Position numbers and translations under genes: made by a program
Part shown: positions 1-64,000 of the stretch, piece after piece
Numbering within the stretch: position 1 is the stretch's first letter
How the letters are laid out: each line of letters starts with the position of its first letter
The notes under the pieces: generated by a model
The model's database searches: none
Told to the model about the DNA's origin: nothing
Seen by the model: only the letters and a program-made list of their open reading frames with translations
NCBI GenBank assembly: GCA_963841435.1
Contig: CAWJCS010000005.1
Location: forward strand, 640,001 to 704,000
Direction: 5' to 3'
DNA from: an uncultured delta proteobacterium
GTDB taxonomy: Bacteria; Myxococcota_A; Polyangia; Polyangiales; Polyangiaceae
DNA: 64,000 nucleotides

Positions 1-205
1 ACCCGAACCACTGCCCCATGGGGATCTCGAGCAACCCGCCAACGACCCCACCCTTCTGCCGCGCCACGCGAACCTTGGCGGAGCCGGCGCGCTCGAGCCA
101 CGCCCGCGCATCCGCCATCGAAAATCCGAACGCCCAGCCAACGATGCTCGCGAGCGCGTCGAGCTCCGTGCCGGGGTCGAACAAGCCGATCTCGCTCGTT
201 GTCAC
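1..205 (-). CDS. Eis-like GNAT acetyltransferase, N-terminal part (runs off the window start)
   Basis: Manual translation from GTG at 205 gives MTTSEIGLFDPGTELDALASIVGWAFGFS...VVGGLLEIPMGQWFG; 'MGQWFG(G)' is typical of Eis-family acetyltransferases. Not in the ORF track. Confidence 0.6.
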   Translation of the reverse strand, partial: MTTSEIGLFDPGTELDALASIVGWAFGFSMADARAWLERAGSAKVRVARQKGGVVGGLLEIPMGQWFG

Positions 206-285
206 GGTCCGCGCATCGTACCAGATGAACGACGCGGCGCCTCGTCACGCTGGCTGTCGCCCCCTCGGGGGCTACACTCTCGAGC

Positions 286-1362
286 GTGAGCGACCTCGAC
301 GCCAGAGTCGCAAGCCTCTTGACCGTGGGCTTTGGCGGAAGGGTCGTCGACCCGGATCTCGACGGCTTGCTTGCGCGCGGCGTGGGGGGCGCCGTGCTCT
401 TCTCGCGCAACGTCGGCGCGGCGCGTGAGGTCCGCGAGCTGACGGTCGAGCTAAAGCGCCGAGCCCGCGGGCCGCTCTTCGTGGCCGTCGACCAGGAAGG
501 CGGGAAGGTCGCTCGGCTGAGGGAGGGCTTCACCCGCCTGCCCCCACTGCGCGCGCTCGGCGAACGCAACGATCCGGCGCTCTCGCGTGACTATGGGCGC
601 CTCGTCGGCAGGGAGCTCCGTGCCGTGGGGGTGGACCTCGACTTCGCGCCCGTGCTCGACGTGGACACGAACCCCGAAAATCCGGTGATCGGCGAGCGCT
701 CGCTGGGATCCGACCCTACCCGCGTGGCGCTCCACGGCGTCGCATTCGCCGAGGGGCTCATGAGCGAGGGCGTCGCGGCGTGCGGCAAGCACTTTCCCGG
801 CCATGGCGACACACGGAGCGACTCGCACCTCGAGCTACCGCGGCTGCCGCACACGATGGAGCGCCTCGAAGAGGTCGAGCTGGTACCGTTTCGCGCCGCC
901 GCTCGCGCGGGGTTTCCCGCGATCATGACCGCGCACGTCGTGTTCGAGGCGCTCGATCCGACTCGGCCCGCCACGTTGAGCCCCGCGGTCGTCGGCGGGC
1001 TCTTGCGGCGGACCATCGGTTTTTCGGGCGTCGTTTTCAGCGACGACCTCGAGATGCGTGCGATCGCCGATCACTACGCCATCGAGGAGGTCGTCGTTGG
1101 CGGCCTCGAGGCGGGGGTCTCTGCCTTCCTCGTGTGCCACGACACGGCGCTCGCCCATCGGGCCATCGACGCTGCTGCGGCCGCCGTGCGCCGCGGCGTC
1201 CTTCCCGAGGCGCGCATCCACGAAGCCGCGGACCGCGTCGCGGCTCTCGCCCGGCGATTCGCGGGGCCGCCCGCAGACGAGCCAGCACTGTCACGGCTAG
1301 CATCCGAAGAACACCGGGCGCTCGTGCGCCGCGTCGAGGGCGAAGAGCGCGGGGCAGCGTGA
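286..1362 (+). CDS. nagZ: Beta-N-acetylhexosaminidase (GH3)
   Basis: Motifs VDQEGG, DFAPVLDV, KHFPGHGDTRSDSH and SDDLEM. Confidence 0.92.
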   Translation: MSDLDARVASLLTVGFGGRVVDPDLDGLLARGVGGAVLFSRNVGAAREVRELTVELKRRARGPLFVAVDQEGGKVARLREGFTRLPPLRALGERNDPALSRDYGRLVGRELRAVGVDLDFAPVLDVDTNPENPVIGERSLGSDPTRVALHGVAFAEGLMSEGVAACGKHFPGHGDTRSDSHLELPRLPHTMERLEEVELVPFRAAARAGFPAIMTAHVVFEALDPTRPATLSPAVVGGLLRRTIGFSGVVFSDDLEMRAIADHYAIEEVVVGGLEAGVSAFLVCHDTALAHRAIDAAAAAVRRGVLPEARIHEAADRVAALARRFAGPPADEPALSRLASEEHRALVRRVEGEERGAA

Positions 1363-1414
1363 CGGCCGCGTCCTATGTGGCGCGCCAAACACCGCCGCCA
1401 CACACTGATGGCGC

Positions 1415-1753
1415 TCAGTGCGAGTGCGCGCCACCCTCGGCGTGCGCCCCACCCGCGCCGCCCTCACCGCCCGCGCCGCCCGCGCCGCCCTCGGGAATGA
1501 CCGCTGCCTCGCAGAGCGCGATGCACTCGTCGTACACCTTGAGGCACTGCTTGCCGTCGCCATCGTGGCCGGTTTCGTGGCATTCCTCGTAGCGGCCGCC
1601 GAGCGCCTCGGCGACCTCATGGCACTTCTCCCCGAGTTCCAGGCACTCGGCTTTGCCGTCGTGAAGAGGCGCGACGACCGTCTCGTCGCACGCGACGATC
1701 GCAATCACGCCAAGGGAGGACGCAAGCAAACAAGCCTTCATGAGGTGACGCAT
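1415..1753 (-). CDS. Small Cys/His-rich lipoprotein
   Basis: ATG at 1753: MRHLMKACLLASSLGVIAIVA|C lipobox-like signal, six further Cys (KCHE, ECHE), Gly/Ala/His tail. Confidence 0.7.
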   Translation of the reverse strand: MRHLMKACLLASSLGVIAIVACDETVVAPLHDGKAECLELGEKCHEVAEALGGRYEECHETGHDGDGKQCLKVYDECIALCEAAVIPEGGAGGAGGEGGAGGAHAEGGAHSH

Positions 1754-1848
1754 GCGGTCGTCATAGCCGGTGGTGTTTTGACGCGCAACGGCCGGCGGGG
1801 CCAATTTTGGGGGGACGATACCGCATTGCGATCGGCTAGCCTGAGGCC

Positions 1849-3063
1849 GTGAGGGCCTTCCCGACTCGCCTGTTTCTATTCGCCTTTCTCGGCTGGGCGT
1901 TCGACTTCTACGATCTCGTCCTGCTCGGTTTCATCAAGGGCGACGTCGGGCGGGACCTCGGCATCTCGCACCAGGCCGAGGCGTGGCTGCTCGGCGTGGC
2001 ACTCAGCACTTCGGGTGTCGGCGGGATCGTGGGAGGCCTGCTCGCCGATCGACTGGGCAAGCGCCGCGTGCTCGCGCTCACCATCGCCCTTTACTCACTG
2101 GGATCGCTGGTGTGCGGCCTTTCGCCCTCCATCGAGGTGTTCGTCGCCGGGCGAGCGCTCGTGGGTCTCGGCGTGGGCGGTGAGTGGGCCGTGGGGCACG
2201 GCATGCTCGCCGAGGCCGTCGAACCGGGGTACCGCGGTCGCGCTTCGGCGGCGCTGCAGGCCGGTGAGCCCGTCGGTGTCGCGCTCGCTGCGTTCGCAGG
2301 CTTCCTTTTGGTGCCGCTCGTGGGTTGGCGATGGGTGCTCATCGGCTCGAGCGCCACGGCGCTGCTCGCGCTCGCCGCGCGTCGTTCGCTGCACCTGCCG
2401 GACGAGCCGGTGACCCAGCGCCCCCCCTTCTCCGCGCTCCTCGGCTACGGGCTACCGTCACGCATGTTCCGGGCCTGGATGCTCGGCGTCTTCAAGCTCG
2501 GCACGTACTGGACCTGCTACACGTGGCTGCCCACCTTCCTCCTGATGCAGATGCATCAGTCGGTCGGCCGCAGCCTGACGTGGGTGGTGACGGCGCAGGT
2601 CGGCCAGTTCATCGGTATGCTGACCTTCGGACGCGTCGCCGATCGGGTCGGCCGACGCATCGCGTACTCGGTCTATTCCGTGCTCACGGCCTGCGCGCTC
2701 GCGCCGCTGGCCTTCGCCTGGCAAACGCTGTCGGCGTATCCGCTGCTTTTCTGGACGACGATGTTCCTGCTCGGCCTCGGCTCGGGCTGCACGGCCGGCT
2801 TCGGCGCGCTGCTCGCCGAGCTCTTCCCGACCGAGGTCCGCGGCACCGCCATGGGCACGACGTACAACCTCGCCCGCGCCGCCCAGCTCGGCGCACCCGT
2901 GATCGTGAGCATGGCGGTCGACCGTGGCGGGCTCGCGGGCGGTCTCAGCGTGCCCATCGTCCTCGCTTTGCTCACGGCGTCGTGGGTGTGGGTACTGCCC
3001 GAAACGCGCGGGATCGCGCTACCGACGCTCGCAACCAGCGGTGCCCGCACGAAGTCCAGATAG
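1849..3063 (+). CDS. MFS transporter
   Basis: FDFYD, motif A GLLADRLGKR and GRVADRVGRR, GVGGEW, ELFPTEVRG, LPETRG; about 12 hydrophobic segments. Confidence 0.92.
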   Translation: MRAFPTRLFLFAFLGWAFDFYDLVLLGFIKGDVGRDLGISHQAEAWLLGVALSTSGVGGIVGGLLADRLGKRRVLALTIALYSLGSLVCGLSPSIEVFVAGRALVGLGVGGEWAVGHGMLAEAVEPGYRGRASAALQAGEPVGVALAAFAGFLLVPLVGWRWVLIGSSATALLALAARRSLHLPDEPVTQRPPFSALLGYGLPSRMFRAWMLGVFKLGTYWTCYTWLPTFLLMQMHQSVGRSLTWVVTAQVGQFIGMLTFGRVADRVGRRIAYSVYSVLTACALAPLAFAWQTLSAYPLLFWTTMFLLGLGSGCTAGFGALLAELFPTEVRGTAMGTTYNLARAAQLGAPVIVSMAVDRGGLAGGLSVPIVLALLTASWVWVLPETRGIALPTLATSGARTKSR

Positions 3064-3126
3064 AGAGACGCGGAGACCCCGCGTCGCAAGCCACGCACGG
3101 CGAGCGCAGCTGCCGGGAAGCTCGGT

Positions 3127-4527
3127 TCAGGTGATCGACGGGCTCGTGAGCGGCCCGGTCACGTACTGGGAGTTGCCGAACGTCGTCCGGTTGTCGCCGA
3201 ACAGGTTCAGGATCGAGACGAGCAGATTGTTGTGCGACTGCCCGGGGTACTTGACGAACCGCCCCGTGCGGAGACCGCCGCCATTGCCCGCCAGCATGAA
3301 CGGCATGTTCTGCTTCTTGTGCGAGGGCGGATCGGAAAGCTCCGAGCCGAAGAACACGACGCTCTCGTCGAGCAACGAGTGACCGCCCATATCGACTGCG
3401 GCCATCGCCTGGATGAGGTGCAGGTGCATCTGCGAGTACCAGATGCCGATCTTCTCGCAGGCCGGCGCGTTGAAACCGCCGTCGTGCTGGTAGAAGTGGT
3501 GGTGCTCGCTGAGGCTCAACCAGGGGAAGGTGTGCTTCGCCTCGGTGTCGCTCCATTGCAGCGTGGCAACGCTCGTGCGGTCGCACGCTAGCGCCATCAC
3601 GAGCATGTCCATCATCAGCGTGCCGACCTTCGGGATCGCGGCGTCGGTCTGCGTGTCCTTGATGGAGCCGTCGTCCGCGGAGTTCAGGCCCGACTTCGCG
3701 TTGTAGTCGCTGGTGTCGATCAGCGTGGGCGGCATGCACCCGCTGCCCGTCGTCGTCGTGGTCATCAGGCCGTTTTCGATCTCGCGGATCTTGTCCAGGT
3801 GATCTTGCAGCTTGATGCGGTCCGTAGCGCCCACCTTCGCGGTGAGCGCCGTGTATTTCTTGTCGACGAAGTCGAGAATGGACTTCTTACGCACGAGCGC
3901 CGTGTCCATGGCGGGGGTCATGGGCATCAGGCTGCCGAACAGCGAGTCCCAGATCTCGGACGGCTCGAGGCGCGGGGGAATGGGCGCGTTCTGCGACGTG
4001 TCCTCGAAGTTCATCGAGTTGATCGGGCTCAGCAGGCCGTGCGATTTCCCCGTCGCCCAGCGAACGGCAATCTGCAGGCTCGACATCGGCTTGACGCCCT
4101 TGGAAATCTTGGTGGCGATCACCTGGTCGATCGACGCGCTGTCGGCGCCGGCGCGGCCGGCCGAGTACTTCTGCGCCGTTCCCTGCACGGCGCCCGTCAG
4201 AAACCCGATGATGCCAGCCTGATGCTGCTCACCGACCGCGCTCTTCATCTCGAGCCCGTCGATGATGAGCAGCTTGTCCTTCACGGGCTCGAGCGGCGCG
4301 AGGATCGTGCCGTAGACGGGCGCCGTTTCCGTGCCCGTCGGTCGCCACTTGTCGATCACCGTGCCGCCGGGCTGATACACGCCGATGAAACGCTGGGCGG
4401 TCGCGGGCGTGGTCTGGGCCGTCGCGTCGTCCTCCATGCATTCGAGCCAGGGCAGCCCGATCGCAATCGTGCCCGCACCGCGAATCACGGCTCGTCGACT
4501 GAGGCGAAACTTCTTCGTGGTCATCAT
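3127..4527 (-). CDS. DUF1552 family protein with Tat-like signal
   Basis: SRRAVIRG..IGLPWLE, SIDQVIA, KSILDFV, DRIKLQDHLDKIREIE, ALACDRT, SLLDESVV. Confidence 0.85.
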   Translation of the reverse strand: MMTTKKFRLSRRAVIRGAGTIAIGLPWLECMEDDATAQTTPATAQRFIGVYQPGGTVIDKWRPTGTETAPVYGTILAPLEPVKDKLLIIDGLEMKSAVGEQHQAGIIGFLTGAVQGTAQKYSAGRAGADSASIDQVIATKISKGVKPMSSLQIAVRWATGKSHGLLSPINSMNFEDTSQNAPIPPRLEPSEIWDSLFGSLMPMTPAMDTALVRKKSILDFVDKKYTALTAKVGATDRIKLQDHLDKIREIENGLMTTTTTGSGCMPPTLIDTSDYNAKSGLNSADDGSIKDTQTDAAIPKVGTLMMDMLVMALACDRTSVATLQWSDTEAKHTFPWLSLSEHHHFYQHDGGFNAPACEKIGIWYSQMHLHLIQAMAAVDMGGHSLLDESVVFFGSELSDPPSHKKQNMPFMLAGNGGGLRTGRFVKYPGQSHNNLLVSILNLFGDNRTTFGNSQYVTGPLTSPSIT

Positions 4528-6377
4528 TGCGCGCCGAGGTAGAGAAAGCCGTCGGTCTGCGTGAGATCGAGCAGCATCTTCTTGATGTTGAAGCCGGACT
4601 GGCGAAACGCTGCGGCGAGGGCTTCACGCTGGCACACGTCCTGCGGGCTATCTGCCTGGAGCGTCTGTCCGTAGGCGTAGTCGAGCCACTTCGACACAAA
4701 ACAGTTTTGAACTTCCTGGTTCTGGGCGAGCTTCTGCACGAGCTCGATGGGACCGCTGACGGCACCGTCCGGCATGTCGGGGATCTCCCCGCTCGCGTCG
4801 ATGGTCTCGCCGTTCTCCGTGGCGCGGTACAGGCCCACGGCATCGTAGTTTTCGAGCGCGAAGCCCATCGGGTCCATCTGCGAGTGACAACCGCGGCACG
4901 ATGGATCCTGGCTGTGCAGCGTGTAGCGCTCGCGGCCCGTGGCGGCGGAGTATGGATCCGGCGGCGTCACCATGAGGCCGATCGGGACCTCGAGGCCTCG
5001 GCACATGAGCTGATTGATGACGAAGGCACCGCGCCGCACCGGGTTCGTGAAGTTCGTGACGGTGGTACCCGTCATGACGCCGCCTTGCGTGAGGAGCCCG
5101 AGGCGCTGTGTCGTATCGACCGGAGCCTTCTGGAAGGTGTCACCCGTGACGCCGGGGATGCCGTAGTACGCAGCGAGCTGCTGGTTCACGAAGGTGTACG
5201 GCTCGGTGAGGATGCCCGTCCAGGTGCCGGGACCGTCGAAGACCTCGTAGTCGAGGTAGGTCCGAGTCTCCTGGACCATGAGTGAGCCGATCGTCGAGTT
5301 GAACGTCGGGTACTGATTTATATCGCGCGCTTCGTCGGTCAGGCCCGTGAGCGGCAGCAGGCCATCGAAGAAGAAGCGCACGATCTGGCGGGTCTGAGGA
5401 TCGGCAAGCAGGCGCTGGGCCTGAGCGAGCACACCCTCGTTCGTGAGAAGCTCACCCGAGGCCGCGGCTGCCGTGAGCTCGGCGTCGGGCATCGTGCCCC
5501 AGAAGAAGTACGAGAGGCGCGTCGCCATCTCGGGGCCCGTCGGTCGCTTGACGGCGGGATTTTGCGCGTCGGGGGTGCCGAACTCGACGCGGTAGAGGAA
5601 ATCCGGCGACTGGAGCGCCGCTTCGATCACCGCGGCGATGGCGCTCGCGAAGTCGTTGTCAACTCGCACGGCGTCGAAGAGCGCGAGGTATTCGTCGGCC
5701 TCGCCCGCCACGAGCGGACGGCGATACGCTTTCGGCACGAACTTTTCGACGATGGTTCGCGCGCAAGCCGCTTCGTTTGCGCTCGTCACGTTGGCAGCGC
5801 ACGCGTCGAGCGTCGTAGGCGTCGCGGTGACGCGCGCCGCGATGTCGGCCGCGACGGCACCGTAGCCCTCGGCGAGGACGACGGGGACCGGCTGCTGATC
5901 GGCATCGTTGCCGAAGCCGTTGCCCGTGAGCTCGGCCGGGAACGCGAATGCCGGCTGCGTGTCGTCGCCCAGCAGATCGCGAACGGTGTTGTTGTACTCG
6001 ACCTTCGTGAGCCGCCGGAGTGGGGCTCTGCCGGGAGTGATGGCTGCCTGGTCGGCGCACTGCGTGGGCAGGGGCGGTGCACCGCCGCTACCGGCGCCCG
6101 TTCCACCCGCACCGCTCAGCGCGCCGCCCGTGCCAGTGTTCCCGGTTCCGGCAACGCCACCGGTTCCGCCAGTGGCGCTCGTATTGCCCGAGCCGCCGGC
6201 CGAGGGTCCGGCTCCGCCCGCTGCACCCGCACCCATGGTCGCGCCCGACCCGGTCATGGCGCCGCTGCCCTGTGTTCCGCCGCCGTTGACCTCCCCCGTG
6301 CAGCCCGCGAGCACGAGCAGAGCAAAAGGAAGCCCCAGGAACCTTACGGAGGCGTGTGACGGTCGACGGGCTTTCAT
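4524..6377 (-). CDS. DUF1592/1588/1595/1587/1585 lipoprotein with a single CxxCH
   Basis: Lipobox VLAG|C, Gly-rich linker, LRRLTKVEYNNTVRDLLG, LQSPDFLYRVE, ATRLSYFFWGTMPD, CRGCH, DPMGFALENYDAVG. Start uncertain (ORF open to 6449). Confidence 0.85.
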   Translation of the reverse strand: MKARRPSHASVRFLGLPFALLVLAGCTGEVNGGGTQGSGAMTGSGATMGAGAAGGAGPSAGGSGNTSATGGTGGVAGTGNTGTGGALSGAGGTGAGSGGAPPLPTQCADQAAITPGRAPLRRLTKVEYNNTVRDLLGDDTQPAFAFPAELTGNGFGNDADQQPVPVVLAEGYGAVAADIAARVTATPTTLDACAANVTSANEAACARTIVEKFVPKAYRRPLVAGEADEYLALFDAVRVDNDFASAIAAVIEAALQSPDFLYRVEFGTPDAQNPAVKRPTGPEMATRLSYFFWGTMPDAELTAAAASGELLTNEGVLAQAQRLLADPQTRQIVRFFFDGLLPLTGLTDEARDINQYPTFNSTIGSLMVQETRTYLDYEVFDGPGTWTGILTEPYTFVNQQLAAYYGIPGVTGDTFQKAPVDTTQRLGLLTQGGVMTGTTVTNFTNPVRRGAFVINQLMCRGLEVPIGLMVTPPDPYSAATGRERYTLHSQDPSCRGCHSQMDPMGFALENYDAVGLYRATENGETIDASGEIPDMPDGAVSGPIELVQKLAQNQEVQNCFVSKWLDYAYGQTLQADSPQDVCQREALAAAFRQSGFNIKKMLLDLTQTDGFLYLGAQ

Positions 6378-6639
6378 TGGGCTGGGGCGGAGGCGCTCAA
6401 CGTAAATCATCGCATTTTTTTCGGGCAGTCGCATCCTGATGGCACCCACGTGTAATGACGGTCGGTGTCAGCCATTTGAGTCACGAATCTTGCGAGGAGA
6501 AATGCCCGCGCTTCCTCACACGGCATTTCGAGGGGCGGATGAGGTGTGATCCACAAAGGGTGCGCTCACTGGACTTTTCCATGCAGGAAAGAAGCGGGGC
6601 GAACTGCGGGCGCTGCGGGCGGGCCGCGTCCAGACGCGC

Positions 6640-9600
6640 CTACGCGAAAAAGGGCTTGAGAACACGTCCCGTGGGTGTGGCGCGACGCGCCACCCTCTGG
6701 GGTGGGCCGCTCGCGACGAGGCGCCCGCCGCGCTCGCCTCCCTCGGGGCCCAGCTCGACGAGCCAATCGGCCCCGGCCATCACCTCCGGGTGATGCTCGA
6801 TGACGACGAGGGTGTCGCCGCGATCGACGAGCCGGCCGAGGACGCTCATGAGCTTTTCCACGTCGGCAACGTGCAAACCGGTCGTCGGCTCGTCGAGGAC
6901 GTAGAGGGTCTTCTCGTGACGGGCCCCGGCCGTGAGCTCGGAAGCGAGCTTGAGGCGCTGGGCCTCGCCGCCTGACAGCGTGTGTGAGCCCTGCCCGAGG
7001 GTGACGTAACCCGCGCCGAGGTCGCACAGCGTCTGGAGCGGCGCGTTGATCGGGGGGTGGTGCTCGAACACGCCCACCGCTTGCTCCGCGGTGAGGCCCA
7101 GCACCTCGCCGGCGGAGAGCCCCCGGTAGCGCACGCCGAGCGTCTCTGGCTCGAAGCGCTGCCCCCCGCAGGCCGGGCAGGCCGTAACGACGTCCGGCAG
7201 GAAGGACATCTCGTGGGTGATCGCTCCCTGCCCTTCGCAGGAGGTGCAGCGGCCTCCTCTCTCGACGTTGAAGGAGAAACGGCCCGCGGCGAAGCCTCGG
7301 ATTTTCGCCTCGGGCGTCGTGGCAAAAAGACGCCGAATGTGGTCCCAAATCCCGAGGAACGTCGCTGGGACCGAGCGCGGCGTGCGGCCGATGGGCGACT
7401 GATCGACCGAGATCGCCCGCTCGAGCGCGCGGTGGCCTTCCAGGCGCCCGAAGGCGCCGGGCTTCTCTGTCACGAGCCCGAGCGCTTGACGCAGGGCCGG
7501 CAAGAGCACGCCGCGCACGAGCGTGCTCTTGCCGGAGCCGCTGACTCCAGCCACGACGACGAGCCTGCCGAGGGGCACCCTGAGCTCGACGTCCTTCAGG
7601 TTGTGCTCCCGTGCTCCGGCGAGAACGAGCTCCGGATGGTCGCTCTCGACCGTCAACGCTTGTCGCGGTCGCGCCCGGCGCGCGAGCGCGCGACCCGTGG
7701 GTGAGGTCGGGTCGCGGAGCACCGCTGCTGCAGGGCCGCTCGCGACGACGTGGCCACCGCGTGCGCCACCGCCCGGGCCGAGATCGATGAGGTGGTCGGC
7801 CGCGCGGATCGTATCGACGTCGTGCTCGACAACGAGCACGGTGGAACCGATGTCGACGAGCGCTCGCAGATTTTCGAGCAGGCGCCCGGTGTCACGCGGG
7901 TGCAAGCCGATGGTGGGCTCGTCGAGCACGTAGAGGGCGCCAGTGAGGCCGGCGCCTAGCTGAGCGGCGAGGCGCAACCGCTGCATCTCGCCGCCCGAAA
8001 GGCTGCGCGCGGCGCGATCGAGAGAGAGATAGCCGAGCCCGACCGTCCCGAGGAACTCGAGCCGACGCAAGAGCTCGGCGAGAGGCGCGCGGGCAACGAG
8101 CTCGGTGTCGCCCTCGAAGTGCCACGCGCGCACGCGCTCGAGCACCGAAGCCACAGAACGCTGCGAAAGCTCGTGGTAGCGCTCACCTTCGAGGCGGACC
8201 GCGCGAGGCAGCGGCGAGAGGCGGGCGCCGTGGCAGTCGGGGCAGGGCCGTTCGACGGGCGGGGGTGCGGGTCCGCGCACCTTCTTGCGCCCCCGCTTGG
8301 CCTCCTCGACGAGCACGCCGGCCCCCTCACAGCGCTCGCAGCGACCCTGGCGAGTGTTGAACGAGAACCAGCGCGGATCGAGCTCGGGGACCGAGAACCC
8401 GCACACGGGACAAGCGCTCGTCGTCGAGAAGAGTGTCTCTCGCCCGGCCTCCGATCGGAGCTTGAGCGCCCCTTCTCCCCACCCGAGCGCGCGCTCGAAG
8501 TCGCCGGGCTCGAAGCGCTTCGCCTCGTCGGGGCCGGCGATCACCAGATCGATGTCGTGCTCGACGCTCTTCTTGAGCTTCGGTGGATCGTCGGTCGAAA
8601 CGAGCTTGCCGTCGCAGAAGGCCTCGGCGATGCCCGCGCGCTGCGCAGCCGAAAAGACCTCGAGGTAGGTGCCCTTGCGCGCGCGAACCACGGGCGCGAG
8701 CAGCCGGTGCCGCCCGCGCACGCGCGCGACGCTCGCGCGGACGGCCGCCGGCGTCGTGCGCGCGATGGGCTCTTCGTGATCGGGACAGTGCGGCGTTCCC
8801 ACCTTGGCGTAGAGCAGTCGGAGGTAGTGCGCCACTTCCGTCACCGTGGCGACGGTCGAGCTCGCGCCCGCACGTGCCGTGCGCTGCTCGAGAGCGATGG
8901 CGGGGGGGATGCCCGTCACACGGTCGACATTCGGCCGCGGCATCGTGGGCAAGAACTGGCGCGCGTACGGTGTCAGCGTCTCGAGGAACCGGCGCTGCCC
9001 CTCGGCGAAGATCACGTCGAACGCGAGCGTGCTCTTGCCGGAACCGCTCGGACCCGTGACCACGGTGAGCGCTCCGTGTGGAATCGCGACCGTCACGTCT
9101 TTCAGGTTGTGCTCCCTGGCGCGCGAAACCTGCAGCGAGCGCGGCTCTCGGGCTTCGCGCGGGCGCTCGGTGGGCGCCGCGCGCGGGGCCTCGCGCTCGG
9201 CGGCGTGCGCCGCGAGCGCCGTGCCGGTCCGGGTCGGGAGCTTCGCCACCTCGGCGGGCGTGCCGGACCCCACGACGAGGCCACCGTCCGCACCCGCACC
9301 GGGGCCGAGGTCGACCACGAAGTCCGACGAGCCCACGAGGTCGAGGTCGTGCTCGACGACGATCACGCTGCCGCCGCCCTGCACGATGGCGTCGAAGGTC
9401 TCGAGCACGCGAGCGACCTCGTCGGCGTGCAGCCCGGCGCTCGGCTCGTCGAGAATCAGGAGCGAACCGGGGCGATGGTCGGCGAGGGCGCGCGCGAGCT
9501 TGAGACGCTGGGCCTCGCCGCCCGAGAGCGTAGAGAGCGGCTGCCCGAGCCGCAAGTAGCCGAGCCCGAGCCGCTCGAGCGGGCCGAGCGCGCGGAGCAC

Positions 9601-11935
9601 GGCTGCTTCGCCAGCGAAGATGCCCAGCGCTTCGCTCACGGTCACCTCGAGCAGCTCCGCGATGCTGACGCCGCGATGCCGTACGGCGAGCACGCGGTCT
9701 TGAAACCGCTTGCCCTTACAAACGGGGCAAATGAGCCTCACGTCCGCGAGAAACTGCATCTCCACCGTCTCGTAGCCCTCGCCCGAGCAGCTTTCGCAGC
9801 GACCCGCCGCCACGTTGAAGGAGAAGCTCGACGGCCCGAGCCCGCGCGCGACGGCCTCCGGCTCCCGGGCGTACAGCGCGCGCACTACGTCCCACGCCTT
9901 CGTGTACGTCGCCGCGTTCCCGCGCGAAGTGCGCCCGAGCGGCAGCTGATCGACGAGCGTCACGTGCTTCACGGCGTCGGCTCCGTCGATCGCGGTGTGC
10001 TCGCCGGGCTGCTCGAGGTCGAGGTCGCCCAGGCGGCGAGCGAGCGCCCGGTAGAGCACGTCGACGACGAGCGTGCTCTTGCCCGAGCCGCTCGGACCGG
10101 ACACGGCGCAAACGACGCCGAGCGGCAAGCGCACGTCGATACCGCGCAGGTTGTTTTCGCTCGCGCCGCGCACGACGAGCTCCCCGTGCGGTACGCGGGA
10201 CCCGCCCGGGAAATCTGACGCCGCGGAGCGCGCGACCCGTGGCCGTTTCGCTGCTCGTGAACGCCGAAGGGGGCCCGTCACGCACGATGCGCCCGCCCTG
10301 GCTACCCGCGCCCGGTCCGATCTCGAGCACGCGGTCGGCGGCGCGGATCAGCGCCGGATCGTGCTCGACGACGAGCACGACGTTGTCGCGCTCGGCAAGC
10401 TCGCGCAGCACGGCGCCGAGCGGCGGCACGTCGCTCGGGTGGAGGCCCACCGTCGGCTCGTCGAGCACGAACAGCGCGCTCTCGAGCGACGTGCCGAGTG
10501 CCGCCGTCAGCGTCACGCGCTGGGCCTCACCGCCCGAGAGGGTGCGCGCCTGGCGATCGAGCGTCAGGTAGCCGAGCCCGACTCGCTCGAGGTACGTCAG
10601 GCGCCCTTCGAGCTCCCGCCGCGCAAGCTCGCCCTGACCGGTGTCCGTCGCGAGGACGGCAATCTCCCGGCGCGCAACGCCGATCTCGAGGCCGTGCCAG
10701 GCGGCGAGATCGCGTCCCCCCACGCGGAACGAGAGTGCCGTGTCGTTCAGTCGCCGCCCGCCGCAGGTCCGGCACACGTCGTACCGGCGATAGCGCGCGA
10801 GCAGCACGCGTACGTGAAGCTTGTACGTCTTGGTCTCGAGCCAGCGGAACCAGCCAAGCACACCCGGGAATTTCCCCTTGTTCCAGCTGCCGTCGCCTTC
10901 GAGCACCACGAGGCGCTGGGCGGCGGAGAGCGCGGACCACGGCTCGTCGAGCGGCACGCCGCTGCGCTTGCAGAGCTTTGCGAGCTCGCTGCGCTCCCAG
11001 CGCGTGGAGGCACCGCGAAAGGGCCGCACCGCACCTTTCGCGATCGAGCGCGTCGGGTCCGGCACCACCTTTTGAACGTCGATGCCGAGCGTGCGACCGA
11101 AACCGCGACAGGTGCTGCACGCGCCGATCGGCGAGTCGTACGAAAAGAGCCCGCCGCGTGGTGCCTCGAGCGCACGCCCGCAGCGCGGACAACCGTACCC
11201 ACGCTGTACGGCAAGCGTGCGGCCGCCGGTATGCGCCCGAACGCGCCCCTCGGCACGCGCCCAGCCGACCTCGACCGCTTGCGCGAGACGCGCGGTGTCA
11301 CGCGCGGGAACGAGCCTGTCGAGCACGACGGCAAGCTCGGGGCCGTCGGCGAGCGCGCGGGACGGGGCGAGACCGTCGAGATCGACGGCTTCGTCGCCGC
11401 ACAGCACGCGGCGATAACCATCGCGGATCAGCGACTCGCGCACCTCGAGGTAGCGTTCCGCGTCTGCGACGGAAAGCGGGTAGGTGAGCACGGTGCGCTC
11501 CGTGCCGAGGGCCTCCGCTACGCGTTTCGCAGCGGATTGGGCGTCGAGCCAAACGGCGTCGACATGGTGCTCGGGACACACGGGCCGCGCCTCGCGCAGG
11601 AACAGCGCACAAAGGTACGGATCGATGTCCGCCATCGTCGCGAGGGTCGAGCGTGAGCTCTTGATGGGCGCGCGGCGGTCCACTGCGATGCCCGCGGGGA
11701 CCGGCTCGAGCCGCTTGAGGGGTGGGCGCTCGAGCCGCTCGAGAAACTGGCGCGCGTAGGGGCTGAAGCTCTCCACGAAGCGGCGTTGCCCTTCGGCGTA
11801 GAGCGTGTCGATGGCGAGGCTGCTCTTGCCCGCGCCGGACACGCCCGCAACGACGACGAGCTCGCCCGGCACGAGCTCGAGGTCGACCCCGTGCAGGTTG
11901 TGGGTCTCGGCGCCTTCGAGCAGGGTGTGGAGCAT
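6640..11935 (-). CDS. uvrA: Double-length (tandem) excinuclease ABC subunit A, about 1765 aa, split by an apparent frameshift near 10185-10230
   Basis: Four Walker A motifs (GVSGAGKSS, GPSGSGKST twice, GVSGSGKST), four LSGGE signatures, Zn fingers, AEGQRRF motifs. ORFs 9716..11935 and 6640..10281 join at ...TGRALRG.../...GELVVRGASENNL. Confidence 0.9.
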
Positions 11936-12055
11936 GCGCTTCGGAGCGCTACTCTGTCGGTCCGGTCGGGGCCCGCCGCAAGGCCCCCCCAGCGTTTTTG
12001 CCGCGGCGGTGCCGAGGGCGGCGGGCCCGGTCGGCGGGCTCGTGCGCCCGGCGCG

Positions 12056-13353
12056 CTACTTGAACCACTGGCTCGGCGGGGGGATGTAGATGCCGCCTGG
12101 ACCGGTCTTTCGCTGTGGCGCGGCCGTCTTGCGCGTCAACTTCTTCTTGCTCTCGGGGCGCGCAGCCGGACGGCTGTCGCTCGCGACCGCGCTCGCGGCC
12201 GCGCTCGCGGCCGCGCTCGCGACCGCTGCGCGCGCCGTGTTCGAACGTCGCAGATGGCTCGAGCTCCGCCGCGGCACCCGCGGCAGGGGCCGAAGCGGAT
12301 GGCGCGACCGCGGCGTCCGCCAGCGGCTCCCGCGTGGCTTGCTCCGCGGCGTTGCCCCCTCCGCTCATGGCCGCGAGAACGACCGCGACGAGCGCGACGA
12401 CGAAAAGCCCCACGCTTGCGTACACGATCGGGTGCGCCGGCCGCGCCGGCAACACGCGCCCCGACGGCGTGCTGAGCGCGGAGAGCCGCGCCAGGACTTC
12501 CCGCGCCGTCTGCGGTCGATCGGCGGGCGCCTTGGCGAGCAGATCCAGAACGAGACGGGAGAGCGGCGCCGGCGTGGTGTCGGGCAAGGGCGGCGGAGGT
12601 TCCACGAGTTGGCGCGCGAGGACCTGCGTGGGAAGCTCCGCTTCGAAGGGCGGATGCCCGGCGATCATTTCGTACATCATCACGCCGAGCGCGTAGAGAT
12701 CGGTGCGCCCGTCGAACGGGCTGTCCCGTCGCCTGCTCGGGCGACATGTACGCCACCGTGCCCATCACGACGCCCGCGCGCGTGAGATGCGTCGCATCAT
12801 GCTGCGCGTCCGGCGCCGAGACGCGCGCAATCCCGAAGTCGAGCACCTTCACCCGCTCGCCGCCTCCCGCCTCGGGGAGCAGCATCACGTTGTCCGGCTT
12901 GAGGTCGCGATGCACGATGTCGGCGGCGTGGGCGGCGCTCAACGCGAGCGCTGTCTGGCGCGCCACCTCGAGCACCCGGGCGAGCGGCAGAGGGCCGCGA
13001 GCCATGAGCTCCCTGAGGCTCTGGCCGTCCACGTACTCGAGCACGAGATAGAACGAGCCATCGGCGAGCTTGCCGAAGTCGCTGGCGGCAACCACATTCG
13101 GGTGCTCGATGCGCGCAGCGGCGACCGCCTCGCGCTCGAAGCGCGCCACCACCTCACTCACGCCCGCGAGCTCCGGGTGCAGCACCTTGAGCGCGACGGT
13201 CTTGCGCATGTGGACGTGCTCGGCACGGTAAACGGCACCCATGCCGCCGGTCCCGAGCAAGCCCTCGATGCGATACCGACCGGCGACCACCGTCCCCGGC
13301 GCGAGGCCAGGGGCGCCGGAAGCCGGCGGCGGGTCACCCTTCGAAGGATCCAT
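12056..13353 (-). CDS. Hanks-type Ser/Thr protein kinase with one TM helix; two apparent frameshifts (about 12715 and 12243)
   Basis: GTGGMGAVY, VALK, HRDLKPDN, DFG, YMSPEQ. Removing one base at about 12715 restores PVDGRTDLYALG. A third frame ends KTGPGGIYIPPPSQWFK. Confidence 0.88.
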
Positions 13354-13423
13354 TCGACCCACGAGTCTACGCCATCGCCGCTCCGCTGCAGAGCGGGCGG
13401 ATCTCGGCTATGACTCCGCCCCC

Positions 13424-13912
13424 ATGGCGCGCCAAAAGACGGACAAGGCGAGCGGCGGCGACCGCCTGGTGTCAAAAAACCGGCGCGCCTACTTCGACTA
13501 CGAGGTGGGCGACAGCTACCAGGCGGGGCTCGTGCTGATCGGCAGCGAGGTTCGCTCGCTGCGTGAAAATTCCGCGGACCTGTCGGATGCGTGGGTCGAT
13601 ATCGACGGTCGGGGCGAAGCTTGGCTCAAGGGGCTCAGGATCCCGCCGCTCAAGCACGCGGCGTTCGGACACGAAGAACGCCGGCCGCGCAAGCTCCTCC
13701 TGCACCGGGAGCAGATCGACCGCCTGCGCGGCGCGAGCCAACGCGACGGCATGACCCTGATTGCGACGAAATGTTTCTTCAAGGACAACCGCGCCAAGGT
13801 CGAGATCGCCGTCGCGCGCGGCCGCAAGAAGCACGACAAGCGGCAGGCTCTGCGCGACCGCGACGCGGTGAAAGAGGCCCGCGCCGCCGTGAAGCGCGGG
13901 AGACGCGATTGA
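13424..13912 (+). CDS. smpB: SsrA-binding protein SmpB
   Basis: NRRAYFDY, AGLVLIGSEVRSLR, RKLLLHREQI, ARGRKKHDKR. Confidence 0.95.
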   Translation: MARQKTDKASGGDRLVSKNRRAYFDYEVGDSYQAGLVLIGSEVRSLRENSADLSDAWVDIDGRGEAWLKGLRIPPLKHAAFGHEERRPRKLLLHREQIDRLRGASQRDGMTLIATKCFFKDNRAKVEIAVARGRKKHDKRQALRDRDAVKEARAAVKRGRRD

Positions 13913-14163
13913 AAACACTCGCTCTCGACGACGGCAGCGAGGCGCTCCTCGTGACGAGCGAGGGTGACCACGTCGTGTTGCTCGCGAAGGCCGCGGCGCC
14001 GCCCGGCTCGCCGCTGCGAGCCCTCTTCGAGGGCGCACCCGTCGTCGTGAAGGTGCGCGGCTCACGGCGCGTCGAGCCGGACGGCGAGGGACGCGCGTTC
14101 AGGGTCGAGGGGCGGTTCGTCGGGCTGACACGCGAGCTTCGCGCACGCCTGCAAGCACCCTGA
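13909..14163 (+). CDS. Hypothetical protein (84 aa, possibly a degenerate PilZ-like beta domain)
   Basis: TTG start overlaps the smpB stop (TTGA). MKTLALDDG...PPGSPL...VKVRGSRR...FRVEGRFVGLTRELRARL; coding-like codon bias. Confidence 0.6.
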   Translation: MKTLALDDGSEALLVTSEGDHVVLLAKAAAPPGSPLRALFEGAPVVVKVRGSRRVEPDGEGRAFRVEGRFVGLTRELRARLQAP

Positions 14164-14179
14164 CCGGCCCGCGCCGGCG

Positions 14180-14311
14180 CTACCTGAGGCGTCCGAGCAT
14201 AACCAGGACGTAGACCGCTGCGAACCCGATGAGCACGGCGGGGATGAGCCAGACGGCAGACACGTTGATCTGCTCGATCTCGTCATCCTGCGCAACGATT
14301 TCTACTCCCAT
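14180..14311 (-). CDS. Small single-TM membrane protein (43 aa), below the ORF-track cut-off
   Basis: MGVEIVAQDDEIEQINVSAVWLIPAVLIGFAAVYVLVMLGRLR*; RBS AGAGGAG 8 nt upstream; acidic N-terminus, TM helix, basic C-terminus. Confidence 0.72.
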   Translation of the reverse strand: MGVEIVAQDDEIEQINVSAVWLIPAVLIGFAAVYVLVMLGRLR

Positions 14312-14499
14312 AGTGCCAACTCCTCTGCTCCTCGGCGCGCGCCAATCAAGAAAGTACCACCACGCCAGTCATAAGTCCTCCATTCGACGGGAGGCGATGC
14401 GCTCTCGAAAACCTGGTGTGTCACAAGGAGACACGGGATGGAGCTAAAGCGCCGTTACTCCCAGCTTTGTTGACACAATACCGAAACCGACCACCTGCG

Positions 14500-14537
14500 C
14501 TCGAGCGGCCGCCCTTGGGGTGGCGCCGAGTTTTTTT
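14500..14537 (+). terminator. Rho-independent terminator
   Basis: CTCG-AGCG-GCCGCCC-TTG-GGGTGGC-GC-CGAG followed by TTTTTTT. Confidence 0.7.
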
Positions 14538-14573
14538 CATTGCCGCCACCGAGGCGAGCAAGCCCGAGACCCT

Positions 14574-14635
14574 CGAGGGGCGGAGGGGCAGGGGCCACGG
14601 CAATACTCCAGCGAGCCCGCCCCACCCTTCCCTCG
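14574..14635. repeat. Imperfect purine/pyrimidine inverted repeat (REP-like hairpin) after the DUF1552 gene
   Basis: CGAGGGGCGGAGGGGCAGGGGC ... GCCCGCCCCACCCTTCCCTCG. Confidence 0.4.
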
Positions 14636-14670
14636 CCGAAGTGCGGACAGCGAGTCGCGGGCTCGGAACA

Positions 14671-16053
14671 CTAGGTGAGGTTCGGAAGCGGGCCCGTCGC
14701 GCCGGACGCGTCGCCGAAGGACGTGAGATCTTCGGCGCCCATGGCGTGTGCCATCGAAACCAGCATCTGGTTGTTGTCCCGGCGGGCGTTGCTAAAATCG
14801 AGGTAGCGCCCCGTGCGGATCTTCCCGCCGGCGCTTCCCGCGAACACGTACGGCATCAACGTGAGATCGTGCTGCGTCGACTCGCCAATCTCGGTGGCCC
14901 AGAGCACGAGCGTGTTGTCGAGCAGCGTGCCGTCCCCCTCGGGGTATGACGCGAGCTTGCCGAGGAAGTACGCTAGCCGATCCGCGTACCAGGTCTGGAT
15001 CTTGTTGTACGCGTCGTAGTTCGTGCCGCTCGACGAAAAGTCGTGCGAGATGCCGTGGTGGTTGCCGCTGATGTTCAGGAACTGGAAGAGGTGCTCGCTC
15101 TCCGAGTACGACCACTGGAACGTGAGGATGCGAGTCTGATCGCAGGCCAGCGCCGCGGCGGCGAGGTCCATCTGAAGCTCCCCGGCCTGCAGGTACTGGT
15201 CGTCGACGGTGAGGTCGACCGCCTGCATCGTGGGAGGCGAGCAATCACCGGTGGTCGGCATCCCCGAGCTGCCAGGCGTACCCACGAGCCGCTGCTCGAC
15301 TTCGCGCATGGCGGCGAGGTGAGCGTCCAGCTTGTCGCGATCCTCCGCGCCAACCAGGCCCTTGAGCCGCTCGGTCTCGGCGTTCGAGATGTCGAAGACG
15401 CTCTTGCGCTGCGCCCAGAGCCGCTCGAGCACCGGGTCGCTCATACCCGTTCCCGGCATCAGGTTGCCGAAGAGCGTGGTGAAAACGTCTTGCGGGTCCT
15501 CGCGCGGCGGGATGGGCTGATTGGAGGCACGATAGGCGATGCGCGCGCGGACCTCGGTGTCGCGGACGTGGGCACCGAGCTGCAGGCTCTTGAAGGTCGT
15601 CGGCGGGTTCAACGTATCGACCAGGTACTGGTCGAGCGACTGGCCGCTGCCCCAGCCCGAGGTCGTGTCGCCGAAGCTCTTGAACTGGGTGCCCGAGTTG
15701 AGCGGCCGCGCCGTGAGCATGCCGCCCGTGCCTCGAGCGTGCTCCGAGCCGAGCGTGCCACCGAGCGCGCCGTTCTGCAGTGAGTCGTTGAGCTTGATGC
15801 CCTTCAAGAAAGTGAGCTTGTCCTTGTAGGGCTCGAGCGGCGTGGTCAGGGCGCCGAGATTGAAGCTCGTTTCGCTGCCGGTCGGCCAGAACATGGCGTT
15901 GCGCGTGCCGTTCGGGGTCGTGAAAACCACGAGCCGCGTGGGGGGTGTGCCCGCCTCGCCGCGAACGCGCTGCGCGTCGAGCAGCGGAATGGCCGCCGTG
16001 GCAGCGAGTGAGCCACGGAGCAGATTCCTGCGGGTGAACCGGAGCGGATTCAT
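14671..16053 (-). CDS. DUF1552 family protein with Tat-like signal (second copy)
   Basis: MNPLRFTRRNLLRG, TPNG, SLDQYL, DRDKLDAHLAAMREVE, ALACDQTR, EGDGTLLDNT. Confidence 0.87.
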   Translation of the reverse strand: MNPLRFTRRNLLRGSLAATAAIPLLDAQRVRGEAGTPPTRLVVFTTPNGTRNAMFWPTGSETSFNLGALTTPLEPYKDKLTFLKGIKLNDSLQNGALGGTLGSEHARGTGGMLTARPLNSGTQFKSFGDTTSGWGSGQSLDQYLVDTLNPPTTFKSLQLGAHVRDTEVRARIAYRASNQPIPPREDPQDVFTTLFGNLMPGTGMSDPVLERLWAQRKSVFDISNAETERLKGLVGAEDRDKLDAHLAAMREVEQRLVGTPGSSGMPTTGDCSPPTMQAVDLTVDDQYLQAGELQMDLAAAALACDQTRILTFQWSYSESEHLFQFLNISGNHHGISHDFSSSGTNYDAYNKIQTWYADRLAYFLGKLASYPEGDGTLLDNTLVLWATEIGESTQHDLTLMPYVFAGSAGGKIRTGRYLDFSNARRDNNQMLVSMAHAMGAEDLTSFGDASGATGPLPNLT

Positions 16054-16070
16054 GGGGCGACCTCGTGATG

Positions 16071-17909
16071 TCACGGCTTCACCTGGCTTCGATACATGAA
16101 GGCGTCCGTCTGCGTGATGCCGACGACGAGCTCGGCCAGGTCCCCGCCGGTGCTCTGGAAACCTGCCTGGAGCGTTCCGAGCGAGCACGAGTCCGGCTCG
16201 ACCTCGGTGCGACCGAGGGCGTAACGGAACCACTGGGTCGCCATGCAGTTTCGCACCTGCTCGCTGCCGGCAAGCTTCTCGGCGAGCTCGCGAACGCCGT
16301 TGAACGGACCCGCGAGGGCGGGATCGTTGGCATCGTTGATCTCGCCCGACACGTCGAGCGGCTGGTTGTTCTCGGTCTCGCGGTACTGGCCCATCGCGTC
16401 AAAGTGCTCGAAGGAAAGGCCGATGGGATCCATCAGACTGTGGCAACCGTTGCAGCTCGCGCCGGCCGTGAGGTGACCGGAGAAGCGCTCGCGCGCCGTG
16501 CCGCCCTGGTTGATGTCGGGTACGGAGATGTTCACGTCGTTCGGCGGCGGTGGCGGCGGGTCGCAGAGCAGCATGCTGCGCACGAATTTTCCCCGGAGCA
16601 CGGGCGAGGTCTGATCCGGATGACCCTGGACCGAGAGGAAGCCTGCCTGGGTGAGCAGGCCCGCGCGACCCTGGCTGTCGGGCAGCGTGACCATCTGCGG
16701 CGTGGTTGCGCTGCCCGCGGGCGCCTGGACGCCGTAAAGGTCCGCGAGCGGGCCGCTCACGAAGGCCACCTGCGACGTGAGCAGCGAGGCGAGCGTGTGA
16801 TCGCCCGCCCAGAGCACGTAGTCGACGAACGCCGGGAGCTCGCGCGCCATGGCGTCGCGCAGCTCGGGAGTGAAGGTGGGAAAGAAGGAGGTATTCTTCG
16901 TCGTGATGTCGAGGCGCGTGGTGCCGGACCACTCGTTGAAGAAGTTCTCGAGCGCCACGCGCGCCTTGGGCGACCCCAGCATTTCTCGGGCTTTCGCCGC
17001 CACGGCTGCAGGGGAGGAGAGCGCACCGCCGGCAGCCGCGTCGAGCAGCGCGTCGTCGGGACCGGACGCCCAGATCAGGTACGAAAGGCGGGTCGCAAGC
17101 TCGAACTGGCTGAGCGGCACGAGCGCGGCGCTCGGATCGGCCGGGGTCGTGGTCTCCAGCCGGTAGAGGAAATCCGAGGACTGCAGCGCCGCCCGAATCA
17201 TGACCTCGATGCCCTCGGCGTAGCTGCCACCGTCGTGCCCGGCCTGGTAGGCGGCCATCAACGCCTGCTCGTCGTTCGGCGTCGTCGGGCGGCGGAAGGC
17301 ACGGCGCCCGAACGAGCGGGCGAAGTCGAGAGCGCACGCGTCCTCACCCTGGGCAACGGTGTCGCACGCCGTGAGGGTGGTGAGGTTTTGCACCGCGGAC
17401 TTGGCGAGTGACTCGGAGACGAGCACGTACTTTTCGGCGTGCAACGAGGACACCGTCAGCACGGACGCGTTGTTGTCGTACCCATTCGTCACCTCGTCGG
17501 CGGGAAGCTCCGCGGCGGGTGCGGGGTCGACGTTCAAGAGGTCGCGCACCGAGTTCGCGTACTCGAAGCGCGTCAGACGCCGGAGCGGCGTGCCTGCGAG
17601 CAGCTGGGTCGGACAGGCGTCCGTCGTGGGCATGACCGCGCCACCGCCGCCACTATTGCCGGCGGCGACCCCGCCGGTGCCGCCCGTGGTGGCTCCCGTG
17701 CCGCCGGACGAAACGCTCGAGCCACCCGTGCTCGGCGTGCCGCCGCTCGTGGCGCCCCCCCCGCCCGTGGCGCCGCCGGTCGCGCCGCTGGCGTTCGACC
17801 CGCCGCTACCCGGCGCGTCGCCCAGAACGCCGCCTTTCGAGTCCACGGCACCCGAACAGGCGGTGGCCAGGAACAACAAAAAGGCCGGCTGGATGAGATC
17901 GCGGCGCAT
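16071..17909 (-). CDS. DUF1592/1588/1595/1587/1585 lipoprotein with a single CxxCH (second copy)
   Basis: LATA|C lipobox, Gly linker, LRRLTRFEYANSVRDLL, ELATRLSYLIWASGPD, TSPVLRG, CNGCH, DPIGLSFEHFDAMG. Confidence 0.87.
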   Translation of the reverse strand: MRRDLIQPAFLLFLATACSGAVDSKGGVLGDAPGSGGSNASGATGGATGGGGATSGGTPSTGGSSVSSGGTGATTGGTGGVAAGNSGGGGAVMPTTDACPTQLLAGTPLRRLTRFEYANSVRDLLNVDPAPAAELPADEVTNGYDNNASVLTVSSLHAEKYVLVSESLAKSAVQNLTTLTACDTVAQGEDACALDFARSFGRRAFRRPTTPNDEQALMAAYQAGHDGGSYAEGIEVMIRAALQSSDFLYRLETTTPADPSAALVPLSQFELATRLSYLIWASGPDDALLDAAAGGALSSPAAVAAKAREMLGSPKARVALENFFNEWSGTTRLDITTKNTSFFPTFTPELRDAMARELPAFVDYVLWAGDHTLASLLTSQVAFVSGPLADLYGVQAPAGSATTPQMVTLPDSQGRAGLLTQAGFLSVQGHPDQTSPVLRGKFVRSMLLCDPPPPPPNDVNISVPDINQGGTARERFSGHLTAGASCNGCHSLMDPIGLSFEHFDAMGQYRETENNQPLDVSGEINDANDPALAGPFNGVRELAEKLAGSEQVRNCMATQWFRYALGRTEVEPDSCSLGTLQAGFQSTGGDLAELVVGITQTDAFMYRSQVKP

Positions 17910-18117
17910 GGCTTGCCCTCGGAACACGTCCCACTGATCGTACCGGAGGTCGAGCTTTCAGGGCAGCCAAATGACCTCGACACCAAGGTTTGTTGTCGCG
18001 CGTCACGTGCACCGACACGCGATTCTGATCCGAGCAAAGCATTCCAAGCGGGGATGCGCCAACCTTCACCTTTCTGCTCGCTCGCCACCCGCCGAGGCAC
18101 GCTAGGCTGCGACGCGC

Positions 18118-18732
18118 ATGATCCCGTGCCCGAAACGACGGCAGCATGCGCTCAGCGCTCTCGTGATTTTCGCCGCGATGGCGTGCGCGAAGAAGAGCCC
18201 CGAAGCTTCGTCCGAGCCGGGCCCGCACGCGCAAGCGTCGAGCTCTTCCATCGACGCCAGCAAGGAGACGACCGTGCACCTGCAATCGAGCGCATTCCAG
18301 GCAAATGGGAAGATTCCCAAGCAGTACACGTGCGAAGGCTCGGACACCGCGCCACCGCTTTCCCTCGACGGAATACCTGCGGCCGCGCGCAGCCTGGCGC
18401 TCATCGTCGATGATCCGGACGCGCCCGATCCAAGCGCACCCAGGCGGGTGTGGGTCCACTGGGTGCTTTACGACGTGCCGCCCGACGCGCGCGCCCTCGG
18501 CGCGGGACAGGTTCCCGAAGGGGCGCTCGAAGGCAAGAATGATTGGGGGACCAAGGGCTACCGAGGGCCGTGCCCACCCATTGGACGCCATCGGTACTTC
18601 TTCAAGCTCTACGCGCTCGACGTGCGCTTGCCCGACCTCGGTGAGCCGAACAAGGCCTCGCTCGAAGCAGCGATGCACGGCCACGTGCTCGCCCAGGCCG
18701 AGCTCGTCGGCACCTATCAGAAGGGCGACTGA
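18118..18732 (+). CDS. YbhB/YbcL (PEBP) family protein, probable lipoprotein
   Basis: IPKQYTCEG, SLALIVDDPDAP, WVHWVLYDVP, YRGPCPP.GRHRYFFKLYALD. Confidence 0.92.
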   Translation: MIPCPKRRQHALSALVIFAAMACAKKSPEASSEPGPHAQASSSSIDASKETTVHLQSSAFQANGKIPKQYTCEGSDTAPPLSLDGIPAAARSLALIVDDPDAPDPSAPRRVWVHWVLYDVPPDARALGAGQVPEGALEGKNDWGTKGYRGPCPPIGRHRYFFKLYALDVRLPDLGEPNKASLEAAMHGHVLAQAELVGTYQKGD

Positions 18733-18734
18733 GC

Positions 18735-20165
18735 GTGCAGCGCCGACTGAAACGAGCCCTGGGCGTCGCCGCCGCGGTGCTCGTCATCGCCCTCGGCGTG
18801 GCCGCGTTTCGCTTCGTCCGAATGCGCCTGCCGACGATCGTGACCGTGAGCACGACCACCCGCTACCAGGTCATCGACGGATGGGGCGTCTACCCACGCT
18901 ACTGGGAGGACGACAAGAAAGGCGACCGCTTCGATCGCTCGTTCGAGCGCTTCACGCAACCCACCTCGGAATTTCTCGTAAACGAGCTCGGCATCAACGC
19001 CGTGCGCATCGAGATCTGGAGCGGCCTCGAGAACCCGCACGATTATTGGATCGAGAACTACGAGGGGAAGATCGGTTATCGGGAATATGCGACGCATCGC
19101 TACGAAAAGGTCAACGACGACGGCGATCCGCACCACGTGAACCTCGCAGGCTTTCAGTTCTCCCGCTTCGACCATCGCATCGACAAGATGGTGTTGCCGC
19201 TGCTTCGAGCCATCGAGAAGCGAGGCGAGAAACCGTTCATCAACGTTTGCTACGTCAACTTCAAGTGGAAGGAATCGGATCGGCAAGGCAGCCTGAGCCA
19301 CGCTGACGAGCCCGAGGAGTTCGCCGAGTTCGTCAGCGTGTTCTTCGACCGCCTGCGCGACAAGTGGGGCATCGTGCCCGATAGCTTCGAGATCATCTTG
19401 GAGCCGGAAAACACCGAGCGCTGGCGTGGCCCGCAGATCGGTCGCGCGCTGCTCGCGGCGCGCGCTCGCCTGGTGGAGCACGGCTTCGACGCGCGCATGA
19501 TCGCGCCGTCGAACACGTCGATGTCGAACGCCATCAGCTACTTCGACGAGATGATCACCGTGCCGTCGGTGCTCGAGCACCTCGACACTTTCGCGTACCA
19601 CCGTTACCACCTCGAGCGGACGAGCAACGTCGAGAGCATCTGGCAGCGCGCAAACGAGCACGGCCTCAAGACGGCGATGCTCGAGAAAGTGGGCGCGGGC
19701 ATCGACGTGCTCTTCGAGGACCTCACGGTGGGGCACGTGTCGGCGTGGCAGCAGTGGGGCGTCGCGGATCGGCTCGGCGCGCCGGACGGAGGCGCCTTCT
19801 ACGCGATGGTCAACACCAAGGACGCGGCGCATCCACGCGTCCTACCGAGTAAGGGCGCAGAGCTGCTCGCACAGGTGTTCCGCTACGTGCGGCGAGGCGC
19901 AACCCGTGTCGGCGCCGAGAGCGACAATGGCGACAAGCGCGTCGTCGCCTTCGTGAACGCGGGGGGCCGCGCGGCCGTGATCGTGCGCGCCAAGCGCGCC
20001 GGGGGAGCGGTGACGGTGCGCGGGTTGCCGCCCGGGCGCTACGGCCTGCGCTACGTCGCCGACGGCGGTGCGCCCGTGGACCTCGCGGACAGCGTCGTCG
20101 CCGAGGGGGGCGAGCTCGCGACGAAGCTCCCCGGACCTGGCGCGCTCGCCGTTCACGCGCGCTGA
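18735..20165 (+). CDS. Membrane-anchored clan GH-A glycoside hydrolase (GH30-like)
   Basis: N-terminal TM, YQVIDGWG, LEPE (acid/base position), AYHRY, MLE (nucleophile-like), C-terminal VVAFVN beta-sandwich. Confidence 0.55.
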   Translation: MQRRLKRALGVAAAVLVIALGVAAFRFVRMRLPTIVTVSTTTRYQVIDGWGVYPRYWEDDKKGDRFDRSFERFTQPTSEFLVNELGINAVRIEIWSGLENPHDYWIENYEGKIGYREYATHRYEKVNDDGDPHHVNLAGFQFSRFDHRIDKMVLPLLRAIEKRGEKPFINVCYVNFKWKESDRQGSLSHADEPEEFAEFVSVFFDRLRDKWGIVPDSFEIILEPENTERWRGPQIGRALLAARARLVEHGFDARMIAPSNTSMSNAISYFDEMITVPSVLEHLDTFAYHRYHLERTSNVESIWQRANEHGLKTAMLEKVGAGIDVLFEDLTVGHVSAWQQWGVADRLGAPDGGAFYAMVNTKDAAHPRVLPSKGAELLAQVFRYVRRGATRVGAESDNGDKRVVAFVNAGGRAAVIVRAKRAGGAVTVRGLPPGRYGLRYVADGGAPVDLADSVVAEGGELATKLPGPGALAVHAR

Positions 20166-20285
20166 CGCCGGGGCCCGCTTCCACCCTCGCTGGAACGACG
20201 CGAGTCGCGACGGATCCCACCGCGACCCGCGTTGAAGGGGGACAACGCCGGTCGTTCGGATCGGCACCACCAACGAGGAAACACC

Positions 20286-20709
20286 ATGAAATCCATCCCC
20301 TTCGTCGCCACGCTCGCTGCGCTCACCACGTTCGGCGGGCTCGCCCTCGCCCACGGCGGTGGCGAAAAGTGGTTCGACAAGATCGACCAGAACCACGACG
20401 GCAAGGTCACGAGCGCCGAGGCTGACGCCGCCGCGAAGGCGCACTTCACCGCACTCGACAAGAACAAGGACAACGTGCTCGCCGGCGACGAGCTCAAGGG
20501 GCGCGGCGCCCGGATGATGCAGCGAGTCGAACACCAACCACGACCAGAAGATCACGCTGGCCGAGATGCAGGCCGCCCGCCAGGCCATGTTCGCTCGGCT
20601 CGACACCAACAAGGACAAGGTCGTGACGCGCGACGAGCTCGCCGCGGGTCACGAGCGCTCCAAGGAGCATGCGGGCAAGCACGATCGTGGTCACTGCCGC
20701 GACAAGTGA
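20286..20709 (+). CDS. Secreted four-EF-hand protein; apparent +1 frameshift at about 20530
   Basis: Signal peptide; DQNHDGKVT and DKNKDNVL. Removing one A restores DTNHDQKITLAE and DTNKDKVVTRDE, with stop at 20709. Confidence 0.82.
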
Positions 20710-20737
20710 ACGTGGTAGACGTGTCCGTGCAGACGAC

Positions 20738-21307
20738 GTGGCCACCCAAGAGCCTCCGATCGACGACGACGCCGAGCTCGTTTTGCGCGTGGGTCACGGT
20801 GACGTGGCCTCGTACCGCGAGCTCGTGCGTCGTCACGCCAGCAAGCTCCAGAGTTTCTCGAAGCGGCTGCTGCGCGACGAGACCGAGGCGGAGGACGTCG
20901 TCCAAGAGACGTTCCTCCGCCTCTGGCAGCGCGCCCGCGACTTCACGCCGAGCGCGCGCTTTTCGACCTGGCTCTTTCGCATCGCACACAACCTGGCCGT
21001 CAACCGGCTCCGCGCACGCGGCCGGCTTTCGGCTCTCGACGACGACGCCCAGCCGGTCTCGGCGGCGCAGCCCGCGCTGCTCGACGAGAAACGTCGGGCC
21101 GAAGCACTCGAAGCGGCGCTGCGCGAGCTGCCCCCACGCCAGGGGGCGGCGATGACGCTCGTGCATTTGCACGGTCTGAGCGGCGCCGAGGCCGCCGAGG
21201 TGCTCGGCATCGGCAGCGAAGCGCTCGAATCGCTGCTCGCGCGCGCTCGCCGCGCCCTGAAGGCCGAGCTCGCGCAGAGCCTCTCGAACGAGGAACCGAA
21301 CCGATGA
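20738..21307 (+). CDS. ECF sigma-70 factor
   Basis: DAELV, EAEDVVQETFLRLW, FSTWLFRIAHN, LPPRQ, ESLLARARRALK. Start uncertain. Confidence 0.92.
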   Translation: MATQEPPIDDDAELVLRVGHGDVASYRELVRRHASKLQSFSKRLLRDETEAEDVVQETFLRLWQRARDFTPSARFSTWLFRIAHNLAVNRLRARGRLSALDDDAQPVSAAQPALLDEKRRAEALEAALRELPPRQGAAMTLVHLHGLSGAEAAEVLGIGSEALESLLARARRALKAELAQSLSNEEPNR

Positions 21308-21792
21308 AAGAGCCGCTCACGCTGGAACGATTTCGCGCTTTGCTCGCCGCCTACGGCGCACGGCCGGAGCGCTGGCCCACCGAGGAACGAGAGCAGGCGC
21401 TCTCGCTCGTCGCGAGCTCGCCCGAGGCCGAGGCGCTGCTCGCCGGAGAAGCCGAGCTCGACGGGGCGCTCGCGGTGCTCGAGCCCCGAGAGGTCGGTGC
21501 TGACCTCATGCGCCGGTTGAACGAGATCCCGGTGCGTTTCCCACGCGAGCGGAAGGCGTCGGCGCGCTTCGGTGTGGTCGCGGCGCTCGGCTGGGCGATG
21601 GCGGCGGCGTTCGGGATGATCCTTGGCGCGCGGTCGGTGGACGTCGAGGCTATGACGGCGGAGCCCGGCGCGTCGGACACGTTCGCCGTCCAGGCCGATG
21701 ACGGGCAGTCGCCGACGACCGCGAGCGACCAGGACGACGACATGGTCGCCCTCGCGCTCGGATCGATGGGAGACCTCGGAGAGGAGCCATGA
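21304..21792 (+). CDS. Putative single-TM anti-sigma factor
   Basis: TLERFRALLAAYGARPERWPTEER N-terminus and one TM helix; overlaps the sigma stop (ATGA). Confidence 0.7.
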   Translation: MKEPLTLERFRALLAAYGARPERWPTEEREQALSLVASSPEAEALLAGEAELDGALAVLEPREVGADLMRRLNEIPVRFPRERKASARFGVVAALGWAMAAAFGMILGARSVDVEAMTAEPGASDTFAVQADDGQSPTTASDQDDDMVALALGSMGDLGEEP

Positions 21793-22220
21793 TGCTGTCG
21801 CCTTCCCACTACCGGCTATTTTTCGCGATCTCGCTCGGCGTGAACGTGCTGTTCGCGGGGCTCTGGGTGGGTCGGGCCGTGGAGCGGCACCGCATGGCCG
21901 CACGCGCGCCCGAGCGCCACGCGCTACGCCATCGACCGCGAGCCCTCGGGCCGTGGGCGGCCGTCATCGAGCATCGGCCCGAGCTGTCGGCCCGGCGTGG
22001 CGCCACGCGCGCGGCGCGCGCCGAAGCTCGCGCCGCGCTCGCGCGGGAGCCCTTCGACGCCGCAGCGCTCGACAAGGCCCTCGCCGGGCTGCGCACCGAA
22101 ACGATGACGAGCCAGGAAACGCTGCACCGTGCGCTCGTCGAGACCGCGCGCAAAGCGACGCCCGCAGAGCGCCACGCGCTCGCGCGAACCTTCGACCTCA
22201 GAGCTCGCCCCACGCGCTAG
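21789..22220 (+). CDS. Periplasmic heavy-metal sensor family protein (CnrX/ZraP/Spy-like)
   Basis: SLGVNVLFAG TM, EPFDAAALDKAL, TPAERHAL helical motifs; overlaps the upstream stop. Confidence 0.72.
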   Translation: MMLSPSHYRLFFAISLGVNVLFAGLWVGRAVERHRMAARAPERHALRHRPRALGPWAAVIEHRPELSARRGATRAARAEARAALAREPFDAAALDKALAGLRTETMTSQETLHRALVETARKATPAERHALARTFDLRARPTR

Positions 22221-22238
22221 CCAGGTCTCCACGGGAAG

Positions 22239-23165
22239 TCACCGTGCGGGCGTGATGACGACGCCGAGCTCGGCGCCGAACAGGCCTCCCCCGATCCGCA
22301 ACGTGCGCGCAGCGTCGATACCAACCGGCACGCGCCGAAGCGCCACGCCGCCGAGCACGCCGAGCTCGAGCCTCACGCTTCGCGTCAAGCGCCGCTCGAG
22401 CCGCACACCCCCCGCGGCGCGCGCCCACCAGCTCTCGCGCTCGCCACGCATCCCGTTCACCGACTCGACGCCGTCGAAGGCAATCAGCATGGCTTCCGTC
22501 CGGAGCGCGAGCTCGAGATCGGTGTGGGAGCCGAGCACGATGCGGTAGGCGGGGCCCGCACGGAGCCCGAGCGCCGCCACCGCGGTGCGGGTCGGGGACA
22601 GCGCGCCGAACGTCCAGGCAGTGCCGACGTCGAGGCGGAGCCGCCGCCAGACGTGTAGCTCGGCGTCGAAGGTTGGCCCCGCGAGGAACAGGTCGGGCAC
22701 GCGAGTCCATTCCACCCCCGCACGCAGCGCGCGCGGGCCATCGAGCGTGCGCATCGCGAGGAGGCGTGCTTCGCGCTCGGCGCGACGCCGCTTGCGCTCC
22801 TGGGCCGCGGCGTCGGCGTAGCGCTTTTGACGCAGACCGCGCGCTAGCTCGGCGGCAGCGAGCGCCACGCGGCGCGCAGCCACGGAAGGCGAAGCGCGCA
22901 CACCAGAGACCAGCCGGGCCCCGAATCGTTCGCCTCGTTCCCAGAGCTCCACGCGCAGCTGGCTCGTGTCTGCCGACAGCACGCGCACGAACAGGGCCGC
23001 CTCGGTCGTGCCCGGACGGGGGGGCACGAAAACCTCGGACAGCTCGAGCTGGATCAGCCTGCGAATGGCACGCGCATCGAGCATGGCCTCGACGCGCGGC
23101 TCGACCTCGATCGCGACCACACGCGTCGCCGCGCGACACGGGGCCGCGACGAAGAGAGCGCACAA
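22239..23165 (-). CDS. Hypothetical exported protein with a beta-barrel-like C-terminus
   Basis: Signal-like N-terminus, alternating amphipathic strands ending GLFGAELGVVITPAR. Start uncertain. Confidence 0.6.
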   Translation of the reverse strand: MCALFVAAPCRAATRVVAIEVEPRVEAMLDARAIRRLIQLELSEVFVPPRPGTTEAALFVRVLSADTSQLRVELWERGERFGARLVSGVRASPSVAARRVALAAAELARGLRQKRYADAAAQERKRRRAEREARLLAMRTLDGPRALRAGVEWTRVPDLFLAGPTFDAELHVWRRLRLDVGTAWTFGALSPTRTAVAALGLRAGPAYRIVLGSHTDLELALRTEAMLIAFDGVESVNGMRGERESWWARAAGGVRLERRLTRSVRLELGVLGGVALRRVPVGIDAARTLRIGGGLFGAELGVVITPAR

Positions 23166-23193
23166 CAGCGTCGCGACGAGCGCGACCGCTCGA

Positions 23194-24192
23194 CTATTCC
23201 CGAGGCTCCTCGTGCGCGGGCGCCGAGGTCTCGTCAACCGAGGGGTCGGCGTCGTCGGCGGGCAGCTCCGAGTCGTCCGGGGACGACGAGGTCGCACCGG
23301 CGGCCTTGAGCGTACGCCGCTCGAGCTCGGCACGGAGCTCAGTGAGCCGCGGGCCGTTCGGGAACTCGTGTTCATATTGAGCGACAAGCCGGGCCGAGAG
23401 CTCCAAATCCCCGCGCGCGAACGCCGCGTCGACTTCGTGGGCGAGCGCATCTTGGGCGAAATCGCCGCTCGGAGACAAGCGCCGGTAGAGGGAGAACGCC
23501 TCCGCGGCGCCCGCCTGGTCGCCGGCCTGCTCGAGCAAGTTGCCGAGCGTCCACGCGGCGTCGGGCGCCTCGGGCGCGTTCGGGAAGCCGCCGACCACGC
23601 GCCGGAGCGCCAGCACGGCGCGCTCCCGGCTGCCCGAGGCGCGCGCGATGTCCACGAGCGTCATCAGCTCGGGCGCCGAGGCGACCTCGATGGCGGCCTC
23701 GAAGCCACCCTGCGCCTCGAGCGCGGTGCGCGCCGCCTCGAAATCACCGGCTTCGGCCAGGCGCTCCCACGCGGGCGGCGCCGACACGGGCGCGGGCGCA
23801 TCGACGACCGTCGGCGCCGGCGCTGCGAGCGCCACGGGAGAGCTCGCGAGCACGGGCGCACGGCTGCGGAGCGGCTGACGCGCCGTCGGTGCGGGCTTCG
23901 GTGCCTCGGGACGCTGGATCCCGGGCCGCGCGGGACCCGCTGCTGGCTCGAGCACGACGGGCTGCTCGGCGCTCAGCGACGGCGCCGCCGCGGGGCGGCT
24001 CCAGCGCGAGCCCACGAACACGCCGCCACCGAACACGAGCACCAACGCCGCAGCGCGCAAAAGTGGCTCGCGCCGCGGCTCGCTCGTCGTCGAGAGCCGG
24101 CGCTCGAGCCGCCGCCATCCGGCGTCGACACGTAACCGGGAGCCGTGGTCACGCAACGGCAGGCTGTCGAGGTCCTCGAAGCGCCGCGTCAT
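23194..24192 (-). CDS. Putative anti-sigma factor: TM, Pro-rich linker and TPR domain
   Basis: TM ALVLVFGGGVFVG; TPR-like AWTLGNLLEQAGD, YRRLSPSG, YEHEFPNGPR; overlaps the sigma stop. Confidence 0.7.
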   Translation of the reverse strand: MTRRFEDLDSLPLRDHGSRLRVDAGWRRLERRLSTTSEPRREPLLRAAALVLVFGGGVFVGSRWSRPAAAPSLSAEQPVVLEPAAGPARPGIQRPEAPKPAPTARQPLRSRAPVLASSPVALAAPAPTVVDAPAPVSAPPAWERLAEAGDFEAARTALEAQGGFEAAIEVASAPELMTLVDIARASGSRERAVLALRRVVGGFPNAPEAPDAAWTLGNLLEQAGDQAGAAEAFSLYRRLSPSGDFAQDALAHEVDAAFARGDLELSARLVAQYEHEFPNGPRLTELRAELERRTLKAAGATSSSPDDSELPADDADPSVDETSAPAHEEPRE

Positions 24193-24833
24193 GAGTCCTC
24201 CCCGAAGGGCGAAACGAAATGCTCGTCGAGAAAGCGCTCGGCGCGCAAGATGCGACGCTTGGCCGTCGCGAGCGAGCAGCCCGTGAGCTCCGCGACGGCC
24301 GTCAGGCGGTGGCGTTCGACGTGTCGAAGGGTCCAGGCGATGCGCTCGTCGGTCGGCAGCGTCTGCAGAAGCGCATAGGCCTGGGCGAGGAGCGCGCGCA
24401 CTTCGGGATCGGCATCCGGCGAGGCGATCGCGTCGAGGTCGACGGGCTCGGGCGCGGACAGACCGAGCAGCGCCGTGAGGCGGCGACGACGAAGCCGGCT
24501 GCGCACGAGGCGCACGACGATGCTCCCGAGCCAGGACCGGAAGGCGGCGGTGTCCCGCAGCTCGTCGAGGCGCTGGTGGGCACGAAGGAAGGCGTCGTGC
24601 ACGATGTCCTCGACGTCCCCCGAGCTGCCCTGGATGCGGACGGAGAGATTGAGGGCGAAGCCCGCGTGCCGCCGGTAGAGCCCTTCGAAGGCCGCGGTGT
24701 CACCGCGCCGCGTGCGGCTGACGAGCTCGGCGTCGGCCGGCTCCTCCGGCGGGCTGTCTGCCTGTTCCGCAGCGGCCCGGGCGGCGACGAGCCGAAGGCG
24801 GGGGACCTGAGGGGAGCGCTGAGCCATCGCCAA
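24189..24833 (-). CDS. ECF sigma-70 factor
   Basis: DAELVSR..GDTAAFEGLYRRH, EDIVHDAFLRA, FRSWL, CSLATAKRRI. Confidence 0.92.
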   Translation of the reverse strand: MAMAQRSPQVPRLRLVAARAAAEQADSPPEEPADAELVSRTRRGDTAAFEGLYRRHAGFALNLSVRIQGSSGDVEDIVHDAFLRAHQRLDELRDTAAFRSWLGSIVVRLVRSRLRRRRLTALLGLSAPEPVDLDAIASPDADPEVRALLAQAYALLQTLPTDERIAWTLRHVERHRLTAVAELTGCSLATAKRRILRAERFLDEHFVSPFGEDS

Positions 24834-24884
24834 GGTGCTTTGAGAATGGACGCGAAGAGTAAACGTTTCGGCTCACGGCCCCCA

Positions 24885-25020
24885 CTCACAATCGTAAAAT
24901 ATCGTAACCATTATACTTTTTTCTTTTTTTGGTCGGGCGTGAGCTGCTTCGACTAGACCGGGCGTCTCAAAGACGGCCCGAGCGCACCCCTTATTGGCGT
25001 CTCGGCAGGAAGGAATTAAC
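24885..25020 (+). promoter_or_regulatory. AT-rich divergent promoter region and structured 5' leader of the small lipoprotein gene
   Basis: TAAAAT at 24895, TATACT at 24912, a T-run, hairpin CGGGC-GTCT-CAA-AGAC-G-GCCCG, RBS GAAGGA. Confidence 0.45.
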
Positions 25021-25023
25021 CAA

Positions 25024-25236
25024 ATGTCGAAGATTGTTGCACTCTTCCCGGTTGCGCTCCTTGCGTTTGCTTGCGGCGGTGGCGAGGCCACTCCGGAAGC
25101 TGCTGCCCCCGAGGCTCCCGCCGAGGCTGCTCCGGCTCCGGCCGAGGGCGACGCGGCTGCGGCTCCCGCCGAGGGCGACGCTGCTCCGGCCGAGGGCGGC
25201 GACGCTGCGGCGGCGCCGGCTGAGGAAGCGAAGTAA
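25024..25236 (+). CDS. Small Ala/Pro/Glu-rich lipoprotein (70 aa)
   Basis: MSKIVALFPVALLAFA|CGGG followed by APAEG(D/G) repeats, ending EEAK*. Confidence 0.85.
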   Translation: MSKIVALFPVALLAFACGGGEATPEAAAPEAPAEAAPAPAEGDAAAAPAEGDAAPAEGGDAAAAPAEEAK

Positions 25237-25253
25237 TTCGCTAGCCGTAAGGC

Positions 25254-25298
25254 GAGGATGCGGCCGGGGCGCTCAGGCGTCTCGGCCGTTTCTTTTTG
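25254..25298 (+). terminator. Rho-independent terminator
   Basis: CGGCCGGGGCGC-TCAG-GCGTCTCGGCCG then TTTCTTTTT. Confidence 0.75.
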
Positions 25299-25346
25299 TC
25301 GGGCCCGGCCCGACCGCGACGCACAACGCTCGGGCGGCGTCGTGGC

Positions 25347-26720
25347 TCAGGCCGCGCGCCCCGCCTGATAGTCGACGACGAGCCGCGTGCGCCCCACGAG
25401 AAGCTCGTCGCCGTGCGAGAGCTCTTGCTCCCCGCGCACACGGACGAAGACGCCCGTCCGCGAACCGAGATCGGTGAGCACCATCGTGCCCGCCTGCTCT
25501 TCGATGAGGCAGTGCTGCTCGCCCACGAGCGGGTCGTCGGGGAAGACTAGGTCGCCGATAGCCGAGCCAATCTGCAGCGTGTTGCCGCGCGCCACCACGC
25601 AGCACCCCGGCGCACCTCCTTCGAACATCTGGAGCACGCGGAACGACGACGGCCACTTCGGTGACGAGTAGAAGTAGGTAGGGTTCGGATCGGGGCCGTC
25701 GTCCGCGACCGGGTTTCGCTGGATGCTGAGCAGCTGGTCTCCGACGATGAACTCGTCGCCCATCTCGAGCTCCACGGGCGTGCGGATGCGCAGGAACACC
25801 CCGTTTCCCCCATCGAGATCCTCGAGCAACAGGTGGCCGTCGCGCACGCTCACCACGGCCTCGCGCGGATGGCAGAAGCGCTCTCCGGGCAAGCTCACGT
25901 CGCCCTCCGCACCGATCACCGACGGCGTGGCGGGCAGGTCGTAGCGCTCGGGGCCGCCCGTGAGGCTTCTGAGCACGTGTAACGTGTAGAGCGCCTGCGC
26001 GGCCCGGGCAGCGGTGGGCGCCGCGGGAGGCTCGGGCGAAGGCGCCACCGAAGGGGACGTCGCGTCCTTCTTCTTCGCGAGCTTCTTGATGTCGTCGACG
26101 TTCGGGGGCTCGGTGAGAAGGTCCATGCCCCCCATCGCCTTGCCCGCCATGATCGCATCGAAGCGCCCCTGCCTCAGCATCAGCACCATCTCGAGGTGCT
26201 GCGCCTTCATCAGCCCGCGCACGAACTCGGCCACGTCGGCGCGGAGTACCTGCTCGGCGTAGGAGCGCTTGTGGCTCTTGATGATACGGCCCCCGTCCGC
26301 GAACAGGTGCGTGACGACGTGCGGCTGATCGAGCCCCGAATCCTCGGTCTGAACGTGGAAGACCTGGTTCAGGAACTTGATGTTGTTGTTGAAACCCATC
26401 TGGGCGCGCCGAAAGCTCGGCCGGCGCATCTCGGCCTCGAGCTTGGCGAGCTCCTCGGATGCGTAGCGCGCGATCGTGGCGTCGAGCTCCGCGTGCTCAC
26501 CCGGGACGCCCTCCATGCGCTCGAACGCCATCTGCGCGATACGCGCCGCGGGATCAACGCGCAGCGCTTCCGCAAGCAGGCCCTGCCCCTCGGCGTCGTT
26601 CGGGCCGTTGGCGGCCCAAGCGGCGAGCAGTGCCACGCTTTCGTCGGGCCGGCCTTTTTCGACCAACCACTTGGCGACACGCAGCGCCACTGCGCGCTGG
26701 CCCTGGGGGTCCGCCGACAT
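25347..26720 (-). CDS. Protein with two FHA-like domains and an uncharacterised N-terminal region
   Basis: LEDLDGGNGVFLRI...LEMGDEFIVGDQ and LTDLGSRTGVFVRV...LSHGDELLVG; middle segment FHVQTEDSG. Confidence 0.8.
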   Translation of the reverse strand: MSADPQGQRAVALRVAKWLVEKGRPDESVALLAAWAANGPNDAEGQGLLAEALRVDPAARIAQMAFERMEGVPGEHAELDATIARYASEELAKLEAEMRRPSFRRAQMGFNNNIKFLNQVFHVQTEDSGLDQPHVVTHLFADGGRIIKSHKRSYAEQVLRADVAEFVRGLMKAQHLEMVLMLRQGRFDAIMAGKAMGGMDLLTEPPNVDDIKKLAKKKDATSPSVAPSPEPPAAPTAARAAQALYTLHVLRSLTGGPERYDLPATPSVIGAEGDVSLPGERFCHPREAVVSVRDGHLLLEDLDGGNGVFLRIRTPVELEMGDEFIVGDQLLSIQRNPVADDGPDPNPTYFYSSPKWPSSFRVLQMFEGGAPGCCVVARGNTLQIGSAIGDLVFPDDPLVGEQHCLIEEQAGTMVLTDLGSRTGVFVRVRGEQELSHGDELLVGRTRLVVDYQAGRAA

Positions 26721-26781
26721 GCGGAGGCGAGCTTAGCTTATCCGGGCCCTTTGTGAACCGATCGCGCCCGGGCGTCCCCTC

Positions 26782-28851
26782 TCAGAACGCCCGACCACCC
26801 ATGGCGAAGCTCCCACCGGCCCCAGCCTGGCCGCCCATGCCGCCGGCTCCACCGGAGCCGAAACCGCAATCGAAGGGGCAGCTCTGCTGTGTTTCTCCGC
26901 TGTCGCACGTTCCGTTGCCGCAGAAGCAGTCGTAGTTGCAGCTCGAGGTGCTCTCCGGAAAGGTGCACCAGCGGTCGCCGCACGACATGCAGTCGTTCGG
27001 GCACGAGAAGGGGTCCTCGAACGGGCTGCAATAGCCGTCGCCGCACACGGGGCAGTCGTAGGGGCACGACTCGCCGGCCGAGCAGACGAAGTCGCCGCAG
27101 TAGCAGTCGCTGGGACAGCTGCGCGGGTTTTCCTTCGCGTCGCAGTAGAAGTTGCCGCAATACGCGCAGTTGACCGCGCAATTGTTGGCGTCCTCGTACG
27201 CGCCGCAAACCTTGTCCCCGCAGTATCCACAGTCGAACTGACATTGCTCACCCGCCGAGCAGGTGTAGTCGCCGCAGTAGCAGTCGCTGGGGCACGACTG
27301 TGGGCCCTCGTTGAAGTCACAGAACCCGTTACCGCAGGTGAGCGGACACTCCCAGGGGCAACCGTTGTTGAGATCCTCGGGGTCACATTTGCCGTTGCCG
27401 CAGTAGTTGCCGCACTCGGTCGGGCAGAAATACCAGTCGTTGCCGTCACAGATGCCGTTGCCGCACGTGTAGCCGCACTCCTCGGGGCAGCTCTGCCAGT
27501 CACCGCTGTCGCAGCGTCCATTGCCGCAGCTCATGGGTTGGCACTCCCAGGGGCACTCGGTGTAGTCGCTCGGTTCGCAGAAGTTGTTGCCGCAACCGGC
27601 AGGCGAGCACTCCTCGGGGCACGGCTGATCGGTCGGGTCGCAGCGGCCGTTGCCGCACGTCTGGCACTCGTTCGCGCAGCCGTACTGCGCGTCGGTCGAG
27701 TCGCAGCGGCCGTTGCCGCACGTCGTCGGCTGGCACTCCCAGGGGCAGCTATTCGTGTCACCGGGATCGCAGCGACCGTTGTTGCAGCTCGAGTTGCACT
27801 CGCCTGGGCAGACCGTGCCGTCGGTCGGATCGCACTGGCCGTTGCCGCACGAGCACTCCCAGGGGCAGGTGTCCCAGTCGATGTCCTCACAGACGCCGTT
27901 GCCGCACGTCAACTTGACGCACTCCCACGGGCAAATCGCGAGATCGTCCGGCTCGCAGCGGCCGTCGCCGCACGTCGTGTTGCCACATTCCCAGGGGCAC
28001 GGGCCGTAGTCGGTAAACTCGCAGGTCCCGTTACCGCAGGTGTTGACGCCGCATTCGTTCGGGCACTGCTGGTAGTCGGGGAAGTCACAGACGCCGTTGC
28101 CGCAGGTCGTCCCGCCGCACTCCCACGGGCACTCGGCCCAATCGGGGTTGCCGTCGCAGACCAGGTTGCCGCAGGTGCTCGGCTGGCATTCCCAGGGGCA
28201 GGCGACCGCGTCCGTCTGATCGCAGGTGCCGTTGCCGCAACTGAAGATGCCGCACTCCCACGGGCACTGGATGTAATCGAGGCGGCCGTCGCAGACGCCG
28301 TTGCCGCAGGTGTTCACCCCACACTCCGGACAGATGCCTTCCTCGCCGGGTGCGCAATAGCCGTCGCCGCAGCGGCCGCCGCAGTCCGAGCAAAAGCCTT
28401 GCTCGCCCTCGTCGCAGCGACCGTTGCCGCAGGTCGAGACGCAATCGGCCGAGCAGTTTCGGCTGTCCTCGCCCGACAAGGAGTCGCAGTAGCCATCGCC
28501 ACAGACGGGCAGGCCGGGGCAGTCGAACGCACAGGTCCGGTACCCCTCGCCAATGTCGGGATCGCAGATGCCGTCGCCGCAGTAGCCGTTGTTCCCGCAG
28601 TCCGGGATGCACGATGAGTATTCGTTGGGGGCGCAGAAACCATCGCCGCAGAACCCGGGCGAGCCCCCGGTGCCCCCGCCCCCAGTGCCGCCGCCGCCCT
28701 TGCCGCCAGTGCCCCCGGTGCCGCCCTTGCCCCCGGTCCCATACCCGTAGCCGACCGCCAGATCCGCCCGACCGCAGGCAGAAACCAGCGTCGTGAGCCC
28801 GATCGCGAGGGCGAGCGCGCCGTCCCGTAGCCTCGACATCAGCGACTTCAT
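26782..28851 (-). CDS. Cys-rich repeat lipoprotein (about 28 four-Cys repeats)
   Basis: LVSA|C lipobox, Gly linker, repeats of C-G-[ND]-G-x-C-x(5-10)-C-P-x-[ED]-C. Confidence 0.88.
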   Translation of the reverse strand: MKSLMSRLRDGALALAIGLTTLVSACGRADLAVGYGYGTGGKGGTGGTGGKGGGGTGGGGTGGSPGFCGDGFCAPNEYSSCIPDCGNNGYCGDGICDPDIGEGYRTCAFDCPGLPVCGDGYCDSLSGEDSRNCSADCVSTCGNGRCDEGEQGFCSDCGGRCGDGYCAPGEEGICPECGVNTCGNGVCDGRLDYIQCPWECGIFSCGNGTCDQTDAVACPWECQPSTCGNLVCDGNPDWAECPWECGGTTCGNGVCDFPDYQQCPNECGVNTCGNGTCEFTDYGPCPWECGNTTCGDGRCEPDDLAICPWECVKLTCGNGVCEDIDWDTCPWECSCGNGQCDPTDGTVCPGECNSSCNNGRCDPGDTNSCPWECQPTTCGNGRCDSTDAQYGCANECQTCGNGRCDPTDQPCPEECSPAGCGNNFCEPSDYTECPWECQPMSCGNGRCDSGDWQSCPEECGYTCGNGICDGNDWYFCPTECGNYCGNGKCDPEDLNNGCPWECPLTCGNGFCDFNEGPQSCPSDCYCGDYTCSAGEQCQFDCGYCGDKVCGAYEDANNCAVNCAYCGNFYCDAKENPRSCPSDCYCGDFVCSAGESCPYDCPVCGDGYCSPFEDPFSCPNDCMSCGDRWCTFPESTSSCNYDCFCGNGTCDSGETQQSCPFDCGFGSGGAGGMGGQAGAGGSFAMGGRAF

Positions 28852-28878
28852 GAAATGGGGTCTCCCACGGGGGTGAAA

Positions 28879-28894
28879 AGCAAAAAGCGCGCCG
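28879..28894 (-). promoter_or_regulatory. Candidate sigma-54 (-24/-12) promoter of the Cys-rich lipoprotein gene
   Basis: Minus strand CGGCGCGCTTTTTGCT has GG-N10-GC spacing; it lies just upstream of RBS GGGAGA and the ATG at 28851. Confidence 0.5.
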
Positions 28895-29140
28895 CCGGCC
28901 TGTCCTCGCGGCTCCCCCGATTAGTGCGGTGATTGTGGCACATCCATCACTCCATGTGCCAAACCCCGGCTGGAACGTCTGGCACAGCTCCCGACAAATG
29001 AGACGGTGGCGGACGAGCCCAGGAAGGGCTCACTGAGCTGTTGCAAGGAACCCCCGCGAAGCCCCGACTTGCTGGTCGCCCCGACTGGAGCTAGGTTCCG
29101 CCCCCCCGCGGGCCCCCCGCGGCGAGAGAGAGCCCACGCC

Positions 29141-29353
29141 ATGAAGGACGGCATCCACCCCGAATACACCCTTTCGACCGTGACCTGTGCGTGCGGGAAC
29201 ACGTTCCAGACGCGCTCGACCAAGAAAGAGGTCGCCGTCGACGTGTGCGGCGCCTGCCACCCGTTTTATACGGGCAAGCAGCGCCTCGTCGACACCCAGG
29301 GCCGCGTCGATCGCTTCCGCCGAAGGTACGCAGGGCAAGCCGCGCTCAAGTGA
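29141..29353 (+). CDS. rpmE: 50S ribosomal protein L31 (Zn-binding type)
   Basis: [34 protein letters not shown]. Confidence 0.97.
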
Positions 29354-29491
29354 TCGAGGCGGGTTGCTGACCGCCCTCGAAAGCGCCTTTCTGCCCTGCG
29401 TGCCGAGCGGGGCGCGCGCTCTTGCTGAATCGATGCGGGCAATCGCGTCGCGCCGCTAGCGATCCTGCACGGCGTATTTATACTGATCGGG

Positions 29492-30595
29492 ATGTCGAAC
29501 CAGCCGGCCGTGATCGGACCCGACGGGGTCGCCCGCCCGTACATCGGGGGGCAGGCGCTCATCGAGGGCGTCATGATGCGCTCGCCCCACGGGTACGCCG
29601 CCGTCGTGCGCCGCCGGGACGGCTCGCTGCTCGTGCGCGAGGAGCCGATGGTGGACCTCCGGCGGGGCCCCCTCGCCTGGCCACTGGTACGCGGCGTCGT
29701 GGCGCTGGTCGAGGCGCTGAAGCTCGGCTCGCGGGCGCTGCGTTTTTCGGCCGAAGCGTTCGAGCAGGATCTCGCGGCCGAGGAGACCGAGAAGAAGGCG
29801 ACCAAGCCCGGGCTGCTCAGCGTGCTTTCGCTCCCCATCATCGCGCTCGTGACCAGCGACCCGGAGCTGCCTTCGGCGACCACGGGCGAGCCTAAGAATC
29901 GCCTCGCTACCTGGCTCTCGATCGGCTTCGCGCTGACGCTCTTCGTGGCGTTGCCGCAGGCGTTCGCTCAGGGGGTGAGCTCGGGGCTCGACCTCGGCCT
30001 CGACGTGCGCAGCGCGCCCTTCCAGCTTCTCACGGGCGCCGCCAAGATGCTCATCGTCGTCGGCTACATGCTGGCGATCCGGCGCATCCCCGAAATCTAC
30101 CGGGTGTTTCAGTATCACGGCGCGGAGCACAAATCGATCTACGCCTACGAGGCTGGCGATCTCCTCGCGCTCGAGGGCGCCCGACCGAAGACGACGCTCC
30201 ACCCGCGTTGCGGCACGACGTTCATCGTGATGGTGGCGCTCGTCTCCATCGTGGTGTTCGCGGCGATCGGTCCGCTCTTGCCGCACTTCGGGCTCGGCAG
30301 GCTGGCCGACAACGTGGCTTTTTTCCTGATGAAGCTGCCGTTCTTGCCGTTCATCGCCGCCATCACGTTCGAGCTGCAGCGCCTGCTCGCGCGCCACGCG
30401 ACGAAGGGTCCGCTCCGCGTGCTGCTCTGGCCCGGCTTCCTCGTGCAAAAGATCACCACCATCGAGCCGGACGACGCCCAGCTCGAGGTTGCGCTCGCCG
30501 CGCTCTCGGTCACGGCGCGGCGCGAGCAGTCTCCCGACACCGCGAGCTCGGGCGAGCGCTCCTTCGCCGACTTCGGCGCGCTGGTCACCGGCTGA
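29492..30595 (+). CDS. DUF1385 (YqhQ-like) membrane protein
   Basis: GGQALIEGVMMR, VFQYHGAEHK, HPRCGTTF, EPDDAQLEVA; typical rpmE-prfA context. Confidence 0.9.
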   Translation: MSNQPAVIGPDGVARPYIGGQALIEGVMMRSPHGYAAVVRRRDGSLLVREEPMVDLRRGPLAWPLVRGVVALVEALKLGSRALRFSAEAFEQDLAAEETEKKATKPGLLSVLSLPIIALVTSDPELPSATTGEPKNRLATWLSIGFALTLFVALPQAFAQGVSSGLDLGLDVRSAPFQLLTGAAKMLIVVGYMLAIRRIPEIYRVFQYHGAEHKSIYAYEAGDLLALEGARPKTTLHPRCGTTFIVMVALVSIVVFAAIGPLLPHFGLGRLADNVAFFLMKLPFLPFIAAITFELQRLLARHATKGPLRVLLWPGFLVQKITTIEPDDAQLEVALAALSVTARREQSPDTASSGERSFADFGALVTG

Positions 30596-30614
30596 GCCCC
30601 GGCGAAGGACGCCC

Positions 30615-31690
<1,076 letters not shown>

Positions 31691-31694
<4 letters not shown>

Positions 31695-32101
31695 CGTTCA
31701 GCGCCGATGCGGATGCCCTGCTTTGCGCGCTCATCCTCACGCCCACGACCTACTCGCGCAATCGCTTCTTCCAGCTCTTCGAGCAGCCCGAGCTTCGTCG
31801 TGTACGGCGGCGTGCGACGCGCGTGCGCGGCATCCTGCGGCAGCTCGCCGGGGGCGCCGAGGTCACCGGCGAGATCGAGCTCGCGGACGGACGGCGCCTC
31901 CTGCGCTACCGCGTGCAGCGGCTCCGCTTGTCGCGCTCGGCCGCGCTGTCGCCACTCGAAGCGGCGACGCTGCGTTTCGCGCTGGCGCGAGCCGCCCGCC
32001 GCGCCCCCGACGCCGCGGACCGCGCGCTCGTCGAGACCGCGCTCAAGCGACTCGGCGATGGCATGAAGGCGGCGGCCACCACCGAGCTCAGCGCCGACTG
32101 A
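31691..32101 (+). CDS. Hypothetical protein
   Basis: ATGA overlap with prfA; LCALILTPTTYSRNRFFQLF; coding-like codon bias. Confidence 0.65.
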
Positions 32102-32128
32102 CCACGCCGGCGGGACGGGCGCACGGCC

Positions 32129-32896
32129 TCAGAGTCCGGTGTACTCGACGAGCTCTTCGCGCACGTCGCCTTCCTCCGTGAGGACCTGTCCGATGCCCGC
32201 AGAGTAGTACTTGCGCTCGTCCATGCTCGGGTCGAGCACGGAGCGGTCGCGCGTCTCCACGCAACCCGTGAAATCTCCCGCGGGCACGCTCGCGCTCGCG
32301 GCGAGCGACAGCACCTCGGCGTCGTCTTCCGCCTCCCCGGCGAAGTACTCCTGGCGATAGCGATCGCCGACCTCGGGGTGCGCGAGCATCACGACGCCCG
32401 GCAGCGCTCCGTCGACTCCGGCCGTCCACGTGCCATGGGTGCTCACGACCTCACCGTTTTCGTATTCGGCGGTGTCCTCACCCAGGTACCAGACGTTACC
32501 GTGAGGATCCTCGGCATAGTAGTCGGTGGTGTCCTCGATGAGCTCGCCGTCGAGGTAAGCCGAGTCGCGAACCACGCGAGCATCCACTCCCCAGACCGCT
32601 TTGGTGTCGTCCTCGACGGACACCTCGATGCGCTCCAAGCCATCCGCGGTCTCGGACTCGTAGGCCCAGGTCGCGCCGGGCGGTAGCGGCAGGAATCGGT
32701 TCGTGATGTCCGGCGAGAGCATCGCGGGATCGACGGTGGGCGCGTAGGGCGCATAGGGCGCGGGGTTGTGCGTATCGGTGACGAGGGGACGGTCGTCGTC
32801 CTTCCCGGCTTCGCCCTCGTCGTCCTCGGCCCCGCAGCCGATGACCGCGAGCGCGAGAAATGAGCCGAATGCCAGACGGGCGGGGTATCGCAACAT
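32129..32896 (-). CDS. Acidic beta-rich lipoprotein of unknown function
   Basis: GGAGG RBS, AVIG|C lipobox; ITNRFLPL, GNVWYLGE, WTAGVDGALPG, YRQEY. Confidence 0.78.
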   Translation of the reverse strand: MLRYPARLAFGSFLALAVIGCGAEDDEGEAGKDDDRPLVTDTHNPAPYAPYAPTVDPAMLSPDITNRFLPLPPGATWAYESETADGLERIEVSVEDDTKAVWGVDARVVRDSAYLDGELIEDTTDYYAEDPHGNVWYLGEDTAEYENGEVVSTHGTWTAGVDGALPGVVMLAHPEVGDRYRQEYFAGEAEDDAEVLSLAASASVPAGDFTGCVETRDRSVLDPSMDERKYYSAGIGQVLTEEGDVREELVEYTGL

Positions 32897-32937
32897 GGTG
32901 CCTCCGCCGGTGAGTGCGCGCGGCGTCCAAAGACGGC

Positions 32938-35187
32938 TCACGGAGCGCGTCGCCGAGTCGCCCGGCCCAAGGCCCCAACGATACGTTCGCACGCGTCGGC
33001 CTCGCCCGCCGTGACCGCCGGCGCGCGCTCGGCCGCGTACGGAAGCGCGCGTGCTTTCGGGGCGCCGAGCTGCGCCGCCGGTAGCCAGGCGTGCTCGACG
33101 CTGCCGATGCGCGCCCCGGCGCCCACGAACAGCGCGCTCGGGTCGGGCCCGGTCGCGCGGCGCGGCGCGGGGCGAAGCGAGAGAGGTTGCCCGCCGGGAA
33201 GGAGCGCACCAAATCCCGCGACACGCTGGGCCACAGGGTCCGAGAACGGGTCACGCGTGCCGGGTAGGCCCTGCGCGACGAAACGAGCCACGTCGAGCCC
33301 GCCCGAGCGCTCGAGCCCGAGTGTGCGATGGACCGCAGCGAGGCGACGCTCGACTTCGTCGAGCGACATGCCGCCGGGAGCGCGCACGAGTGCCGACTCC
33401 TCGTCGAGCAGGAAGCTCGAATCGAGCGGCGGAGAAGACGAAGGATGCTGCGGCGCGGCGCCGAGCGGCGAGGCCGGACACAGAATGCCCGCAGGATCCC
33501 AGGCTGCTTTCACGGCGGCGAGTGCGGAGAGCGAGCCCGCGCCGAGGTCGGCGGCGAGCGCCTCGGCGCGCAACCGCCCGATGCCGTGGTGATGACTGAT
33601 GGTACCGCCCGCCGCGATGGCCGCTTTCATGGCGTCCTGCCAGAGCGTCACGTGCCGGTCGACCGCCTGCGCGCTCTTCGAGGCGCCGACGAGCGTGAAG
33701 TAGATACTGCAACCGTCCGGATAGGCGTGCGAAAGGTGCGCCATCACGAGGGCATGGCGGGCGAGAGCACGACGCACGCCGTGGTAGAGCGCGCCGACCT
33801 GGGACCACGGCGCCGCCACCTCCAGCGTGTCGCTGAACGCCTGGTGGCGAAACACCCGGGACTGTTCGTAGCTCACGGCATAGCGGCGCTCGAACCAGAC
33901 TCGCGCCGGTTCCTCGCCGAGGGCCGTGCCGCCTTCTTCGCGTGCGATCGTGCGGGCGCTGAGCGCGTCGTCGTCCACCTCGCCGTGCCGACCTTCGAAG
34001 ACGAGCACGAGCTTCGCGGCGCTCATCACGGTGCGCTCGAGCAATCCGAGCGCCCCCTCGAGCAGCTTCGGCGCGCCGAGCCAGCGCGTGACCCCGACGT
34101 GGCGATCCGGATCGATCGGACCTTCGGCGAAGGGGGGGGCGGCAGCGGGCGCGGTTGCCTTGAGCAACACCGAATCGAGCGGGTCGTAGAGCCGGGCAAC
34201 CGCCGGGCGCAACCCCGCCTGGTAGATGCGCCTGAGTGTAGAAAGCCCGGCAGCGAGGTGCGGCAGCTCGAACGCGGAGAAAGCGCGCGCCTCTGGAATC
34301 GGGTGCAGGCGCAGCTCGACGCGCGTCAGGATCCCGAGGGTGCCCTCCGACCCGACGAGGAGCGGGGTGAGGTCGAGCCCCCCGGCGCGCCGGTGAAAGG
34401 TGACCCTTTCGCCCGTGCCGAGAACCGAGTCCGCGGCAACGAGCATGTCCTCGATCTTGCCGTAGCGTCCCGAGCACTGACCCGCGCCGCGCGCCGCGAC
34501 CCAGCCACCGACCGTCGAGCACAGGATGCTCGACGGAAAGTGCCCGATGGTGACGCCGAGCCGGCCGAGCGCTTCTTCGAGCGTGACACCGAGCGCGCCG
34601 GGGCCCACCGAAAGCACGTCGCCACGCCGCTCGAACGTGCGCATCCGTTTGGTATCGACGATGAGCGTGCGGGCGTCGGGCGCGATGGCTCCGCACACAC
34701 CGCTGCCCGCACCGTACGGGACGAGCGGAATGCCCTCGCGGCGCGCGAGCTCCACGAGCAAGGCGACGTCTTCTGCCGACGAGGGCCGCACCACGCCCGC
34801 GGGCAAGGCGTCTGCAACGGCCGGTCCGTGCTGGAGCGCGATTAGGTGCCGCTGCCAGAGGTCGCGCGAGCCCGCGAGGCGGTCGGGCAGCGCCGTGGAG
34901 GTCTGACGCCGCAGTCGCGCGGGCAGAAGCGACACGACATCGGCCACGCCGGCAGCTTGGCAGAGCGCCCCCCAGGAGGCGAGCCCCGCGAACCGCGCGG
35001 CGCCCGAGCGCTCGGGGCGCAGGAGAACGGTCACGCGCTCGCCGGTGACGTCGACTGGAAGCTCCATGACCGCCTCTGCTTGACGCGCGGGAGGTCGAGG
35101 ACTCGGGGCTCTGGGCTCCGCCATGCGAGCGGCGGTCCGGCGAGCTGGCGGCCGACCATGAGGTTGGACCTTTCGAGTCGGCGTCAA
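32938..35187 (-). CDS. FAD-linked oxidoreductase, alkyl-dihydroxyacetonephosphate synthase-like, with a C-terminal extension
   Basis: PYGAGSGVCG, TIGHFPSS..STVGGWVAARGAGQ.S.RYGKIEDM, GSEGTLG, HLSHAYPDGCSIYF, GTISHHHGIG. The true start may be downstream (e.g. GTG at 34935). Confidence 0.85.
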   Translation of the reverse strand: MTPTRKVQPHGRPPARRTAARMAEPRAPSPRPPARQAEAVMELPVDVTGERVTVLLRPERSGAARFAGLASWGALCQAAGVADVVSLLPARLRRQTSTALPDRLAGSRDLWQRHLIALQHGPAVADALPAGVVRPSSAEDVALLVELARREGIPLVPYGAGSGVCGAIAPDARTLIVDTKRMRTFERRGDVLSVGPGALGVTLEEALGRLGVTIGHFPSSILCSTVGGWVAARGAGQCSGRYGKIEDMLVAADSVLGTGERVTFHRRAGGLDLTPLLVGSEGTLGILTRVELRLHPIPEARAFSAFELPHLAAGLSTLRRIYQAGLRPAVARLYDPLDSVLLKATAPAAAPPFAEGPIDPDRHVGVTRWLGAPKLLEGALGLLERTVMSAAKLVLVFEGRHGEVDDDALSARTIAREEGGTALGEEPARVWFERRYAVSYEQSRVFRHQAFSDTLEVAAPWSQVGALYHGVRRALARHALVMAHLSHAYPDGCSIYFTLVGASKSAQAVDRHVTLWQDAMKAAIAAGGTISHHHGIGRLRAEALAADLGAGSLSALAAVKAAWDPAGILCPASPLGAAPQHPSSSPPLDSSFLLDEESALVRAPGGMSLDEVERRLAAVHRTLGLERSGGLDVARFVAQGLPGTRDPFSDPVAQRVAGFGALLPGGQPLSLRPAPRRATGPDPSALFVGAGARIGSVEHAWLPAAQLGAPKARALPYAAERAPAVTAGEADACERIVGALGRATRRRAP

Positions 35188-35207
35188 CGCGCTATCCTAG
35201 AAGTATC

Positions 35208-36625
35208 GTGCCTTCCTTACCTCGCTCGTTGGCGCTGCTAAAGACCTTTGGATTTTGCGCTTTCATCGGGTGCAGCCCCGCGGAGAAGTCCTCGGACACG
35301 GCAGGTGGCAAAGGCGGGACGCCCGGCACGGGGGGCGCCGGCACTGGTGGACAGGGCGCGGCCGCGGGGGCAGCCGGCCTCGCTGCAGGCGGTGCTTCGG
35401 GCGGCGCCGCGACCGGTGGCACGGGCGGAGGCGCCGGCGACATGGCAGGAGCGTCGGCAGGCGGCGGCGTGGCCGGCGCGGGAGCAGCGGGCACGGGCGG
35501 CATTTCCGGTGGCAACGGCGGCGCGGGCAGTGGTGGCATCGCGGGCGACGGCGGGGCGAGCGCAGGAGCGGCCGGTGACACGGGCGGCGCGAGCGGGGCG
35601 AGCGGCGCGGGAGCGGGGGGCGTCGGCAACGTCTGGCACGCCGCGAAGGCGTCGGCCGTGACGGATGCCATGCTCGCGAGCGAGTACACGACGTGGAAGG
35701 GCCGTCATGCCCAAACGTGCAGCGATGGTAGCGCCGTCGTGAAAAAGGACGCTGGCTCGGTGGTGTCCGAGGGCATCGGCTACGGCATGTTGCTCGCCGT
35801 CGCCCAGGACGACCGCGCCTTCTTCGACGGACTCTACAAGTACTACGGCGACCATCTCGATCCGAAGGGCCTCATGAACTGGTCCACGGGCGTGTGCGAC
35901 CCGGCCGGGAACAACAACGCGAACGCCGCGGCCGACGGGGATCTCAACGTCGCCATGGCGCTCGTGCAGGCCAGCGCCCGCTGGACCGACGGCGGCTACC
36001 TCACGCTCGCCGAGACGCTCGCCGACACGATTCTCGCCGAGGAAACCGAGATCTGCAGCGGGCTGGCGATCCTCCGGCCCGGCGACAATTTCGGCGGCTG
36101 CAGCGATACGTCGAGCCCACGCGATCGAATCCTTCCTACTTCGCGCCGGGCTACTACCGCGTGTTCGCGGCGCGCTTCCCCGCCCAGGCGGAGCGCTGGA
36201 ACGCGCTCGTCGAAGGGACGTACGAGCTTTACCCTATCTACCAGGCGCGGATGGAAGGCCTGGTGCCCGACTGGAGCGCCATCGATGGCTCCGACTGGTA
36301 CGGCGCAGGCTACTCGTACGATGCCTGCCGCACGCCCTGGCGCGTGATGGTCGATTACGCCTGGAGCGGCGACCCGCGCGCGCAAACGTTCCTCGGCAAC
36401 GTCAACACGTGGGTGGCGGCACACGGGCTCACCGGCAGCACGCTACCGAATAATAGCGCTTTCGTCGGCGCGCTTTCGCTCGCGAGCGCGGTGGATCAAG
36501 CGGCGCTCGACGCGGCCGTGACGACGTGGCTCGGCTCGAACGGCGACGACATGCCGTACTTCCAGGGAACGCTGCGCGTGCTCTACCTGCACGCCGCCGC
36601 CGGCAAGTTCCCGTCGACGCTCTGA
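35208..36625 (+). CDS. GH8 glycoside hydrolase lipoprotein; apparent frameshift at about 36115-36130
   Basis: FIG|C, Gly linker, VSEGIGYGML, AADGD, then in the next frame NPSYFAP, LVPDW, YSYDACR. Confidence 0.88.
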
Positions 36626-36781
36626 AGATTGCTCGAGGATCGTCTTCGTCGCGCGCGGCGCGAGGCGCGCGGACCGGCAGCCCCTCGCTCGATCCCAGTC
36701 CTACGGTGCTCGACCGACGGGGGTCGAAAGAGTCCGCGCGCTCGTTGCAGACGCGGCCCGTGGGCATTAATCTCCTCGGCG

Positions 36782-37177
36782 ATGCCCTCGCCTCGCTGGT
36801 TCGTTTTCGCGCTCACGGTCCTTGCCGTCGCCTGTGGGGGCTCCGAGCCGGCGGCTCGTTCGGCCGACTCCGCCGATGGGAGCGCGCCGAGCGACGCGCG
36901 CGCCGACGGCAGTGGCACGGACGAGAGCAGCGGCGACGGCGAAGAGAGCACGGCCGAAGCACCGAGCGCGCCGAGCTGCGACGACGGCACCTGCACGACG
37001 TGTGGAGACGCCCTCTGCCCGAGCGGCTGGTACTGCGACGAGGGTGCCCCGGGCGGTCCCGCCTGCGGCTGGCTCCCCGAGTGCGCCACGAAATCCACCT
37101 GCGCCTGCGTCAAGCGTGCCTTCAGCGGCTGCCGCTGCGAGGACGAGGGCGGCGCCGCGCACCTGAGCTGCCGGTAG
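36782..37177 (+). CDS. Small Cys-rich lipoprotein
   Basis: LAVA|CGG lipobox, acidic linker, C-terminal domain with about 12 Cys. Confidence 0.75.
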   Translation: MPSPRWFVFALTVLAVACGGSEPAARSADSADGSAPSDARADGSGTDESSGDGEESTAEAPSAPSCDDGTCTTCGDALCPSGWYCDEGAPGGPACGWLPECATKSTCACVKRAFSGCRCEDEGGAAHLSCR

Positions 37178-37179
37178 TC

Positions 37180-38031
37180 GTGGCCGCTCGTCCCGTCGCC
37201 GACGTGATCTCGGAGCAGGTCGGTGCGAATGCAAGCGCCGAGGGCGAGCGGGCTGCGTTCGCGTCGCACCGAGCCCGGCTCACGCGCCTGCTGGTCGAGC
37301 GCGCGCGGCCCAATGCGTCGCTTTGCGTGCTCGGCGCGGGCAACTGTCACGATCTCGAGCTTGCCACGCTGCTCGAGCATTATGGCGAGATCCACCTCGT
37401 CGATCTCGACCCCGCCGCGCTCGAGCGCGCCCGCTCACGGCTCGAGGAGGGCGGCGAGCGCATCGTTGCCCATGCCCCGCTCGACGTCTCGGGGGTGCTC
37501 GACAAGCTCGAGCGCTGGGCGGCGTTCCGCGTCACTCCAGAGGAGCTGATCGGCCATGGTGACGCCACGGCACGCTCGGTCGCCGCAGCCTTGGGGGCTT
37601 CGTTCGATGTCGTCTTGTCGTCGTGCTTGCTCACTCAAATCCAGCGGGCGCCCGTGGCGGTGCTCGGCGATAAACACCCGCTGTTCGAGGCCGTACGCCA
37701 CACGCTCAGCGTCACCCACCTGCGCGTCTTGCGCGCGCTGCTCGGCCCCGAGGGACGCGCGCTGCTCGTCACCGACGTGACCGCCGACCGCATCGCCAAG
37801 CTCCCCGAGAGCGACGGCGGCGAAAGTCTCGTCCCGCTGCTCGACGAGCTCGTTCGCACGCAGGCCGTCTTCCAGGTGGCGCAGCCCGAGCTCTTGAAGG
37901 CCATGGTGCGCGACGACCCCGTGCTCGCTTCGAGCACGGAGGCAAAGGGGCCGCTCGATGCCTGGCTCTGGCAAAATGGGCCGCACGAACGCTTCCTCGT
38001 GGCGGCGCTCGAGCTCGTCCCGCGCCGCTGA
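37180..38031 (+). CDS. Putative class I SAM-dependent methyltransferase
   Basis: LCVLGAGNCHDL, IHLVDLD, FDVVLS. Confidence 0.65.
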   Translation: MAARPVADVISEQVGANASAEGERAAFASHRARLTRLLVERARPNASLCVLGAGNCHDLELATLLEHYGEIHLVDLDPAALERARSRLEEGGERIVAHAPLDVSGVLDKLERWAAFRVTPEELIGHGDATARSVAAALGASFDVVLSSCLLTQIQRAPVAVLGDKHPLFEAVRHTLSVTHLRVLRALLGPEGRALLVTDVTADRIAKLPESDGGESLVPLLDELVRTQAVFQVAQPELLKAMVRDDPVLASSTEAKGPLDAWLWQNGPHERFLVAALELVPRR

Positions 38032-38133
38032 CCGGGCCCGGCGAGCGCGACGGGCGCTTCTCGGGTTTTCGACGTGGTTCGTTGCGAACGACGCCGATCG
38101 AGGCTGCTCCTGCCAAGGACTGGCGGGGTGGTG

Positions 38134-40155
38134 CTACGGCTTTTGCGCGAGGACGATGAGGCGCGGCGAGAGCTCGCCGAAGAAGACGCCCGGCATCGAG
38201 GGTTGACCGCTCGCCTCGGTGACGCGAAAGCCCACGTCGTGCAGCAGCTTGCCGAGCTCGTGGAGCGAGTACAGCCGCACCGAGTACGTGCACTCGCGCG
38301 AGCGTCCATCGTCGAAGATCACCGAGCGCTTCACGCGCAGGCGGCTCGTGATGAAATCGAGGCTCATGTCATCCATACAGACGCACGAGTCGCCCTCGTA
38401 CCAGAGCTGACTGGGCGAATACCCCGCCGCAAAATCCCGATTCGCAACGTCGACGAGGAACATGCCGCCCGGCTTGAGCGCGCGGAAGATGCGCTCGGCA
38501 ACGGCCAGGTTCTTTTCTTCTTCGAAGTAGCCGAAGCTCGTATTCCAGCAGTAGATCCCATCGAACATGGCCTCGAAGGCCATCTCGCGCATGTCGCCCT
38601 GCAAGAAATTGATCTTTTGGGCGCGCTCCTGCGCCATGTCTCCGGCGAGCGCGAGCTGATACACGGAGAGGTCGTACCCGACGACGCCGTAGCCGCGCGA
38701 GGCGAGCTCGACCGCGTGGTGACCCGACCCGCAGGCGAGATCGAGCACGACGCCTCCCTTGGCGACGCCCAGCGATTCCTCGATGAAATCCACTTCGCGC
38801 GCGATTTGCTTGTCGGTGAGGCGCGGAATTGCACGCGAGAAATCTTCGCCGAAGATGTCTTCCCACCACGGGCGCTTGAGGGTGCGGCGAGCTCGAGGGC
38901 GATCGGTGTCGGGACGTCGCGGGGGCTGCGGGCGTCGCGGAGGTGGAGGCGGCGTGGGCGCGCCGGGGGTCTTGTCGGTCCGCGACTCGGGCACGGAGGT
39001 CGCCTCGGTGGCGGGGAACTCGGGCACCGACAGGGCGTCATCGCGCCCGAGCTCCGTGATCTTCTCCAACGTTGGCCTGTCCTCGGAGTCGGAGTCGGGC
39101 GCGAGGTCGGCGTCATCGAGCTCCGTGGCATCGTGCGCCACGGGCGCCTCCGTCGACTCCTCGGACGAAGACAGGGGCTCCCGCGCCCCGGTCTCGACGC
39201 CAGCGAGCGCGGGCGTCGGGTCATCGTTGTCGAGCTCGCTCTCGACCTCTTCGCGCGATTCGCTCCCGCGCGCCCCCGGGGCTGGCCCGGCGCCCGGCGT
39301 GCCGATGGCAATGATGCGCATCACCTGGATCGCGGGGGCGGGCGTGGGCTTGCTGGGCGGCGCTGCGAAGTCGGTCGGGACGATGACGTGAGCCGGAGCC
39401 GGGGGCTCACTGCGACGGGGTGGAGGTCGGGTGGTGCGGTTCGGCGGCTTCACGCGCGCGGCGCCACCCGATTCGATGCCGAGCGCAGCGGGAACTGGTG
39501 GCGGCGGCGGCGGCTTGACCACGGGGGCACCTGCCGCCGATGGAGGCGGCGGCGGCGGGGGCGAGGGCGATTTGACGGCGGGCGGGGTTGCCGCCGGCGC
39601 CGGTGGGCGCGGCGAGGGCCGTTTGACCGCGGGGGCACCCGCCGCCGAAGCAGCGACCGCCGCTGGGGACGGCGAAAGGACGGGACGCGGCGGCGCGGGC
39701 ACCGGACGCGGCGGCACGGAGCCGGGCAAAAGCGGCGACTTGGGCATGGCGACGGGGGGTGGCGCCATCGCCTCGGCCGCCGGCTTGTCGCTCGACTTGC
39801 GAGCGGGCGCATCGGGCCCGGCGGGCACGGAGTCGCGCCGCGGCTTCGGCGGCGGCACGAGCTTGCGCGACGCGGGCGGCGTCGACTCGAGCCGAGGCGA
39901 CGACACCGGCGGCACGACGAGCTCCGGCGTGATCGCTTCGATCTCCGGAGCGGATGCCGCGCTCGAACGCGCGGGAGGAGCCGGCACCGCACGCGGGCTC
40001 GAAAGCGCCGGACTCGAGCCGGGTGGGCGGCTCGGGGTCCCGACAGAGAGCACGCGGTGGCTCGGGATCTTGGGTGGCGCGGGTGGCGGCGTCGGCGGCT
40101 CGCTGATGGGCGTCTCCGCATCGTCGCGCGGGGCGGGATCGCTCGGCTTGCTCAT
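38134..40155 (-). CDS. Class I SAM-dependent methyltransferase with a long Pro-rich N-terminus
   Basis: VLDLACGSGHH, GYDLS, QGDMR, FDGIYCWNTSFGYF, ALKPGG; ATGA overlap with psd. Confidence 0.9.
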   Translation of the reverse strand: MSKPSDPAPRDDAETPISEPPTPPPAPPKIPSHRVLSVGTPSRPPGSSPALSSPRAVPAPPARSSAASAPEIEAITPELVVPPVSSPRLESTPPASRKLVPPPKPRRDSVPAGPDAPARKSSDKPAAEAMAPPPVAMPKSPLLPGSVPPRPVPAPPRPVLSPSPAAVAASAAGAPAVKRPSPRPPAPAATPPAVKSPSPPPPPPPSAAGAPVVKPPPPPPVPAALGIESGGAARVKPPNRTTRPPPRRSEPPAPAHVIVPTDFAAPPSKPTPAPAIQVMRIIAIGTPGAGPAPGARGSESREEVESELDNDDPTPALAGVETGAREPLSSSEESTEAPVAHDATELDDADLAPDSDSEDRPTLEKITELGRDDALSVPEFPATEATSVPESRTDKTPGAPTPPPPPRRPQPPRRPDTDRPRARRTLKRPWWEDIFGEDFSRAIPRLTDKQIAREVDFIEESLGVAKGGVVLDLACGSGHHAVELASRGYGVVGYDLSVYQLALAGDMAQERAQKINFLQGDMREMAFEAMFDGIYCWNTSFGYFEEEKNLAVAERIFRALKPGGMFLVDVANRDFAAGYSPSQLWYEGDSCVCMDDMSLDFITSRLRVKRSVIFDDGRSRECTYSVRLYSLHELGKLLHDVGFRVTEASGQPSMPGVFFGELSPRLIVLAQKP

Positions 40156-40976
40156 CCGGCCCTCAACAGCGACTCACCGAAACGGATCGCCCCCGGGCGC
40201 CGCGCCACCGACAAGCCCGGCTCGAGCAGCAGCACGACGGTGGAGCCGAGGTGGAAGATCCCGAGCTCGTCGCCGCGCGCAACGCTTCGTGCCGGCTCGA
40301 TCGGGTGCTCGCCCTCGGGCACGTCGTCGCCGGGCAACACGCTCACCGTCACGCGGCCCACGATCGTCGCGCCTACCATCACCACCGTCACGCGCCCGAG
40401 ACCGTCGGTATCGACGACGATCGCGACACGCTGGTTTTTGACGAAGAGCTGCGGAACATGACGCTCGCCAATCTTGTTGACCGGGTACAAATCGCCCGAT
40501 AGCCCGCGCACCAGCGTCACCTTGCCATCGACCGGCGAATGAACGCGATGGTAATCGCGCGGCGCGAGGTACACGACCGCGAACTCGCCCCCCGCGTAGC
40601 GGGCGGCGTCGCGCGGATCACCCACGAGCTCGCCCACGTCGTAGGGCTGCCCTTTTACGAAGATCCGCGCGCCCGAATCGACGACGCCGAGTGACGACAG
40701 CGCGCCGTCGGCGGGGCTCACGAGCGAGTCGCCGCTCACGGGCCGGGCGCCTTTTTTGAGCGGGCGCGTGAAGAAGGCGTCGAAGCTCGGAAAGCCCTGC
40801 GCCGGTAGCTCTGCGTCGTCGAGCTCGACGCGGTAGGTGCGACAATACGCCGAGGTCACCGCGCGCGAGACCGCGCGGGGAAGGGGTTGGTCGCACAAAC
40901 GCCCCATGGCCCGGCTGATTCGGACCCTGGGCAGCGCGCGCAGGACCTGTGCGGCGAGGAGCGTGGCAATGCCCAC
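40152..40976 (-). CDS. psd: Phosphatidylserine decarboxylase proenzyme
   Basis: FDAFFTRPLK, SPADG, VKGQPY, YLAPRDYHRVHSP, FHLGSTVV. Confidence 0.95.
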   Translation of the reverse strand: MGIATLLAAQVLRALPRVRISRAMGRLCDQPLPRAVSRAVTSAYCRTYRVELDDAELPAQGFPSFDAFFTRPLKKGARPVSGDSLVSPADGALSSLGVVDSGARIFVKGQPYDVGELVGDPRDAARYAGGEFAVVYLAPRDYHRVHSPVDGKVTLVRGLSGDLYPVNKIGERHVPQLFVKNQRVAIVVDTDGLGRVTVVMVGATIVGRVTVSVLPGDDVPEGEHPIEPARSVARGDELGIFHLGSTVVLLLEPGLSVARRPGAIRFGESLLRAG

Positions 40977-41097
40977 GGAAGTGTTTCGAAGCCGGCTTGG
41001 ACTCGAGCTTTCATCGTACGGCTTCTCGTGGACTCGGGTCAATTCTCTCGTCTTTTCCCGGACTTTGGTACAGCGGCCGCGGGCGGGAATTTTTCGA

Positions 41098-42652
41098 TCA
41101 GAGCGGCTTCTCGGGCTTCTTCGGGGCTGCTTCGCGCGCCGATTCGCACAGGGCGCGCCGACGCGGGTCTTTGGGTACGACCCGTACCCCTCCTTCTATG
41201 CCCCCTTCGCAGGCCACCGTGCTGTCGAGCGGGTCGAGACCGAGGGCGTGCTCGAGCTCGGCCCTGGCCTCCTCCGCGTGCCCGGCGTCGGCGTCCAGGC
41301 GACCCCGGAGAGCCATCCACCCCCCGTGGGGCCCTCGAATGTCCGAAAGCGTCCCCAGCCGGGTGCTCGCCTCGGCCGCCGTGCCGAGGACCATGGCCGT
41401 CCGGGCGGCCCGGTAGCGCACCGACGCCTCAGCGGAACCAAGCGCGAGGGCGGCGTCGTACTCGACCTGGGCGGCCGCGGCCCGGCCTCGTTCCGCCAGC
41501 AGATCGCCGAGCCGGACGCGGCGAGCCAGGGCGCGCGGGTCCTTGACGGGCGCGGGCCGTGAGCGCGCCTCTCGCGGGTCGCGCGGCGGGACATCGAGCA
41601 TGCTCTTTTTCCAGAGCCGGCTCCAGTCGCCGAGACCATAGCCGCTCACCGAGCGGAGCGCCGGATCGGCGCTATCGGGCGATGTCTCCGCCATGTCGGA
41701 AAAGAGCAACCTCAGCGCCGGACTTCCGTTGAGCGCGAGCCAGTACGTGACGAAGCTCTGCACCTCCGCGTAGGCAACCGACGCTTGCTCGGGGCTCGGC
41801 AACATGGCGATGGAGGGGCCGAGCTCGTCGAGCCCGATGAAGCGCCCCGTCAGCAGGGCCTCGAAGGCCAGCTGCTGGGCGGCGCTCGCGTCGTCGAACG
41901 CTCGTGCTGGGCGCCAGCGCGTTTCTTCGCGCTTGGCGATGCCCTCCTGAAGCCAGAGCGGCGCGCGATCCGTCGAGGCGCGCGTCACGATGAGGTGCGT
42001 GATTTCGTGGGCAAGTGTGTCCTGCCAGGGGTAGCCGAGCGGCGTCGCGCGTGGCGTGATCGCGATCACGCGGCCCCAACGGGCCACGGCGAGCGTCCCC
42101 GTGGTTTCGGCGGCGGAGAGCGGTAGCCCCGAAACGGCGGCCAGCGAGAACAGGTCGCGCACGAGATCGATGCGCAGAGGCCGTGGAAACGCTACGTCGA
42201 GCTCGGCGGCGATCGCGTCCCTCGCCCGGGCGGCGGTTTCGATCACGAACGGCGCAAAGGCGCGATCTGCGTCGTCCTGCAACCTGACCCACACGCCGAG
42301 CTTCTCGTCCTCGACGACGAAGCCGCTCACGGTCGCACGCGCGCAGCTTTCGGCGAGCGCCGAGAGCGGCGCGCCACCGGGCGCCTCGGCGAGCGTCGGC
42401 GCCGAGAGCGCGGCAGCGGCGCGGTCGCAGTCACCTCGATAGATGGCGAGTCGCGCGCGCTCGAGTGCCAGCTGGGTGGCGTCGCCCTTCGCGACGTTCG
42501 AGCAGCTTCTCGGCACGGTCGAGGTCGAGTCGGGTGATAGCCTCCGAGACGCTCGCGTCGGGCGCGGAGGGCAGTCCGGCGGCGGCCACGGCCGAGAGCA
42601 ACGCGCCGCCCGAGAGCAGCGCCACGAACCAAGCGAGCCCGCGGCCCGTCAT
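41098..42652 (-). CDS. Exported peptidase-MA-like zinc metalloprotease with TPRs; apparent frameshift at about 42497
   Basis: Signal peptide in ORF 42431..42652; TLAHEITH, PLWLQEGIA, TPR-like C-terminus. Confidence 0.8.
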
Positions 42653-45574
42653 TGCAGAAGGCCCTCCGCGTAGCGCCGGATGGCCGGCTCGAGGCGCGAG
42701 CCGCGCTCCTTGCCGAGCCCCTCGAGCACCCGACGGCGGAATTCCTGGGCTCGGCGCCGATCGTCGGCCGCCGGCACCGCCGCGTCCGTACCCATCCCGT
42801 GACCGTTTTCGCCGTGACGGTCGGCGTGGCGCTCGTCGCCCGCGCGCTCGTCGCCGTCGGTGGTGCGGCCCGTGCCGCCCTGCTCGAGCAACCGCTGCGC
42901 CTCGCGCTGATGCGAAAGGCCGGCCTCGCCGCGCCCTTGCCCGAGCTCGCTCGCGGCGTCGCGCATGGCGTCACGCGCGCGACGGAGCTTGTCGAGCATG
43001 CTCTCGGGCAGGCTCGCCTCGGACTTCTCGGCACGCTCGCCGAGCTCGCCCGTGCGGCGCTCGATGGAGCGCTCGCGCTCGGCGGCCTCGCCCAAATGCC
43101 CGCGCGCGCGCTCGCGAGCGTCGTTCTTGAGCGCCGCGCGCGCGCGTTCCGCCCACGCCTTCGCCTCCGAGAGCGCCTGGCGCGCCGTCTCGAGGGCGTC
43201 GCGGTCGGTCACGTCGGCGATGCTTTCAGGACGCTCGGCCTTGCTTTTCGCTTCGTCGGCGAGCCCGAGCGCCTTGTCGCCGCTATCGAGCGCCTCGTCG
43301 AGCTCGAGGCGCTCGAGCCGCTCGGCCATGGCCGCCCCGTGCTCGCGCGAGAGGGCCGCCGCCGCGCGCCCGGACCCTTCGGGAGCGCCGGCGCGCGGCA
43401 GACTCTCGAGCGCATCGCGCAGCGCCTTGGCGCGCTGCTGAGCCTCGCGCCGCATGGCTTCGTCGCCCGCGGCCTCGCCGGCCTCGACGAGGTCGCGACC
43501 GACCTGCTCGAGCAGCGCGCCGTGCTCACGCGTGAGCTCCGAGAGCTCGTCCGCGATCTCATCGAAGCGGCGATTGGCGTCGGAAGGAGGAACGTTGGCG
43601 TCGCCCTCGCCGGAATCCCCCGCCGCTCTCGACGCCGCCGGCACCGTTGCCGCCCGCGACCGAGAACGACGGGTCGGGCCGGCGGAGCCGTGCGGCGAGG
43701 TGCCGTGCCGCGAGCTCCGCGTGATAAAGTGAGTGATCGGCGACAGCGCGTCGGATGCGAGCCAGCTCACCTCGCGTCACGCTCGCGAGATCGTCACCGA
43801 GCTCGTCGAGGACAGCGAGGTTCCCGCGGCCCACGTCGAGCACGGCGAGAGCGGCCTGGGCCCGCTCGGTCGCGAGCGCCGCTCGCTCGCTCGTGCGGCC
43901 GTCGGCAAAAGCATCGGCGGCCTCCTCCGCCACGTCGCCGAGCCGCTTGGCGACCCCGCGCGCGTCCCGCGTGCCGAACGCGCGCACGGCCGAGTCCACG
44001 GCGAGCGCCACGTCCTCCACTCCCTCCGAGGCCGATTTGGCCCGGGGGGGCATTTCGAGGCGCCGCGCCTGACCGACGAGGAAAGTGCGGAGCCCCTGCG
44101 GAAACCGTGCCGCACCGACCGAGCTGACGCCCGCCGTGCGCAGCGCCTGCGCGGCGACGGCCCGTCGCTCGCCGAGCCCGCGGCGCCGCGTGGCGGCGTC
44201 GGCCTCGGCCCCCTCGACGGCCAGCCACGCGAGCACGTCGAGCACGGCCCCCCGCGCCTCGACGAGCGACAGGTAGCGTGCCGCCTCGGGGGCCCCGACG
44301 GGCGGCGGCCGGATCGTGACAGGCTCGCTCCGCCCCCACTTCGCCCCCGACAGCACGTCGTTGTCCTTGGCCTCGATCGTGACGAGGACGGGAAGGAACA
44401 TGCGCCGGACGAAGGGATCTCCGGCGTCGAGCGCCTGGGCACCCTGTTCGGTCCGACCCTGTCCGTCGAGCTTCTCGAGCACGCGCCGCTCCTCCCGTCC
44501 TCCCGAGCGCAGCACGAGGTCAATCTGGCGCAGCCCATGGTCGTCGGTCGCGCGATAGGCGAGCTCGAGGCGTCCGAGTCCCTCGAGATCCACGGTGCGC
44601 GGGGCGCCGTCGAGCAACACTCGGGGCGCAGCGTCGGGCACAGCCGCGATACGGATGGGCTCCGGCTCCCGCAAAAGGACGTCCCCGAAGCGCGCAGCGA
44701 CGAAGAGCTCGACGTGGTCTTTCACTGCAAAACGCGCCACGACCCCTTCGCCGCCCTCGGACCCGAAGGCGACCTCTTCGTGGCCGTCGGTGAGCACGAG
44801 CCGGCGCCCCGGACGCGCCGGGATCCCCCGGACCACGAGGGTGCTGCCGACTGGCGCCTGCGATCCGCTCGGGTCGGCGTGTCGATCGGCGAGCCTGAGG
44901 TACGGGGGGGCCTGGACGAGGACGCTCAGACCGTCGAGCCAGGGAAGCGACAGTGGCGCGACGCCACGGCGCGCCGCGAGCACGTCGAGCCCCTCGATGA
45001 CTCGTGCGGGATCGGACACCACCGCGCCGGCACCGAGCAGGGCAAAAAGGAGCGCGCCGAGCCGGAGCCGCGAAGCAAAGCGCTCGCCGCGGGCGCGCGA
45101 GAGGTCGCGCGGGATGCGCGCGATGGCCCGGCTCGCGTGCAATCGCGCAAGTGAAAGCGAGCCCACGTCCACCCCCGCGACCGCCTGATCCTCGAGCGCG
45201 AGCGCCCGCAAAATGCGCTGGTACAGGGCGCGGTCCTCGCGGACAAGCAGCCTCTTTACGACGAGGTCACGGCGGCGCGTGGCACGCCGGTCCCGCAGGC
45301 GAGCGACAGCGAACCCGAGCACGACCGAGCCGACGAGCGTCGCGGCACCGACCCGAAACGCCGTGGTGCCCCGCCGCGCGACGAGCCCGGCGGCGACGAC
45401 GGCGCAGAACGAGCTCGCGAGCAACGCGAGCCGCCAGGCAGGGCGGACGCGCGCGCGAAACGTCGCGAGGTGCTCGGCGAGCGTCGGGTGCCGATCCAAG
45501 GTGCCGGAGTCTAGCAGCGCCCCTTGCCTGGCGCCTCGGACGCGGTCATCCTGAGCACGTGAGCTCCGAGCCAC
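42649..45574 (-). CDS. DUF4175-like large membrane-anchored coiled-coil protein; apparent frameshift at about 43620
   Basis: N-terminal TMs, PPYLR, DAAPRV..., YRATDDHGL, EAKDND, coiled coil, C-terminal IRRYAEGLL. Confidence 0.72.
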
Positions 45575-45579
45575 GGCGC

Positions 45580-46335
45580 ATGCAGCGCGTCATCCTCGGC
45601 CTTCCCGAGATGGGGCTTCGCATCGAGTGGCTCCGCGACTACCTGACGACGACGCCCTGCGAACGCGCGGCGGGCGAGCTCGAAGCAGTTTGCGAGGCGA
45701 GCGAGCGTTCCGATCCGAGGGCTCGCGAGACCGTTCTCGCGCTGGCGCTCCTTTTGGCGCGCTTCGGCGACCAGAGCTTCGTCGGGCGCCTGCGCGAGCG
45801 AGCGGAGCAGCAGCACCTCTTGAGTCTCGGGCGGCTGCTGCGGCGCGCGCCGGCGCAGCCACGCTCGGTGCCGCCGCCCGGGCAGGCGCCCGTTCCCGAC
45901 TATGGCCGGGGCCGCGAGCTGACGGTCGGTGAGCGCCGCAGCCTCGCGCGCATGCCGAGCCGCAGAGCGTTCGACAAGCTCCTCTCCGATCCACACCCCC
46001 TCGTCATCCGCCAGCTGCTCGAGAACCCACGCCTGACCGAGGACGACGTCGTGCGCATTGCCGCGCGCCGTCCCGTGCGACCCGAGGCCGTCATCGCAAT
46101 CGCGCGCTCGGAACGCTGGCTCAAGCGCCCGCGCATCCGCCTGACCATCCTCTTGAACCCCGGCTCACCGCCCGACGTCGCGATGCCGCTGCTCGCCGCC
46201 TGCACGCGCACCGAGCTGCTCGAAATCGTCCACGGTCCCGACATGAGCAAGGTGCTGCGCGCCACGGCGCGCGAGCTGCTCGCGCGCCGTCCACCCCTGG
46301 ACCAATCGGACACTGCCGACCACGTGCTGCAGTAA
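45580..46335 (+). CDS. Hypothetical helical-repeat protein
   Basis: GRELTVGERRSLAR, LLSDPHPLVIRQLLENPRLTEDDVVRIAARRP, ILLNPGSP. Confidence 0.72.
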   Translation: MQRVILGLPEMGLRIEWLRDYLTTTPCERAAGELEAVCEASERSDPRARETVLALALLLARFGDQSFVGRLRERAEQQHLLSLGRLLRRAPAQPRSVPPPGQAPVPDYGRGRELTVGERRSLARMPSRRAFDKLLSDPHPLVIRQLLENPRLTEDDVVRIAARRPVRPEAVIAIARSERWLKRPRIRLTILLNPGSPPDVAMPLLAACTRTELLEIVHGPDMSKVLRATARELLARRPPLDQSDTADHVLQ

Positions 46336-46388
46336 GGATCGGGACGGAGCTCGGCGCCGCGGGAGTCGGAGCTTCGCCCCGTCCGCCG

Positions 46389-46655
46389 CTAGCCTTCGTC
46401 TTCGCCCTCGGCGTCCCACTTCAAGAGGGCCCCGACGGTGATCTCGGACGCACAGGCTTCGCAAAGCGGCGGCTCCTCGTAGCGGACCTCGTCGCCTCGC
46501 GTCCAGAGGAACAGGCCCGACCCCGCGGGCTCACCTTCGAACCATTGGCCGCAGGCGTCGCAATCGAAGCCGCGGCGCGGCCGCGAGCCAGGGCCGCGCG
46601 CGCTGCCGGGCTCGTCGGCATCGGCGATGGTTCTGACGTCGGGCGCGGGCATCAC
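46389..46655 (-). CDS. Small putative Zn-finger protein
   Basis: CDACG ... GLFLWTRGDEVRYEEPPLCEAC. Confidence 0.65.
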   Translation of the reverse strand: MMPAPDVRTIADADEPGSARGPGSRPRRGFDCDACGQWFEGEPAGSGLFLWTRGDEVRYEEPPLCEACASEITVGALLKWDAEGEDEG

Positions 46656-46706
46656 TGGTCATTATACCGCCCGTTCAACGGCGCCGCGCCACCCCGCGCG
46701 CTTTTG

Positions 46707-48863
46707 CTACTCTGCCGCCGCGGGCCGCGAGGCGCCCTCCCCGAGGCCGCAGGCTTCGGCGAGCAGTTCCGCAACGTCGAGATTTTTCACCTCGGTTTCC
46801 TTGGACTCGGCCTTGATACCGTCCGTGAGCATCGTCATGCAGAAGGGACAGGCGCTCGCGAGCGTGGTCGCACCCGTGTCGATGAGCTGCAGGGTTCGCT
46901 TCACGTTTACGCGGTTCTTGTTCTGCTCCTCCATGAACATCTGGGCACCACCCGCGCCACAGCAGAGCCCGCGCTTCTTGTTGAAGTGCTCGACCTCCAC
47001 GAGCTCGACGCCCGGGATACTCGCGAGCAGCGCTCGAGGCGACTCGTAGCCGTCGTTGTAGCGGCCGAGGTAGCACGAATCGTGATACGCGATGCGTCCG
47101 CGCACCCCGGCCCCGGCCTTGGGCACGAGCTTCCGCTCGGCGAGCAAGCCGAGCAGAAAATCGGTGTGGTGGACCACCTCGAGCTTGGCGCCGAAATCCG
47201 GGTACTCGTTGAGCAGCGTGTTGAAGCAGTGCGGGCAGGTCGTGATCACCGTGCGAGCGCCGCCCTTTTCGCGGTACCCGTTGAGCGTCGCGGCATTGGT
47301 CTCCGCGAGCATGCTGAAAAGGTACTCGTTGCCCGCACGGCGCGCCGGATCGCCCGTGCACGTCTCCTCGTCACCGAGGATGGCGAAGTCCACGCCGGCG
47401 CTCGACAGCAAGCGCGCCGTGGCACGCGCAATCTTCTTGGCGCGGTCGTCGTAGCTCGCGGCGCACCCGACCCAGAAGAGCACGGGTGCGTCGGGCTTGT
47501 CCGCCATGCGGGGCACGTCGAGCCCCTCGGTCCATGTCGTGCGGTCGACGCGCGCGAGGTTCCACGGATTGCCGTTCACCTCCATGCCCTCGAACGGCTT
47601 GCCGAGCTCGGCGGGAAACTCACCGCGGATCGTCACGAGGTTTCGCCTCATCTGCACGATCTTGTCGACGTAACTGATGTTCACGGGGCACTGTTCCTCG
47701 CACGCGCGGCAGGTCGTGCAGGCCCAGAGCACCTCGGGCTTGATGAGCTCGGGGACGAGATCCTTCGGCCCCTCGTTTTTGCCGTAGAGCCGGTCGCGCA
47801 GGTCGAGGGTCAGCTGCTTGGGCGAGAGCAGCTTGCCCGTGACGAACGCCGGGCAGTTGTCCGAGCAACGGCCGCACTCCGTGCAGGTGTAAAAGTCGAG
47901 GTAGTCCTTCCAGCTGAAGTGCTCGATGCGGGCGTAGCCGATGCGCGCGGCCGTGAGGTCCTCGCCCTCGGTGGCTTTCTCCACCTTCGTCATCAGCTCC
48001 TCGGTGCTCGCTGCCAGAGGCCGCAGCCGACCCTTGGGCGTCAGATCGCCGAGCGCGACGTTGGGCAGCGCCGTGATGATGTGGAAGTGCTTCGTGTAGG
48101 GCAGGATGTTGAGGAACACGAGCACGAGCGACGAGTGGGTCCAGAAGCCGGCGTGCGCCACGCCGACGAGAACCCCGTCGGGGAGCCGGGCGAGCAGCGT
48201 CGCGGCGAGCATGGCGCCGGGCTCCGGAAACCATTCGAGGGCGAGCGTCTCGCGCGGTGCGCCGAGCGGCGCGACGAGCGCGGCCACGTCGGGGCAGAGC
48301 TCGGCGAGCGCGGGCGGGCAGCCGAGCGCGTAGCGGGCATGGAGAACGACCGTGGCGCCGTCGTAGGCGAGATCGGCGACCATCATCGTGACGATGATGC
48401 CGAGGATCACGAGCCCCTCCCCGCTGAGCGTCATCCGTTTCTCGCGCCGCACGGCGCGCAGGTAGACGAACGCGAGGGCTCCCGCGATGACGAGCAGAGC
48501 CATGACGTCCTTGAGAAAGCCGTAAGCCTCACCGAGCGGCAGCCCGAAGACGGGCGACGGACCGAGCACCCACAGGTTGAAATCCTGCGAGAAGCCGCGC
48601 CCCCACAGCACGAGGCTCCGCAAGAGCAAGATGACGAAGCCCCAGAAGATCGCGTAATGCGCGACGGCCGCTAGGGGGTAGTTCGGCATCTTCACCTGCA
48701 GGAGCGCAAACCTCACGACGGCTCGCAGGCGATCCAGCGGACGATCGGTGCGGCGTTCCCAGGTGGGCGCGCCTTTTCTCAGGAGCTTCAGGCGGCGTGA
48801 CGCGCTGACGGCGAAAGCCCCCCAGAGCCCGACGAGCAGGGCGCCCATGAAGAGCGGGTTCAT
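46707..48863 (-). CDS. Membrane (Fe-S)-binding oxidoreductase, FadF/HdrD-like
   Basis: TM domain; CTECGRCSDNCP and CTTCRACEEQCP ferredoxin motifs; CCG domains (WVGC, CPHC, YHDSC, CCGAGG, ACPFC). Confidence 0.92.
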   Translation of the reverse strand: MNPLFMGALLVGLWGAFAVSASRRLKLLRKGAPTWERRTDRPLDRLRAVVRFALLQVKMPNYPLAAVAHYAIFWGFVILLLRSLVLWGRGFSQDFNLWVLGPSPVFGLPLGEAYGFLKDVMALLVIAGALAFVYLRAVRREKRMTLSGEGLVILGIIVTMMVADLAYDGATVVLHARYALGCPPALAELCPDVAALVAPLGAPRETLALEWFPEPGAMLAATLLARLPDGVLVGVAHAGFWTHSSLVLVFLNILPYTKHFHIITALPNVALGDLTPKGRLRPLAASTEELMTKVEKATEGEDLTAARIGYARIEHFSWKDYLDFYTCTECGRCSDNCPAFVTGKLLSPKQLTLDLRDRLYGKNEGPKDLVPELIKPEVLWACTTCRACEEQCPVNISYVDKIVQMRRNLVTIRGEFPAELGKPFEGMEVNGNPWNLARVDRTTWTEGLDVPRMADKPDAPVLFWVGCAASYDDRAKKIARATARLLSSAGVDFAILGDEETCTGDPARRAGNEYLFSMLAETNAATLNGYREKGGARTVITTCPHCFNTLLNEYPDFGAKLEVVHHTDFLLGLLAERKLVPKAGAGVRGRIAYHDSCYLGRYNDGYESPRALLASIPGVELVEVEHFNKKRGLCCGAGGAQMFMEEQNKNRVNVKRTLQLIDTGATTLASACPFCMTMLTDGIKAESKETEVKNLDVAELLAEACGLGEGASRPAAAE

Positions 48864-48909
48864 GGGACCCGATCGTAGCAGGGGCGTCGCCCGCCCGGTC
48901 GGTTCGTCG

Positions 48910-49434
48910 TCAGCGCGGGTGCGTTAGCGCCCAAACGAGCAGCGCGAGGCCCACGACGATGGCCGCGGCGAGCCAGGGCGGCCACCGTTTGCGCTGGGTG
49001 AGCGGCGCCGGGGGAGGTACGGAGGCCTTGACGACGCGCGCGGAGCGCACCGCGAGCGCAACGGTCGGGTCGGACTCCGTGCTCGGCTCGACGCGCAAGA
49101 GCAGATGCCCCCGGGGCAGGTCGGAACCCGCGGGGGGTAGTCCCCCGTGCTCGGGAATGCGGATGACGAACGGCACGTCCATCTGCCCCGCCGGTAGGGC
49201 GACTTCGACCAAGTCGACCGGGTCCTGCCGCCCGCGCACGGTGATCGCCCCCGAGCGTTCGCAGGTGTCGCAGCCGCCCCCGTCGCAGGCGGCGCACGTG
49301 AGGTTTCGGGGCAGCTCGACCTCGATGGTCACCCCCCGCTCGACCCAGGCGCTTTCCACCCGGACGCGATGCAGCGCATCCGGCCCCCGCGGGGACCCGA
49401 GGTCGGTGACGACGCGCCCTAGGACTTCGGGCAT
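48910..49434 (-). CDS. DnaJ C-terminal/Zn-finger-like protein without a J-domain, with a C-terminal TM
   Basis: CAACDGGGCDTCERSG, IRIPEHG, GHLLLRV, TM WLAAAIVVGLALLVWAL. Confidence 0.6.
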   Translation of the reverse strand: MPEVLGRVVTDLGSPRGPDALHRVRVESAWVERGVTIEVELPRNLTCAACDGGGCDTCERSGAITVRGRQDPVDLVEVALPAGQMDVPFVIRIPEHGGLPPAGSDLPRGHLLLRVEPSTESDPTVALAVRSARVVKASVPPPAPLTQRKRWPPWLAAAIVVGLALLVWALTHPR

Positions 49435-49440
49435 GGTTTC

Positions 49441-50139
49441 ATGTTAGACCGAACGCGCTACTTTCGGGAGGTTGGATTCTTGGACCTGATTTTGAGCTTC
49501 TGGGACGTCCTCAGCCACCTCGACGTCCATCTCGCGGAATGGGGACGCGCGTTCGGCCCGTGGCTCTACGTCATCCTGTTTGCCATCATTTTTGCCGAGA
49601 CGGGGCTCGTGGTGACGCCATTTCTGCCGGGCGACTCGCTGCTCTTCACGATCGGCACCCTCTGCACCGTCGCGGGCATGCCGCTCGACGTGCTTTTGGT
49701 CGCGCCCCTCTTGATGGCCGCCGCCGTGCTCGGAGACGCCGTGAATTATTCGATCGGCTACAAGCTGGGGCCGGCCGTGTTCACGAGCGAGCGGTCGCGC
49801 CTGTTCAATCGTAAGCACCTCTACCGCACGCAGGCGTTTTACGAGCGCTACGGCGGCAAGACCATCATCATCGCGCGCTTCATCCCGATCGTGCGCACCT
49901 TCGCCCCGTTCGTCGCCGGCATCGGCAAGATGCAATACCGACGCTTCTTCGGCTTCAACGTGGTCGGTGCCGTGGCGTGGGTGGGGCTCCTGATCGGCGC
50001 GGGCTACCGCTTCGCGGAGCTGCCCGTCGTCAAGAAGCAGTTCCACTACGTGATCTTCGCGATCATCCTGCTCAGCATCCTGCCGGCCGTCGTGGAAATC
50101 TCGCGAGAATGGCTGCGCGCCCGCAAGGCGAAGGCCTAG
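49441..50139 (+). CDS. dedA: DedA family membrane protein
   Basis: FAETGLVVTPFLPGDSLLF, GGKTIIIARFIPIVRTFAPFVAG. Confidence 0.95.
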   Translation: MLDRTRYFREVGFLDLILSFWDVLSHLDVHLAEWGRAFGPWLYVILFAIIFAETGLVVTPFLPGDSLLFTIGTLCTVAGMPLDVLLVAPLLMAAAVLGDAVNYSIGYKLGPAVFTSERSRLFNRKHLYRTQAFYERYGGKTIIIARFIPIVRTFAPFVAGIGKMQYRRFFGFNVVGAVAWVGLLIGAGYRFAELPVVKKQFHYVIFAIILLSILPAVVEISREWLRARKAKA

Positions 50140-50241
50140 TAGCGCTCCCCCCGCCGTTCCGCGGACCGTGGCATCGACAGCGTGCAATCTGCCAGGGCGC
50201 TTCAGCGCGCCGACGGGCACTGACTCGCGCGAGGCGTCGGC

Positions 50242-50490
50242 TCAGGCGCTCGTCTTCGGCTCGCCCGACTGGTCGCTCGACTTCTCGGGCGCGTCCTTGT
50301 CGGGGCCCTTGTCGCTGAGCTGCTTCGAGTCCTCGGGCTTTGGCTCGGGATCGTCCGTGCTCAAGCCCTTCTTGAACGAGCGAATACCCTCGCCGAGACC
50401 TTTACCGACACCTGCCAGCCGGTTGGGGCCGAAAACCAGCAAGACGACGAGGATGACGAGGATCCAATGAACCGGGCTGAGCGTTCCCAT
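50242..50490 (-). CDS. tatA: Twin-arginine translocase TatA
   Basis: HWILVILVVLLVFG..RL..VGKGLGEGIRSFKKGL. Confidence 0.93.
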   Translation of the reverse strand: MGTLSPVHWILVILVVLLVFGPNRLAGVGKGLGEGIRSFKKGLSTDDPEPKPEDSKQLSDKGPDKDAPEKSSDQSGEPKTSA

Positions 50491-50570
50491 AGCGGCGGCC
50501 TCCTGGCCGAGAGCCTGGTTAGCATAGCACCCAGGCGATCGAAAACATTCCCGGGCGCGCCGCGGGCCCC

Positions 50571-51147
50571 TCAGGGCCGCAGAACGCGTCTCCAGTCCTC
50601 TTCGACGCGCCGCAGCGCCAGCACGGCGCCGTAGGACCGTTGGCCGAGCCGCGCCGCGAACCGCACCTCGATCGGGGGCTCGGCGGCCCCCATCGACACC
50701 AGGCGGACGAGCACTCGGTAGTCCCCCGCGAGGAGCTCGCCGCGCTCGAGATACACGTTCTCGAGATTTCTCCCGCGACACTCGCCGTCGCGACCCGGGC
50801 AGTCGCGCTCCTTCACCAGGCCGCTGCTCGTCGGGCGCCCACTCTCGGCAAGCTCGCCGTTCGGGTCGATCACTCTTCAGATCGACGTCCGCGGTGGGCT
50901 CGTCCCAGGACACGAGAAAGTCGGCAAGCCCCGTCGGCAGCCCGCACCCTTCGTCGGCGAGCCCGTTGCCGTCGTCGTCGAGCGCGTTGCCGCAGAGCTC
51001 GGGCGCCGTGGTCACGGCCGGTCGCAAGGGCAGCTCCGTGGGCTCCACGGCGCTTTGGGGCGCCGGCGGGCGCGACGGCGCGCAACCGACGTGCGCGCCG
51101 AACAGCGCGAGCGCGAGCCAGGGCGCGCGCGCTCGCTCGCCGGTCAC
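50571..51147 (-). CDS. Lipoprotein with a MopE-like metal-binding motif and a YfaP-like domain; apparent frameshift at about 50875
   Basis: HVG|C lipobox, ELCGNALDDDGNGLADEGC, VSWDEPTADVDL(x)VIDPNGE, NLENVYL. Confidence 0.65.
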
Positions 51148-53855
51148 GGGGCGTCCGGCATCTTGATCCCGGTGACGACCTTCGGGTTCATGAGCTCGAA
51201 GTAGGCCTGCCGGGCGGCTTCGCCCACGGCGCCGGGCTCGTTGCGCAGCGCGAGCAAGACCCCCTGTTCCTTCATGAACTTCAGGGTGCGCAGGGCGCCC
51301 GCACGCTTGGTTTCGTCGCTGCCCTTCGCCATCTGCCAGAGCCGATAGCGCAAAACGACGCGCGTGAACGAGTGCGGGCCGTTGTCGTAAAGCAGGTTGT
51401 CGAACTGCTTCGTCAGCATCACGCGCGCCCACTCCTGCGGCGTCTGATTGATGCTCACGTGCGACATCGCCTCGGCATTGTCCACGTACTTGAACAAGAG
51501 GCCGGCCTCGAGGTCGTCGGTGGACCAGTAGCCGAAGGTCTTGTACCAGAGCTCGCCGAGCTCATCGAGCGCGGGCTTGGCGACGCTCAGCGGCTTGGTT
51601 CCATAGAAAGCAACGGCGCGAGCCGCCGTCTCGGGCGAGCCGCCGAGGATCAAGGCCAGCGCCGCATCGTTGATCAACACGTCGCTGTTCATCATTTCGA
51701 ACAGCTTCTGCTCGATGGTCGCGTCGAAGCCGCCCTTGGCGAGGGCGCGCGCCACCTGGTGCCGCGTTTCGATGGCGGCTTCTGGCGTGAACAGCGAGAG
51801 CAGCGCCGGCGCCGTGCCGGGCACGGGACGCTGGATCAGCGACTCGAGCAGACACTCGCGTCGGAACTCGTCGGGCTTCTCGTTGCCCTTGTACTCGTCG
51901 ATCTTCTTCGCAATCTCGAGAAAATCGTCCTTCTCGGCGACCCAGGCGAGCGCGGCACACGCGGCCTTCCGGCTCTGCTCGTTCTCCTTCGTGTCCTCGA
52001 TGTACTCGAGAAGCATTTTGAAGGCCTTGTTGTCGCGCCATTCGGAGAACCCGTCGGCGGCGCCGACGCCGATGGCGCGCAGCGACATGCCGAGGATTGC
52101 GAGGCCGCCCTGATAGAGGCCGTCCATCGTGACGTCGAGCTCGTCAGGCTTGGCGTGAATGGCCTTGTCGAGGCTCTTCCACGACTGCTTGTCCTTGAGC
52201 CACCCGACGTAACGCAGGGCGCTCTGCGCGATCACCCACTCCTCGGGCATCGGAGGCTGCTGACCTTCCTTGGGGAGCGGCTGGTCGGGATCCGCCCACT
52301 TGCGGAAGGCGTCGATGTCCTTGGTGGAGCCCATGGCGGCGAGCGCGCGCAGGCCGTTGGCGTGCGGCGACGGCAGCTCGTGGATCCAGAAAATGACCGC
52401 GTCCTCCGCCTGCTCCTGGATGAGCGGGAGCTTGTCGGGATGCAGGATCGCGAGGTCGGCGATCATGCGGGCCGCCATGACGCGCTCGTCGTCGGTGCGC
52501 TTGAGCCCCATCTCCCAGTCGTTCTGGTCGGAGTAGATCTTGAGCGGATCCATGCGCAGCCGCTTGGCGAGCGTCGGCACGGCGCGAATATCGCCGATGG
52601 CCGCCAGCGCGAGCGCTGCGTGCGTCTGCAGGTGAATGTGCGGGTTCGACTCGATGTACTTGTAGAGCGCGTCGGCGCCGCTCGGATCGTTCAGGCCCTG
52701 GCCCGGCTTGAAGGCGTCGGTCGCCTCGATCACGTGGATCATGTTGAGCAGCTGCTTCTTGAAGTACCAAGCAGCCTTGCCCGGCTGACGATTGTCGTCC
52801 GGCGGATCCTCGGTCGGCGCGGCCTGCAGCGCGACGACGAGACCCTGGGTCCCGATGCCGTCGCGGATGGCCTCGAAGTACTTGGTGCGGCTTTCCTTGT
52901 CGACGCCGCGCAGGGCCGACACGAGCGGCTCGGTGGCCCGCGCGTCGCCGATGCGGCCGAGGCCCGGCGCCGCCTGGCGCGCGACCTCGGCGTCCTTGTC
53001 CTGCACGAGCTTGATGAGCGTGTCCGTGTACTTGGGCTCGGCGTGATCGGAAAGCACGGTGGCCACGAGCTGGCGCACGGCCGCGCTCTCGTCGTTGGCC
53101 ATCGTCGCGAGCTTGTCGATACCGATGAGGTTCACGATCTTGTTGGGATCGAAGGCAATGCCGCCGCCGAGGCGCTGCACCTTCGCGAGGTGCCCGAGCC
53201 GATAGAGCTTCATGACCTCATCGAGCGCTCGCGTGTCACCCAAGACGACGAGCGCCCAGGCGATCTGAGGCCTGGCGCCTGGCCCCGCCTTGGCGAACGC
53301 CGCGAGCAAGCTGTCGCGCGCGCCGTCGGCCATGGGCCGCCCGTACTCGGCGAGCGCGACCGCGGCCATGCCCTGCACGGCCTCCGACGGATAAGCGAGC
53401 GCCGCCGCGGCGGCCGGGACCCCTTGGGGATCCCTTTCCCACGCGAGCTGTTTGAGCGCCTCGCAGCGCAGCTCGTCGCTCGACTCCTTCGTCGCCCACT
53501 CTCGCCACGCTGCAAGCTGCTCGGCCTTCGGCTTGACGAAGATGTCCTTCTTGATCGCCTCGCCTTGCTCGATGGTCAGCCGCTCGGCGTCTTTCTTCAT
53601 GCCGAAGAACAAGAAGCCGGCGAGGCCGAGCACCGCGAGCACGCCCACGGCGATCACAGCGGGATTGAAACGGCCCTTCTTGAAATCGCCGTCTCCGCCG
53701 CCGTAGCCGCCGAAACCGCCTCCGGCGGGAATGCCGGGACTCGGAGCGCCCGGGATGTCGTCGTCGGGCGGCCATTTCGACAGGTCAACCTTGGGCACGA
53801 GCGCGACAATCGGCGGCTTCGGGGGAGCAGCGTGAGGGATGTTGGGTTCGAGCAT
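51144..53855 (-). CDS. Membrane-anchored HEAT-repeat protein (about 900 aa)
   Basis: Low-complexity N-terminus, TM VIAVGVLAVLGLAGFLFFG, HEAT repeats (DESAAVRQLVA, DAEVARQAAPGLGRIGD). Confidence 0.82.
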   Translation of the reverse strand: MLEPNIPHAAPPKPPIVALVPKVDLSKWPPDDDIPGAPSPGIPAGGGFGGYGGGDGDFKKGRFNPAVIAVGVLAVLGLAGFLFFGMKKDAERLTIEQGEAIKKDIFVKPKAEQLAAWREWATKESSDELRCEALKQLAWERDPQGVPAAAAALAYPSEAVQGMAAVALAEYGRPMADGARDSLLAAFAKAGPGARPQIAWALVVLGDTRALDEVMKLYRLGHLAKVQRLGGGIAFDPNKIVNLIGIDKLATMANDESAAVRQLVATVLSDHAEPKYTDTLIKLVQDKDAEVARQAAPGLGRIGDARATEPLVSALRGVDKESRTKYFEAIRDGIGTQGLVVALQAAPTEDPPDDNRQPGKAAWYFKKQLLNMIHVIEATDAFKPGQGLNDPSGADALYKYIESNPHIHLQTHAALALAAIGDIRAVPTLAKRLRMDPLKIYSDQNDWEMGLKRTDDERVMAARMIADLAILHPDKLPLIQEQAEDAVIFWIHELPSPHANGLRALAAMGSTKDIDAFRKWADPDQPLPKEGQQPPMPEEWVIAQSALRYVGWLKDKQSWKSLDKAIHAKPDELDVTMDGLYQGGLAILGMSLRAIGVGAADGFSEWRDNKAFKMLLEYIEDTKENEQSRKAACAALAWVAEKDDFLEIAKKIDEYKGNEKPDEFRRECLLESLIQRPVPGTAPALLSLFTPEAAIETRHQVARALAKGGFDATIEQKLFEMMNSDVLINDAALALILGGSPETAARAVAFYGTKPLSVAKPALDELGELWYKTFGYWSTDDLEAGLLFKYVDNAEAMSHVSINQTPQEWARVMLTKQFDNLLYDNGPHSFTRVVLRYRLWQMAKGSDETKRAGALRTLKFMKEQGVLLALRNEPGAVGEAARQAYFELMNPKVVTGIKMPDAP

Positions 53856-54122
53856 GAGTCCTCGGGCGTGGCGGTCCGGTGGCGCCGCGTACGCTGGCAC
53901 ACACGCCCCGGACGGGCGCAGGGCCGGAACCTTAGCCCAGGCTGCTTTGCGTGTGGAGCCCAGGTTTCTCGCTCTCGTGAGCGCTTTTCGCGCGCGTTCT
54001 CGGCTCCGTTCGCGATGGAAGTTTCTTCCAACCTCCACGCGGTCGCTCGGCGCGGTCGTGGCGCGGTCGGCCCCACAGCCGGCGTCGCTCGGCGTATTAG
54101 GCTCGGCGGGGCTCCCGACGGC

Positions 54123-54824
54123 ATGATGGTCTCCTCGAAGGCACTCGCGCCAATCGGCGTTGCGCTGCTCACGACCGTGGTCGTGACGGTCCTTTCCTAT
54201 GCGCTGCCCCCGGCTCATCAGGCGACGGGCGTCGGCCTCGCCTTCCTCGTCGTCACCTACGTCATGGTGCTGCGCCATGACGGCGATGCCGTGGCGCGCC
54301 ACGGGCTCGCGCTCGGCGGGCTCCTCGAGCCAGACCCAATCTCGCTGAAGCGGCTCTTGCGGGATGCCGTGCGCGCCGTGCTTTGGGCGCTCGCGCTCGC
54401 GCTGCTGATTTTCCCGCCTTTCTGGCTCGGGTGGCTTTGCTTCTGGCACCCGGAAGGCGGCTTCGCTCGCGCTTCGTTCCGCACGCTCGCCGCCGACGTG
54501 CCGGGTCAGCTGCTCGTCATCGCGCTGCCGGAAGAGGCGTTTTATCGAGGTTACCTGCAGAGCGCCCTCGACGAGGCGTTTCCCGCCCGGCTTCGCGTGC
54601 TCGGGGCGCCGCTCGGCGCCTCGCTGCTCGTCACGAGCGCCCTCTTCGCGCTCGGCCACCTGGCGACCGAGGTGGATCCGAATCGGCTCGCGGTATTCTT
54701 CCCCTCCCTGGCGTTCGGTTGGCTGCGCGCCCGCACGCGCGGCGTCGGGGCGTCAATCGTCTTTCACATGGCCTGCAACCTCTTCACGGCGTTTCTCGCC
54801 GCAAGCTACGGGTTCTCTTCATGA
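54123..54824 (+). CDS. CPBP/Abi glutamic intramembrane protease, myxosortase (MrtC)-like
   Basis: LPEEAFYRGYLQ, LFALGH, RLAVFFPSLAFGWLRART, FHMACN. Confidence 0.85.
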   Translation: MMVSSKALAPIGVALLTTVVVTVLSYALPPAHQATGVGLAFLVVTYVMVLRHDGDAVARHGLALGGLLEPDPISLKRLLRDAVRAVLWALALALLIFPPFWLGWLCFWHPEGGFARASFRTLAADVPGQLLVIALPEEAFYRGYLQSALDEAFPARLRVLGAPLGASLLVTSALFALGHLATEVDPNRLAVFFPSLAFGWLRARTRGVGASIVFHMACNLFTAFLAASYGFSS

Positions 54825-55666
54825 CGTACGGAGCGCTGCTCGATGATGTCGTCAACCGCGCCCTCGCCGAGGATCTCGCGGCGGGCGACCCGACCACCGA
54901 GGCGGTCGTCGCCGACACCGCGCGCGCCGTCGGTCGCGCCGTCGCCAAGTCGTCGCTCGTGGTCGCGGGTGGCGACGTGTTCGCGCGCGTCTTCTACCGC
55001 GTGGACCCGGGGGTTCGCGTGGAGCGCTGCCTGCCCGACGGCGCTCGCGCCGCGCCGGGGGACGTGCTCTGGCTCGTGGAAGGGGCAACGCGCTCGCTGC
55101 TGTCCGCCGAACGCACGGCGCTGAACTTCGCGCAGCGGCTCACCGGCGTCGCCACCCTCACGGCGGAGTACGTGAGCCGGATCCCGGAGGGCACCTCGCT
55201 CCGCATCGCGGACACCCGCAAGACGACGCCGGGCTTGCGCGGGCTCGAGCGCGAAGCGGTGCGCGCGGGCGGCGGCAAGAACCATCGCAACAATCTCGGC
55301 GCCGCCGTGCTCATCAAGGACAACCACGTCGCGGCGGCCGGCGGAGTGCGACGCGCCGTGGAGCTGGCGCGGTCGCGCGTCTCACATACGGCGAGGCTCG
55401 AGGTCGAGGTGGAAACGCTCGCCCAGCTCGACGAGGCGCTCGCCGCGGGAGCGGACTGCATCCTGCTCGACAATTTCGCAAAGGGAGACGTGGCGGCAGC
55501 GGTAACGCGCGTTGGCGGGCGCGCGCTCGTCGAAGTTTCCGGCGGCGTCACGCTCGACCGCATCGCCGACCTGGCGCGCGCGGGCGTCAACGTCGTGAGC
55601 GTCGGTGCGCTCACGCACTCCGCCCCGGCAGCCGACATCTCGCTCGAGATCGAGCCGCTCGGTTGA
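54821..55666 (+). CDS. nadC: Nicotinate-nucleotide pyrophosphorylase (carboxylating)
   Basis: ERTALNF, DTRKTTPGLR, LIKDNH, ILLDN, SVGALTHS. Confidence 0.96.
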   Translation: MTYGALLDDVVNRALAEDLAAGDPTTEAVVADTARAVGRAVAKSSLVVAGGDVFARVFYRVDPGVRVERCLPDGARAAPGDVLWLVEGATRSLLSAERTALNFAQRLTGVATLTAEYVSRIPEGTSLRIADTRKTTPGLRGLEREAVRAGGGKNHRNNLGAAVLIKDNHVAAAGGVRRAVELARSRVSHTARLEVEVETLAQLDEALAAGADCILLDNFAKGDVAAAVTRVGGRALVEVSGGVTLDRIADLARAGVNVVSVGALTHSAPAADISLEIEPLG

Positions 55667-56457
55667 CGGCGTTCGATGCTGCTCGCTTCCGCGCGCTGCT
55701 CGCCGCGCGTCACCCGGGTCTCGGCGAGCCGCTCGAGCACGTCACGCTCACCGACTCGACCAACGACGATGCCCTGCGCGCCGCCGCGAGCGGCGCCCCG
55801 GACGGGGCGCTGTTCGTCGCCGAGGCGCAGCGAGCAGGCCGCGGACGGCGTGGCAGCACCTGGCTCTCGGAACCCGGTGAGGGGTTGCTCGCCTCGCTGT
55901 TGCTGAGACGCACGCTCACCCCGGAGACGGCCGCGCTCTTGCCCCTCGCGGCCGGCGCGGCCGTGCGCGCCGCCGTCGCGCTCGCTCTCGCCCCGAGCGC
56001 GGCCGCGCGTTCGGTCGGGGTCAAGTGGCCGAACGACGTGCTCGTCGATGGTAGGAAACTCGCTGGAATTCTCGTCGAGAGTCGGCTGCGCGGCTCGGGC
56101 GAAGCCGCAGTCGTCGTCGGCCTGGGTCTCAACGTGGGACGGCTAAGCCTTCCGGACGAGGTCGCGGCTCGTTCAACGTCACTCGGGGCGCTCGGCGCGC
56201 TCGAAATCATGAAGGAAACGTTGTTGCATGCCATCCTGACCGAGATCGCGGCGCGCCTTTCGCTGCTCGCTCGGCCGACTGGCCCCGCTGCCCTGATTGA
56301 GGAAATCCGGCAGCACGACGCGCTCGAAGGAAAGCGCGTCCGGGTCGAAGGGCGCCAAGGGATCGCGTCGGGAATCGACATCGACGGGAGCCTGTTGATA
56401 AGAGACGAGCAGGGTGACCTCCACTCACTGCGTGCGGGCCACGTCGAGCTCGTGTGA
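55663..56457 (+). CDS. birA: Biotin-[acetyl-CoA carboxylase] ligase (no HTH domain)
   Basis: DSTN, AEAQRAGRGRRG..W, KWPNDV, KLAGILVE, GLGLNV. Confidence 0.95.
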   Translation: MTAFDAARFRALLAARHPGLGEPLEHVTLTDSTNDDALRAAASGAPDGALFVAEAQRAGRGRRGSTWLSEPGEGLLASLLLRRTLTPETAALLPLAAGAAVRAAVALALAPSAAARSVGVKWPNDVLVDGRKLAGILVESRLRGSGEAAVVVGLGLNVGRLSLPDEVAARSTSLGALGALEIMKETLLHAILTEIAARLSLLARPTGPAALIEEIRQHDALEGKRVRVEGRQGIASGIDIDGSLLIRDEQGDLHSLRAGHVELV

Positions 56458-56586
56458 AGGCGGAGTCGGCCGGAGGAGGCCGGCCCGAGCTGGGCCGGCG
56501 CGGGTGAGGTCCCGGCGCCCCACTTGACGAGAAGACCGAGCGGAGCAAGCAGGAGCGAACGAGAAGCGCGCGAAGCGTCATGACGG

Positions 56587-56705
56587 ACGCCCCCCGAAGG
56601 CGACGCCTACCGGCATCTTCGCGGTGCGGCTTGCAGTCGATACGAAGACGAGGCATAAAAAGGAAAGCTAAGACCCACGTCTCGGGGGCGTGGTTGGAGG
56701 CCAAC
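56587..56705 (+). promoter_or_regulatory. Structured leader or candidate ncRNA upstream of the PHAX-domain gene
   Basis: Nested pairings 56587-56602/56678-56691, GCCT/AGGC, TCTTCG/CGAAGA, CGGCT/AGTCG; the RBS lies in hairpin GTTGG-AGG-CCAAC. Confidence 0.45.
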
Positions 56706-56708
56706 AGT

Positions 56709-57435
56709 ATGGCAACCGAAGAAACGGTGAGTGCGATCGCTAAGGCCCTAGGCGAAGCGGACGAAATTCCGCTCGCTCAGATTGCTGGTGTGGTTCAGGC
56801 GCTCGGGGAAGAGCAAGCTCGTACGCTGCTCACGGAAACTCTGGAGATCGAAGGCAAGGGCGGGATGATGCTGCCCGACGGCAGCCGCAAGCGCTCGCCG
56901 GGCGGGGTGTTCTTCTTCCTCTCGCGGCAACGCTTGAGTGTGGATGACAAGCACCGCATCTTCCGGGCGCCGAAGCCGGCGAAGCCTCCGTCTTCGTCCG
57001 CCCCTGAGACGAGCCCGTTCCCGCGCCGCCGCGTGATCGAGGTCGCGCCAGCACGGCCTGCGCCCGCAAGCCGGCCGCCTCGTCCGGGCTTCTTGCCGCC
57101 CGAGCTGCCCGTGGCCGTGAAGCGCGTGAAGGTGCGGGAGGCCATCCAACAGGCGCTCACGGCTCTACCGGCGGAAGATCAATACGGTCTGTTGCTCGAT
57201 TTCCTCGCCGACCTCCACGAGCGTCTCGGCTACCGCGTGCCGGAGTCTCAGCGGACGCCGTCCGTCTTCGAATCCGCCGACGCGTCCCGGCGCCGCCATG
57301 GGCGAGCCGCCGTCGTCGCAGCGTCCGATCCCCGTACCGGAGTCGGCCCGCATCTCGACGAGCGAGCCTCCCGTGAGCCAGGCGGCGCCGAGCGAGCGCA
57401 AGCGAGCCGCGGCCAGCCGCTCGAAGCGCAGCTGA
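56709..57435 (+). CDS. PHAX RNA-binding-domain protein; probable frameshift at about 57271 (the uncorrected ORF ends at 57455)
   Basis: GGAGG RBS; IAKALGE...IAGVVQALGEEQARTLLTETLEIEGKGGMMLPDGSRKRSPGGVFFFL matches the PHAX-RBD pattern (T..IE..GG...DG.R.R[TS]PGGVF..L). Confidence 0.8.
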
Positions 57436-57451
57436 CGCCGCGCTTCGAGTG

Positions 57452-58135
57452 CTAGGCCGCCCGCCGGGCGGGCGTGACCTCGACGCGTTGCTCGGAGGTT
57501 GCGCGCCGTCGTGCGCGAACCTCGTCGTGCACCACGCGAGCCGCACGACGAGGCCGCGGAGCGGGCAAGCTCCCCGGCTCGTTCGGCGCGGCGTCTCCGG
57601 GCTCGCTGAGCCGGAGCGCGAGCTGTCGGCGCCCGCGGTGCAGCCGGCTCATGATCGTTCCCACGGGAACACCGAGCTCGCGAGCCGCATCGCGATACTC
57701 GAGCCCGCCGAGGTCGACGAGCTCCACCGCGCGCCGATAGCTCTCGGGCAAGTCACGGAGCGCACGGCGCACGGCGCGCCCCACGAGCGCGGCGGGCGGC
57801 GGCCCGTCGGCGTGAACCCAAGAACAGGGGTCGAAGGTGACGCGCTCGAGGGCACGATGCTCGCGCCGTAGCCGCCGGTAGCGGGAGACGAACAGGCTCG
57901 TCTGGATCTGCCGCAACCAGGCAAATAGGTTCGACCCCGGCTCGAAGCCGTGCGCGTAGACGAGCGCGCGCAAGACCGTATCCTGAACGAGATCGAGCGC
58001 ATCGCTCTCGCACGCGCAGAGACGACGCGCTCGCGCGCGGAGGCGCGGCAGCTCCGCTTCGATCGCGAGACGAGAGCTCGCGACGCTCGTCGGAACGGCA
58101 TCGGGAACCAGTACGGTGGTCGGCGTCGGGGTCAT
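57452..58135 (-). CDS. ECF sigma-70 factor (no adjacent anti-sigma)
   Basis: LPRLRARARRL, DALDLVQDTVLRA, NLFAWL, LPESYR, PVGTIMSRLHRGR. Confidence 0.9.
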   Translation of the reverse strand: MTPTPTTVLVPDAVPTSVASSRLAIEAELPRLRARARRLCACESDALDLVQDTVLRALVYAHGFEPGSNLFAWLRQIQTSLFVSRYRRLRREHRALERVTFDPCSWVHADGPPPAALVGRAVRRALRDLPESYRRAVELVDLGGLEYRDAARELGVPVGTIMSRLHRGRRQLALRLSEPGDAAPNEPGSLPAPRPRRAARVVHDEVRARRRATSEQRVEVTPARRAA

Positions 58136-58365
58136 GCCTCGGTGCTCTCGCAAACCGCGTGCCACGTCCGAAGCGCACGCTCCAGCGCGGATCCGGGCCG
58201 ATCTCTGCGGCTGGCGAGCCACCGTCGCGTGTCAAACTGGCAAGCGCGCGTTTCCCGCTGACAGCACGTCCAGCGCGCGAGGGCCCGCCGCCCTCGCGGG
58301 ACGATTCTCGAGCATCGTCGAGCACTCCGCTCGCGCCGCACGGCCGACCGCGCGGCAGCAACCGA

Positions 58366-59685
58366 TCAGAGCACGACCATGCGCCCGCTCATCGTGATGA
58401 ACGCGAGCAGGCCGAACAGCCCCGGGTAGTACCGGACGGAGCCCGGCGGCAGATTGAGGTCCCAGACCGCCTGCACGAAGTCAACGCGCTCCGCCCTCGT
58501 CGCCGGCACCGCCGCGATCCCGTTCGCGAAGATCAGGGCCAGCTCGCGCGACTCGAGGATCGGCGTGCCGTCGAGCTCGTAGCTCGTCCCGTATTTCGTC
58601 AATCCCTGGGAATAAAAGAAGCTGATCAGGAGATCGCTCTCGGCCGCGGCCCAAGCGCCCTCGTCGGTCCAGATCGCGTCGAGCGTCACGTTGAGGTGAG
58701 TCCGGTACGCTTCCGGTCCGAAGTAGCCCCAGCCCTCTTTCGAAACACCATCGAAGTAGGCGCGCACGGGCGTGAGCCCCGTGCGGGCGTGGGCGACGAG
58801 CTGGATGTAGGCGCGGCCCGCGTCCGCGGCGTCGAGCCAGAAGTCGTCGCCCGTCGCCTCCGCCCAGAGCTGGTAGTAGGCGGGCATCTCGATCGACGGG
58901 CGGGTGAAGATGGCGGCCTTGGCATTGGGCACGTCGAAGACGAGCTTCGTCTCGCCGTCGAAGGTGTTCGTGACACCATCGACGATGCCGCCGTTCCGAT
59001 CTTCCTTTTGACGCATGACGTCGAGCAGCTCGAGTGCGTCTGCTTCGTAGTCGATCGCGCCGTCGCTACCCCAGCGATCGTGCGCGAAGATCAGTGACAT
59101 CGTGAATTGCTGATAGCCGAACGGATCCACGCAGGCCGTCGTCGTCAACGGATCGAGCGTGTCGCACCAGGAGTCGAAGTAGCCGGCGTTCGCTCCCGAA
59201 GCGGCCATCACGGCCTTCGCGTAGCTCCAGAGCTTGTCGAACTCCTGCTGCTTGTCGAGCTCCACCGTGATGAGCATCCCCAAACCGACGCCCTCGGTGC
59301 GCACATCGCCGTGGTAGATGTCGCGGATCTCGGCCTGATCGGGATGGTCCGGATCCTCGTAGTAGATGGCGCGCGTGTCCGGATCGCCGTGGAAGAGCTG
59401 TTTGAAGGCGCCGTCGATCTTGTCGCTGATCTCCCGCTCGCTCTTGCCGAGCAGGTCGCGAAACACATTCGGGTAACTGCTCCTCGGGCTCAATGGCCTG
59501 AGGCTCGATTCGGTCGGGCCCCCATCGGATCCGCCCTCGCCGATCGCGTCGGGCCCCGTGTCAACGCCCGCGTCGAGCTGGTCGCACCCGAGCGAGTCCA
59601 CCGTGGTGGAGCAGCCGCCGAACGCCCCGACTGCCAGCACGCAGGCGGTTCCAGCCGCACGAAGGCACGAAAGGATTCCGGTCAT
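58366..59685 (-). CDS. GH8 family lipoprotein (Rex/xylanase-like)
   Basis: FGG|C lipobox; YPNVF, DVRTEGVGLGM, EFDKLWSYAK, FTRPS..MPAYYQLWA, TGLTP, EAYR, RYYPGL. Confidence 0.8.
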   Translation of the reverse strand: MTGILSCLRAAGTACVLAVGAFGGCSTTVDSLGCDQLDAGVDTGPDAIGEGGSDGGPTESSLRPLSPRSSYPNVFRDLLGKSEREISDKIDGAFKQLFHGDPDTRAIYYEDPDHPDQAEIRDIYHGDVRTEGVGLGMLITVELDKQQEFDKLWSYAKAVMAASGANAGYFDSWCDTLDPLTTTACVDPFGYQQFTMSLIFAHDRWGSDGAIDYEADALELLDVMRQKEDRNGGIVDGVTNTFDGETKLVFDVPNAKAAIFTRPSIEMPAYYQLWAEATGDDFWLDAADAGRAYIQLVAHARTGLTPVRAYFDGVSKEGWGYFGPEAYRTHLNVTLDAIWTDEGAWAAAESDLLISFFYSQGLTKYGTSYELDGTPILESRELALIFANGIAAVPATRAERVDFVQAVWDLNLPPGSVRYYPGLFGLLAFITMSGRMVVL

Positions 59686-59714
59686 CGCCGCCCGGGAACC
59701 CTGATGAACGGATG

Positions 59715-60431
59715 CTACTCCGTCAAGTACGAGCGAACGCGCGACGCGAGGACGCTGTTCGGGTGGCGCTTCAGGAATGCGTCGGCGTGCTTCCCGGCCG
59801 CGGCCTTTTGCCCGCTCTTCGCGAGCGCATCGATGCGCAGTACCTCGGCCTCGAGGACGAGGCGCCCCCGCGGGTAGGTCCGCGCGTAGTCGTCGAGAAG
59901 CGATAGCGCATCGCTCGCGTCCCCCGAGCCGAGCCGTGCCCGCACCCGGTCGAGCGCTGCAAGCTCCTGAGCGAGCGAGCTTGCCGACGAGACACGCGGC
60001 TCGGCCACCTTGGACGGCGCGGCCGCCGGGGGTGCCGCCGCCTCGTCGCCGTTCGCGACCTCGGGCTCGGGGACGGCGGGCCGCGGTGTGGGCGCCGCGT
60101 GCGGTACCGGTTCCGTCGCCTGGGCAACGACGGGAGTCGCAGGTGCCGCAGCCGTCTCGCGGTGCTGCCAGACGTAGTAGCCCGCTGGCGCCGCCACCGC
60201 GGTACCGAGCCCCGACACCACGAGGAACTTCGCCCAACCCGCCTTGGCGAACAGCGCGGACGAGGCGCCGCCGGCCGTACCGGCCGTGAGCGCCGCCGAC
60301 CCCGCGACCCCGAGCGCCGCGAGCGTTCGAGCACGCACGGCGTCCGAGCTTCGATAAGAGGACCCCGCCTCGAGCAAGGCTTGCTCGAGCGCGCTGCCGC
60401 CCTCTTCGCGCAATCGACGCGGCCCGTTCAT
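59715..60431 (-). CDS. Putative anti-sigma factor with a C-terminal TPR-like domain
   Basis: Hydrophobic segment, Pro-rich linker, SLAQELAALDRVR, YARTYPRGRLVLEAEVLRIDAL, FLKRHPNS; ATGA overlap with the sigma gene. Confidence 0.72.
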   Translation of the reverse strand: MNGPRRLREEGGSALEQALLEAGSSYRSSDAVRARTLAALGVAGSAALTAGTAGGASSALFAKAGWAKFLVVSGLGTAVAAPAGYYVWQHRETAAAPATPVVAQATEPVPHAAPTPRPAVPEPEVANGDEAAAPPAAAPSKVAEPRVSSASSLAQELAALDRVRARLGSGDASDALSLLDDYARTYPRGRLVLEAEVLRIDALAKSGQKAAAGKHADAFLKRHPNSVLASRVRSYLTE

Positions 60432-61051
60432 GGGCCCACCTTCGTCAGGCCCGCTTCGAGCGCCTGCACGAGGTCGCGAAACTGGGCGCGCGCGCGGCGG
60501 AGCCGCGAGGCCACCGTCCCGGACGGGATCGACAGCACGACGGCAATCTCGGCCATGCTGAGCTCTTCGAACTCGTAAAGGACGAAGACGGTACGCAAGT
60601 CGAGCTCCATCCCATCCAGTACCCGGTCGAGCAATCTTCGGGCACGCTTTCTGTCGGCAAGCTGCTCGGGAGTGGACGGGTCGACGAGCTCGGGAGCCTC
60701 GTCCGCCGCGACCTCGCGACGGCGTGCGGCGGTACGCCGCGCATGGGCCGCAACGTTGAGGGCTGTCTGCAAGAGGAAGCTCTTTTCCGACCCGTGTCGC
60801 ACGTCATCGAGACGGCGCGCGACCGTGATGAAGGTACGCTGCACCTCGTCGTCAACCTCGGCGGGCGGCGTACCGGCGTTGCGCAGCACGCGGGCGACGA
60901 AATCGATGTGCTCGTCAACCATGCGCCTCAGGCGTGACTCTCGCTCGCTCGCCAAATCCTTCGCGCGCAGGCTCGACCCGACGACGAGCGGACGCACGCC
61001 CGACTTCAGATCGACAAGCCCCGTGGGGGCGTGCAAGGCGAGCTCGGTCAT
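60428..61051 (-). CDS. ECF sigma-70 factor
   Basis: HIDFVARVLR, DDEVQRTF, VFVLYEFEELSMAEIA, GTVASRLRRAR. Start uncertain (ORF open to 61132). Confidence 0.92.
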   Translation of the reverse strand: MTELALHAPTGLVDLKSGVRPLVVGSSLRAKDLASERESRLRRMVDEHIDFVARVLRNAGTPPAEVDDEVQRTFITVARRLDDVRHGSEKSFLLQTALNVAAHARRTAARRREVAADEAPELVDPSTPEQLADRKRARRLLDRVLDGMELDLRTVFVLYEFEELSMAEIAVVLSIPSGTVASRLRRARAQFRDLVQALEAGLTKVGP

Positions 61052-61197
61052 CGATGAGTCTTCGGGAGCGCGGGTGGGCGCCGGGGGGCCGCTGGAGGGT
61101 GCGCGTTTCATCAATTCCCGACCTAGTCCCAAATGATCACCTCAACTGCGGCGTCCGACAACCCGAGTCGCCAGAGAGCCTGGAAATTCCAGGGGAG

Positions 61198-62208
61198 TCA
61201 GAAGCGAACCGACAGGCCGACCCCCCCGAACGGCGAAACCGCCGGAGTTTCACCCAAGGGGCGCTCGGGCAGCCCGACGACGAATTGTCGCCTCGCGAAG
61301 GGTACCGTGAACCCTCCGGAAACCTCGAGCGCGACAGGATCGATTGGCAACCCCAGCGTGAGTGATCCGCCCGCGGCGTAGTACGCGCGGACGACGGAGG
61401 TCGTGTAGGACAAATCCTTACCCGCGGCGCCCAGCCACCCCGCGACGAACAACGCGCACGGCTCGACGGTGAGCACGTCACGGAGGGCCCAGCGTGCGGG
61501 GCAGCCCGCGAGCTCGAAGGCCGTCAGCCGGATGCTGGCGTCGTGCGGCTCGCCGAAAAGGTCGTTTTGCAGTCGCACGAAGTTGACGCCAATCGAGGGA
61601 CCCTGGTCGCTTTCGTCAACGAAGCGCAGCCGGGCGACCAGCTCACCGCCCACGGTGACGAACGACGAAACGACCTCGCCGATCATCACCTGCGCGCCGA
61701 GCTCGAGCGCGAGCGACAAGGGCTCGCTGTCGGTGGGCTCTTCCTCGGGTGGTGGTTCGGGCGGCGGCTCGGGCGGCGGCTCGGGCGGCGGCTTGCGCGG
61801 CGGCGGCTCGGGTCGCGGCTTGGGCGGCGCAAGACGCGCGGCGGGGTCGAGCGCGAGCGCGGCCGTGAGCGACAGTGCTTCGACAATCTCGTCGCAGGTC
61901 CCCCCATCGACGCGACGCGTGTCGCTCTCGCCGTGCTCGCCCAAGAGCCTGAGCTCACCGTGGGCGCTGCCGCCCGCCTCGTTCAGACGCACGCGCAGCT
62001 CCATGGCGCTCTCGCCCGGCGCAGCGAGCCGCACGCGGTCAGTGCGCGCTCGCACGCCCTGGTAGAAGGCTTCGAGGCTCGAGCAATCGCTCGGCGCTTC
62101 GAAGGCGATCCTGAGCGGGATGGGCGATGGCGGCGGCGGGGCGGCGGCGTCCGGAGTGCTGAGCGCGACGACGAGCTCGAGGAGCACGATGCCGCCACCA
62201 GAAGTCAC
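61198..62208 (-). CDS. Hypothetical exported protein with a beta-barrel-like C-terminus
   Basis: Signal peptide, N-domain (APSDC...TCDEIVEALSLTAALALDP), PPPE linker, amphipathic strands ending GLSVRF. Confidence 0.7.
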   Translation of the reverse strand: MTSGGGIVLLELVVALSTPDAAAPPPPSPIPLRIAFEAPSDCSSLEAFYQGVRARTDRVRLAAPGESAMELRVRLNEAGGSAHGELRLLGEHGESDTRRVDGGTCDEIVEALSLTAALALDPAARLAPPKPRPEPPPRKPPPEPPPEPPPEPPPEEEPTDSEPLSLALELGAQVMIGEVVSSFVTVGGELVARLRFVDESDQGPSIGVNFVRLQNDLFGEPHDASIRLTAFELAGCPARWALRDVLTVEPCALFVAGWLGAAGKDLSYTTSVVRAYYAAGGSLTLGLPIDPVALEVSGGFTVPFARRQFVVGLPERPLGETPAVSPFGGVGLSVRF

Positions 62209-62212
62209 GCCG

Positions 62213-63757
62213 TCAACCTGACACGAACCGCCCCGCGGGCGAAAGCCCTGCGATGGCCCCTGGCAGCTCGTCGGCCACCTCGTGCGCGAGGGCTCCGCGG
62301 TCCACCCCGCGCGCGCCCGCCAAGCGCTCCGCGGCCCGACCGTGGACGAAGGCGCCCGCGCACGCTGCCCGGTACGGATCGGCCGCGACCAGGAGCGCGC
62401 CGATGGCCCCGGAGAGCACGTCGCCCGAACCCCCGGTCGCGAGGATGGGATGGCCCGGCTCGCTCACGGCCACCCGCACGCCGGGCGCGCCGACGAGCGT
62501 CGGTGAGCCCTTGAGGAGCACCGTGGCCTGGGTGATTTCGACCGCTTTGGCGAGCGCGGAAAAGCGATCGCCTTCGATGTCGGCCGTGGTCATGCCGAGC
62601 AGCCTCGCGAGCTCCCCGGGGTGCGGGGTGAGGACGAGCCGGCCCGCCGCGGCCGCAAGGTCCCCGGCCCGCCCGGCGAAGTGTGTCAACGCATCGGCGT
62701 CAACCACGACCCGCCCGGTCCACGACGAGACGACGTAGGCGACGGCCCGCCGCGCGGCCTCGGACATGCCGACGCCCGGCCCCACGACCGCGGCGTCGGC
62801 GTGCTCGAGGAGCAGAGCGAGCGCGCTTTCGGGACCGCTGGGGTCGAGGCGTGCGGTCATGGCTTCGAGCACGCGCGTGTCGAGAATCGCCGCGGCTTCG
62901 GGTGGAGCAGCGATCGTGACGAGGCCCGCGCCCGTGCGCAGCGCGCCGTGTGCCGAAAGCAGCGCCGCCCCGATCTTCCCCGGCGAGCCGGCGACCACGA
63001 GCACCCGCCCCGAGCTGCCCTTGTGCGACAGCGCCCCACGCCGGGGGATCGCCGCCGCGGCATCGGCCGGCTCGAGCGCGGCGACACCGTAGCCGAGCCG
63101 CTCGGCGAGGCCGCCGGGGATACCGATGTCGACGACCTCGACGCGACCGCAGAAGCTCCGACCAATCGGCGTCTCGAGGCCGCGCTTTCGATGCGCGAAG
63201 GTGAGCGTCAGATCGGCATGCAGCGCGAAGCCGAGCGGCACGCCGCGATCGGCGTCGAGGCCCGACGGCAGATCCAGCGCCACGCGGGGGATCAACGCCG
63301 TGTCGAGCCGTTCGAGCACGGCGCGCTCGAAGCCCGCGATGTCGCGCGTGAGACCCGTGCCGAACACGGCATCGACGACGGCGTCGGCCGTCGAGAGCGC
63401 CCCGTCGAGCGCGGCAAGCGTGCCCGGGCCGAGCCGCTCGTAGACGCCGCCGAGCCCCGCGAAGCTTTCGAAGCTCGCTCGCGCATCGCCCTCGAGCGAC
63501 GCGGGATCGGGCAGGACGAGCACGCTCGGGCTCCTCCCGTTCACGAGCAGCCGCCGCGCCACGACGAAGCCGTCACCCCCGTTGTTGCCAGCGCCGCACA
63601 CGACGACGAAGCGCCTCGCGGACGGGTACGCGGCGAGCAGCGCCTCTGCTGCGCCACGACCCGCATTCTCCATCAACACGAGCGAAGGCACCCCGCCCTC
63701 CTCACTGGCGAGCCGATCGAGAGCTCGCGCTTCGACGCGCGACAGAACCGGAATCAC
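62213..63757 (-). CDS. nnr: Bifunctional NAD(P)H-hydrate epimerase/dehydratase
   Basis: LMENAG, CGAGNNGGDG, DAVFGTG, DLPSG, HKG, DADAL, LTPHPGEL, GGSGDVLSG. Confidence 0.95.
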   Translation of the reverse strand: MIPVLSRVEARALDRLASEEGGVPSLVLMENAGRGAAEALLAAYPSARRFVVVCGAGNNGGDGFVVARRLLVNGRSPSVLVLPDPASLEGDARASFESFAGLGGVYERLGPGTLAALDGALSTADAVVDAVFGTGLTRDIAGFERAVLERLDTALIPRVALDLPSGLDADRGVPLGFALHADLTLTFAHRKRGLETPIGRSFCGRVEVVDIGIPGGLAERLGYGVAALEPADAAAAIPRRGALSHKGSSGRVLVVAGSPGKIGAALLSAHGALRTGAGLVTIAAPPEAAAILDTRVLEAMTARLDPSGPESALALLLEHADAAVVGPGVGMSEAARRAVAYVVSSWTGRVVVDADALTHFAGRAGDLAAAAGRLVLTPHPGELARLLGMTTADIEGDRFSALAKAVEITQATVLLKGSPTLVGAPGVRVAVSEPGHPILATGGSGDVLSGAIGALLVAADPYRAACAGAFVHGRAAERLAGARGVDRGALAHEVADELPGAIAGLSPAGRFVSG

Positions 63758-63771
63758 CCAGCGACTCTGGA

Positions 63772-64000
63772 TCAGTCGCGCGCGGGTGTCGAGCCGCGCC
63801 GTGCGACGCCGCGGTCAACGGCGGCGCGCAAATCTCGCACGGCGCGATCGAGTCCGACGAGCACGGCGTCCGCGACCACCGCGTGACCGATGTTGAGCTC
63901 CTCAATCTCCGAGATGGCACTGATCGCGGGCACGTTGTCGCGCGTGAGCCCGTGACCGGCCGCAACCTCGAGACCGAGCTTCCGTGCATGGCCAGCCGCT
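63772..64000 (-). CDS. pdxJ: Pyridoxine 5'-phosphate synthase, C-terminal part
   Basis: Manual translation: [16 protein letters not shown]...[26 protein letters not shown] at 63772-63774. Confidence 0.9.

Follow-up and report, generated by a model that had tools for sequence, protein, structure and literature searches.

Among the closest described systems for the gene analyzed here is human PHAX, an snRNA/snoRNA export adaptor of 394 amino acids whose RNA-binding domain occupies approximately residues 245 to 302. Sections of a published account of human PHAX (PMC12350170) present the protein as mostly disordered apart from its RNA-binding domain and place an ARS2-recognition motif, a phosphorylation cluster, a helix that binds the cap-binding complex (CBC), and a nuclear export signal upstream of that domain. 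The PDB title of the human structure, 2xc7, is “Solution Structure of PHAX-RBD in complex with ssRNA.” A domain from Cryptosporidium parvum (2w4s, “Novel RNA-binding domain”) sits in a eukaryotic protein that its depositors named as an ankyrin-repeat protein, which indicates that the PHAX-type domain is used outside PHAX proper. ProQ/FinO-type global RNA chaperones consist of a helical head with disordered extensions.

For bacteria, the domain assignment is already in public annotation, where it was made automatically. Such proteins from metagenome-assembled genomes (MAGs) carry the NCBI name [quoted passage not shown] and the JGI label “PHAX RNA-binding domain.” We found no paper on bacterial PHAX-domain members in the full-text literature, the coverage of which leaves out most subscription journals. 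Queries that combined PHAX with bacterial, myxobacterial, or Chloroflexi terms returned nothing relevant, and “PF10258” appeared in no paper. Our additions to the automatic assignment are the size of the bacterial family and its OB, RRM, cold-shock domain (CSD), and tandem architectures.

The window, by which we mean the whole 64,000-nucleotide stretch of DNA that was analyzed, has a G+C content of 69.7% and contains a PHAX-domain gene that is real, chromosomal, and selected and that comes from an uncultured Polyangiaceae bacterium. The features of this gene and its flanks, with window coordinates and strand, are as follows.

55663 to 56457, plus strand: birA, biotin protein ligase, the 5' neighbor (Pfam BPL_LplA_LipB, E = 3.6e-20)
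56631 to 56658, plus strand: promoter-like upstream motif, TTGCAG, 12 nt, and CGAGGCA running into CATAAA
56696 to 56700, plus strand: Shine-Dalgarno-like GGAGG, 8 nt 5' of the ATG, kept in closer relatives
56709 to 57455, plus strand: open frame as it stands, 248 amino acids, the last ~60 of them outside the conserved frame
56709 to 57269, plus strand: coding sequence in the conserved frame, codons 1 to 187
56730 to 56969, plus strand: PHAX-type RNA-binding domain, residues 8 to 87, five helices (from Pfam, PDB sequences, and fold)
57018 to 57044, plus strand: F-P-R-R-R-V-I-E-V, residues 104 to 112, within the disordered Pro-rich linker
57090 to 57227, plus strand: F-L-P-P-E-L-P (residues 128 to 134) followed by a helical hairpin
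57270 to 57272, plus strand: frameshift site, a GAA codon with one A extra relative to all homologues
57274 to 57435, plus strand: conserved disordered tail in the +1 frame with a basic end, stop codon TGA at 57433 to 57435
57452 to 58222, minus strand: ECF-type sigma gene, convergent with the PHAX-domain gene (Pfam Sigma70_r2 and Sigma70_r4_2)

Profile, sequence, and fold comparisons identify the N-terminal 87 residues of the window protein as a genuine PHAX-type helical domain. Pfam family PF10258 (PHAX_RNA-bd) matched with 67.9 bits against a curated gathering cutoff of 25 (E = 7.9e-19), the alignment spanning residues 8 to 87 of the protein and positions 3 to 81 of the 84 in the profile, and bore out the assignment to PHAX-RBD made in the preliminary description of this DNA. 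A six-frame search of the window's genome with PF10258 gave 70.2 bits. At E values up to 1, Pfam returned only PF10258 and one chance-level phage family on the window protein, and no NCBIfam model matched it. In phmmer searches of PDB sequences, the protein matched human PHAX-RBD (2xc7_A; E = 3.7e-9), full-length human PHAX (8pnt_C; E = 4e-8), the latter at its own residues 245 to 302 only, and the Cryptosporidium domain (2w4s_A; E = 2.1e-5). By manual count from the phmmer alignment, the window domain and human PHAX are identical at 25 of 59 aligned positions.

From a 95-sequence alignment, AlphaFold2 predicted five helices in residues 1 to 90, with block-mean pLDDT values of 84 to 98. The predicted fold overlays the two solved PHAX-type domains, a check that the preliminary description had proposed for human PHAX-RBD: the best Foldseek match in the PDB was 2w4s_A (E = 3.6e-4, target TM 0.81, rmsd 2.0 over approximately 90 columns, 22% identity), and the second was 2xc7 (E = 1.1e-3, target TM 0.62). 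Beyond these two structures nothing in the PDB fell under an E value of 0.7, the next match having an E value of 0.75. We also considered membership in the Hfq, ProQ/FinO, CsrA, CspA, or SSB families and rejected it, as neither Pfam nor NCBIfam gave a profile match.

The loop at residues 51 to 69, which in the window protein reads GG-MMLPDGSRKRSPGGVFFFL, follows the pattern GG...[DN]GSR-x-R-[ST]-PGGVF and aligns with the human PHAX motif, GSR-x-R-x-PGGVF occurring in both. Both peptide stretches quoted in the preliminary description are found letter for letter in the translation from the ATG at 56709. Among 149 family members (the window protein and the best 148 of 2,434 metagenome matches described below), the columns conserved in at least 90% were G51, G52, R60, R61, R62, G65, G66, V67, F69, and L71, and the best-conserved of the family are the loop's two glycines, three arginines, and GGVxF. 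Position 61 of the window protein is K where the family column is R.

Although the window domain belongs by profile to the same family as human PHAX-RBD and has the same fold, the domain alone is common to the two proteins, and the window protein is for that reason not a PHAX orthologue. The cap-binding complex, CRM1, and Ran are eukaryotic. Whereas human PHAX has a long region ahead of its domain, the window protein starts directly with the domain at residue 8, leaving no upstream region for CBC, CRM1, ARS2, or phosphorylation features. With those upstream regions absent and 8pnt_C matching only at residues 245 to 302, we rejected the identification of the window protein as PHAX proper. In layout, the window protein may be likened to ProQ/FinO proteins, in that a small helical nucleic-acid-binding domain is joined by a flexible linker to a second small module; Pfam and Foldseek gave no sequence or fold relation between them.

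C-terminal to the domain, the window protein has a Pro-rich linker (residues 88 to 134) that is predicted to be disordered (pLDDT 50 to 59), a predicted hairpin of two helices (residues 135 to 150 and 155 to 173; block-mean pLDDT 94 to 95 over residues 141 to 170), and a predicted disordered tail with a basic end. Positions conserved in at least 90% of 95 homologues lie in the linker and hairpin region and comprise P105, R106, R107, R108, P114, P130, P134, L153, Q158, and L162. Similar RRR-V/I-V/I motifs, some of them repeated, occur in other Polyangiaceae genera. Searches of Pfam, NCBIfam, PHROGs, and PADLOC gave no match for the C-terminal part, and the ESM Atlas gave no usable match for residues 100 to 190. 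A prediction of two-copy self-association for residues 100 to 185 scored 0.30 against a mark of 0.42, which is evidence neither way.

The preliminary description had treated positions 56709 to 57435 as one gene with a disordered basic tail. The start at 56709 stands, since the homologues all begin with M-A/P/S-T/S-E/D as encoded there and not at a second, earlier in-frame ATG at 56580. The single open frame does not, as the interval is 727 nt long and not divisible by 3; the frame as it stands has its stop at 57453 to 57455, and 57435 is the end of the +1 frame stop. When 18 family members are aligned, the window protein departs from the consensus after residue ~187 to 188, where the window DNA reads GTC TTC GAA TCC GCC and relatives encode V-F-D-P-P. 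Read in the +1 frame, 57274 to 57435 gives the C-terminal 53 residues of the metagenome protein P0002 without a mismatch; P0002 is 98% identical to the window protein over the first 76% of the query. Consistent with a change of frame, the G+C-richest codon position is the third before the frameshift site and the first after it. Relative to three relatives, 30 to 33 of 50 to 52 tail residues are identical in the +1 frame (dN/dS of 0.24 to 0.39), compared with 11 to 12 of 49 in the frame as it stands (dN/dS of 0.64 to 0.79). The basic tail is therefore present but is reached only by dropping one A of the GAA at 57270 to 57272.

Because the DNA downstream of the extra A is without decay, this 1-nucleotide insertion, which alters the last ~55 residues in the window copy, either arose very recently by mutation or is an artifact of assembly. 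The conserved-frame product has ~241 amino acids. One public DNA run holds part of the stretch, with assembled coverage from 56770 to 57011, outside the frameshift site; no RNA sequencing runs are listed for the stretch.

The domain, motifs, hairpin, and tail are all under purifying selection. Between the window gene and three relatives, dN/dS was 0.10 to 0.29 in each segment of codons 1 to 187. Across all pairs computed, values were 0.03 to 0.29 for the domain, linker, and hairpin and 0.03 to 0.39 over all four segments with the tail included; among the relatives, the tail had values of 0.03 to 0.26. The insertion at 57270 to 57272, by shifting the final ~60 residues away from the conserved frame, could suggest that the window gene is a pseudogene decaying through a frameshift or a functionless fragment derived from a eukaryote. 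We consider this very improbable, since the tail DNA still encodes the conserved +1 sequence with its 53 residues identical to P0002, since the folded domain, motifs, and hairpin all lie intact 5' of the frameshift, and since the family, with its low dN/dS, is present in 22 of the 24 other genomes of the genus.

Two observations concern base composition. The first ~30 codons of the gene (56709 to 56800) have a third-position G+C of ~0.53 versus 0.8 to 0.9 further on, perhaps because selection keeps the start region free of structure. Upstream, a 1,394-amino-acid open reading frame at 50640 to 54824 on the plus strand is a read-through artifact of the high G+C content; the genes in that region encode a HEAT-repeat protein (51144 to 54659, minus strand) and an Rce1-like CPBP protease (~54156 to 54824, plus strand).

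To place the window protein in its family, we scored a profile of ten bacterial domains against 1.84 billion metagenome cluster representatives, which gave 2,434 matches at E values up to 1e-3, 1,180 at 1e-10, and 24 at 1e-30. Architectures were analyzed in a set of 149 proteins made up of the best 148 of the 2,434 representatives and the window protein (P0001), and PF10258 was found in 149 of 149. Within this set of the best 148 plus the window protein, 125 proteins had one PHAX domain, 21 had two, 2 had three, and 1 had four, so that 24 of 149 carried two to four domains in tandem; the first domain began within residues 1 to 60 in 131 of 149. The same best 148 and the window protein yielded as extra domains RRM_1 (four proteins), cold-shock (two), RRM_5 (one), and MurD-like_N (one). 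A C-terminal domain of ~110 amino acids was common to 50 of these 149, and the Polyangiaceae-type tail occurred in 23 of them, the window protein included. A quick tree of 161 bacterial-type domains was poorly resolved, with 91 of 158 inner branches open, and showed only that the domains with Polyangiaceae-type tails and those with OB-type tails each cluster, with 2 label changes each compared with ~20 in shuffles.

The ~110-amino-acid domain was examined in P0251, which was modeled with 38 sequences to a mean pLDDT of 93. In Foldseek, the N terminus of this model matches 2xc7 and 2w4s, and the C-terminal domain matches OB folds, among them PriB (target TM 0.55 to 0.61) and a small SSB from Mycoplasma pneumoniae, with a target TM of 0.59, as well as mitochondrial SSB, the N-terminal OB of lysyl-tRNA synthetases (of the anticodon-binding type), and editosome OB proteins; over SSB, mitochondrial SSB, and PriB, target TM values were 0.51 to 0.61. 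Chloroflexota PHAX-OB genes such as that of P0251 are bacterial and stand-alone like the window gene, and their N-terminal domains are 41 to 53% identical to that of the window protein by tblastn. Where P0251-type proteins end in an OB fold, however, the window protein has a disordered motif region and a helical hairpin.

Some further architectures were seen in passing. The Chloroflexota proteins at L047 to L051, L053, and L054 and among P0123 to P0268 end in a ~110-amino-acid unannotated domain, for example, L049:5989-6711 on the plus strand, and in some Chloroflexota PHAX proteins a helical segment bearing a conserved FGLEMT-x-KLL motif is added at the C terminus. P0160 (797 amino acids), P0199 (527 amino acids), and P0270 contain up to four weaker PHAX-type repeats in a Ser/Thr/Lys/Asn-rich, eukaryotic-looking composition; a search with P0199 found three proteins, and a longer search with residues 1 to 90 of the window protein found no eukaryotic PHAX.

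We infer, with a probability of roughly 60%, that the window gene encodes, under selection, an RNA-binding adaptor or chaperone rather than an enzyme, with the PHAX-type domain as its RNA-binding part. By analogy with human PHAX, the domain would bind single-stranded RNA with little sequence preference, making contact through the glycine/arginine-rich loop GG...DGSR-K/R-R-S/T-PGGVFF that the two proteins have in common. The conserved C-terminal motifs and the hairpin might then tether the RNA-binding head to itself or to a partner protein, although the roles that we assign to these parts are guesses, and the whole protein would act as an RNA adaptor or chaperone without enzymatic activity. The relatives with tandem domains make multivalency an attractive idea. 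Overall, the window protein is an ordinary-looking member of a known domain family for which an adaptor function is plausible.

The architectures of the relatives, in which the PHAX domain is repeated or fused to OB, RRM, or cold-shock modules, point to binding of single-stranded nucleic acid, and the RRM, cold-shock, and OB-fold fusions strengthen the proposal of the preliminary description that the protein may be a bacterial RNA chaperone or regulator. The window protein itself has none of these extra nucleic-acid-binding modules. SSB- and PriB-like OB partners fit single-stranded DNA (ssDNA) as well as RNA, which makes ssDNA binding the main rival: the domain could bind ssDNA in bacteria, and the protein could be an SSB-like accessory of replication, recombination, or repair. 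The commonest partner domain, found in 50 of the 149 proteins (the best 148 of 2,434 and the window protein), matches the OB folds of SSB, mitochondrial SSB, and PriB, and the layout of the window protein is itself SSB-like, in that a folded head is followed by a disordered linker rich in Pro and by conserved motifs toward the end. We nevertheless find an ssDNA role unlikely. RRM and cold-shock domains are the partners in other fusions, the OB search also returned the tRNA-binding OB of LysRS and editosome OB proteins, ssRNA is the ligand in the one solved complex of the domain according to the title of 2xc7, and replication or repair genes adjoin the PHAX gene in none of the loci examined. 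More tentatively, and with rather more doubt than hope, we raise a wider proposal that extends the RNA-binding reading, in which PHAX-type domains might be an old bacterial family of modular ssRNA binders deployed as PHAX plus OB, PHAX plus RRM, tandem repeats, or PHAX with a motif-bearing disordered tail.

The genomic context was analyzed in the window and in related loci. Upstream of the gene, the window order is a HEAT-repeat protein (minus strand), an Rce1-like CPBP protease (plus), nadC (plus), and birA (plus); downstream, it is the ECF sigma gene, a family-8 glycoside hydrolase, a gene without assignment, a second ECF sigma gene, another gene without assignment, and an NAD(P)HX repair fusion, all on the minus strand. 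The preliminary description had named birA (55663-56457, plus strand) and an ECF sigma gene (57452-58222, minus strand) as the neighbors, which is correct, and had called the PHAX-domain gene inserted between them. Insertion as a recent event finds no support in the related loci, since nadC-birA lies directly upstream in 13 of 32 Myxococcota-type loci, with 2 more ending at a contig edge, and the convergent sigma gene is kept in 12 of 32. The remaining pattern is varied: 17 of the 32 have neither nadC-birA nor the sigma neighbor, and this second subgroup has DUF481, DUF6438, and unassigned proteins as neighbors; the Chloroflexota loci have transporters or unassigned proteins. As the gene context is kept only among close kin, it says nothing firm on function and, for the window gene, points to no specific process.

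The recurrence of the convergent sigma gene in 12 of 32 Myxococcota-type loci, with no evident anti-sigma gene beside it, could mean that the PHAX-domain protein partners the neighboring ECF sigma factor as an unorthodox anti-sigma or RNA-polymerase-associated factor. Several results make such a partnership very hard to credit. The sigma neighbor is absent from 17 of 32 Myxococcota-type loci and from all Chloroflexota loci, the two genes are convergent and not cotranscribed, Pfam found no anti-sigma domain, a Foldseek match to a sigma-L complex (E = 0.75) is at chance level, and the synteny is explained by shared ancestry within one genus. At 59718 to 61132 on the minus strand of the window, the second ECF sigma gene (60431 to 61132) is overlapped at its end, by a few bases, by the following gene for a 238-amino-acid protein and could be half of a sigma/anti-sigma pair with it; the sigma gene adjoining the PHAX-domain gene is without such an overlapping partner.

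A gap of 251 nt separates birA from the PHAX-domain gene. TTGC and CGAGGCA occur unchanged, at a spacing of 14 nt, in all 13 of the upstream regions aligned and are followed by a G-run and GGAGG, and this conserved motif in the gap after birA suggests that the PHAX-domain gene has its own promoter. A consensus sigma-70 scan called no promoter upstream of the gene, and the same scan gave three terminator-like matches, all inside the coding region. Two other interpretations of the upstream region were tried and rejected. As a regulon signal, TTGC-N14-CGAGGCA had 6 genome matches compared with 9 for the reversed control. As a structured leader RNA, the 13 upstream regions gave 3 invariant pairs and no covariation in RNAalifold, and Rfam returned only a chance match on the leader (mir-207, E = 0.27).

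One locus from another Polyangiaceae genus (L046:4292-7648) differs in its neighbors. There, the PHAX gene lies between a fusion of an RluA-type pseudouridine synthase with a SAM methyltransferase and FtsJ/RlmE, and a gene for ribosomal protein L3 is nearby. No other context that we saw suggests a connection with rRNA, and this one was observed only once.

The gene is present in one copy in the window's genome (7.78 Mb in 6 contigs). Among the other 24 genomes of the genus, 22 carry it and two, which are 77% and 63% complete, do not. Outside the genus it is rare, as the preliminary description held in calling bacterial homologues sporadic. It was absent from all 16 genomes that represented 16 further families of the order and was found in 3 of 401 genomes of an even sample of the phylum with the window's own included, in 15 of 401 of a sample of the Chloroflexota-type phylum, and, by PF10258 search, in 0 of 14 control genomes. 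The other two matches in the window's phylum come from the same family but from different genera, in which 2 of 29 genomes matched, and their proteins are longer (368 and ~343 amino acids), with several RRR-I/V-V/I motifs and a different helical C terminus. We rejected a phage origin, as tblastn found no match in phage records and BFVD gave no fold match under an E value of 0.1, and a mobile or defense origin, as PADLOC found nothing and PHROGs gave one chance-level match, for P0121.

When one genome from each prokaryotic species was scanned with sequence patterns, 43 loci were identified, 32 of the Myxococcota type and 11 in Chloroflexota; the scan may miss other phyla because its patterns came from Polyangiaceae sequences. 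The record titles of the 32 Myxococcota-type MAGs name Polyangiaceae, Sorangium, Myxococcota, or Myxococcales and, in a few cases, Pseudomonadota or Proteobacteria, and the 11 Chloroflexota loci are from Herpetosiphonaceae, Chloroflexia, Anaerolineae, Ardenticatenia, Dictyobacter, and “Candidatus Fredericiella.” If the RNA-binding reading is correct, some soil bacteria would own an RNA-binding module so far studied only in eukaryotic nuclear export and would have joined it to OB, RRM, and cold-shock modules, and the few families of general RNA-binding proteins in bacteria would gain one more. The large and architecturally diverse bacterial family also raises the question of the direction in which the domain traveled between bacteria and eukaryotes, which can be tested with a proper phylogeny. 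The domain is present in a cultured carrier, Herpetosiphon aurantiacus DSM 785, in Haur_5073 on plasmid pHAU01, which is annotated “hypothetical protein,” and experiments are thus feasible.

Within Chloroflexota, one Herpetosiphonaceae MAG (G437, the genome of L047) has four PHAX-domain genes, at L060, L063, L065, and L066, and the family has therefore expanded there. In “Ca. Fredericiella danica,” a translated PHAX-like stretch (L057:5788-6257) has in-frame stops and may be a broken copy; the same genome contains a second, intact-looking PHAX match.
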